Of a stretch of DNA of 32,000 nucleotides, positions 1 to 32,000 are shown one piece after another. This stretch comes from Prochlorococcus marinus subsp. pastoris str. CCMP1986 (GTDB lineage Bacteria > Cyanobacteriota > Cyanobacteriia > PCC-6307 > Cyanobiaceae). The stretch covers positions 120,001 to 152,000 of the forward strand of contig NC_005072.1 of assembly GCF_000011465.1 (NCBI RefSeq), written 5' to 3'. The translations under genes and the position numbers were made by a program. The notes beneath the pieces were generated by a model. That model was not told the DNA's origin. It saw nothing but the letters and a program-made list of their open reading frames with translations, and searched no databases. Positions within the stretch are counted from its first letter, which is position 1, and each line of letters opens with the position of its first letter.

Positions 1-68
1 GGCGTCGTCCAGTACCAGATGTTTGGTTTAAATTAGACCAAATTAAAGAATATATAGTTTCAGAATAG
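1..68 (+). CDS. 3-prime end of an unidentified CDS entering from the left edge (partial)
   Basis: Only + frame 3 stays open from the window edge (...RRPVPDVWFKLDQIKEYIVSE, TAG at 66..68). Frames 1 and 2 stop at 34..36 and 29..31. Too short to name. Confidence 0.3.
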   Translation, partial: RRPVPDVWFKLDQIKEYIVSE

Positions 69-72
69 TTAT

Positions 73-750
73 TCAGGAAATTATAGATTTTTTATCATAA
101 GCCATTTTTGATTGGATTCTTTTTGCTTCTTTCATCATTTCTTTTCCATCAAATAAATAATCATCTACATATCCTTGTGTGTACTTATCAAGTTCTGATA
201 AAGCATCTTTAACTTGAGAAAAACAATGATAAAGATCTAAACCTAAAGAGGATATTGGATTGGGCACAGATATTGACTTATAAAGCTTATCAACTTTTTC
301 AATTTTTCTTTGGGAAACAGTGATGTAACTGCAAAAATTATCCATCAATTCATCATCATATGGATCAGCAGATAGTTCCTTAATTTCTTGACTCAGAGGT
401 TTGATTATTTGGGTAATAAATCTATTGGTAGGATTATAAATATTTTTAATCCAATTTTTAACTTCATTATCTTTTATTGTAGAACTATATTTTGTTGTAT
501 TAACTTTCTCTTCCCAATTTTCATTTCTGAAATTAGATGATTGTTTTAATGAAAATAGGGTTTTATCATATTGTTCTTTTTTAAAAGGATCATTAAGAGT
601 CTCCCATGCATTTTGTATTGCAAGAAACCTATCTTTTTCACCTCCTGCATCGGGGTGATGTTGTTTAACTAAGCGACGATAAGAAGATTTAATTTCACCT
701 TGAGTTGCATTTTCCTTTACCTCTAATTCTTTATAAAGATTTTTGATCAT
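73..750 (-). CDS. J-domain (DnaJ-like) co-chaperone with a non-canonical C-terminal region
   Basis: N-terminal J-domain: YKELEVKENATQGEIKSSYRRLVKQHHPD with the HPD tripeptide. No Gly/Phe-rich or Cys-rich zinc-finger region follows, so this is not canonical DnaJ. Confidence 0.85.
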   Translation of the reverse strand: MIKNLYKELEVKENATQGEIKSSYRRLVKQHHPDAGGEKDRFLAIQNAWETLNDPFKKEQYDKTLFSLKQSSNFRNENWEEKVNTTKYSSTIKDNEVKNWIKNIYNPTNRFITQIIKPLSQEIKELSADPYDDELMDNFCSYITVSQRKIEKVDKLYKSISVPNPISSLGLDLYHCFSQVKDALSELDKYTQGYVDDYLFDGKEMMKEAKRIQSKMAYDKKSIIS

Positions 751-766
751 ATCTAAATATCCTTGC

Positions 767-1735
767 CTATAGATAACCGTCTTTTCTAGCTTTTATTGCA
801 GTGTTTGATTCAAACATTGCTGTAGATAAGTATCTTTCACCAAAACTCGGAAGAATCACTATTAATCTTTGATTAATAAGCTCTTTCCTTTGACCTATTT
901 TGATTGTTGCTGCCAAAGCAGCTCCGCTACTAATTCCTGATAAAAGACCCTCTAATCGAGCTAATAACCTCCCATAATAAAATGCTTCTTCATCATCTAT
1001 CTTAAAAATTTCATCTATTAAATGAGTGTCAAGTACCTTAGGAACGAAGCCTGCACCAATCCCCTGGATAGAATGAGAACCAGCTTTTTCTCCTGAAATT
1101 ACAGCGCTTTTTGCGGGCTCTACTGCATATATTTTGCAATTTGGATTAACTTTTTTTAGAAATCGAGAACATCCAGTTATGGTTCCTCCAGTACCAACTC
1201 CAGAAACTAATCCATCAATAGTTTGATTAGATTGATCCCAAATTTCTTTAGCTGTGGTCCTTTCATGAATTTCTGGATTTGCAAGATTTTCAAACTGGTT
1301 AAACTGAAAGCTATTTGGAATACTTGAAGATAATTCACTTGCTAAATCTAGAGCACCGTTCATTCCTTCTTTGCCAGGAGTGAGTTGTAATTCTGCCCCA
1401 TATGCTCTTAGCATTGCCCTTCTCTCAATACTCATAGTATCTGGCATAGTTAATATCAATCTATAACCTTTAGCTGCTGCAACCATTGCTAAAGCAATTC
1501 CAGTATTTCCACTTGTTGCCTCAATTAATGTTGTTTTCCCAGGTAAAATTAAACCATCTTTTTCGGCTGAATTTAACATCGAATAAGCAATACGATCTTT
1601 GACAGATGCTGATGGATTAAAACTTTCAAGTTTCGCTATTATTTCTGGATGACAATTACAGTATTTTTTTATGCGATCTAATTTTACTAATGGTGTTTTG
1701 CCAACTAAAGAAGTAATATCACCTGCTATTTCCAT
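767..1735 (-). CDS. cysK: cysteine synthase A (O-acetylserine sulfhydrylase)
   Basis: PLP-lysine motif NPSASVKDR, TSGNTGIALA, the GVGTGGTITG phosphate-binding loop, and typical length (322 aa). Confidence 0.95.
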   Translation of the reverse strand: MEIAGDITSLVGKTPLVKLDRIKKYCNCHPEIIAKLESFNPSASVKDRIAYSMLNSAEKDGLILPGKTTLIEATSGNTGIALAMVAAAKGYRLILTMPDTMSIERRAMLRAYGAELQLTPGKEGMNGALDLASELSSSIPNSFQFNQFENLANPEIHERTTAKEIWDQSNQTIDGLVSGVGTGGTITGCSRFLKKVNPNCKIYAVEPAKSAVISGEKAGSHSIQGIGAGFVPKVLDTHLIDEIFKIDDEEAFYYGRLLARLEGLLSGISSGAALAATIKIGQRKELINQRLIVILPSFGERYLSTAMFESNTAIKARKDGYL

Positions 1736-1891
1736 GGAAAAATTTTTACAAAATTAAATTTGTTCATTATTATTTTAAATGTATTTATACGTCTTTTATA
1801 AAAAAATTTTAAATTGAACTTAATTTCAAAACAACTTCTTAGAAAAGATTGTTCTATAGTTTGTTTATAATATAAAATTTACAATTCTTTT

Positions 1892-2161
1892 ATGTATTCT
1901 CTTGAAATAAGTCTAAGATATTCCCCCTTTCCCCTTTCAATTCAGAAGAAAGAGTATGAGGATATTAAAAGAATCTATGATGAAATCAAAGATTCTATGA
2001 ATAGTGATAACCAAAACTCCCCTTTAATCGAATTAAGTTGTGAAAAAGTTCAAGATAAATTGATAACTGTTCTTGCTAAAGAAGTTATTTCTGTTCAGAT
2101 ATATGAAAAGTCAGCAGTTGCTGGTGGATCAAAAAGACCTGGATTTTCCTTAGATATTTAG
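1892..2161 (+). CDS. small conserved hypothetical protein (89 aa)
   Basis: Clean ATG ORF whose TAG (2159..2161) is 1 nt from the ATG of the next gene (2163), which suggests co-translation. No motif I can name with confidence. Confidence 0.6.
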   Translation: MYSLEISLRYSPFPLSIQKKEYEDIKRIYDEIKDSMNSDNQNSPLIELSCEKVQDKLITVLAKEVISVQIYEKSAVAGGSKRPGFSLDI

Positions 2162-2162
2162 A

Positions 2163-2846
2163 ATGATCGAGATCGAGGATACTTTGCAAAATGGAGTACC
2201 TAATGTAACTTTCAAAAATGTGAGTTTTTCATGGCCAGGAAAAAATGAGCATGTAATAAATAATTGTAATTTTTCTATTAATAAAACTGGGTTATGGATG
2301 ATTGTTGGTAAAAATGGGAGCGGAAAGAGTACCTTGCTTAAGTTAATTAATGGACTTCTAATACCAAGCAATGGAGTCATAAATAAATTAGCGAACATTG
2401 GGATGGTTTTTCAGAATCCTGATCATCAAATATTAATGCCAAACTGTAGGAGTGAACTTCTTCTGAATATTAATCAAAATTTAAGTAGAAAAGATATTTC
2501 AAATAAAATTGACATTGCTCTAAACAAGGTTGGATTAGCTGGATTTGATAAAAGGTCGATTCATACATTAAGTGGCGGTCAAAAACAACGTTTAACTATT
2601 GCATCTTCATTGATAAGTGATAAGAATTTCATTCTTATGGATGAGCCCACAGCTCTATTAGATAGTTCTAGTCAATTAGCAGTTTTAGAAATAATTAAGG
2701 GCCTTACAAAGAATAAAAGAAACCCATTCACTGCTTTATGGATTACTCATCGTTTAGAGGAATTAAGTTATGCAGATGCAGTTGCAGAGATGAAGAATGG
2801 AAATTTATCAGATTGGCAGAAACCATTTAACTTTCAATATAATTAA
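2163..2846 (+). CDS. ABC transporter ATP-binding protein (CbiO/EcfA-like), no permease gene adjacent
   Basis: Walker A GKNGSGKST, ABC signature LSGGQKQR, Walker B FILMDEPT, H-loop ITHR. Confidence 0.9.
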   Translation: MIEIEDTLQNGVPNVTFKNVSFSWPGKNEHVINNCNFSINKTGLWMIVGKNGSGKSTLLKLINGLLIPSNGVINKLANIGMVFQNPDHQILMPNCRSELLLNINQNLSRKDISNKIDIALNKVGLAGFDKRSIHTLSGGQKQRLTIASSLISDKNFILMDEPTALLDSSSQLAVLEIIKGLTKNKRNPFTALWITHRLEELSYADAVAEMKNGNLSDWQKPFNFQYN

Positions 2847-2856
2847 GGTTTACCCC

Positions 2857-2886
2857 TTGTCATAAGGTACATGTAAGAGTTAAATT
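2857..2886 (+). promoter_or_regulatory. possible sigma70-type promoter for tRNA-Asn
   Basis: TTGTCA (2857..2862), 18-nt spacer, TAAATT (2881..2886), about 9 nt before the tRNA 5-prime end. Read by eye only. Confidence 0.3.
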
Positions 2887-2895
2887 TTTATATGT

Positions 2896-2967
<72 letters not shown>

Positions 2968-2995
2968 TTCCTTTTCATAAACGTTATCGTGTCAT

Positions 2996-3019
2996 AAGAC
3001 CCCATAAGGGTCTTTTTTA
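2996..3019 (+). terminator. intrinsic terminator after tRNA-Asn
   Basis: AAGACCC-CATAA-GGGTCTT (7-bp stem, 2996..3014) running into TTTTTT. Confidence 0.6.
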
Positions 3020-3078
3020 TTGGCATGTCTTGCAATATTGCAAAAACCATTAGATCACACACGTCCATAATAAGTCGC

Positions 3079-3113
3079 TTTTTTTATGTGTTTTGTGTTT
3101 TTTTATGTGTTTT
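3079..3113 (+). repeat. two tandem copies of the 16-mer TTTTTTTATGTGTTTT (3079..3094, 3098..3113)
   Basis: Exact copies separated by GTG. A third exact copy lies at 4361..4376, and the 20-mer TGTGTTTTTTTATGTGTTTT is shared by 3094..3113 and 4357..4376. Confidence 0.85.
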
Positions 3114-3288
3114 AGCTCTTTGTAAAAATGTGATTTTATTATTCAACTTATTTGACCATTTGTAATTGACAGTCAATCTAAAATTTAGAATAAACATCTA
3201 TTTTATATGGTGTATTCAGGTGACATTTAGAGAACGCTAGAATGATATCGAATTTCAGTTACATCAAAATTCAAAATTTTTTTCGGAC

Positions 3289-4260
3289 ATGAAAAAACTT
3301 GTATACCTTTTTCTTATATTGATGTGTTTTACCAGTGGTAATTCATACTCATGGGAAAAGGTACCTGTTCCAGACTCTGTAGATAAAAAAACAAAATCTC
3401 CTTGGAATTTTTCTGAAGACTTTGAAAATCAAGAAGAAGGAAGACTGAGAACTAACAAATTTCTCATCAACGATAAGGGGGCAGGTCTCAAACCATTTTT
3501 AATTAAGGAAGATCCTGATGGTAATAAGTATCTTGCGGTGACAGTGAAACATGGATGGAATCATGATCCTAAGAAAAAAAGAGGAGAAGAAACTGAAAGA
3601 GCAGAATTTCAGACAAGACCAAAAAGAGCTGTAGGTAAAGAAATGTGGATAAGTTTCAAAACAAGACTTCCACAGGATTTTACTCATATCGACGACAGAG
3701 TATTATTTTTTCAATTCAAAAACCAATTTGAACAAATGGGAAGGAGTCCTCTTTTAGGATTACGTTATTATAAAAATGGAAATAGATTACAAATAGGGGG
3801 AGATACCGGAGGAAATCCAAGGAAATCTATGAGTCGGGAGGAAAGGTATGTTCACCACATCGGAACAAAGTATAAAAACAAAGGGGGAAATTGGATTGTG
3901 CGTTGGGAAAAAGATAGAAGGGAAGGTAAAATCAGAGATGAAGATGATTTCAAACTCACAACGAACGAACCAGTGAGTGTAACTCCATTAGGTGAATGGA
4001 GCACATATAAGATTGGAATTTATAATACAAAGAATGATGATGGTTTTGTAAAAGTTTATAAAGATAACCAATTGATGTTTGATTATAAGGGTGTCACCTT
4101 TGATTGGCGTGGACGTTATAAAGGAAGTTATATCAGAATCGGTATCTATCGAGATTCAGGAAAACAATTTGGAATCGAATACCCCGATCAAACTATTCAC
4201 TTTGATGATTTCATTGTTGTTTCAGATGAAAAGACTTTAGATCAGATACTCAATAGGTAA
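3289..4260 (+). CDS. secreted protein, polysaccharide-lyase-like / ConA-like jelly-roll family (tentative)
   Basis: N-terminal signal peptide MKKLVYLFLILMCFTSGNSYS. Motif pattern ERAEF...GKEMWISFKTRLPQDF...VLFFQFKN...SPLLGLRY..NGNRLQIGG and C-terminal YIRIGIYRDS...IHFDDFIV resembles the Polysacc_lyase (heparin lyase I / glucuronan lyase type) family. No search run. Confidence 0.5.
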   Translation: MKKLVYLFLILMCFTSGNSYSWEKVPVPDSVDKKTKSPWNFSEDFENQEEGRLRTNKFLINDKGAGLKPFLIKEDPDGNKYLAVTVKHGWNHDPKKKRGEETERAEFQTRPKRAVGKEMWISFKTRLPQDFTHIDDRVLFFQFKNQFEQMGRSPLLGLRYYKNGNRLQIGGDTGGNPRKSMSREERYVHHIGTKYKNKGGNWIVRWEKDRREGKIRDEDDFKLTTNEPVSVTPLGEWSTYKIGIYNTKNDDGFVKVYKDNQLMFDYKGVTFDWRGRYKGSYIRIGIYRDSGKQFGIEYPDQTIHFDDFIVVSDEKTLDQILNR

Positions 4261-4356
4261 TCTGCGATCTTTTGATGAGCAGGTTCAAGTAGGTAAAATC
4301 CATTGACAAAATTGAAGTTAGAAGGAAATAGCAACATAAAAAATGACCCCATAAAA

Positions 4357-4376
4357 TGTGTTTTTTTATGTGTTTT
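4357..4376 (+). repeat. right-hand copy of the 20-mer TGTGTTTTTTTATGTGTTTT, preceded by GACCCCATAA (4345..4354)
   Basis: Identical to 3094..3113. GACCCCATAA also occurs at 2998..3007 inside the tRNA terminator hairpin. Together they bracket the cargo ORF. Confidence 0.85.
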
Positions 4377-4440
4377 CCAAGAGGGATATTTGTAATTTGG
4401 GCGACTATGCCTGTCTATGAACGCTTATGAAATATCAAAC

Positions 4441-4467
4441 CGACTTGCGCCCGGGGAGTTTATTTTC
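4441..4467 (+). repeat. displaced partial tRNA-Asn 3-prime fragment, attR-like
   Basis: Exact 13-mer at 4448..4460, degenerate upstream of that, so it cannot be a functional tRNA. Confidence 0.8.
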
Positions 4468-4485
4468 TCCTAAATAAGAGATATT

Positions 4486-4508
4486 GAGATCTTCGGGTCT
4501 CTTTTTTT
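4486..4508 (+). terminator. intrinsic terminator, probably the ancestral tRNA-Asn terminator
   Basis: GAGATC-TTCG-GGTCTC (6-bp stem with one G-U, UUCG tetraloop) followed by TTTTTTT (4502..4508). Confidence 0.6.
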
Positions 4509-4530
4509 ACGTAAAATACAACTAACTAAA

Positions 4531-4570
4531 GGGAAAAACTTTAAAAGCGCCTCATAACCTACTTTTAAAG
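4531..4570 (-). terminator. weak intrinsic terminator for the 119-aa gene
   Basis: CTTTAAAAG (4539..4547) pairs with CTTTTAAAG (4562..4570) around a 14-nt loop. On the minus strand it is followed by TTTTT (complement of 4534..4538). The stem is AU-rich, so it is weak. Confidence 0.35.
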
Positions 4571-4572
4571 AG

Positions 4573-4932
4573 TTAATCATCCCACATGTCTTGTTTATTC
4601 TGTTCGATATTATTTTTTTCAAGCAACTCTAATCTATGCTCTTTTGAATCTTCTTCAAAATTTTGTAAGTTTTCGTTGTTTGCAAATTTTTGTTGAATCT
4701 CCAAAATTATAATTTCAAATTGATCGCCATAAAATTTAGACATTTCCATCCATGCTTCCATTTCCTCCTCTTTTCCAATTGTGTCGTTTATCTGATGGCT
4801 AATTATTTCTAAAACAAATTCTTTTAACTCTTTATGGCTCATGCATTCAACTTTTTTTTGAATATAAAGTTCTTTTAGATGTTGTAACTGCTTTTTAGAT
4901 AAATCGGTGTAAGTAATAGATTTCTTTTTCAT
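4573..4932 (-). CDS. hypothetical acidic, predicted helical protein (119 aa)
   Basis: ATG ORF with 26 D/E of 119 residues by hand count, a basic N-terminus (MKKKS) and an acidic tail (QDMWDD). No recognisable motif. Confidence 0.55.
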   Translation of the reverse strand: MKKKSITYTDLSKKQLQHLKELYIQKKVECMSHKELKEFVLEIISHQINDTIGKEEEMEAWMEMSKFYGDQFEIIILEIQQKFANNENLQNFEEDSKEHRLELLEKNNIEQNKQDMWDD

Positions 4933-5357
4933 AAATATTCAGTTTGTTTTTATAATAAAGTTAACAATTAGTATCTAAAAAAGATTTTGAGTCACAAATA
5001 ATTTACATAATATTCTACGAAAAAAATTTAGTTTAAAAATAAAAGATTTAAATTGGTATGATAACAATCACCTGAATTTTTTACTTTCATAGATGTTGAT
5101 ATTCATGTTTTGAATAAAATTTAACTGACGTTATTTGCCGATTTATATTGAATTATTAAGTAATTATTAAGCAAATCGAAAGAATTTATAAAATTTATAT
5201 TTTCTTTTTAGTTGATATTTCCGTCTAATCCATTGAAGTAATTAGTTTTTTTATTGTAATAACTTAAATAAGTCTTTAAATTAGGTCTGCAATAAATGCA
5301 AAATGTTGAGAGAATCGTTATACAAAATCTTAATCTCGGTTTAATAATAGGTCAGAT

Positions 5358-6113
5358 ATGAAAATTTCAATCCTGTTGATAGAAGATGATCGTGATATGC
5401 GTGAATTAGTATCTGGTCATCTTGAACATTCTGGTTTTGATGTTCAAAAAGCTGAAGATGGTATTAAAGGTCAAGCTTTAGCCCTTCAATACTCTCCTGA
5501 CTTAATTCTTCTAGATTTAATGTTACCTAGCGTTGATGGTTTGACATTATGCCAAAGACTGCGGAGAGATGAAAGGACTTCAAATATTCCCATATTAATG
5601 ATTACAGCTTTGGGTGGACTTAAAGATAAAGTTACTGGATTTAATTCAGGTGCTGATGATTACATCACAAAACCATTTGATTTAGAGGAATTATACGTTC
5701 GTATCAAAGCTTTATTGAGAAGAACTAATAGAGCACAATTGAATTCAACTAACCAACAAGAAATTTTAAATTATGGACCTCTTACTCTTGTTCCGGAAAG
5801 GTTTGAAGCTATTTGGTTTGAATCTGCCGTGAGACTTACCCATTTAGAATTTGAGCTACTTCACTGTTTGATGCAAAGACATGGTCAAACAGTCTCTCCA
5901 GCACTGATATTAAAGGAAGTATGGGGTTATGAACCTGACGATGATATTGAGACTATTAGAGTTCATGTAAGGCACTTAAGAACAAAATTAGAACCTGAAC
6001 CTCGCAAGCCAAAATATATAAAAACTGTTTATGGAGCGGGATATTGCCTTGAGTTACCTGCGGTAGCTCAGGTTGATAATGGTATGCAAGAGTTTGCTGA
6101 ATCTACAAATTAA
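5358..6113 (+). CDS. rpaA: OmpR-family response regulator RpaA (circadian output regulator)
   Basis: Receiver domain LLIEDD...[10 protein letters not shown]...ITALG...[10 protein letters not shown]. The stretch [13 protein letters not shown]...[14 protein letters not shown] matches my memory of cyanobacterial RpaA. Winged-helix C-terminus [13 protein letters not shown]...GAGYCL. Confidence 0.9.
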
Positions 6114-6142
6114 AACTTAATCAAATGAGTAATTAAGTAACT

Positions 6143-7102
6143 TTACAAATCTTCAATTGCTATTTTTAATAAAGTTACTTCCCATGCTAGTCGTGGTTGT
6201 ATAAAACCTTTAAGATGTACCTTCAAATCTTCTAGTTTTTTGACGATGTTTTTGTTTCTAGTTTTTGCCCAACATTTTTGTTGTACAAAATTTATTAAAA
6301 ACATTTGTTGATCAATATCTAGTTCTTCAGATATTAATTTTGTTATTTTTAGTATTTCTAAATTATCACTTAATGGAAAGTCCAAGTTTTCTTTAATTGC
6401 ATTTGGTAATTGGTTCCAAATTTTTATATCTTTCAGTATTTTTCCTGGAGAGCCATTTGCTGAATTAATAAAATACTCTAAATCTATTTCTTTATAAATA
6501 TCAAAAACTGTAGAATCTAAATTATTTCTTATGAAAATCTCAAGCTGTTTATATGAAAAAGCTTTAAATCTTATAAGTTGACATCTTGAGATAATAGTAT
6601 CCAAAAGTAAGTTTAACCTAGAAGTTAAAAGAATAAATATACCGTTAGAGGGCTCTTCTAGTGTTTTTAAAAGACAATTAGATGCTGCTTCATTCATAAG
6701 GTGAGCATCATCAATTAATACAATTTTTCCACCTGATTCAATGGATTTTTGACCTAGAAAAGTCTTTAAATTTCTAATTTGCTCTATTCTTATTGTTTCT
6801 TTATTATTTTTTGTAGTTTCAGCTTCTGAACGATTTATAAGATTACCTTTAAAAAAATAGGTAGGCTCAATTAATAAGAAATCAGGGTGGTTTTTATCTA
6901 TGATTTTTTTTTCAATGTTTGAATTAGATGAATATTTATTAAAAATTTCCATAATAAATTTCATAGCGGTTTGTTTTTTCCCTATACCTTCCGGACCATA
7001 AAATATATAACCGTTGGAAAATGCTTTACTCTTAAGTATGCTTTCTAGATTTTCATTAACTTCCTGATTAATTAAAAGATTCTCAGTTTTAAGATCAATC
7101 AT
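6143..7102 (-). CDS. holB: DNA polymerase III delta-prime subunit
   Basis: AAA+ P-loop GPEGIGKK, Walker B-like [14 protein letters not shown], and the clamp-loader SRC motif (ISRCQLIRF). Overlaps tmk by 8 nt. Confidence 0.85.
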
Positions 7103-7739
7103 TGTTTACTCGAGAAAACTTTTTTAGTAAGGTTTCTTTTATTTCATTAGTAATAGTATTTATATCCTGTAAAGCAGATATTGTTGTCCAATTTTTTTCT
7201 TTTGCAATCAACTTAAAACCTTCATTAACTTTTTCTAGGAATTTTATCCCTTCAGATTCCATCCTATCTGGAATAAACTTTTCCCTTCGTAATACACTTT
7301 CTTCTGCTGAAATTTCTAGAAAAATAGTCAGGTCTGGGGATTCTCCTTGACAAACAATAGATTCGATATTTTTGATAATCTCAAGATTGATATTTCTACC
7401 ATAACCTTGATAAGCAAGTGTAGAGTCACAAAATCTATCGCTAAGTACCCAGTCTTGATTTTCTAAAGCAGGTGATATGGTTTTGGAAATATGTTCTGCT
7501 CTATCAGCAGAATAAAGCAATAATTCAGCCAGAGAAGAAGGTTTATTATCTTTATGATTATCAAGTATTAAATTTCTAATTTTTTTTCCTAATAAGCTTC
7601 CTCCAGGTTCTCTAGTTTTTACTAATTTTTGCTTTCCTCTCAAAAGACCACTAGTTGGGATCCATTTAGAAATTTCATCAATTTGGGTTGTTTTACCGCA
7701 ACCATCAATTCCTTCAATAACAATAAATTTACCCCTCAT
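7095..7739 (-). CDS. tmk: thymidylate kinase
   Basis: [15 protein letters not shown]-loop, TREPGG, DRF..S..AYQG motifs, 214 aa. Confidence 0.95.
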
Positions 7740-10037
7740 TTATTCTAAAGATAAAGCATTTATTACAACGGTTATTGAACTAGTTGCCATCAATAATGCT
7801 GCGATTGATGGTGTAAGAAGAATGCCATATTTTGGAAATAGAATACCTCCCGCTATGGGAATTGCAATCAAGTTGTATCCAAAAGCCCAGAATAGATTTT
7901 GTTTAATTTTTCCTATTGTTCTTTTTGCAAGACTAAGTGCATAAGGTAATCCAGATAACTGATCTCCCATTAAAACAACATCTGCATTCGCTTTCGCAAT
8001 CTGGGTACCTGAACCAACTGCTATTCCTAAATTTGAAGCTGCCAAAGCAGGTGCATCATTTATTCCATCTCCAATCATTGCAACTTTATTGCTCTTCTTT
8101 AAATTTTCAATTATTTTTAATTTCATTTCTGGAAGAAGATCCCATTTTATTTCTGCTTCTGGACTATCTAATTTTTTTGCCAACTCCACTACAGTTTCTT
8201 TTCTATCTCCGCTTAAAATTTTTATATTATAATTATCCTCTCTTAATTTTTGAACAGAACTAATAGAATCCTCTCTTAATAAATCACCTAATAAAATAAA
8301 TCCGAGTAACTTCTTATTTATACATACTCCAATCACAGAATGGGATTTGTTTTCCTCATTTTCTAATATTTCTTTTGATTTACTATCAATTATTACTCCT
8401 TTACTATTCAACCATTCAACACTTCCAATATTGATTTCCCCATCAATTGAATCAAGTTCTCCTGATATACCTCTACCAGATTCTGTATGGATGTTTTTAA
8501 TTGTCAACAAGCTAAGGTTTTGTTTTTTGGCTTCATTAACTAATGCGCTAGCTATGGGATGTCGGCTTTGACTTTCTAAACTTGCAGATATTTTTAAAAG
8601 AAATAATTTATCAGCAGTATTTAAATAATCGATTATGAAAGGTTTACCTTTGGTCAATGTCCCTGTTTTATCAAAAATAATATGATTAATTTTTGATGCC
8701 ATTTCTATTTTATCTCCGCCTTTAAATAAAACGCCTTTTTTTGCAGCTTTACCTGATGCAACAGTTATTACTGTGGGAGTAGCAAGACCTAAAGCGCAGG
8801 GACAAGCTATTACTAAAACAGCAATTGAGAGTTGAATGGCTAAAGTTAAAAAATTTTCAGCATTACTACCTAATGAATTATGTAACGTATGGTTGGATGT
8901 GGTTAACAAGTCATGATGATTGTTTATTAACAAATCTGGCCAAATTTGTTTTGCACCTTTCCACCAAAAAAAGAAGCTTGAAGTTGCAATAAAAAGTACG
9001 AAGTATGTGAATTTCCCTGCAATCTTATCAGCGATTCTCTGAATTGGAGGCTTTTTAGATTGAACTGATTCAATAAGATTAACTAGTTTTGCTAGAGAAG
9101 TTTCTTCTCCCACTTTGATAACCTTTAGCTTTAAGGTGGAATTTAAATTTAATGAGCCATTAAGTAAATGTTCACCTGATTTCACATCTATAGGTTTAGA
9201 TTCCCCTGTAATATGAGAAACATCTACAGATGAATTTCCATTGATAACAATACAATCAGCTGGTACACGATCTCCAGCTAATAATTGAATTTCATCTCCT
9301 ATTTTTAAAGAATGTACTCTGACTGATTTGACTTTATTTGCTTCTATATAAATATTTGCCATTTCTGGTTGGAGATCTAGTAATTCTCCAATAGAAGAAC
9401 CTGTTTGATACTTTGCTCTTTCTTCTAAAAAACGTCCAATAAGAATAAACCCCAATAACATTACTGGTTCATTAAAAAAACAGGGAAAACCAGTCGAAGG
9501 AAATATTAATGATAATAGACTTGTTGTATAAGCACTACTTACTCCCAGAGCTACTAAAGAATCCATATCTGGTCGATTTTTAATAAGTGATTTGAATCCT
9601 TTGATTACAATTTCTCTTCCAGGAAAGAATAAAGCTAATGTGGCCAGTGCAGCATGAAAGAATAAATTTCCTAATATTGGTAAATTTAAAAAACCTCCTT
9701 CTGCTAAATGCCCTAACACTGAAAACAATAAAAGTAAGAGTGCAAAATTAAGTTTTTTCCATTGATTAATCCATTTCTTTTTTTTTTCTAATTGAACTTT
9801 ATTTACTTTTTTTGAAAAATCATTTATGTAAATCTTTGCGGGAAAACCGCTTTGCTTGAGGTTTTCTAAAACCTGATCAATGTTTGGAACTGTTTTATTA
9901 ATTTCAAAATATGCACTTTCAGTAAGTAAGTTAACAGAAACATTTTGTACCCCATCCGAATTTTTTAATATATTTTCTACCGTGTTAACACAACCCCCAC
10001 ATTTCATACCGGTAATATTTAATTGAATACTATTCAT
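7740..10037 (-). CDS. copper-translocating P1B-type ATPase (CtaA/PacS-like)
   Basis: N-terminal HMA domain GMKCGGC, TGES (ITGESKP), transmembrane CPC (CPCALGLATP), DKTGTLT phosphorylation site, GDGINDAPAL hinge. Confidence 0.93.
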   Translation of the reverse strand: MNSIQLNITGMKCGGCVNTVENILKNSDGVQNVSVNLLTESAYFEINKTVPNIDQVLENLKQSGFPAKIYINDFSKKVNKVQLEKKKKWINQWKKLNFALLLLLFSVLGHLAEGGFLNLPILGNLFFHAALATLALFFPGREIVIKGFKSLIKNRPDMDSLVALGVSSAYTTSLLSLIFPSTGFPCFFNEPVMLLGFILIGRFLEERAKYQTGSSIGELLDLQPEMANIYIEANKVKSVRVHSLKIGDEIQLLAGDRVPADCIVINGNSSVDVSHITGESKPIDVKSGEHLLNGSLNLNSTLKLKVIKVGEETSLAKLVNLIESVQSKKPPIQRIADKIAGKFTYFVLFIATSSFFFWWKGAKQIWPDLLINNHHDLLTTSNHTLHNSLGSNAENFLTLAIQLSIAVLVIACPCALGLATPTVITVASGKAAKKGVLFKGGDKIEMASKINHIIFDKTGTLTKGKPFIIDYLNTADKLFLLKISASLESQSRHPIASALVNEAKKQNLSLLTIKNIHTESGRGISGELDSIDGEINIGSVEWLNSKGVIIDSKSKEILENEENKSHSVIGVCINKKLLGFILLGDLLREDSISSVQKLREDNYNIKILSGDRKETVVELAKKLDSPEAEIKWDLLPEMKLKIIENLKKSNKVAMIGDGINDAPALAASNLGIAVGSGTQIAKANADVVLMGDQLSGLPYALSLAKRTIGKIKQNLFWAFGYNLIAIPIAGGILFPKYGILLTPSIAALLMATSSITVVINALSLE

Positions 10038-10154
10038 ATTTTTGCGATGAAAGCATAGTAATACTTGCTTGTATTAATTACTATAGTAATAAATGTTATA
10101 GACTTTATTAAATAGTTGATATTTTATTGACTATATTAACTTTATTTAAAAAAA

Positions 10155-10676
10155 GTGCCTAATAATCAAAACAGAGACAATTTTATAGATAAAGCTTTTA
10201 CTGTAATTGCTGAATCTATTGTAAAGATTATGCCTATTGCTGATAAAGAAAAAAAAGCTTACATATATTACAGAGATGGATTAGCTGCTCAAAATAATGG
10301 CGATTATTCAGAAGCTCTGGATTACTATAATGAAAGTCTATTACTAGAAGAAAATAAAATTGATAGAGGAGAAACTTTAAAGAACATGGCAATAATTTAT
10401 ATGAGTAATGGTGAGGAAGATAGATCTATAGAAACTTATCAAAAGGCCTTAGAAGAAAATCCAAAACAGCCATCTTGTCTTAAGAATATAGGTTTAATTT
10501 ATGAAAAAAGGGGGAGGTTTGCTGAACAGAATGGTGATTTAGATCAAAGAGATATGTGGTTCGACAAGGCTGCCCAAGTTTGGTCTAAGGCTGTAAGACT
10601 TTATCCTGGTGGATACTTAGATATTGAAAATTGGTTAAAAACTTCTGGAAGGAGTTCAATTGATATTTATCTCTAG
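10155..10676 (+). CDS. ycf3: photosystem I assembly protein Ycf3 (TPR protein), GTG start
   Basis: The N-terminus (M)[19 protein letters not shown]... and [28 protein letters not shown] repeats match Ycf3. 173 aa. Confidence 0.92.
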
Positions 10677-10688
10677 ATTTGTATAGAT

Positions 10689-12041
10689 TTACTCGTTCAA
10701 TGCATAATTAATAGCTTCATTTATATTTGAAATTTCTTTAATTTGTATGAATTTTTGAAAACTATCTTTAATTTCACTAGTAATTTTAGGTAGTAAAATA
10801 TTTTTAATACCAAGCCTAATAGCCTCATCAATTTTGGCTCTAATATTACTTGCCTGCCTTACCTGACCGCTTAAACCTAATTCGCCAATAAATGCACAAT
10901 TTATCAATGGTGGAATATTTTTTAAGCTTGATAAGATTGATATGGCAACTCCTAAATCTGAAGATGGGTCATTTATTTCAAAGCCACCTCCTGTAGCTAT
11001 ATAGCAGTCATATTCTGATAATTTAATCCCAACATGTTTTTCAATCACTGCTAATATTTGATGTAATCTATTTATGCTCATTCCAGTTGTTGTTCGTCTT
11101 GGGTTATTGTAGAAAGTCTTATTTACTAAAGCTTGAATATCAACTGCAAATGGTCTCGATCCTTCATTAGTGATAGTGGTTGTGACGCCGGCTATATTTT
11201 CTTTATTTGTGAATATTGAACTAGGGTTAATAACTTCTCTTAAACCATTTTCTAACATTTCAAAAATTCCAATTTCAAAAGTTGATCCAAATCTATTTTT
11301 TACACTTCTTAGTAATCTATGGGAGGCAATATTATCTCCTTCAAAATTGAGTACCACATCTACTAAATGTTCTAAAGTTTTTGGACCGGCAAGAGCTCCA
11401 TCTTTCGTAACGTGACCTATTATCAAAAGGGCTATATTATTTTCTTTAGCAAGATTCTGAAGTTCAGATGAACAAGTCCTTACTTGGGAAACAGATCCTG
11501 GAGAACTTTCCATCTCATCATTATTAATAGCTTGGATACTATCAATAATCGCAAAACCAGGTTTTATTTTTTTAATCTCTTCGATAATTAAAGATAAATT
11601 AGTTTCTGCATAAATTTTTAAATCGAGGCTGCTTTGATTTAATCTTTCCCATCTTATTTTTACTTGTTCTAAAGATTCTTCTGCAGTGATGTATAAAACT
11701 TTTTCATTAAGGGATATTTTCCCTGCTGATTGAAGCACTATGGTACTTTTACCAATTCCTGGTTCTCCTCCAAGTAAAACTATAGATCCCGGAACTATAC
11801 CACCACCTAGTACTCTGTCAAACTCTTTAAAACCACTCGTAAATCTTGATATATTACCTATTTCTATTTCATTAAACAGCTTAGATTTTTTATTTTTATT
11901 AACACTAGTTATTTTAGATCTAGTGTTTTTTCTTTCTTCAACGATGGTATTCCATTCATTACAATTTAAGCATCTTCCGAAGTATTGAGAAGTCTCAGAT
12001 CCGCAATTTTGACAAATAAAAGTCGAAAATTTATTAGACAT
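10689..12041 (-). CDS. radA: DNA repair protein RadA/Sms
   Basis: Zinc ribbon CQNCGSE..CLNCNEWNT, Walker A GGEPGIGKST, KNRFG motif, Lon-like C-terminal domain. Confidence 0.95.
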   Translation of the reverse strand: MSNKFSTFICQNCGSETSQYFGRCLNCNEWNTIVEERKNTRSKITSVNKNKKSKLFNEIEIGNISRFTSGFKEFDRVLGGGIVPGSIVLLGGEPGIGKSTIVLQSAGKISLNEKVLYITAEESLEQVKIRWERLNQSSLDLKIYAETNLSLIIEEIKKIKPGFAIIDSIQAINNDEMESSPGSVSQVRTCSSELQNLAKENNIALLIIGHVTKDGALAGPKTLEHLVDVVLNFEGDNIASHRLLRSVKNRFGSTFEIGIFEMLENGLREVINPSSIFTNKENIAGVTTTITNEGSRPFAVDIQALVNKTFYNNPRRTTTGMSINRLHQILAVIEKHVGIKLSEYDCYIATGGGFEINDPSSDLGVAISILSSLKNIPPLINCAFIGELGLSGQVRQASNIRAKIDEAIRLGIKNILLPKITSEIKDSFQKFIQIKEISNINEAINYALNE

Positions 12042-12147
12042 TTAATTTTTGATTAGATTCAGGAACTAAGATGTTTGGGATTTTGCCCCTCTACAAGTTA
12101 GATTGGGTAAAAGATAAATTCTCTTACTGATTAGCTAATAGAAACAA

Positions 12148-12894
12148 ATGGCTGTATCTAGTCAAACAAAAGAAACAATACTTGTCGCAGATGACGAGGC
12201 AAGCATTAGAAGAATTCTCGAGACTCGTCTCTCAATGATTGGTTACAAAGTGGTAACTGCTTGTGATGGTAAAGAAGCACTAAAATTGTTTAAAGATTAC
12301 GATCCTGACTTGGTTGTACTTGATGTAATGATGCCAAAATTAGATGGATATGGAGTGTGTCAAGAATTAAGAAAAGACTCAGACGTACCTATTGTGATGC
12401 TTACCGCATTAGGGGATGTAGCAGATAGAATTACAGGATTAGAATTAGGCGCTGATGATTATGTGGTTAAACCCTTTAGTCCAAAAGAATTAGAAGCTAG
12501 GATTAGGTGTGTATTAAGACGAATAGATAAAGAGCAACTTCCTGGAATGCCAAATTCAGGTTTAATTTTGGTTACAGATATTAAAATTGATACAAATCGA
12601 AGACAAGTTTTTAAAAGTGATGAAAGAATCAGGTTAACAGGCATGGAATTTAGTCTTTTAGAACTTTTAGTCAGTAGATCAGGAGAACCATTTAGTCGAG
12701 GAGAGATTTTGAAAGAAGTTTGGGGCTATACACCTGAAAGACATGTAGATACGAGAGTAGTTGACGTTCATATATCTAGATTAAGATCGAAATTGGAGGC
12801 TGATCCTGCAAATCCTGAATTAATTCTTACAGCAAGAGGTACAGGATATCTGTTTCAAAGGATAGTTGATATATCTCCATTTGACGGTAAATAG
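12148..12894 (+). CDS. rpaB: OmpR-family response regulator RpaB (Ycf27)
   Basis: ILVADDEASIRRILETRLSMIGYKVVTACDGKEAL is the characteristic RpaB N-terminus. C-terminal winged helix VDVHISRLRSKLE...GTGYLF. Confidence 0.92.
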   Translation: MAVSSQTKETILVADDEASIRRILETRLSMIGYKVVTACDGKEALKLFKDYDPDLVVLDVMMPKLDGYGVCQELRKDSDVPIVMLTALGDVADRITGLELGADDYVVKPFSPKELEARIRCVLRRIDKEQLPGMPNSGLILVTDIKIDTNRRQVFKSDERIRLTGMEFSLLELLVSRSGEPFSRGEILKEVWGYTPERHVDTRVVDVHISRLRSKLEADPANPELILTARGTGYLFQRIVDISPFDGK

Positions 12895-14295
12895 ATGGAA
12901 AAAGATTCTTCTATTAAAAAGTCTAGAGCTATAAGAAGATTAGTTATTTGGTATAAAAGAAATTCTGCTGTGACTTCAATAGTTGATACAGCGGCTAATT
13001 CTGCTGTAACTGCAAGTAATGTCGCGGGCAACGTGGTTTCTGGTGCTGGTTCTGTTGTAAGTACTGCAAGTAATGTTGCGGGTAATGTAGCAGGTAATGT
13101 AGTTTCTAGTGCTGAATCAGTTGTTAACACTGCTAGTAATGTAGTTTCTAGTGCTAGTTCAATTGCAAAAAATACACTGCAGCCATTAGTTTTTGACCCT
13201 TTAAAAAGGTTACAAAATAGTGATAATTTAATAAGTAAAGAAGAGGTACCAAATTCTGAGAGGATTTGGATCGCAGTTGATGGTATGGGGGGAGATTATG
13301 CACCTGTGCCCATTTTGGAAGGCTGTCTCGGTGCTATCAGTAGATTTCCTATAAATATAAAGTTTGTAGGCAAAATTGAAAAAGTTAGATATGAAGCAGA
13401 AAGAGTTGGTCTAATAGATTTGTTAGAAAAAGAAATTGATAATAATCGTCTTGAATTAATAGATAGTGGAGATCCTATAGGGATGAATGAAGAAGCAACA
13501 GCAGTACGAAAAAGAAAAGATGCGAGTATAAATGTTGCTATGGATTTGGTTAAAACTAATAAGGCAAAAGCTGTTTATTCGGCAGGCAACTCAGGAGCTC
13601 TTATGGCCTCTGCAATATTTAGGATAGGGAGATTGAAAGGAATCGAACGACCTGCAATAGGAGCGTTATTCCCAACTAGAGATCAAACTCGACCTGTATT
13701 AGTTCTTGATGTCGGAGCAAATACTGATTGTAAGCCCTCTTATCTTCATCAATTTGCACTTCTTGGTAATGTTTATGCCAAAGATGTTTTACAAATAGAA
13801 AAACCACGAATTGGCTTATTAAATATCGGCGAAGAAGAATGTAAAGGGAATGATTTATCTATAAAAACATTTGAATTACTATCCAATGAAAAAAGTTTTA
13901 ATTTTGGGGGTAATTGTGAAGGAAGAGATGTTTTATCGGGTGATTTTGATGTGGTCGTTTGTGATGGTTTTACAGGAAATATATTACTTAAATTTCTTGA
14001 GTCAGTTGGAGGGGTTCTATTAGATATTTTGAGATCCGAACTGCCTAGAGGAAGAAGGGGAAAGGTTGGTTCTGCATTTTTAAAAAGTAATTTACTAAGA
14101 ATAAAGAAAAGGTTAGATCATGCTGAACATGGAGGAGCATTGTTGCTTGGGGTAAATGGTATTTGTGTAATTGGCCATGGTAGTAGTAAGTCTTTATCAG
14201 TAGTAAGTGCTCTGCGTTTGGCTCACTCTGCTGTAAATCATAATGTTATGGAAAATTTAAATCAACTTCAAAAGCTTCAAGTTTTAAATTCTTAA
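12895..14295 (+). CDS. plsX: phosphate acyltransferase PlsX with an N-terminal repeat extension of about 120 aa (start uncertain)
   Basis: The canonical PlsX core begins at RIWIAVDGMGGDYAP (about 13264). No ATG/GTG/TTG occurs in frame between 12895 and that point. The ATG at 12895 directly abuts the rpaB TAG. Confidence 0.88.
   Translation: MEKDSSIKKSRAIRRLVIWYKRNSAVTSIVDTAANSAVTASNVAGNVVSGAGSVVSTASNVAGNVAGNVVSSAESVVNTASNVVSSASSIAKNTLQPLVFDPLKRLQNSDNLISKEEVPNSERIWIAVDGMGGDYAPVPILEGCLGAISRFPINIKFVGKIEKVRYEAERVGLIDLLEKEIDNNRLELIDSGDPIGMNEEATAVRKRKDASINVAMDLVKTNKAKAVYSAGNSGALMASAIFRIGRLKGIERPAIGALFPTRDQTRPVLVLDVGANTDCKPSYLHQFALLGNVYAKDVLQIEKPRIGLLNIGEEECKGNDLSIKTFELLSNEKSFNFGGNCEGRDVLSGDFDVVVCDGFTGNILLKFLESVGGVLLDILRSELPRGRRGKVGSAFLKSNLLRIKKRLDHAEHGGALLLGVNGICVIGHGSSKSLSVVSALRLAHSAVNHNVMENLNQLQKLQVLNS
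12961..13160 (+). repeat. in-frame imperfect tandem repeats (54/66-nt period) encoding A/S/N/V/G-rich peptide units
   Basis: ACTGCAAGTAAT at 13009 and 13063, ACTGCTAGTAAT at 13129; GTAGTTTCTAGTGCT at 13099 and 13141; AATTCTGCTGT(G/A)ACT at 12961 and 12997. Peptide units: TASNVAGNVVSGAGSVVS / TASNVAGNVAGNVVSSAESVVN / TASNVVSSASS. Confidence 0.85.
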
Positions 14296-14348
14296 AACAT
14301 ATTTTGTCAGATTTGTGTTTGACTTATATAAGTAAATAGATAACTCTT

Positions 14349-15356
14349 TTGGAAGGAATAAATTTAAATCAAATTGGAGTCTCATTTAAAGGAAGTGGAA
14401 GTTACGTACCAAATCAAATCCTGACGAATCAGGAAATTAGTAAGAAGGTAGAGACTAGTGATGAATGGATAAAATCTAGAACAGGTATTTCTCAGAGAAG
14501 AATTTCTGGATTATCAGAAAATGTTAGCGAAATGGGTTACAAGGCAGCATTGGGAGCAATTGAGATGGCTAGATGGGATATTGAAACAATTGATCTAATA
14601 ATATTAGCTACATCAACTCCAAATGATCTATTTGGTTCTGCTCCTGAAATTCAGTCAAAACTAGGCGCAATTAATGCTGTTGCTTTTGATTTGACAGCTG
14701 CTTGCAGTGGTTTCTTATTTGCGGCAATAACAGCTACTCAATTTTTAAAAGCAGGTAGTTATAAAAGAGCTGTAGTAATAGGCTCAGATCAACTTTCAAG
14801 TTATGTAGATTGGAATGATAGAAGAAGTTGCATTTTATTCGGGGACGGAGCGGGTGCAATAGCAATCGAAGGAACAAATGAATTAGATAATTTACTTGGC
14901 TTTAGTATGAGGACAGATGGTCAAAGAGGTTCTTTCTTAAATCTTCCATCTCAAAATAATCAAGATCTAATTATTAATGATATTAATTTTTCCAGTGGGG
15001 GGTTTTCCTCAATTAAGATGAATGGACAAGAAGTATATAAATTTGCGGTTAGAGAGGTACCATTAATTATTGATAATTTATTTAAAAAAACAAATTTCAA
15101 TTCTGAAAAAATTAATTGGCTTTTATTACATCAAGCAAATCAAAGAATATTAGATTCTGTTGGAGAAAGGCTAAATGTTTCAACAGAAAAGATTCTCAGT
15201 AATTTAAGTAACTATGGAAACACTTCAGCGGCAACAATTCCTTTAATGCTAGATGAGGCTATAAGAAATAAGAAAATTAAAGAAAATGATATTATTGCCA
15301 CAAGTGGTTTTGGTGCTGGGTTAAGTTGGGGTGCAGCCCTTATTCGATGGGGTTAA
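14349..15356 (+). CDS. fabH: 3-oxoacyl-ACP synthase III, TTG start
   Basis: Active-site AACSGF, HQANQRI, GNTSAATIP. TTG at 14349 is the first canonical start after the in-frame TAG at 14337. Confidence 0.93.
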   Translation: MEGINLNQIGVSFKGSGSYVPNQILTNQEISKKVETSDEWIKSRTGISQRRISGLSENVSEMGYKAALGAIEMARWDIETIDLIILATSTPNDLFGSAPEIQSKLGAINAVAFDLTAACSGFLFAAITATQFLKAGSYKRAVVIGSDQLSSYVDWNDRRSCILFGDGAGAIAIEGTNELDNLLGFSMRTDGQRGSFLNLPSQNNQDLIINDINFSSGGFSSIKMNGQEVYKFAVREVPLIIDNLFKKTNFNSEKINWLLLHQANQRILDSVGERLNVSTEKILSNLSNYGNTSAATIPLMLDEAIRNKKIKENDIIATSGFGAGLSWGAALIRWG

Positions 15357-15370
15357 ATAAAAGTTTTATT

Positions 15371-16267
15371 ATGACAGTCGCATGGGTATTCCCTGGTCAG
15401 GGTTCACAAAAAATTGGTATGGCAAATAAAGTTATAGATTTGCCAAATGCAAAATTTAGGTTTAATTATGCCTCCGAAGTATTCGAGAGAAATTTATTTG
15501 AAATTTGTGAACTAAATTCTGATAAGAAAAATCTTTCTGATGATTTAAATAATACAAAGAACACTCAAATTTGTCTTTTTCTAGTGGAATCAGTATTATT
15601 AGACTCTTTAAAAGAAAATGGCTTTAAACCAACCTATATCGCTGGACATAGTTTAGGTGAAATTACGGCTTTATATTGTGCTGATGTTTTGTCTTTTGAA
15701 GATTGTGTACAACTTATAAAAGTTAGATCTGGATTAATGGCAGATGCCGCAAAGGGATCTATGGCAGCATTAATAAGTTTTGATAGAGATCAATTAGATT
15801 TACTGGTAGAAGAGATTGACGATCTTGTAATAGCGAATGACAATAGCTCTTCTCAAGTTGTTCTATCAGGAAGCGAAAAAGCTTTAGATAATATTTCAAA
15901 ACGAATTAAAGCAAAAAGATTCCTTAAATTAAATGTTTCGGGTGCTTTTCATTCACCATTCATGAAAGAATCATCATTTCAATTTTCAAAATATTTAGAC
16001 ACTCTAGAATTTAATCAGCCTTCTATGCCCGTTATAAGTAATTCTCATCCATCACTATGTAATAATCCAAATGATCTGAAGGTTAGGTTTAAAAATCAAA
16101 TGTGTAATGGTGTTAGATGGCGTCAAACTATGGATTTAATGAAAGAGAATAGTATTCTTCAAATGGTAGAAATTGGCCCATCTAATGTCCTTGGTGGTCT
16201 AGGTAAAAGGCATTTAAAGGATGTAAAAATTTCTCAAGTATCTTCTGCAGATCAAATTAAATATTGA
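15371..16267 (+). CDS. fabD: malonyl-CoA:ACP transacylase
   Basis: MTVAWVFPGQGSQ start and GHSLGE active site. I prefer the ATG at 15371 to the track start at 15326, which would overlap fabH by 31 nt. Confidence 0.9.
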   Translation: MTVAWVFPGQGSQKIGMANKVIDLPNAKFRFNYASEVFERNLFEICELNSDKKNLSDDLNNTKNTQICLFLVESVLLDSLKENGFKPTYIAGHSLGEITALYCADVLSFEDCVQLIKVRSGLMADAAKGSMAALISFDRDQLDLLVEEIDDLVIANDNSSSQVVLSGSEKALDNISKRIKAKRFLKLNVSGAFHSPFMKESSFQFSKYLDTLEFNQPSMPVISNSHPSLCNNPNDLKVRFKNQMCNGVRWRQTMDLMKENSILQMVEIGPSNVLGGLGKRHLKDVKISQVSSADQIKY

Positions 16268-16271
16268 TTTA

Positions 16272-16892
16272 ATGAAAAGTTATTTTTATCAAAAATTAAT
16301 TTATAAATTGGTAAGTCAAATAATTATTTTACCGATTTATAAATTGATATTTCGAGGCAAGTTAATTGGTAGAGAAAACATTCCTCAGAAGGGTGCTTTC
16401 ATAATGGTATCTAATCACGGTTCCCTACTTGATCCTCCTTTACTAGGTCATGCTATTGGTCGGAATATATCTTTTATGGCCAAGTCAGAACTTTTTAGAA
16501 TCCCCTTACTTGGGTTTATAATAAAATCATGTGGAGCTTATCCTGTAAAGAGAGGCATAGTAGATAAAACGACTATTAAAACTGCATGTGAAAAATTATT
16601 AAATAATAATAGTATTGGTATATTTATTGATGGTACTCGACAAAAAGATGGTCGCGTAAATAAGCCAAAACAAGGAGCAGCTCTTTTATCTTTTAAAAAT
16701 CAAAAAATGTTATTACCAGTTGCAATTATTAATTCAAATAGATTAGTTAGATTAAAGTTTTTTATTCCATTTTTCACAAAAATAGTTATTAAAGTTGGGA
16801 AACCGATTAATCCCCCTAAAGGCGCATCAAAAGACGATTTAGGTAAAGTAACATATCATTTGCAGGAGTCTATAAATAATATGCTTGATTGA
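16272..16892 (+). CDS. plsC: 1-acyl-sn-glycerol-3-phosphate acyltransferase
   Basis: HX4D motif NHGSLLDP and FIDGTR block. Follows plsX-fabH-fabD in a lipid-synthesis cluster. Confidence 0.85.
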   Translation: MKSYFYQKLIYKLVSQIIILPIYKLIFRGKLIGRENIPQKGAFIMVSNHGSLLDPPLLGHAIGRNISFMAKSELFRIPLLGFIIKSCGAYPVKRGIVDKTTIKTACEKLLNNNSIGIFIDGTRQKDGRVNKPKQGAALLSFKNQKMLLPVAIINSNRLVRLKFFIPFFTKIVIKVGKPINPPKGASKDDLGKVTYHLQESINNMLD

Positions 16893-16896
16893 ATGA

Positions 16897-17547
16897 TCAG
16901 TTAATTGGGGATATTGGATATAATGGCAAAACTTTTTCCCAAGTATTAGAACTTGAATGTTGTGAATTTTTATTAGATAAATTCAATAGTTCTTTTAAAT
17001 CTTCTATGTCAGAATATTCAGCTTGATAAGAAGACTCTGTATCTGTTAATTCTTCAAAAATTTTTGGAATAATTTTTTCTTTGATAGTGATGTTTTTGTT
17101 TGCTTTTTCAGAAATGCATACTTCATATTTTCCTGCAATATATCCTCTTCTTTTTAATTTTTTGAAAATCCAAAATGAATTTTTATCGATATAGATATTA
17201 TTTTGCGTGGCAATTCTTTTTGCCATCAATTCAAAAGAACTAAAACTATCTAATGAGCAATTTATTTGCTGAGCGAGAGTTCTCGCCAATACAATTATTT
17301 GTCTGGAAGCATTAAAGTTTGATGGCCCAATACTTACAGATATTTTATTAATTCTTTTTAAATTTTCTTTTGTAATAAAATTTGAAAAATCAACTATTAA
17401 ATTATTACATAAATCTTTCTCAAATTTTTTTGTAAAAAAGTTTTCAGATAAAGAGTTTTTATTTTCTCTGTAAGCGAAGCCAAAAGAGTCATCAGTACTG
17501 TGAATTGCTAAGGTTAATTTATTATGGTTTGTTACTTCGTAAGGCAT
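16897..17547 (-). CDS. TsaB/YeaZ-like protein (divergent)
   Basis: LTLAIHSTDDSFGFAY resembles the ILAIDTS start. ISVSIGPSNFNASRQIIVLARTLAQ aligns to the TsaB block GPGSFTGLRIG..A.GLA but is degenerate. Confidence 0.5.
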   Translation of the reverse strand: MPYEVTNHNKLTLAIHSTDDSFGFAYRENKNSLSENFFTKKFEKDLCNNLIVDFSNFITKENLKRINKISVSIGPSNFNASRQIIVLARTLAQQINCSLDSFSSFELMAKRIATQNNIYIDKNSFWIFKKLKRRGYIAGKYEVCISEKANKNITIKEKIIPKIFEELTDTESSYQAEYSDIEDLKELLNLSNKNSQHSSSNTWEKVLPLYPISPIN

Positions 17548-17553
17548 TTACCT

Positions 17554-17805
17554 TTAAATAGGTAACTCTAAACCTGGCCTACATTTAGACCACTTACCAG
17601 ATTCTTCTGAAAAACTTGAACAAGATTGTACATCCCAGTCAATTTTAGAATCGCCATTTAAATCTTTGATTATACTTACGTGAATGTAAGGTTTTATTGG
17701 TTTAAAATTAGGAATATCACAAATATGCTCAACACCATGATTTTTTTCGACATCATGATAGGTCATACATCTATCAACTAATTTACAGTTAATGCAAATG
17801 CACAT
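17554..17805 (-). CDS. ycf34: Ycf34 (small iron-sulfur protein)
   Basis: The MCICINCKLVDRCMTYHDVEKNHG cysteine pattern is typical of Ycf34. I take the ATG at 17805 rather than the TTG at 17811. Confidence 0.85.
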   Translation of the reverse strand: MCICINCKLVDRCMTYHDVEKNHGVEHICDIPNFKPIKPYIHVSIIKDLNGDSKIDWDVQSCSSFSEESGKWSKCRPGLELPI

Positions 17806-19039
17806 AATCAAGAAAGAAGATCTTAAAAATCATATTTTCATTGATCATACACTAATAATTAATGAAATAGAAAGAAGTATAAAATCTTATAATTGGGATT
17901 TTATTTTATCTTCTTTACCTTCTGGATCTTTTTTAGTAGGTGGATATATAAGAGATTTAATTTTAGGAAGATTAAATTCTGTAATTGATGTTGATATTTT
18001 AGTTCCAAAAAATGCAATTAATGTTGGTAAGAAAATTGCAGATAAATTTGAAGGTAAATTTATTATTCTTGATGAGGCAAGAGATGTAGTAAGAATTATT
18101 TTTAAACATATCTCAATTGATATCGCTTCTCAAATTTCTCCTTCTATTGATATTGATTTATTAAGTCGAGATTTTTCTATTAATGCTATTGCTTTTTCTT
18201 TTGAAGAAAAACTTCTCATTGATCCATCAAATGGAATTAAAGATCTACAACTTGCTTTTTTGAGAACTAATTCAAAGCAGAACTTATTGGATGATCCATT
18301 AAGAATCTTAAGATGCTTTCGTTTTATTTCTGAATTAGATTTTAATGTTGATGTAACTTTAATAGATTTTATTAAAACTTATAAAAATCAATTAAGACTT
18401 GTTGCTAATGAAAGAATTAATTATGAAATACAGCGAATAATAAGGGGGGGGAAAGCATCGCAGGCGATAATCTTAATAAATAAATTTAAAATTTTTGATT
18501 ATATACAGTCAGAAAAAAATTTGATATTTCTTGATTTAGAAAAAATTAATTTTGAAGAATTTAATAAATTTGAAAAGGAAAAATTTTTACCATTATTTTA
18601 TCTTGTTCAAATTTTAGACGAATTTTCTTTGAAAAATTTAAAATTTAGCAAATCTGAAATTTCAAAAATTAGGCTATTAAGAAAATGGAATCTTTTATTG
18701 AAGGTGCAAAATATTTATGAATTTAATGAGAAAGAAAGATTTGATTTACATCAGGAATTAGAAACTATTCTTCCATCTTTTATTCTTTTTTTGCCAAAAT
18801 CATTTTATGTAAATTGGCTCGCTAGATGGCGAGATAAAGATGATAAATTATTTCATCCGTCGAATTTAATAAAAGGGAACGTTTTAAAAAAATATTTAAA
18901 AATCCAAGATGGACCTATTTTAGGAAAGGTCATTAATTATCTTTCTATGGAGCTTGCATATAATAGATTGAATAATTTTGATGAAGCTATATATAAAGGA
19001 AAGCAATGGATTCAACAAAATGCGCCAAAATGTGATTAA
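17792..19039 (+). CDS. tRNA nucleotidyltransferase / poly(A) polymerase family (CCA-adding enzyme)
   Basis: Head-domain motifs GGYIRDLILGR...DVDILV and SRDFSINA, then LLDDPLRILRCFRF. Confidence 0.8.
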   Translation: MQMHIIKKEDLKNHIFIDHTLIINEIERSIKSYNWDFILSSLPSGSFLVGGYIRDLILGRLNSVIDVDILVPKNAINVGKKIADKFEGKFIILDEARDVVRIIFKHISIDIASQISPSIDIDLLSRDFSINAIAFSFEEKLLIDPSNGIKDLQLAFLRTNSKQNLLDDPLRILRCFRFISELDFNVDVTLIDFIKTYKNQLRLVANERINYEIQRIIRGGKASQAIILINKFKIFDYIQSEKNLIFLDLEKINFEEFNKFEKEKFLPLFYLVQILDEFSLKNLKFSKSEISKIRLLRKWNLLLKVQNIYEFNEKERFDLHQELETILPSFILFLPKSFYVNWLARWRDKDDKLFHPSNLIKGNVLKKYLKIQDGPILGKVINYLSMELAYNRLNNFDEAIYKGKQWIQQNAPKCD

Positions 19040-19097
19040 ATACACATAGCTTAGTTTTTGTTTAAAGTTCAGACTTCAAATTATTTTCTAAAAATTT

Positions 19098-19517
19098 ATG
19101 AGCATTCGTATTTACATTGGCAATTTACCACAAGTATTTAATCCAAAAGAATTTGATAGTTTTTTAAAATCAGTAACTGATTCTATTAGATTTAAAGCTG
19201 TTTTAGATAAAGAAACAAAAGAATGTAGAGGATTTGGTTTTGCTACAACAAATAATGAACAAAATGCAAATTTAATAATCGAAAAGCTTAATGGTTTTGA
19301 ATTTAATGGCTCCAAATTGAGAGTTGAACTTTCAGAAAAGAAAGATTCTTCCTCACACAAGAGAAATAGTTTGGGCTCTAATAAAAATAAAAAGAGGAAA
19401 GATTTTAAGAAGATTGTTCATAGTGATGCCCCTAATCTTGAAGCCCCAGATCCAAGATGGGCTGGCGAACTTTCAAAATTAAAAGATTTGTTAGCTAATC
19501 AGAAAGCCCCTGCTTAG
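19098..19517 (+). CDS. RRM-type RNA-binding protein with a basic tail and a PDPRWA motif (Rbp3-like class)
   Basis: RNP2 IYIGNL and RNP1 RGFGFAT. No Gly-rich tail; instead K/S-rich, then APDPRWAGELSKLK. Confidence 0.88.
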   Translation: MSIRIYIGNLPQVFNPKEFDSFLKSVTDSIRFKAVLDKETKECRGFGFATTNNEQNANLIIEKLNGFEFNGSKLRVELSEKKDSSSHKRNSLGSNKNKKRKDFKKIVHSDAPNLEAPDPRWAGELSKLKDLLANQKAPA

Positions 19518-20426
19518 CTATTTGATCCTTGAGATCAAATAAGATATTGGTATTTCAAACGCTTTTACTGAATTCTTTACATAAGCTCTATTATTAAATA
19601 CATCATAATCTAATCTTTCAATAGAATCTAATATTCCTCTGTAAAGGCGTAAAGATGTCCAGACAGGCCATCTTGCATCTGCGGATAACCACTTAATACC
19701 ATCTTCAGATTTTTTAAACCAATCCCGAGCTCTTATTAATTGGAAATTCATAAGCATTTTCCACTGATTATTTATTACTCCTTTTAATAACTCTTCTTCA
19801 GAATAATTAAATTTATTCATGTCATCTTGGGGTAAATATATTCGACCTCTTTGTCTATCTTCTCCAACATCTCTTAAAATGTTGGTAAGTTGATTTGCTA
19901 TTCCTAGAGCTATTGCTGATTCTGATGAGTCAGGCATGTTGCTCCAGGGGGCTGATGTATAAGCACTGTCTATGCCCATTACATTCTGAGTCATTAATCC
20001 CACTGTCCCTGCGACGCGATAACAGTAAAGCTGTAATTCAGAAAAACTTTTGTATCTAAATTTTTCAAGATCCATTCTCTGCCCCTCAATCATATCTAAA
20101 TATGGTTCTATATTCTGTGGAAATTTTTCTATAGTATCGAAAAGAACAGCATCTAATTCTGTTTGTATTTTTCCTTTGAAAACATTTCTTGTGTTTTCTT
20201 CCCATTCATTTAAATTATCGGAAAGTTCTTCAGTTGTCTTGGTTGAAGCTTCAATACTATCCATTATTTCATCAGTTCTCCTGCACCAAACGTAAATCGC
20301 CCAAATCGCTTTTCTTTTTTCGTACGGTAATAAAAGTGTTCCTAAATAAAAAGTTTTAGCCCATTTTTGAGTTTCTTTTTGGCATATTTCATATGCTTTA
20401 TTAAGTTGGGATAATGAATTTTTCAA
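19518..20426 (-). CDS. crtB: phytoene synthase
   Basis: Squalene/phytoene synthase signatures YVWCRRTDEIMD and ILRDVGEDRQRGRIYLP. Immediately downstream of pds. Confidence 0.93.
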   Translation of the reverse strand: MKNSLSQLNKAYEICQKETQKWAKTFYLGTLLLPYEKRKAIWAIYVWCRRTDEIMDSIEASTKTTEELSDNLNEWEENTRNVFKGKIQTELDAVLFDTIEKFPQNIEPYLDMIEGQRMDLEKFRYKSFSELQLYCYRVAGTVGLMTQNVMGIDSAYTSAPWSNMPDSSESAIALGIANQLTNILRDVGEDRQRGRIYLPQDDMNKFNYSEEELLKGVINNQWKMLMNFQLIRARDWFKKSEDGIKWLSADARWPVWTSLRLYRGILDSIERLDYDVFNNRAYVKNSVKAFEIPISYLISRIK

Positions 20427-20445
20427 AAAAATTTTTTTTTGAGGT

Positions 20446-21909
<1,464 letters not shown>

Positions 21910-21957
21910 CTAAAGTTAAGACATAAATGTTTTTTTTGTTGATTATTTTTCAGAATT

Positions 21958-22305
21958 ATGGAAAAAATGCTTTTAAAGTCAACCACTAGGCATGTAAGAA
22001 TTTTTACTGCTGATGTGATTAATAACGATTTAGTATTCCATCCTAATAAATTAACTCTCGACTTAGATCCTGATAATGAATTCATTTGGAATGAAGACTC
22101 CTTAAAAAAAGTAAATCAAAGATTTACTGAACTTGTTCAAGAAAGAGCCGGAAAAAGTTTAGATGACTATGAACTTCGTAAAATAGGATCAGAAATTGAA
22201 GGTTTAATCAAATATTTGCTTCAAAATGGATTACTAAGCTATAACCCCGAATGTAGAGTCATGAATTATTCAATGGGTTTACCTAAGACTAAAGAAGTAC
22301 TGTGA
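21958..22305 (+). CDS. ndhM: NDH-1 subunit M
   Basis: [14 protein letters not shown]...[15 protein letters not shown] matches NdhM. 115 aa. Confidence 0.88.
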
Positions 22306-22919
22306 ATAAATATCCTAATAGAGGTCCAAGAAGAGACCCTGGCAAAAATTCCTACTCCTCAAGGGATCGCGATAACTATATACAGCGGGATAGACGTATA
22401 TCACCTTCTAACTCTGGACAAAAAAATAATTTCAGCACCGGAACGATTGCTGTACTTGCTGGCGTTTTGATACTAGGGGTAGGTATAGGGAGCGCCATTA
22501 CCAGTACAACAGATGGAGGGCAAGGTAATATAGCTAGTCAACAGCAATTAGATATGGCCGTTCCAGACCCTGAATTTTGTAGGCAATGGGGAGCAAGTGC
22601 TTTTGTGATTGATGTAGAAATGTATACAACACTTAATCCTTCAACTAGTTTCGTAACACAACCGGCACTGCAACCTGGCTGCGTTATTCGAAGGGAAAAT
22701 TGGACAGTGTTACAAAAACAAGGAGCTATAAGTAATGAGGATGTTAGAGAATGTAAGCAAAGAATGAATACTTTTGCTTACATAGGTTCAATAAGAGATA
22801 AGCCTATTGTTAAGTGTGTGTATCAGACTGATGTAAATGAGAACAAATTCATTATCAAAGGAGATGGACAAGCTGAAGATGGAGGGGTGGGAATCAATAA
22901 GGAAGCTATTCAATTTTAG
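22302..22919 (+). CDS. conserved hypothetical membrane-anchored protein (DUF3172-like), GTG start
   Basis: GTG overlaps the ndhM TGA (GTGA). Basic disordered N-terminus, one TM helix ([18 protein letters not shown]), Cys-containing C-terminal domain. Confidence 0.6.
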
Positions 22920-23869
22920 ATTGAGTTAACTTGCCTTAATGGGCTCTCAGAGCTTGCAAATTGAGGCAATATATATTTTTTAAAAACTTCTGATGCTCTA
23001 GATGTGTATCTTGATGGATTTGTAATTAATTTTAACTCCCTTTTTACCTCTAAATCAGCTAGGTGGGGTTTGTGAATTGACCCACCTGTTAATTCTCTCT
23101 CAATAGAAACAACAGGTAAAAAAGAAACACCAAGACCAGATTGAACTGCATTTTTAATTGCTTCAAGAGAATTTAACTCCATTTCTATTTTTAATCTTTG
23201 AATATCAAGACCAGAATCCTTTAAAAGTTTATCAACAACTTTTCTGGTTGTTGATTGAGAATCTAATGTGACGAAATTTAGTTTGTATAAATCTTCTTTC
23301 ATCAATTCTTTCTTGTTTGCAAGTGGGTGTTTTGGTGGTAATACAAGAGCTAATTCATCAGTTGCATATGGAATTACTTGTAACAAGTTTTCTAGATCGC
23401 TTGGTAATTGACCTCCAATTATTGCTAAATCAATTTGACCATTAGCAACGCTCCAACCTGTTCTTCTAGTACTGTGAACTTGTAGTTGGACAGATACATC
23501 AGGATATTTTTGACGAAAAAGCCCTATCATTCTTGGCATTAAGTAGGTACCGGTAGTTTGACTAGCTCCAATTATGAGTGTTCCGCCTTTTAAACTATTT
23601 AAGTCTTCAATAGCTTTGCAAGCCTCATCACATTGATTAAGTATTCTTTCGCAATATTCAAGTAAAAGCTTACCTCCTTCCGTTAAAAGTGCTTTTCTAC
23701 CACCTCTATCAAAAATTGTTATTTCAAGTTGTTTTTCTAAATTTTGAATTTGCAAACTGACAGCTGGTTGAGTCACATAAAGTAAATCAGCAGCCTTTTT
23801 AAAACTTCCTTGAGCTGCAATAGCTTTTAATATTCTTAATTGGTCAAGAGTAAACGGTAATTCTGGCAT
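22916..23869 (-). CDS. rbcR: LysR-type transcriptional regulator RbcR/Ycf30
   Basis: [43 protein letters not shown] and a LysR substrate-binding domain. 317 aa. Confidence 0.88.
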
Positions 23870-23900
23870 TATTTTTATGCCTACAATTTAACTTTAATTC

Positions 23901-23918
23901 TAATACCTAAGGGTATTA
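23901..23918. promoter_or_regulatory. inverted repeat TAATACC-N4-GGTATTA in the rbcR / nnrU divergent intergenic region (candidate LysR operator)
   Basis: Perfect 7-4-7 inverted repeat, 32 nt from the rbcR start and 36 nt from the nnrU start. Confidence 0.3.
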
Positions 23919-23953
23919 TTGTTAATGATGAAAAACTTGTATTTTGAAATTAT

Positions 23954-24682
23954 ATGGAGACTCACAAAACTTCGTTATTGATTTTGGGATTAATATTAAT
24001 TTTTGCTGTTATACATAGTGGAGGTGCTGCTTTAAGAAGTAGAGCAGAGGCTTTTATGGGAGCAAGATTATGGAGATTGCTTTTTGTTTCTTTGAGTTTG
24101 CCATCTGCACTGATTTTAATCAGTTATTTCTTAGCTCATAGATACGATGGAATTAGATTATGGAATTTTCAGGGTAATCATTATGTATTTTTGTTGGTTT
24201 GGATTTTAACTGCTATCAGTTTCTTATTTTTATATCCTGCAACATATAATTTATTAGAAATTCCTTCAGTTTTAAAACCTCAAGTTAGGATATATGGCAC
24301 TGGAATAATGAGAATAACAAGACATCCGCAAGCATTTGGCCAAATTATATGGTGTTTAGCTCATACATTATGGATTGGGACATCTTTTACATTCATAACT
24401 TCGATAGGGCTAATTTTGCATCATCTTTTTGCAATATGGCATGGTGATAAAAGATTAGAAATTAAATTTGGTGAAGAATTTTATAAGTACAAAGAAAGTA
24501 CCTCAATAATCCCATTTGTCGCAATATTTGATGGAAGACAGCAAATTAAACTAAAAGAATTTTTTAAATTATCACAAATTGGGATATTAATAGCCATTGC
24601 AATAATCTGGTGGTCTCACAAATATATAAATATTGCTGTTACAACATTTAATTCATCTTTTATGTCTAAAATTTTCAATTAG
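23954..24682 (+). CDS. NnrU-family integral membrane protein (Z-ISO-related family)
   Basis: Multi-pass membrane protein with RITRHPQAFGQIIWCLAHTLW and HHLFAIWHGDKR blocks typical of NnrU-like proteins. Confidence 0.7.
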   Translation: METHKTSLLILGLILIFAVIHSGGAALRSRAEAFMGARLWRLLFVSLSLPSALILISYFLAHRYDGIRLWNFQGNHYVFLLVWILTAISFLFLYPATYNLLEIPSVLKPQVRIYGTGIMRITRHPQAFGQIIWCLAHTLWIGTSFTFITSIGLILHHLFAIWHGDKRLEIKFGEEFYKYKESTSIIPFVAIFDGRQQIKLKEFFKLSQIGILIAIAIIWWSHKYINIAVTTFNSSFMSKIFN

Positions 24683-24715
24683 CAGTTTAGTATTAATGTA
24701 TTAATCTTATTAAAT

Positions 24716-26728
24716 ATGCCTCAAGCTTCAGAAATTGCCTGGTTGATTCCTGTCTTTCCACTTATTGGAGCGGTGTTTTCTGGTTTGGGTTTAATATGTG
24801 CGAATAAAAAAATCAATAATTCTAGAGAAATTGTATCTATCAGCCTTTTGTCATTCGTTGGTGTTTCTGCGGTAATCAGTTATAAAACATTAATTGAGCA
24901 AATCAATGGTTACCAATCAGTAGAAAAATTATTTGTTTGGGCAAGTGCTGGTGATTTCACAATCCCAATGGGATTTGTTCTCGACCCATTAGGGAGCGTA
25001 ATGCTCACATTGGTAACCACTATTACTTTATTAGTCATGATTTACTCTCATGGTTATATGGCTCATGACAAAGGTTACGTAAGATTTTTTACATATTTAG
25101 CACTTTTCAGCAGTTCGATGATGGGATTAATTATTAGCCCAAACTTATTAGAAATATACGTTTTTTGGGAATTAGTAGGAATGTGTTCATACTTATTAGT
25201 TGGTTTCTGGTACGACAGAGATGGTGCAGCAAATGCTGCTCAAAAAGCTTTTGTCGTCAATAGAGTTGGAGATTTTGGCTTATTACTCGGAATTTTGGGT
25301 TTATTTTGGGCTACAAAAAGCTTTGATTTTAATGAAATTGCAGTAGGAGTATCACAGTCAGTTTCAGAGAATTCATTGCCAGTCTGGGCTGCATTATTAC
25401 TTTGTTTTTTAGTCTTCTTAGGACCTATGGCAAAATCTGCTCAATTTCCTCTTCATGTATGGCTTCCAGACGCTATGGAAGGACCAACCCCTATTTCAGC
25501 TCTTATTCATGCAGCGACGATGGTTGCTGCTGGAATATTCTTAGTAGCAAGGCTCCAACCTCTATACTCTTTATTCCCTTCAATTCAATTTATTATTGCT
25601 TTAGTTGGTACTATTACATGTTTCTTAGGAGCGTCTATAGCCTTAACCCAGATGGATCTCAAAAAAGGTTTGGCATATAGTACGGTTTCTCAGCTCGGGT
25701 ATATGATGCTTGCGATGGGTTGTGGTGCTCCCGTAGCAGGGATTTTTCACTTGATAACACATGCTTGTTTCAAAGCAATGTTGTTTTTAGGGTCTGGCTC
25801 CGTTATTCATGCCATGGAGGAAGTTGTTGGTCATCAACCTGTACTTGCTCAAGATATGAGGTTGATGGGAGGTTTAAGAAAAAAAATGCCCTTTACTTCT
25901 ACGACTTTCTTAATAGGTTGCGTAGCAATAAGTGGTATTCCTCCATTAGCTGGATTTTGGAGTAAAGATGAAATATTGGGAAACGCCTTTATCTCATTTC
26001 CAGCTTTTTGGTTTGTGGGTTTTTTAACAGCTGGAATGACCGCCTTTTATATGTTTAGACTTTATTTTTTAACTTTTGAAGGAGATTTTAGAGGTGAAGA
26101 TAAGGAATTACAAAAAGAACTTTTATTAGCTTCTAAAATTAATGTAGAAGAAGAACATGAAGAAGAACATGGTTCACTCCATGAGTCTCCTTGGTCAATG
26201 ACATTCCCATTGGTTTTTCTAGCAGTACCTTCAGTAATAATTGGGTTTATGGGATTTCCTTGGGATAGTAAATTTGCAAACTTATTAGATCCCGAAGAAG
26301 CATTGATTGCTATACAGTCTTTTGAATTAAAAGAATTTTTGCCTCTAGCTATTGCATCTGTTTTCATTGCCTCAATTGGTATAACTATTGCTTATCAAGC
26401 TTATTTTGCTAAGAAAATAAACTTATCAATATTATTTGCACAAAGATTTCCATCTGTTAATAAGTTCTTATCAAATAAATGGTATTTAGACGATATTAAT
26501 GAAAAACTTTTTGTGAAAGGTAGTAGAAAACTTGCAAAAGAAGTTTTAGAAGTTGATTCCAAAGTTGTAGATGGAGTGGTAAATCTTACTGGACTTGTAA
26601 CATTGGGTAGTGGGGAGGGCTTAAAGTATTTTGAAACAGGCAGAGCTCAATTTTATGCTCTGATAGTTTTTGGAGGAGTAATTTTGTTGGTAGCAATATT
26701 TGGTTTCCAATCTCCCCAAGTAGCTTAA
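24716..26728 (+). CDS. ndhF: NDH-1 subunit 5 (NdhF, NdhF1 type)
   Basis: Antiporter-like subunit blocks LHVWLPDAMEGPTPISALIHAATMV, AYSTVSQLGYM, HAMFKALLF-like HACFKAMLFLGSGSVIH. 670 aa. Confidence 0.95.
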   Translation: MPQASEIAWLIPVFPLIGAVFSGLGLICANKKINNSREIVSISLLSFVGVSAVISYKTLIEQINGYQSVEKLFVWASAGDFTIPMGFVLDPLGSVMLTLVTTITLLVMIYSHGYMAHDKGYVRFFTYLALFSSSMMGLIISPNLLEIYVFWELVGMCSYLLVGFWYDRDGAANAAQKAFVVNRVGDFGLLLGILGLFWATKSFDFNEIAVGVSQSVSENSLPVWAALLLCFLVFLGPMAKSAQFPLHVWLPDAMEGPTPISALIHAATMVAAGIFLVARLQPLYSLFPSIQFIIALVGTITCFLGASIALTQMDLKKGLAYSTVSQLGYMMLAMGCGAPVAGIFHLITHACFKAMLFLGSGSVIHAMEEVVGHQPVLAQDMRLMGGLRKKMPFTSTTFLIGCVAISGIPPLAGFWSKDEILGNAFISFPAFWFVGFLTAGMTAFYMFRLYFLTFEGDFRGEDKELQKELLLASKINVEEEHEEEHGSLHESPWSMTFPLVFLAVPSVIIGFMGFPWDSKFANLLDPEEALIAIQSFELKEFLPLAIASVFIASIGITIAYQAYFAKKINLSILFAQRFPSVNKFLSNKWYLDDINEKLFVKGSRKLAKEVLEVDSKVVDGVVNLTGLVTLGSGEGLKYFETGRAQFYALIVFGGVILLVAIFGFQSPQVA

Positions 26729-26812
26729 TAACAAATGTGTGTCTTCACTGTCCATGGGATGAAAAAATCTAGATAATTTCTAGAATTTGTTTAAGATCAT
26801 TTTCTTATTCAT

Positions 26813-28453
26813 TTGAGCAGCTATTTTTTTACACATTTTGCACTACATACAATAGGAACATTGGGTGGAGTTATACCTGATTTCCCTTGGCTCTCAGTAT
26901 CTATTCTTTTCCCTATTGGATGCGCATTTCTGATACCTTTTTTCCCCGATAAAGGAGAGGGTAAAGAAGTAAGATGGTTCGCTTTAAGTGTTGCTTTAAT
27001 TACTTTTCTAGTAACAGTAGGATCTTACATAAACGGTTTTGATATCAATAATGAAGATGTTCAACTTAAAGAAAGTATAAATTGGCTTCCTAATCTAGGA
27101 CTTACTTGGTCAGTCGGCGCTGATGGAATGTCAATGCCTCTTATATTATTAACTAGTTTTATAACGGCGCTAGCTGTCTTAGCTGCATGGCCTGTAAAGT
27201 TTAAGCCAAAATTATTTTTCTTTTTAATACTTATCATGGATGGAGGACAAATAGCTGTTTTTGCTGTTCAAGATATGCTCCTATTCTTTTTAAGTTGGGA
27301 ACTGGAACTTTTGCCAGTATATTTACTTTTAGCTATCTGGGGAGGAAAAAATAGACAATATGCAGCTACAAAATTCATTATCTATACAGCTGGGAGTTCT
27401 ATCTTTATCCTTTTAGCTGCGTTGGCAATGGGTTTTTATGGAACTGAAGTTCCAAATTTTGAGTTTTCTCATTTGGCTAATCAAGATTTTGGCCAAAACT
27501 TTCAAATCCTTTGTTACATAGGTTTGTTAATTGCTTTTGGTGTAAAACTCCCTATTGTCCCTTTGCATACCTGGCTCCCTGATGCTCACGGAGAGGCTAC
27601 AGCACCTGTTCATATGTTGTTGGCTGGAATTTTATTGAAGATGGGCGGATATGCTCTTTTAAGATTTAATGCACAATTATTACCTATTGCACATGCTCAA
27701 TTCTCTCCACTATTAATAGTTCTTGGAGTAGTCAATATAATATACGCTGCATTAACATCATTTGCACAAAGAAATCTTAAAAGGAAAATTGCTTATAGTT
27801 CAATAAGTCATATGGGGTTTGTCTTAATTGGGATAGGAAGTTTTAGTAGTCTTGGGACAAGTGGAGCGATGTTGCAAATGGTTAGTCATGGACTAATTGG
27901 AGCAAGTTTATTTTTTCTTGTTGGAGCAACTTATGACAGAACGAAGACTCTAAAACTAGATGAAATGGGTGGAGTAGGACAAAAAATGCGTATTATGTTT
28001 GCATTATGGACTGCCTGCTCTCTTGCTTCTCTTGCCTTACCAGGTATGAGTGGATTTGTTTCTGAGTTAATGGTATTTACTGGATTTGTTACGGATGAAG
28101 TTTATACTTTGCCTTTTAGAGTAATAATGGCATCTTTAGCTGCAATAGGGGTGATACTTACTCCAATTTATTTACTGTCAATGTTACGTGAGATTTTCTT
28201 TGGTAAAGAAAATCCAAAGTTAACTGAAGATAAGAATTTAATTGATGCAGAGCCTAGAGAGATATATATTATAGCCTGTTTACTCTTACCAATAATCGGG
28301 ATAGGTTTATATCCAAGGTTAGTTACAGAAAGTTATTTGGCTACAATAAATAACTTGGTTGATAGAGATTTAAATGCTGTTAAAAACATACCAAAGACAA
28401 ATGTTTTTGCAGGAAATAAATCAAATCAAATATTAAAAGCACCAACTATATAA
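26813..28453 (+). CDS. ndhD: NDH-1 subunit 4 (NdhD); start uncertain (TTG 26813 or in-frame TTG 26861)
   Basis: FPWLS N-terminal block, [41 protein letters not shown]. Confidence 0.92.
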
Positions 28454-28683
28454 TTTTCTTAATAAGTTTATTATTTTTTGGCATAACAATTGATATAAAG
28501 ATATCTTGAGAAAGATTATATTTAATTAAAGTAACTAATTCTCAATCTACTGATGGGTCACAGCTAGGGCCTAGATTACTCATAAAATTCCTTCAAGATG
28601 CAGCTGGAAGGGGTGATCTTGATCCATGGGATATTGATGTTATAGGTGTTATAGATAGTTTTTTAGAGCAGTTTAATCAAAAT

Positions 28684-29397
28684 TTGCAATATTCATCCAA
28701 TAACCAAACTTCATATCAAAAAGACTTATCTGAGACAAGTGAAGCATTTTTTGCCGCCTCTGTATTAGTTAATTTAAAAGCTCAAGTTTTAGAATCTGAT
28801 GTATTTCAAGAAGAAACATTAGGTTATGAAGAAGAAATTGGGATGGATAACCAAGAATGGATTAATCAAGGATTTGACATGCCAAAATATCCTGAAAAAT
28901 ATCTTAGAAGAAGATCTGTAGCTCAACCCGTTATTAAACGTACATCTACATTAGGAGAACTTGTTAGTCAATTGGAATCTATAGCAGAAATAATTGAAAC
29001 GCAGGATCTTTTGCTTATGAAAAGGAAAAGAAATAAAAAATATTCTGATAAAGTTTTGATCTCTAAAGTTCAATCTTTAGCACATCGTGAAAAGCTTCCT
29101 GAAACAACTAAAGCACTTGGCAAGTTTCTTGATGGATGGGAAAAGGCATTGCAATGGACTGATTTTGAATATTTAGTTAATAAATGGCAGACAGTAGTAA
29201 AAAGTGATTTAGATAAAGACAGACTGGGTGTATTTTGGGCTTTGTTATTTTTATCATCAGAAAATAGAATTGAATTAAAACAACAATATTCTCTCTATGG
29301 GCCAATACAAATTAAAAGGATTATTCCAGATGGAGAATTAGCTCAATTACCTATTGAAAATCTTGAGGTTTCAGAAACTTCTTCGACTGCTGCTTAG
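28684..29397 (+). CDS. scpA: segregation and condensation protein A (ScpA); the true start is probably upstream of the listed TTG
   Basis: C-terminal winged-helix block GVFWALLFLSSENRIELKQQYSLYGPIQIKR. The in-frame upstream sequence 28567..28683 encodes GPRLLIKFLQDAAGRGDLDPWDIDVIGVIDSFLEQ, which matches the conserved ScpA N-terminus. Confidence 0.75.
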   Translation: MQYSSNNQTSYQKDLSETSEAFFAASVLVNLKAQVLESDVFQEETLGYEEEIGMDNQEWINQGFDMPKYPEKYLRRRSVAQPVIKRTSTLGELVSQLESIAEIIETQDLLLMKRKRNKKYSDKVLISKVQSLAHREKLPETTKALGKFLDGWEKALQWTDFEYLVNKWQTVVKSDLDKDRLGVFWALLFLSSENRIELKQQYSLYGPIQIKRIIPDGELAQLPIENLEVSETSSTAA

Positions 29398-29446
29398 TAG
29401 TAAAAGAGTAATAAAGTATAATCTTTAAAAAGGGTATATAGAACTG

Positions 29447-30625
29447 ATGAAGGCAATGATACTTGCAGCAGGCAAAGGAACTCGCGTTCAGCCAATAACG
29501 CATATTATTCCTAAACCAATGATTCCTATTTTGCAAAAACCCGTGATGGAATTCCTCTTGGAACTTTTAAAAGAACATGGTTTTAAAGAAATAATGGTAA
29601 ATGTTTCTCATCTTGCAGAGGAAATAGAAAACTATTTTAGGGACGGACAAAGATTTGGTGTTGAGATAGCCTACAGCTTTGAAGGAAGAATTGAAGATGG
29701 AGAAATGATTGGTGATGCTTTGGGTTCGGCCGGAGGATTAAAAAAAATTCAAGATTTTCAAAACTTTTTTGATGAAACTTTTGTTGTATTGTGCGGCGAC
29801 GCCTTAGTTGATTTAGATTTGACTGAAGCGGTTAAAAATCATAAGAAAAAAGGTGCAATAGCAAGCCTAATAACAAAAAAGGTAACTAGAGAACAGGTAT
29901 CTAGTTATGGAGTTGTAGTATCTGATGAAAATGGGCGAATTAAAGCTTTTCAAGAAAAACCAGATGTAGAAGATGCTTTGAGTGATTCAATTAATACTGG
30001 TATTTATCTTTTTGAGCCTGAGATTTTTAACTATATTCCATCAGGAGATAAATTTGATATTGGTGCTGATCTTTTTCCTAAACTTGTTGAAATGGATTTA
30101 CCATTTTTTGCTTTGCCGATGGATTTTGAGTGGGTAGATATTGGAAAAGTTCCTGATTACTGGAGTGCGATTAGAAATGTTTTATTAGGTAAAGTAAGGC
30201 AAGTGGAAATTCCTGGTAAAGAAATAAAGCCTGGAGTCTTTACTGGTCTTAATGTTGCTGCAAATTGGGATAAAGTTAATATAAAAGGACCTGTTTATAT
30301 CGGAGGGATGACAAGAATAGAAGATGGTGCAACTATTATTGGCCCCTCTATGATTGGACCAAGTTGTTGCATTTGTGAGGGTGCAACTATTGATAATTCT
30401 ATAATCTTTGATTATTCAAAAATTGGGAAAGGAGTACAACTTGTCGATAAATTAGTATTTGGTAGATATTGTGTTGGAAAGAATGGAGACCATTTTGATT
30501 TGAAAGATGCTTCTTTGGACTGGTTAATAACAGACTCAAGAAGATTAGATTTAACTGAACCATCTCCTCAACAAAAAGCGATGGCAGAATTACTAGGAAC
30601 TGATTTGATTAACATTCCAGATTGA
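29447..30625 (+). CDS. sugar-1-phosphate nucleotidyltransferase (mannose-1-P guanylyltransferase-like) with a C-terminal left-handed beta-helix
   Basis: MKAMILAAGKGTRVQPIT..IPKPMIPI signature. Hexapeptide-like repeats near the C-terminus (IGPSMIGPSCCICEGATIDNSIIF). Confidence 0.85.
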   Translation: MKAMILAAGKGTRVQPITHIIPKPMIPILQKPVMEFLLELLKEHGFKEIMVNVSHLAEEIENYFRDGQRFGVEIAYSFEGRIEDGEMIGDALGSAGGLKKIQDFQNFFDETFVVLCGDALVDLDLTEAVKNHKKKGAIASLITKKVTREQVSSYGVVVSDENGRIKAFQEKPDVEDALSDSINTGIYLFEPEIFNYIPSGDKFDIGADLFPKLVEMDLPFFALPMDFEWVDIGKVPDYWSAIRNVLLGKVRQVEIPGKEIKPGVFTGLNVAANWDKVNIKGPVYIGGMTRIEDGATIIGPSMIGPSCCICEGATIDNSIIFDYSKIGKGVQLVDKLVFGRYCVGKNGDHFDLKDASLDWLITDSRRLDLTEPSPQQKAMAELLGTDLINIPD

Positions 30626-31499
30626 GACCAGCTTTTTCAAGTATCTCTGGGATAAGATGTTCTGATTTGACTGCCATAAGATGAATTCCATCTGCAATAT
30701 TAATAAAATCTTGAGCTTGCTCTGAAGCAATTAATATTCCTTCTTGAAGTGGATTTTTTGCATCTTTGAGACGATTTAAAACATTTTCAGGAATATTCGC
30801 TCCAGGTACAAATTTATTTATGAAAAGAGCATTTTTATATGATTTTAAAAGAAATACTCCTGCAATAACTGGTATCTCAAGTGGATTACTGATTTCGTTG
30901 CAAAAGTCTGCTAAACATTTTCTATCCATAACTATTTGAGTTTGTAAGAAATTTGCACCGGCCTCTTTTTTTTTAATTGTTCTACTTTTTAAACTTCTTT
31001 GATTTCGACAACTTGGATCTACTGCCGCACCTGAGAAAATTTCAGTCCTTTTGTCTGGAAGTTGTTCAAAAGTAGGATCAATTCCTTGATTGAATGATTG
31101 AATTTGTTTTAATAATCTTACTGCCTCAAATTCATGAACGGCTTTTGTTTCTTGCTGATCTCCGGCTTTTACAGAATCTCCTGTAATGCATAAAATATTT
31201 TTAATTCCTAAGGCATTTGCTCCAAGAATATCTGATTGTAAAGCAATTTTATTACGATCTCTACATGAGATCTGCATTATAGGTTCTATCCCATTGTCTA
31301 GTAATAGTTTAGACATTGCTAAACTACACATTCTCATTATTGCTCTACTTCCGTCTGTAATATTAACTGCATGCACCTTATTTCTCAAGAGTTGTGCTAT
31401 TTTAAGAGATCTTACGGGGTCTCCTCCTCTTGGCGGCATTAATTCTGCTGTAATTACTTTTGAATTCTTTTCTAAAGTTTGCTGAAGTTTTGATTTCAA
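30609..31499 (-). CDS. metF: methylenetetrahydrofolate reductase
   Basis: MTHFR-family length and blocks (ELMPPRG, AVNITDGS, ILCITGD, AVDP). Overlaps the convergent upstream gene by 17 nt. Confidence 0.85.
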   Translation of the reverse strand: MKSKLQQTLEKNSKVITAELMPPRGGDPVRSLKIAQLLRNKVHAVNITDGSRAIMRMCSLAMSKLLLDNGIEPIMQISCRDRNKIALQSDILGANALGIKNILCITGDSVKAGDQQETKAVHEFEAVRLLKQIQSFNQGIDPTFEQLPDKRTEIFSGAAVDPSCRNQRSLKSRTIKKKEAGANFLQTQIVMDRKCLADFCNEISNPLEIPVIAGVFLLKSYKNALFINKFVPGANIPENVLNRLKDAKNPLQEGILIASEQAQDFINIADGIHLMAVKSEHLIPEILEKAGLNLEC

Positions 31500-31576
31500 T
31501 TGCTTTTTTGCCTTACTTGGTTAAGAAGTTTACTGTTGCTGCTAAACTCAACTAATATATTAAAGGAACTGTTTAA

Positions 31577-31855
31577 ATGCAAATGGTTGAAGAAGGTGTT
31601 AATGACATTGATATGATGGGTCTCTCATCAAGAGAGATGGAAATCATAAATTTAGTAGCTGATGGGCTCACGAATCAGGAAATTGCGGTAAGGCTTACTA
31701 TTAGTAAAAGAACTGTCGATAATCATGTAAGTAATATGTTCACTAAAACAGGATCCAAAAATAGAGTAGCTCTTTTAAATTGGGCAATGGATCACGGAAA
31801 AATTTGTAGAGATGGGTTTAATTGTTGTACTCTACCTGATTCAGATCAAGATTAA
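31577..31855 (+). CDS. small LuxR-family HTH regulator (PedR-like)
   Basis: LSSREMEIINLVADGLTNQEIAVRLTISKRTVDNHVSNMFTKTGSKNRVAL is a GerE/LuxR HTH. 92 aa with no receiver domain and a Cys-rich C-terminus (ICRDGFNCC). Confidence 0.85.
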   Translation: MQMVEEGVNDIDMMGLSSREMEIINLVADGLTNQEIAVRLTISKRTVDNHVSNMFTKTGSKNRVALLNWAMDHGKICRDGFNCCTLPDSDQD

Positions 31856-32000
31856 TATTATTTTCTTTATCGATACTGGATATTAAATTCATTAAACAAC
31901 AATGTGATGAATTAAGTTCAAAAAGTTTTGCATAATCAAGACATGCTTCCTTATCATAGTTAACGCATCTTAGTATTCCATCTCTGTCATACAGACCATA
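31818..32000 (-). CDS. possible 3-prime end of a minus-strand CDS entering from the right edge (partial)
   Basis: Only one minus frame is open across 32000..31821 (YGLYDRDGILRCVNYDKEACLDYAKLFELNSSHCCLMNL...), with its stop at 31818..31820. The other five frames contain stops. It would overlap the LuxR gene by 38 nt. Confidence 0.35.
   Translation of the reverse strand, partial: YGLYDRDGILRCVNYDKEACLDYAKLFELNSSHCCLMNLISSIDKENNINLDLNQVEYNN

What the first reader, a model, noticed from the sequence alone, without database searches (positions are those of the whole stretch)
2950..4467. Integrase-less 1.5 kb insertion at tRNA-Asn, bounded by a duplicated tRNA 3-prime end with a separate terminator after each copy
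Seen in sequence: the last 11 nt of tRNA-Asn plus 2 downstream nt (CGCCCGGGGAGTT, 2957..2969) recur exactly at 4448..4460, 1491 bp away. The extended alignment 2950..2976 vs 4441..4467 is 22/27. Each copy is followed within about 30 nt by a different hairpin + T-run (2996..3019 and 4486..4508). The right-hand terminator faces the weak terminator of the minus-strand gene 4573..4932. That arrangement looks like the ancestral tRNA / neighbour junction, with 2970..4447 inserted between the tRNA and its original terminator.

Established knowledge: this attL/attR geometry is the hallmark of site-specific integration into tRNA 3-prime ends. Prochlorococcus genomic islands and tycheposon-type elements use tRNA genes this way.

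Inference: the interval has no integrase, excisionase or replication gene, only one cargo ORF. It is therefore either a decayed element or a minimal cargo cassette mobilised in trans by a recombinase encoded elsewhere. The second option would be the more novel.
Basis: partly seen in the sequence, partly recalled or inferred. Interest (0 to 1): 0.7.

Follow-up and report, generated by a model that had tools for sequence, protein, structure and literature searches.

The report
Integrase-less gene cassette at tRNA-Asn
A 1.5-kb, one-gene DNA cassette was spliced precisely into the end of the tRNA-Asn gene of a marine Prochlorococcus; it carries recombination-site arms but no recombinase, and is one of many such cassettes that swap in and out of this spot in related cells.

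Summary
tRNA-Asn(GTT) lies at 2895-2968. Its last 11 nt plus 2 more (CGCCCGGGGAGTT) recur at 4448-4460, with 0 matches expected by chance. Each copy is followed by its own hairpin and T-run. Genomes 97-98% identical in the flanks have the predicted empty site, with the tRNA joined directly to the right-hand terminator.

Across 80 Prochlorococcus genomes the variable DNA begins and ends at this core. 37 cassettes are bounded by two cores. One encodes an integrase, 15 encode only an AlpA/Xis-like protein, and 21 encode neither; the window's cassette is among the 21.

A divergent P4-like tyrosine integrase family does use this site. It occurs in integrated 4.8-12-kb elements and in a 7,565-bp apparently circular form carrying one attP.

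An integrase-less 965-bp cassette is 95.9% identical between genomes whose adjacent core gene is 73.6% identical, and the similarity stops at the cores.

The window's cargo is a secreted polysaccharide-lyase-fold protein. The same gene module sits in another integrase-less cassette at tRNA-Ser(CGA).

Verdict: a non-autonomous, CIME-like cassette of a tycheposon-like system, at a tRNA not among the seven sites listed for tycheposons. Site-specific insertion is shown. Present-day mobilisation by an integrase encoded elsewhere is inferred.

The parts
2895..2968 (+). tRNA-Asn (anticodon GTT), the integration target; intact after the insertion
   Evidence: ARAGORN; Rfam RF00005, 67.5 bits, 2896-2967
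2957..2969 (+). attL core CGCCCGGGGAGTT: the last 11 nt of the tRNA plus 2 nt
   Evidence: Exact repeat with 0 chance matches. The same core bounds cassettes in 80 related loci.
2970..3165 (+). Element-borne left arm: CATAA x3 (2976, 2993, 3003), a replacement tRNA terminator, and a conserved block holding two 16-mers
   Evidence: 83% identical to the sequence after the tRNA in L032. The block architecture is shared with L064 and L023. Every cassette in related loci starts with its own short repeats plus a hairpin and T-run. The circular element's attP carries such an arm.
2996..3019 (+). Terminator hairpin AAGACCCCATAAGGGTCTT plus T-run, brought in by the cassette; it now terminates the tRNA transcript
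   Evidence: Terminator scan; RNA fold -11.8 kcal/mol, z = -2.45
3079..3113 (+). Two copies of the 16-mer TTTTTTTATGTGTTTT; a third copy lies in the right arm. Function unknown.
   Evidence: Three copies in the window, all inside the cassette; 0.04 expected. The block is conserved in L064 and L023.
3166..4294 (+). Cargo module: promoter-like upstream region, ORF, and 34 nt downstream
   Evidence: 3166-3288 is 92% identical and 4261-4294 is 97% identical to L083, where the module sits in a tRNA-Ser(CGA)-bounded cassette. Also shared with L081 and L082.
3289..4260 (+). 323-aa protein of the polysaccharide-lyase fold with an N-terminal hydrophobic, signal-peptide-like helix, read as secreted
   Evidence: Pfam PF14099, E 3.8e-20. 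AlphaFold2 pLDDT 84. Best PDB fold match is the PL20 glucuronan lyase 2zzj, E 1.7e-11, followed by alginate lyases and heparinase I. 164 homologues in marine metagenomes.
4295..4447 (+). Element-borne right arm: 16-mer (4361-4376), YTATG x3 at exact 10-bp phasing (4405, 4415, 4425), and a core-proximal block GAAATATCAAACCGACTTG (4429-4447) shared with integrase-bearing elements
   Evidence: 4261-4447 is 98.4% identical to L081, against about 91% over 3248-4461, which is mostly the gene. The phased triple is unique in the window, 0.0007 expected. Alignment with arms of integrase-bearing elements L297, L298, L304 and L305.
4448..4460 (+). attR core: the duplicated tRNA 3' end
   Evidence: It lies 128 bp from the DUF7326 stop, as in occupied relatives.
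4461..4508 (+). Ancestral tRNA-Asn trailer and original terminator (hairpin 4486-4501 plus T-run)
   Evidence: Collinear and nearly identical with the sequence directly after the tRNA in empty-site genome L001; L006 carries a more diverged version of the same sequence. Terminator scan.
4573..4932 (-). Conserved DUF7326 gene, the distal border of the variable site in all genomes; rpaA-like regulator follows at 5358-6113
   Evidence: Pfam PF24012, E 1e-16; synteny in 80 loci

Best explanation
The interval 2970-4447 is a non-autonomous integrative cassette. It consists of two recombination arms around a single cargo gene. It was inserted by tyrosine-integrase site-specific recombination between a circular attP (right arm, core, left arm) and the 3' end of tRNA-Asn. 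The crossover lies within the 13-nt core. The tRNA is regenerated. The cassette's left arm supplies a new terminator, and the old terminator is displaced to the far side of attR. These points are shown.

The integrase is not in the cassette. Autonomous relatives encode a divergent P4-like integrase plus an AlpA/Xis-like protein next to the same kind of right arm, and they use the same core.

Inferred: the cassette was delivered by such an integrase, and could still be excised by one. The integrase could act in trans, or in cis after tandem 'accretion' with an autonomous element that later leaves alone. On this reading the cassette did not lose its own integrase in place. The cargo is a secreted enzyme of the polysaccharide-lyase fold, expressed from its own upstream region.
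For: - Exact 13-nt core repeat, 0 expected by chance.
- Empty-site alleles in genomes 97-98% identical in the flanks.
- In 80 loci the variable DNA is delimited by this core.
- Left and right arms co-vary by family: A 7/7; D, G and E 3/3 each; C 3 of 4.
- The integrase family matches phrog_1 (E 8e-25 and 7e-29) and keeps the catalytic residues R, K, R, H and Y invariant, with the H of the HxxR motif in at least 90%.
- This integrase sits next to the right arm in L020 and L078, which are among the 80 loci. It does so too in L304, L305, L297 and L298, which were found separately.
- 7,565-bp contigs from three assemblies are more than 99% identical, are circular permutations with terminal overlaps, and carry a single attP whose left arm includes a terminator hairpin.
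- L298 shows an integrase-bearing element next to the window clade's own ancestral trailer.
- The window's right arm shares its core-proximal 32 nt (24/32) with those elements.
- No integrase or AlpA remnant in the window. No integrase fragments in the other cassettes.
- The integrase-less cassette L005c0 vs L046c1 is 95.9% identical over 965 bp, against 73.6% for the adjacent ABC gene. Similarity starts and stops at the cores.
- The window's right arm is 98.4% identical to L081, where it abuts a different downstream cassette.
- The same cargo module sits in an integrase-less cassette bounded by tRNA-Ser(CGA) repeats.
Against: - No excised circle or attP junction of the window's own cassette was found. 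The one metagenome scan returned only family-B arms.
- No integrase was found next to a window-type arm, so the cognate enzyme is unknown.
- The window's distal arm repeats (YTATG) differ from those of the integrase-bearing elements (TCAG). Their integrase may not bind the window's arm.
- The cassette was seen in only one other contig (L081), which also carries an extra HNH gene.
- Unlike 15 related cassettes, it lacks the AlpA/Xis-like gene, so it could be an immobile end product.
- The circular contigs could in principle come from tandem chromosomal copies.
- The 80 genomes are mostly single-cell assemblies.
Confidence: 0.6

Rival explanations
1. Decay in place. A once-autonomous integrase-bearing element integrated at tRNA-Asn in an ancestor of this strain and then lost its integrase, AlpA gene and other genes by deletion. 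What remains is an immobile fossil with attL and attR.
For: The cassette has no integrase and no AlpA gene. Versions of similar cargo exist with and without the integrase: L304 and L064 share a type I restriction-modification system at 85-93% identity. No excised form of this cassette was found. Hackl et al. describe degenerated elements and scattered partial tRNAs in islands.
Against: No pseudogene fragments were found, even at E = 10 to 100. The arms are better conserved than the cargo, 98.4% against about 91% versus L081. The same right end lies in a different downstream context in L081. 36 of 37 two-core cassettes lack an integrase, without any integrase debris. 15 of them keep intact, conserved AlpA ORFs of a subtype distinct from that of integrase-bearing elements. 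This points to lineages of non-autonomous cassettes rather than repeated independent decay. Another integrase-less cassette shows clear horizontal transfer.
Confidence: 0.28
2. This genome acquired the cassette by homologous recombination. A DNA segment from a related cell that already carried the cassette replaced the empty allele through crossovers in the conserved flanks (tRNA/ABC gene on one side, DUF7326/rpaA on the other). The site-specific event would have happened elsewhere and earlier.
For: The flanks are 96-98% identical among clade members that carry different occupants of the site. Such flanks would allow allele exchange.
Against: This does not explain the origin of the att-bounded structure. 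It cannot place the same cassette behind different neighbours, as seen in L005 vs L046 and the window vs L081, where only 11-13 nt of homology flank the unit. Hackl et al. report no elevated recombination at island flanks.
Confidence: 0.1
3. The 13-nt repeat is a coincidence, and the interval is ordinary strain-specific DNA.
For: None beyond the short repeat length.
Against: Zero matches in shuffles. Empty sites lie exactly at the repeat. The same core bounds dozens of cassettes.
Confidence: 0.01

Closest known systems
Tycheposons and 'cryptic' integrase elements of Prochlorococcus genomic islands (Hackl et al., bioRxiv 10.1101/2020.12.28.424599; later in Cell 2023, the latter from my own knowledge)
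   Same: Same host genus. Integration into tRNA 3' ends leaves partial tRNA repeats. Tandem arrays build up next to the tRNA. Cargo is ecological or defence genes. A tyrosine integrase comes with an excisionase-like gene, and some elements carry a small serine recombinase.
   Different: tRNA-Asn(GTT) is not among the seven listed target genes. The window's unit has no integrase and no replication module, both of which define those elements. The integrase family here gives no Pfam hit at E <= 0.001. Most units at this site are 0.2-5-kb integrase-less cassettes with matched arms.
CIMEs (cis-mobilizable elements) derived from ICEs and IMEs, e.g. ICESt1-related elements of Streptococcus thermophilus (definition quoted in PMC5704250)
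   Same: An element that has lost, or lacks, integration and transfer genes but retains attL and attR. It lies at the 3' end of a target gene, often in tandem with related autonomous elements. A neighbouring element's integrase can move it.
   Different: No conjugation system is involved, and Prochlorococcus lacks one. Many cassettes here keep an intact AlpA/Xis-like gene. Cargo-free 190-257-bp units exist. Mobilisation has not been shown experimentally.
P4 / CP4-57-type tRNA-integrating islands (P4-like tyrosine integrase with AlpA)
   Same: The integrase has the P4-like layout and catalytic residues. Relatives carry precomputed Pfam hits PF13356, PF14659, PF22022 and PF00589. An AlpA-family HTH gene lies beside the integrase. 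The target is a tRNA 3' end.
   Different: Very divergent sequence, with no PDB sequence match. The elements are much smaller. Most units at this site lack the integrase altogether.
Integron gene cassettes
   Same: Short, mostly single-gene or few-gene units without a recombinase. They are stacked head to tail at one chromosomal site, with the newest next to the attachment point. Cargo modules are exchanged between cassettes.
   Different: There is no IntI gene, attI or Pc promoter at the site; the neighbours are an ABC ATPase and DUF7326. The recombination sites are attP-type arms around a tRNA-derived core, not folded attC hairpins. The cargo has its own upstream region.

Membership tests
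tRNA-targeted site-specific integrative element, integrated form | Direct repeats of the tRNA 3' end flank the insert, and the tRNA stays intact | tested here: met
   13-nt exact repeat; tRNA scores 67.5 bits
tRNA-targeted site-specific integrative element, integrated form | Empty-site alleles exist whose junction coincides with the repeat | tested here: met
   L001, L002, L006 and L008 have 115-118-bp gaps; L001 shows the predicted junction
tRNA-targeted site-specific integrative element, integrated form | Encodes its own site-specific recombinase | tested here: not met
   one ORF only (a lyase); no integrase or AlpA similarity
Tycheposon (Hackl et al.) | Site-specific integrase within the element | tested here: not met
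   definition
Tycheposon (Hackl et al.) | Replication module (primase, helicase or polymerase) | tested here: not met
   no such gene in 2970-4447
Tycheposon (Hackl et al.) | Integration at one of the seven listed genes (tRNA Pro-tgg, Ser-tga, Ala-ggc, Thr-ggt, Arg-tct, Met-cat; tmRNA) | tested here: not met
   One search lists the seven; the target here is tRNA-Asn(GTT). No mention of Asn in the main text or in the three supplementary files held, at least one of them truncated when stored.
Tycheposon (Hackl et al.) | Integrase belongs to the monophyletic tycheposon integrase clade | not testable with these tools
   The reference integrase sequences and tree are not available here. This applies to the integrases of relatives L020, L078 and L304.
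CIME (cis-mobilizable element) | Retains attL and attR but lacks integration and transfer genes | tested here: met
   definition
CIME (cis-mobilizable element) | Related autonomous elements use the same att site | tested here: met
   L078c0, L304, L305, L297, L298 and the circular L307-L309
CIME (cis-mobilizable element) | Derived from an autonomous element by deletion | tested here: inconclusive
   No remnants found. The arms are only partly homologous to those of integrase-bearing elements.
CIME (cis-mobilizable element) | Excised or transferred together with an adjacent autonomous element | not testable with these tools
   Needs experiments or read-level data. Tandem arrays are seen in relatives.
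Integron cassette | attC-type folded recombination site, with an adjacent intI, attI and Pc | tested here: not met
   no recombinase gene borders the site. The RNA-parameter fold of the stretch around the right-arm 16-mer (4330-4385) is not significant. The arms are attP-like.
Tyrosine recombinase (integrases of related elements, not in the window) | Catalytic R..K..HxxR..H/W..Y set | tested here: met
   R264, K293, R364, H398 and Y399 invariant; H361 at 90% or more. phrog_1 E 8e-25.

The most novel reading that the evidence does not exclude
tRNA-Asn in high-light Prochlorococcus may be the docking site of a cassette system. Small recombinase-free units would carry matched attP arms around one or a few genes. 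Some carry only an AlpA/Xis-like gene, and some carry no cargo at all. Integrases encoded by rare autonomous relatives would routinely excise, circulate and re-insert them. Cargo modules would be swapped between cassettes specific for different tRNAs. That would be a concrete, site-specific route by which the integrase-free bulk of Prochlorococcus island DNA is acquired.
Probability: 0.35. Interest if true: 0.75.

Novelty: new member of a known kind. Interest (0 to 1): 0.55.

Why it matters
Hackl et al. found that integrase-bearing elements make up only about 3.6% of Prochlorococcus island DNA. How the rest arrives was left as a hypothesis. This site offers a clean, small test case.

- Units with exact att boundaries and matched arms lack a recombinase.
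- At least one such unit was transferred between distant clades.
- The site, tRNA-Asn, and an integrase family invisible to Pfam at usual thresholds both fall outside the published catalogue, so similar sites may have been missed.
- The cargo, a secreted polysaccharide-lyase-like enzyme, also occurs in a tRNA-Ser cassette. This hints at selection on the use or remodelling of extracellular polysaccharide in a photoautotroph.

Tried and rejected
- **IMG/VR scans.** A scan of IMG/VR for the integrase family found no relatives.
- **Metagenome scan.** The single scan, for CCGACTTGCGCCCGGGGAG, returned four marine contigs, all with family-B arms. None had the window's arm or an attP of the PL cassette.
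- **Pfam for integrases.** Pfam was misleading. It gave no hit at E <= 0.001 for the L020 protein that PHROGs calls an integrase. The Pfam negatives were therefore not relied on. PHROGs was run on 111 ORF cluster representatives. phrog_1 was not among the families matched by two or more members, so at most one cluster can match it; separately, the L020/L078 proteins match it.
- **My motif screens.** My regular-expression screens for recombinase motifs were too strict; they missed both the resolvase and the integrase.
- **Other null results.** The PDB sequence search found nothing for the lyase or the integrase. Rfam found only the tRNA. RNA folds of the 16-mer regions were not significant.
- **Literature.** A search for 'Prochlorococcus' plus 'tRNA-Asn' gave nothing relevant.
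- **Considered and rejected.** An integron-like system with a resident integrase was rejected because no recombinase gene flanks the site. A chance repeat was rejected.
Full report
**1. The observation**

The window is AT-rich DNA (about 30-35% G+C over 1-9000). Its genes are 99-100% identical to those of Prochlorococcus single-cell genomes.

- tRNA-Asn(GTT) lies at 2895-2968; Rfam places it at 2896-2967.
- CGCCCGGGGAGTT occurs at 2957-2969 and 4448-4460 and nowhere else. Shuffled sequence gave no matches, even with two mismatches allowed.
- The extended repeat is 22/27.
- The only two terminator-like sites in 2700-5400 lie just after each copy, at 2996-3014 and 4486-4501.
- Between the copies there is one convincing ORF, 3289-4260.

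I could not confirm a terminator for the minus-strand gene.

**2. It is an insertion at an att site**

A scan of one genome per species returned 80 syntenic Prochlorococcus loci. In the clade closest to the window, the flanks are 96-98% identical.

- Four genomes have only 115-118 bp between the tRNA and the DUF7326 gene.
- Occupied genomes carry a second copy of the tRNA end 126-128 bp from the DUF7326 stop. The window's copy lies at 128 bp.
- In the more distant HLII-type genomes the empty gap is about 330 bp, and second copies lie about 345-352 bp from DUF7326.

So the variable DNA starts and ends at the 13-mer. The right-hand terminator is the tRNA's original one.

**3. Anatomy of the units at this site**

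I tabulated every stretch between the tRNA, or a partial copy of it, and the next partial copy.

- *Left arm.* Each unit begins with about 25-35 nt of short repeats followed by its own G+C hairpin and T-run. This explains the 'separate terminator after each copy'.
- *Right arm.* Each unit ends with an arm of about 80-130 nt that contains phased short repeats.
- *Co-variation.* Left and right arms co-vary by family: A 7/7; D, G and E 3/3 each; C 3 of 4. The units are therefore discrete, with matched ends.
- *Cargo-free units.* Six units of 190-257 bp are arms only.
- *Class counts.* Of 37 units with both cores recognisable, one encodes an integrase (L078c0, 7,990 bp). Fifteen encode only an intact 60-65-aa AlpA-family protein next to the right arm (PF05930). 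Twenty-one, including the window's, encode neither.
- *Cargo elsewhere.* Cargo includes type I and type ISP restriction-modification systems, methylases, nucleases, surface-polysaccharide genes, a nitrite-assimilation set and transporters.

**4. The recombinase exists, but elsewhere**

A 420-437-aa protein in L020 and L078 gave no Pfam hit at E <= 0.001. It matches PHROG 1 'integrase' at E 8e-25 and 7e-29.

- It has 121 marine homologues. Some of them carry precomputed Pfam integrase domains.
- The catalytic residues R, K, R, H and Y are invariant; the H of the HxxR motif is kept in at least 90%.
- The gene always sits just inside a 'family B' right arm, preceded by an AlpA-like ORF. This holds in L304 (about 12 kb, with a type I restriction-modification system), L305 (a complete 4,811-bp element from tRNA-Asn to the second core), and metagenome contigs L297 and L298.
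- In L298 the core is followed by the ancestral trailer of the window's own clade.
- Contigs from three independent assemblies are more than 99% identical circular permutations of a 7,565-bp unit with terminal overlaps. Each contains one attP: right arm, then CGCCCGGGGAG, then a left arm with a terminator hairpin. The attP lies about 550 bp from the integrase gene.

This looks like the excised form. It shows that the terminator-bearing arm belongs to the element.

PHROGs was also run on 111 island ORF clusters. No integrase family was matched by two or more clusters, so beyond the L020/L078 cluster at most isolated singletons could remain.

**5. The window's cassette**

- *Left arm, 2970 to about 3165.* It is shared with L032 (83% identity) and in its architecture with L064 and L023.
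- *Cargo module, 3166-4294.* Its upstream region is shared at 92% identity with L083.
- *Right arm, 4295-4447.* The stretch 4261-4447 is 98.4% identical to metagenome contig L081, against about 91% over 3248-4461, which is mostly the gene. In L081 the similarity stops at the core. What follows the core there is the left arm of a family-A cassette, as in L005.
- *Phased repeats.* The arm contains YTATG three times at exact 10-bp spacing. This is unique in the window, with 0.0007 expected. Any phased triple occurs in only 0.3% of 60-nt tiles. The left arm carries CATAA three times in the inverse orientation.
- *Link to integrase-bearing elements.* The 32 nt next to the core match the arms of those elements at 24/32.
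- *No recombinase trace.* There is no trace of an integrase or AlpA gene.
- *Unexplained repeat.* A 16-mer, TTTTTTTATGTGTTTT, occurs twice in the left arm and once in the right. Its role is unknown.

**6. Do integrase-less cassettes move?**

The family-A cassette of L005 belongs to the window's clade. It is 95.9% identical over all 965 bp to the second cassette of MIT 9302 (L046). The adjacent ABC gene is only 73.6% identical.

The alignment shows near-identity switching on at the first core and off after the second. On the left the neighbours differ: the tRNA in one genome, another cassette's arm in the other. Conversely, genomes with 97-98% identical flanks carry family-A cassettes only 85-89% identical to one another.

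Family-B cassettes share only their arms, about 250-300 bp, around different cargo. The integrase-less AlpA-only cassettes share an AlpA subtype and an upstream sequence distinct from those of integrase-bearing elements. This argues for lineages of non-autonomous cassettes, not repeated decay.

The window's cargo module also lies in a 1.76-kb integrase-less cassette in L083. That cassette is bounded by tRNA-Ser(CGA) and a 12-nt repeat of its 3' end.

**7. Mechanism, and how sure each step is**

- *Shown:* site-specific insertion at the tRNA-Asn core; regeneration of the tRNA; an element-borne replacement terminator; absence of a recombinase in the unit; a cognate-type integrase family and an apparently circular attP form in the same populations.
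- *Inferred:* the cassette was delivered by such an integrase, and may still be mobilised by one. This could happen in trans, or in cis through tandem accretion as described for CIMEs.
- *Not shown:* excision of this particular cassette, or an integrase that pairs with its distal arm repeats.

**8. The cargo**

The cargo is a 323-aa protein with an N-terminal hydrophobic, signal-peptide-like helix, which I read as a secretion signal. It matches PF14099. The predicted structure is a confident beta-jelly roll with pLDDT 84. Its best structural match is a PL20 glucuronan lyase, followed by alginate lyases and heparinase I. Its substrate is unknown.

**9. Comparison with what is known, and novelty**

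The general process is the one Hackl et al. describe for tycheposons and island growth. An att-flanked unit without a recombinase fits the published definition of a CIME. By their definition the window's unit is not a tycheposon. It has no integrase and no replication module, and its target is not among their seven sites.

I file it as a new member of a known kind. What is new lies at the level of the site:

- a target tRNA not on the published list;
- an integrase family that Pfam misses;
- a dense population of matched-arm cassettes that are integrase-less, AlpA-only or cargo-free.

Noticed in passing
window 3079-3094, 3098-3113, 4361-4376; L064 10921-11007 and 17903-17927; L023 about 10930-10970: The 16-mer TTTTTTTATGTGTTTT occurs only inside the cassette: twice in the left arm and once in the right. 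It sits in a block (AATGTGTTTTTTTATGTGTT.TAGCTCTTT.AAAAATGTG) conserved in the left regions of other tRNA-Asn islands. It has no significant fold. Its role, whether protein binding or regulation, is unknown.
   Followed up: partly
L083 7547-9401: A homologue of the cargo gene (66% aa identity; upstream region 92% nt identity) sits in a 1.76-kb integrase-less cassette. The cassette is bounded by tRNA-Ser(CGA) and a 12-nt repeat of its 3' end (CACCCTCTCCGT at 7622-7633 and 9390-9401). tRNA-Ser(CGA) is also absent from the published list, which names Ser-tga.
   Followed up: partly
L056 10786-11006; L071 10786-11033; L009 8554-8781; L035 10786-10976; L068 13684-13895; L075 10786-11043: Cargo-free 'mini cassettes' of 190-257 bp consist only of a left arm and a right arm between two cores. 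They are in effect solo attP-like units inserted in the array.
   Followed up: partly
L002 and L008, about 10806-10860: Even 'empty' sites of the closest clade differ in the first 45 bp or so after the tRNA. L002 carries a family-G left arm and L008 a family-C left arm, in place of the ancestral trailer, with no change in gap length. These may be footprints of past integration and excision, or of arm exchange.
   Followed up: no
L020 1614-1803: An inverted copy of left arm, core and about 40 nt of right arm lies 9 kb upstream of tRNA-Asn. It sits exactly where synteny with L019, L021 and L017 breaks. It could be an inversion or a secondary integration involving att sites.
   Followed up: partly
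L020 13846-14448; L072 13993-14589; L078 14894-15496; L021 13600-14202; L307 7103-7681: A small serine recombinase of about 200 aa (PF00239; phrog_125 DNA invertase) occurs in four tRNA-Asn islands. In the circular 7.6-kb element it lies next to the tyrosine integrase. Its role is unknown.
   Followed up: no
L020 19295-20605 (-); L304 10001-11278; L307 5336-6589: The integrase family of this site gives no significant Pfam hit: none at E <= 0.001, and only marginal SAM-like or central-domain hits at E of about 0.001. Pfam-based screens for integrases would miss these elements.
   Followed up: yes
L032 10780-16060: A unit of about 5.2 kb at tRNA-Asn has a window-type left arm and carries nitrite-assimilation-type genes (NIR_SIR reductase, formate/nitrite transporter, tetrapyrrole methylase). 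It ends in what looks like a degenerate core (TCCTCCCGGAAGTT near 16003), preceded by the 16-mer motif.
   Followed up: no
window 4573-4932 (-): The DUF7326 gene is the invariant distal neighbour of the att site in every genome examined, with its 3' end facing the site. Function unknown. There is no evidence that it takes part in recombination.
   Followed up: no
L304 (reverse strand) vs L064 11048-17283: Near-identical type I restriction-modification cargo (85-93% identity) occurs once in an integrase-bearing element (L304) and once in an integrase-less unit (L064). In L064 the right arm and core are degenerate (about 18536-18597).
   Followed up: partly

Follow-up and report, generated by a model that had tools for sequence, protein, structure and literature searches.

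The window (the whole analysed stretch of 32,000 nucleotides from Prochlorococcus marinus subsp. pastoris str. CCMP1986) contained an intact tRNA-Asn(GTT) directly followed by a 1.5-kb element (2969-4467) whose sole cargo was a gene for a lyase-like protein (Table 1). This ORF (3289-4260, plus strand) is a real gene, starting with ATG and encoding the very 323-aa product announced in the original prediction. It displayed 164 homologues at E <= 1e-3 (best E 5e-196) and its exact protein sequence was encountered in 192 index blocks of public assemblies.

Table 1. Features of the tRNA-Asn locus and of the lyase-like protein (window positions; residues of the 323-aa precursor).
Feature	Position	Residues	Strand	Basis or remark
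Intact tRNA-Asn(GTT)	2895-2968		+	ARAGORN; Rfam tRNA, 67.5 bits; attachment site at its 3' end (attL side)
Left direct repeat (tRNA 3' end), core GCCCGGGGAGTT	2950-2976		+	Repeat family D3; 15-mer search
Left-end module of element	2969-3137		+	Similarity to other tRNA-Asn-associated elements
Terminator-like hairpin just past the tRNA, in left-end module	2996-3014		+	Terminator scan
GTTTTTTTATGTGTTTT, copies 1 and 2, in left-end module	3078-3094, 3097-3113		+
Conserved leader of lyase module (123 nt), TTGACA at its start	3166-3288		+	Probable promoter and 5' UTR
Predicted signal peptide, MKKLVYLFLILMCFTSGNSYS	3289-3351	1-21	+	SPase I cut before W22
Mature PF14099 jelly-roll domain and stop codon	3352-4260		+	302 aa, 35.7 kDa, pI 9.3
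ERAEF motif		103-107
Candidate catalytic codon R104	3598-3600	104	+	Profile alignment, conservation
GKEMWISFKTRLPQDF		116-131
VLFFQFKN motif		138-145
Candidate catalytic codon Q142	3712-3714	142	+	Profile alignment, conservation
Candidate catalytic codon K144	3718-3720	144	+	Profile alignment, conservation
SPLLGLRY motif		153-160
NGNRLQIGG motif		163-171
Charged stretch KNKGGNWIVRWEKDRREGKIRDEDD, variable hairpin and loop	3874-3948	196-220	+
YIRIGIYRD motif		281-289
Candidate catalytic codon Y287	4147-4149	287	+	Profile alignment, conservation
IHFDDFIV motif		303-310
3' flank travelling with lyase module (34 nt)	4261-4294		+	97% identity with eight loci of the tRNA-Ser(CGA) class
Right-end module of element	4296-4440		+	Similarity to L168, L159, L081, L087
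GTTTTTTTATGTGTTTT, copy 3, in right-end module	4360-4376		+
Right direct repeat, partial tRNA-Asn 3' end (attR side)	4441-4467		+	Repeat family D3; 15-mer search
Terminator-like hairpin in chromosomal flank	4486-4501		+	Terminator scan

The element is a real insertion at the tRNA-Asn 3' end and was bordered, as in tRNA-integrating elements, by the full tRNA on one side and, on the other, by a partial direct repeat of its 3' end. The two repeats shared a 12-nt identical core; the repeat 15-mer occurred twice in the window for 0.03 occurrences expected by chance, and GTTTTTTTATGTGTTTT three times for 0.07 expected. Between the repeats, no other ORF had homologue support, in agreement with the earlier view of this gene as the only payload of the insertion. 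No integrase was encountered among the ORFs lying between the repeats or among the annotated neighbours, and a 415-aa ORF (17792-19039) considered for this role was discarded as a core gene of the CCA-adding/poly(A) polymerase family. The leader preceding the lyase gene was 92-96% identical to that of tRNA-Ser(CGA)-class cassettes whereas the corresponding proteins were only 66-72% identical. Sigma-70 scoring yielded no strong match in this leader. A structured RNA or riboswitch at this place was rejected: the tRNA was the only Rfam match, none fell in the leader, and the folding z-score was 0.06. Beyond the right repeat, the flank 4468-4534 was common to two metagenomic contigs (L159 and L081) beyond their own attR, and the hairpin located there probably terminated tRNA-Asn before the insertion moved it away from the gene.

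Searching metagenomes with a 20-mer end motif retrieved 105 contigs, which were mostly chance matches in unrelated environments; eight were related by BLAST. The left-end module shared 75-94% identity with that of five elements associated with tRNA-Asn and bearing different cargo (L168, L123, L147, L137 and L140), and the right-end module was 89-94% identical to that of four contigs (L168, L159, L081 and L087) in which the right end directly adjoined the beginning of a gene for an excisionase-like protein, with a 415-aa integrase encoded behind it. The metagenomic elements ended in the same partial tRNA-Asn copy. The integrase of L168 matched PHROG_1 (E 1.7e-18) and displayed no Pfam or PDB match. 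Since relatives with the same right end have a recombinase while the element of the window has none of its own, the latter is a non-autonomous derivative rather than a full element; because both end modules of this tRNA-Asn-specific family were kept, it could be moved in trans, or it could be a deletion derivative.

Core proteins flanking the site were 85% identical to those of P. marinus MIT 9515. Homology to four related Prochlorococcus genomes ended at 2968-2984, i.e. at the 3' end of tRNA-Asn, and this also applied to the one that was 97% identical in DNA. Other genes or cargo occupied the site in all four; in the 97%-identical relative it held a different single-gene cassette with the same repeat. 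Presence was variable at this conserved site, with synteny breaking at the tRNA end, and none of the 57 homologous loci was syntenic with the window, so that the gene behaved as cargo and not as core, as had been claimed. The lyase gene is a strain-variable accessory trait. A single locus out of 57 (L056, recovered as two tblastn pieces) looked disrupted.

Homologous lyase cassettes were located in other Prochlorococcus at tRNA-Ser(GCT) and tRNA-Ser(CGA), where they had tRNA-end repeats of their own, spaced at fixed distances, and formed a discrete cassette of fixed length in many genomes. As judged from these sequence comparisons, the lyase module circulates at three tRNA sites in Prochlorococcus. 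Its coding sequence was mosaic, which indicated ongoing recombination. Relatives were also detected in Pelagibacteraceae and in an uncultured betaproteobacterium, and the gene has apparently spread across phyla to Pelagibacteraceae. A phage origin was rejected: tblastn with the lyase gave no match in 50,697 phage records, IMG/VR contained no relative and PHROG no match.

The proposed assignment to the Polysacc_lyase family was upheld by Pfam, in which the protein matched PF14099 (Polysacc_lyase, ConA-like clan) with an E of 3.8e-20 and 73.1 bits, the gathering cut-off being 29.9; residues 77-306 aligned with positions 30-207 of the 210 of the profile. PF14099 was present in 120 out of 120 homologues among the matches listed, and every motif quoted in the original prediction was found at the expected residues. 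The K/R/E-rich charged insert was likewise present (residues 196-220); it was not unusual, as had been claimed, but just the part of the protein that varies most within the family, at a position matching, in the profile alignment, the site of the large insertion of heparinase I. The 323-aa protein had no match in NCBIfam nor, as a single sequence, in PDB sequences, and a profile of the close family yielded nothing useful against PDB. Of the PDB sequence searches, the broader profile A2 (58 relatives) alone reached the PL20 glucuronan lyase 2ZZJ (E 1.5e-12) and heparinase I (heparin lyase I; E 3e-3). Source databases named the family 'hypothetical' or, after Pfam, 'heparin lyase I family'. No enzymatically characterised close relative was found in the literature, nor any description of this PF14099 family in Prochlorococcus, exoproteome and vesicle proteome reports included.

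The AF2 model (pLDDT 90.2, pTM 0.88) consisted almost entirely of beta-strands. Its top Foldseek match was 2ZZJ (E 4.5e-12, TM 0.68), followed by the PL36 alginate lyase Aly36B (E 3.6e-8), a calreticulin lectin domain and heparinase I; the probability was 1.00 for 2ZZJ, 6KCW and 3IKW. The predicted structure thus displayed the jelly-roll (ConA-like) fold of PL7/13/20/36-type lyases, as anticipated in the original prediction.

The N-terminus showed, by inspection, the charged n-region, hydrophobic h-region and small -3/-1 residues of a Sec/SPase I signal: MKK, an 11-residue hydrophobic core (LVYLFLILMCF) and TSGNSYS, preceding W22, with a predicted cleavage SYS|WEKV. Homologues kept this pattern though their sequence varied (LYA|W, TFA|W, TYS|W), displaying small-x-small and then an invariant mature N-terminus WEKVPVPD, and the Sec-type signal peptide claimed earlier is retained here on that basis. 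In the AF2 model, residues 1-21 formed an unpacked low-confidence helix, with pLDDT < 50 at residues 11-21. The N-terminus contained no lipobox and Cys13 was not conserved. In cyanobacteria, Sec signals direct proteins into either the periplasm or the thylakoid lumen, and the extracellular location put forward in the original prediction would go a step further than the signal itself indicates. That an exported protein of PF14099 fold is the cargo of the tRNA-Asn cassette can be held with high confidence.

The family profile paired Arg104, Gln142, Lys144 and Tyr287 with the catalytic Arg, Gln, His and Tyr of heparinase I, within aligned motif pairs QFK/IFAQWH, GIYR/FGIYR and ERAE/GRAEF (the present family being given first). 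Among 58 distant relatives, Y287 was found in all, Q142 in 57, K144 in 56 and R104 in 53 (the remainder having Lys), so that these four catalytic-type positions were 91-100% conserved in relatives down to ~20% identity. In close homologues R104 was present in 47/47, and eight out of 47 displayed Glu at position 142. Y287 and Q142 corresponded to the Tyr of the G-x-Y strand and the Gln of the Q-x-(H/K) strand, and R104, on the ERxE strand, to the basic residue that neutralises the carboxylate. The catalytic His located two residues past the Gln in PL7/PL13-type enzymes was replaced by Lys144. Together with a Lys precedent in PL36, this replacement argued against membership in PL13 or PL7 and not against lyase chemistry; as the heparinase I His is a Lys here and an Ile in 2ZZJ, the exact catalytic chemistry is uncertain. 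The ~15% identity to PL20 and the profile E of 3e-3 to PL13 suggest that neither family, in its CAZy delimitation, includes the protein.

No uronate-catabolism or uptake gene was consistently found near homologues of the lyase gene. A polysaccharide-utilisation neighbourhood was rejected for the Prochlorococcus and Pelagibacteraceae homologues, the neighbours being unrelated (PhoX, EVE, Amidohydro_2, HAD, arylsulfotransferase, GSDH and ThyX). Membership in a defence system was also rejected, PADLOC giving no match for the lyase gene.

Both the protein and the cassette belong to known kinds, namely the PF14099 lyase fold and tRNA-integrating elements. The PL20 enzyme 2ZZJ shared the PF14099 jelly-roll and was the best structural and the best sequence-profile match, its Gln91 and Tyr200 aligning with Q142 and Y287. 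In contrast, it displayed an Ile at the position of Lys144 and, counting back in the alignment, His53 at that of Arg104; it is a secreted fungal enzyme, and the marine cyanobacterial protein was ~65 residues longer, with an extra hairpin and loop at residues 181-230. For the open ocean, nothing known to us points to a substrate of heparin type. Heparin lyase I of Bacteroides thetaiotaomicron (PL13; PDB 3IKW/3ILR) belonged to the same Pfam family and likewise carried an insertion after the Q-x-H/K strand and ahead of the next sheet, ~50 residues long here whereas it forms a 'thumb' domain of ~100 residues in the PL13 enzyme; both proteins are Sec-exported (as predicted for the present one). Its active site, reportedly consisting of Arg83, Gln149, His151 and Tyr357 (Han et al. 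2009), lies in the motifs paired above. Equivalent active-site residues are listed for BxHep-I. Aly36B (PDB 6KCW/6KCV/6KZK) is a jelly-roll lyase from a different Pfam and CAZy family, with no match at the sequence level. According to the PDB titles, K143A/Y185A mutants served to trap its complexes with substrate, and it may by analogy provide a precedent for Lys/Tyr chemistry by the K144/Y287 pair.

With regard to the cassette, the CIMEs of Streptococcus thermophilus are cis-mobilisable, att-flanked derivatives of integrative elements devoid of a recombinase of their own. The element described here similarly kept both att-side end modules and lacked recombination genes, which makes trans mobilisation by a cognate integrase conceivable by analogy; unlike in CIMEs, its interior consisted of one adaptive gene preceded by a conserved leader of its own, which brings it nearer to a gene cassette. 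Tycheposons are cargo elements of Prochlorococcus located at tRNA 3' ends and flanked by partial tRNA copies, which form arrays and build variable islands beside the tRNA (Hackl et al., bioRxiv 10.1101/2020.12.28.424599). The tRNA-Asn elements behaved alike, including the versions with integrase and excisionase, whereas the element of the window was only 1.5 kb long and had no integrase. tRNA-Asn(GTT), tRNA-Ser(GCT) and tRNA-Ser(CGA) were moreover outside the seven tRNA/tmRNA sites of that preprint (bioRxiv 10.1101/2020.12.28.424599).

Altogether, we favour, with a probability of roughly 0.6, a Sec-exported PF14099 jelly-roll lyase of ~36 kDa and pI 9.3, carried on an integrase-free tRNA-Asn cassette. 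A protein of lyase fold in which the catalytic residues are kept is plausibly an enzyme that cuts sugar chains, and sequence and model together incline us to regard it as an active lyase; that its substrate is glucuronan-like is a tentative suggestion. SPase I would cut between S21 and W22 and leave the protein in the periplasm, with the cell surface or vesicles as possible further destinations. Its concave cleft would bind a glycan containing uronic acid, Arg104 and Gln142 would neutralise the C5 carboxylate, and Lys144 (at the heparinase I His position) with Tyr287 would perform beta-elimination, so that the product would end in a 4,5-unsaturated uronate. Substrate binding may be tuned by the variable charged hairpin (residues ~181-230). 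The element, integrated at the tRNA-Asn 3' end, could be mobilised in trans or may be a deletion derivative.

The same fold could also serve a lectin or adhesin that binds surface or particle polysaccharide without cleaving it. Foldseek matches to calreticulin lectin domains, Emp47p and receptor-binding domains of botulinum toxin (E 1e-6 to 1e-8), the basic mature protein and the absence of catabolic partner genes nearby speak for such a binder. Sequence profiles, however, matched lyases only (PL20 and PL13) and never lectins, and the conservation of the catalytic Arg/Gln/His/Tyr equivalents at ~20% identity would be hard to explain in a pure binder, which we regard as unlikely. A glycoside hydrolase or transglycosylase of GH16- or GH131-like type, acting on neutral beta-glucans, appeared very improbable: GH16 laminarinases and GH131 glucanases were among the Foldseek matches (E ~1e-6 to 3e-7) but ranked under the lyases, no sequence profile of any GH was matched, the Pfam match was to the lyase family only, and the conserved residues were Arg, Gln, Lys and Tyr with no acidic catalytic pair.

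The cassette itself might be an inert scar, i.e. the decayed remnant of a larger element in which the gene is kept by drift or is being lost, neither mobile nor selected. It had neither integrase nor excisionase, and degenerated elements and partial tRNAs accumulate in islands according to the tycheposon preprint (bioRxiv 10.1101/2020.12.28.424599). Yet the ORF was intact and its exact product recurred in public assemblies, both end modules matched those of integrase-bearing elements at 89-94% identity, discrete fixed-length cassettes occupied two other tRNAs in many genomes, the coding sequence was mosaic, and the catalytic-type residues were conserved; a scar consequently seemed improbable.

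The favoured reading, that of an exported lyase on a non-autonomous cassette, may be part of a broader picture, possible though still doubtful. There, a family of Lys/Tyr jelly-roll lyases outside the characterised PL families would be an accessory tool common to the most streamlined plankton of the ocean, i.e. Prochlorococcus, relatives of SAR11 and an uncultured betaproteobacterium, carried in integrase-free single-gene cassettes with ends borrowed from tRNA-specific integrative elements, at sites outside the seven tycheposon sites. If so, the hypervariable charged hairpin would reflect a diversification either of the substrate or of a surface exposed to phages and grazers, and a photoautotroph could cut acidic polysaccharide, either of its own envelope or as dissolved or particle-bound polymer.

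An exported polysaccharide lyase does not fit the usual view of Prochlorococcus as a minimal photoautotroph. The ecological roles put forward in the original prediction are speculative. If active, the enzyme might turn over the acidic glycans of the cell's own surface and so matter for aggregation, grazing and the adsorption of phages. Alternatively, it might open up the large pool of acidic polysaccharide present in the sea as dissolved or gel-like organic matter, a point relevant to carbon cycling and mixotrophy. The cassettes at three tRNA sites, with ends of integrase-bearing elements, offer a testable example of single adaptive genes being shuffled among Prochlorococcus genomes.

The putative lyase ORF returned 164 relatives in a search of ~5.8 billion proteins, the best at 90 % identity (E 5e-196), and PF14099 was carried by 120 of 120 relatives among the matches listed; to judge from these sequences, the gene is real and conserved. 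Screening the GTDB species genomes uncovered 57 homologous loci, 55 of them in Prochlorococcus genomes assembled from single cells or metagenomes and two in Pelagibacteraceae. A 52 %-identical protein, annotated as 'heparin lyase I family protein', was found in Betaproteobacteria bacterium LSUCC0117. The subfamily is small: when 1.84 billion cluster representatives were searched exhaustively with HMMER, just 319 passed E <= 1e-3 and 34 passed E <= 1e-30, and according to cluster look-ups its members were almost entirely unnamed marine metagenome sequence. No homologues were found in phage genomes or IMG/VR, PHROG and PADLOC gave no match, and literature searches did not turn up any account of the family for Prochlorococcus. 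Composition gave no sign of a distant donor (34.7 % GC for the gene vs 32.0 % for the window), and no carbohydrate-utilisation neighbourhood accompanied the homologues examined.

A second paralogue of ~343 aa, 59-60 % identical, was common in Prochlorococcus single-cell genomes (about 35 loci: L018, L020-L047, L052). It was located between Amidohydro_2 and HAD hydrolase genes with no tRNA nearby (scanned in L043; the upstream gene was also present in L036), and several genomes harbored both paralogues. The closest genomic homologue (L001, 78 % identical) displayed no tRNA-end repeats nearby; a PhoX alkaline phosphatase gene lay ~1.7 kb upstream, and an EVE-domain gene followed the homologue. 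In one Pelagibacteraceae genome (L053) the end of the homologue adjoined and overlapped a predicted permuted tmRNA gene, tmRNA genes being classical integration sites too, and a PQQ-type glucose/sorbosone dehydrogenase gene was found upstream.

The original prediction of a polysaccharide-lyase jelly-roll fold was borne out by the Pfam check it had proposed (PF14099, Polysacc_lyase; E 3.8e-20, 73 bits vs a cut-off of 29.9), by a confident model and by lyases among the structural matches; NCBIfam and single-sequence PDB searches gave no match. The AlphaFold2 model, built from a 47-sequence alignment, was almost entirely beta-strand (mean pLDDT 90.2, pTM 0.88), only the N-terminal 21 residues being poorly defined. 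All motifs quoted earlier were present (residues 103-107, 116-131, 138-145, 153-171, 281-289 and 303-310). The charged K/R/E-rich insert was also found, at residues 196-220, and falls within the least conserved part (residues 181-230) of the mature protein (302 aa, 35.7 kDa, pI 9.3). In the model its strands 190-198 and 201-208 made up a hairpin with a loop behind it, at a position where heparinase I carries a large insertion.

Residues 1-21 displayed the expected Sec-type n/h/c layout (MKK / LVYLFLILMCF / TSGNSYS). Among homologues this segment diverged freely while the n/h/c pattern and a small-x-small site were kept (SYS, LYA, TFA, TYS, LNA), directly followed by an invariant WEKVPVPD. Cys13 lies outside any lipobox and was not conserved. 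This pattern supports predicted passage through the plasma (or thylakoid) membrane; release outside the cell would be a further step.

A profile built from 58 relatives, both near and remote, matched the PL20 glucuronan lyase structure 2ZZJ (E 1.5e-12) and heparin lyase I (E 3e-3). Q142-F-K144 was aligned to A-Q-W-H of heparinase I and Q91-F-I of 2ZZJ, G285-I-Y287-R to F-G-I-Y-R and G-L-Y200, respectively, and E103-R104-A-E to G-R-A-E-F of heparinase I. We take these heparinase I positions to be the active-site Arg83, Gln149, His151 and Tyr357 (Han et al. 2009). The homologous set of BxHep-I comprises Arg88, His156, Lys358 and Tyr362 (PMC10097318). Chain-index offsets of the profile-PDB alignment were consistent with the cited active-site numbering. 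Since Y287, Q142, K144, R288 and R104 were conserved in 58, 57, 56, 56 and 53 of the 58 sequences (down to ~20 % identity; Lys in place of R104 in the remainder), the family, on alignment evidence, retains catalytic residues of the lyase type, Lys standing where PL7/PL13 have His. Precedent for Lys/Tyr chemistry exists in PL36 alginate lyase (K143A/Y185A trapping mutants, PDB titles). In the alignment of 47 close homologues, Gln142 was replaced by Glu in eight and Glu106 by Ile in seven; these variants may co-vary and mark a subgroup whose active-site chemistry is altered.

Structural matches after the top one, 2ZZJ, were PL36 alginate lyase Aly36B, calreticulin lectin domains and PL13 heparinase I, with the ConA-like proteins PL7, PL14, GH16 and GH131 later in the ranking. 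A lectin-like role is the main rival to catalysis. From sequence and model, the product is most likely an exported lyase that cuts a uronate-containing glycan by beta-elimination; among relatives of solved structure, the nearest one degrades beta-1,4-glucuronan. For the product itself, activity and substrate, as well as the final location and the ecological role, are inferred.

Coordinates of the element, its neighbours and related loci
Feature	Location	Strand	Remark
tRNA-Asn(GTT)	window 2895-2968
Terminator-like hairpin	window 2996-3014		inside left end, after tRNA
Leader (123 nt)	window 3166-3288
Lyase ORF	window 3289-4260	+	ATG start, 323 aa
34 nt past stop codon	window 4261-4294
Partial copy of tRNA-Asn 3' end	window 4441-4467		repeat search
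Terminator-like hairpin	window 4486-4501		just outside right repeat
119-aa acidic protein gene	window 4573-4932	-	DUF7326 (E 9.8e-17)
Lipoprotein-like 132-aa ORF	L123:1811-2209		same left end as window element
175-aa ORF, signal-peptide-like N-terminus	L137:313-840		same left end as window element
UvrD/ResIII helicase-like 765-aa ORF	L147:301-2598		same left end as window element
TPR/2OG-Fe(II) oxygenase gene, then partial tRNA-Asn copy	L061:4903-6225
Integrase and excisionase-like genes	L168:2595-4192	-	against right-end module (window 4296-4460)
Predicted arylsulfotransferase (ASST)	L010:7516-8871		unit after lyase cassette at tRNA-Ser(GCT)
~343-aa paralogue locus	L043:5932-7050
Closest genomic homologue locus with PhoX gene	L001:2798-4294 and 6001-6966
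Homologue end at tmRNA gene	L053:6941-7251	-	Pelagibacteraceae

The tRNA-end 15-mer occurred twice vs 0.03 expected. As anticipated, the lyase gene was the sole payload, being the only ORF between the repeats with homologue support. A Prochlorococcus host was supported by the flanking core genes (dnaJ-like, cysK-like, UPF0367, ABC ATPase), whose counterparts in MIT 9515 and in three single-cell genomes were 83-98 % identical. The gene also proved to be cargo rather than core: DNA homology to these four genomes stopped at window 2968-2984, the tRNA end, and none of the 57 homologous loci was syntenic with the window. Downstream of tRNA-Asn the relatives displayed other genes, namely many small ORFs in one genome, sugar-nucleotide enzymes in others and a single oxygenase gene in the closest (L061, 97 % DNA identity). 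The motif GTTTTTTTATGTGTTTT was present in three copies in the window, all within the element ends, vs 0.07 expected. The DUF7326 gene, first past the right repeat, may belong to the core or to an earlier island layer; between it and the response-regulator gene lay an AT-rich spacer of 425 nt (about 25 % GC).

The leader and the 34-nt 3' flank were 92-97 % identical to those of tRNA-Ser(CGA) cassettes, whereas the proteins were only 66-72 % identical. Regulatory constraint and recombination anchors are candidate reasons for this conservation far above the coding region; the leader had no Rfam match and its fold was not unusual. Along the coding sequence, identity switched among different homologues, which indicates recombination within it. 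The outer parts of the element (2969-3137 and 4296-4467) matched eight marine metagenome contigs, in which the left end preceded unrelated cargo ORFs (L123, L137, L147). The L061 cassette shared the tRNA-end repeat but not the left end; together, these single-gene occupants of the tRNA-Asn site resemble a tRNA cassette system. In four contigs (L168, L159, L081, L087) the right end directly abutted genes for a 116-aa excisionase-like protein (HTH_17; phrog_66) and a 415-aa integrase (PHROG_1, E 1.7e-18; no Pfam or PDB match); the ORFs beside them, one of 231 aa and others smaller, had no family match. L159 and L081 ran on into the chromosomal flank of the window (4468-4534). The two genes against the shared right end define a predicted autonomous tRNA-Asn element. 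By the same comparisons, the window element derives from a tRNA-Asn-specific integrative element, as a non-autonomous or deletion form whose sole cargo is the lyase module.

Homologues were also located 242 nt downstream of tRNA-Ser(GCT) (seven loci) and about 400-440 nt downstream of tRNA-Ser(CGA) (five loci), and three further lyase loci were internal to arrays (tRNA-Ser cassette loci: L006-L015, L048-L051). Each tRNA-Ser cassette was closed by an 11-12-nt copy of its own tRNA 3' end, with a constant spacing of +254 or +418 nt. At all three tRNAs, tRNA-Asn included, short cassettes have integrated that are flanked by partial copies of the tRNA. The window element behaves as reported for tycheposons. 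The seven tRNA/tmRNA integration sites listed in the 2020 preprint on these (bioRxiv 10.1101/2020.12.28.424599) do not include tRNA-Asn(GTT), tRNA-Ser(GCT) or tRNA-Ser(CGA), however, and the window element lacks a recombinase. The tRNA-Asn mini-cassette may be mobilisable in trans.

The family of the protein is known, as is the kind of element, of which this one is a non-autonomous form. Of interest are the predicted replacement of His by Lys in the active site, the occurrence of one gene module at three tRNA sites not listed before, and its sharing by Prochlorococcus, Pelagibacteraceae and an uncultured betaproteobacterium.
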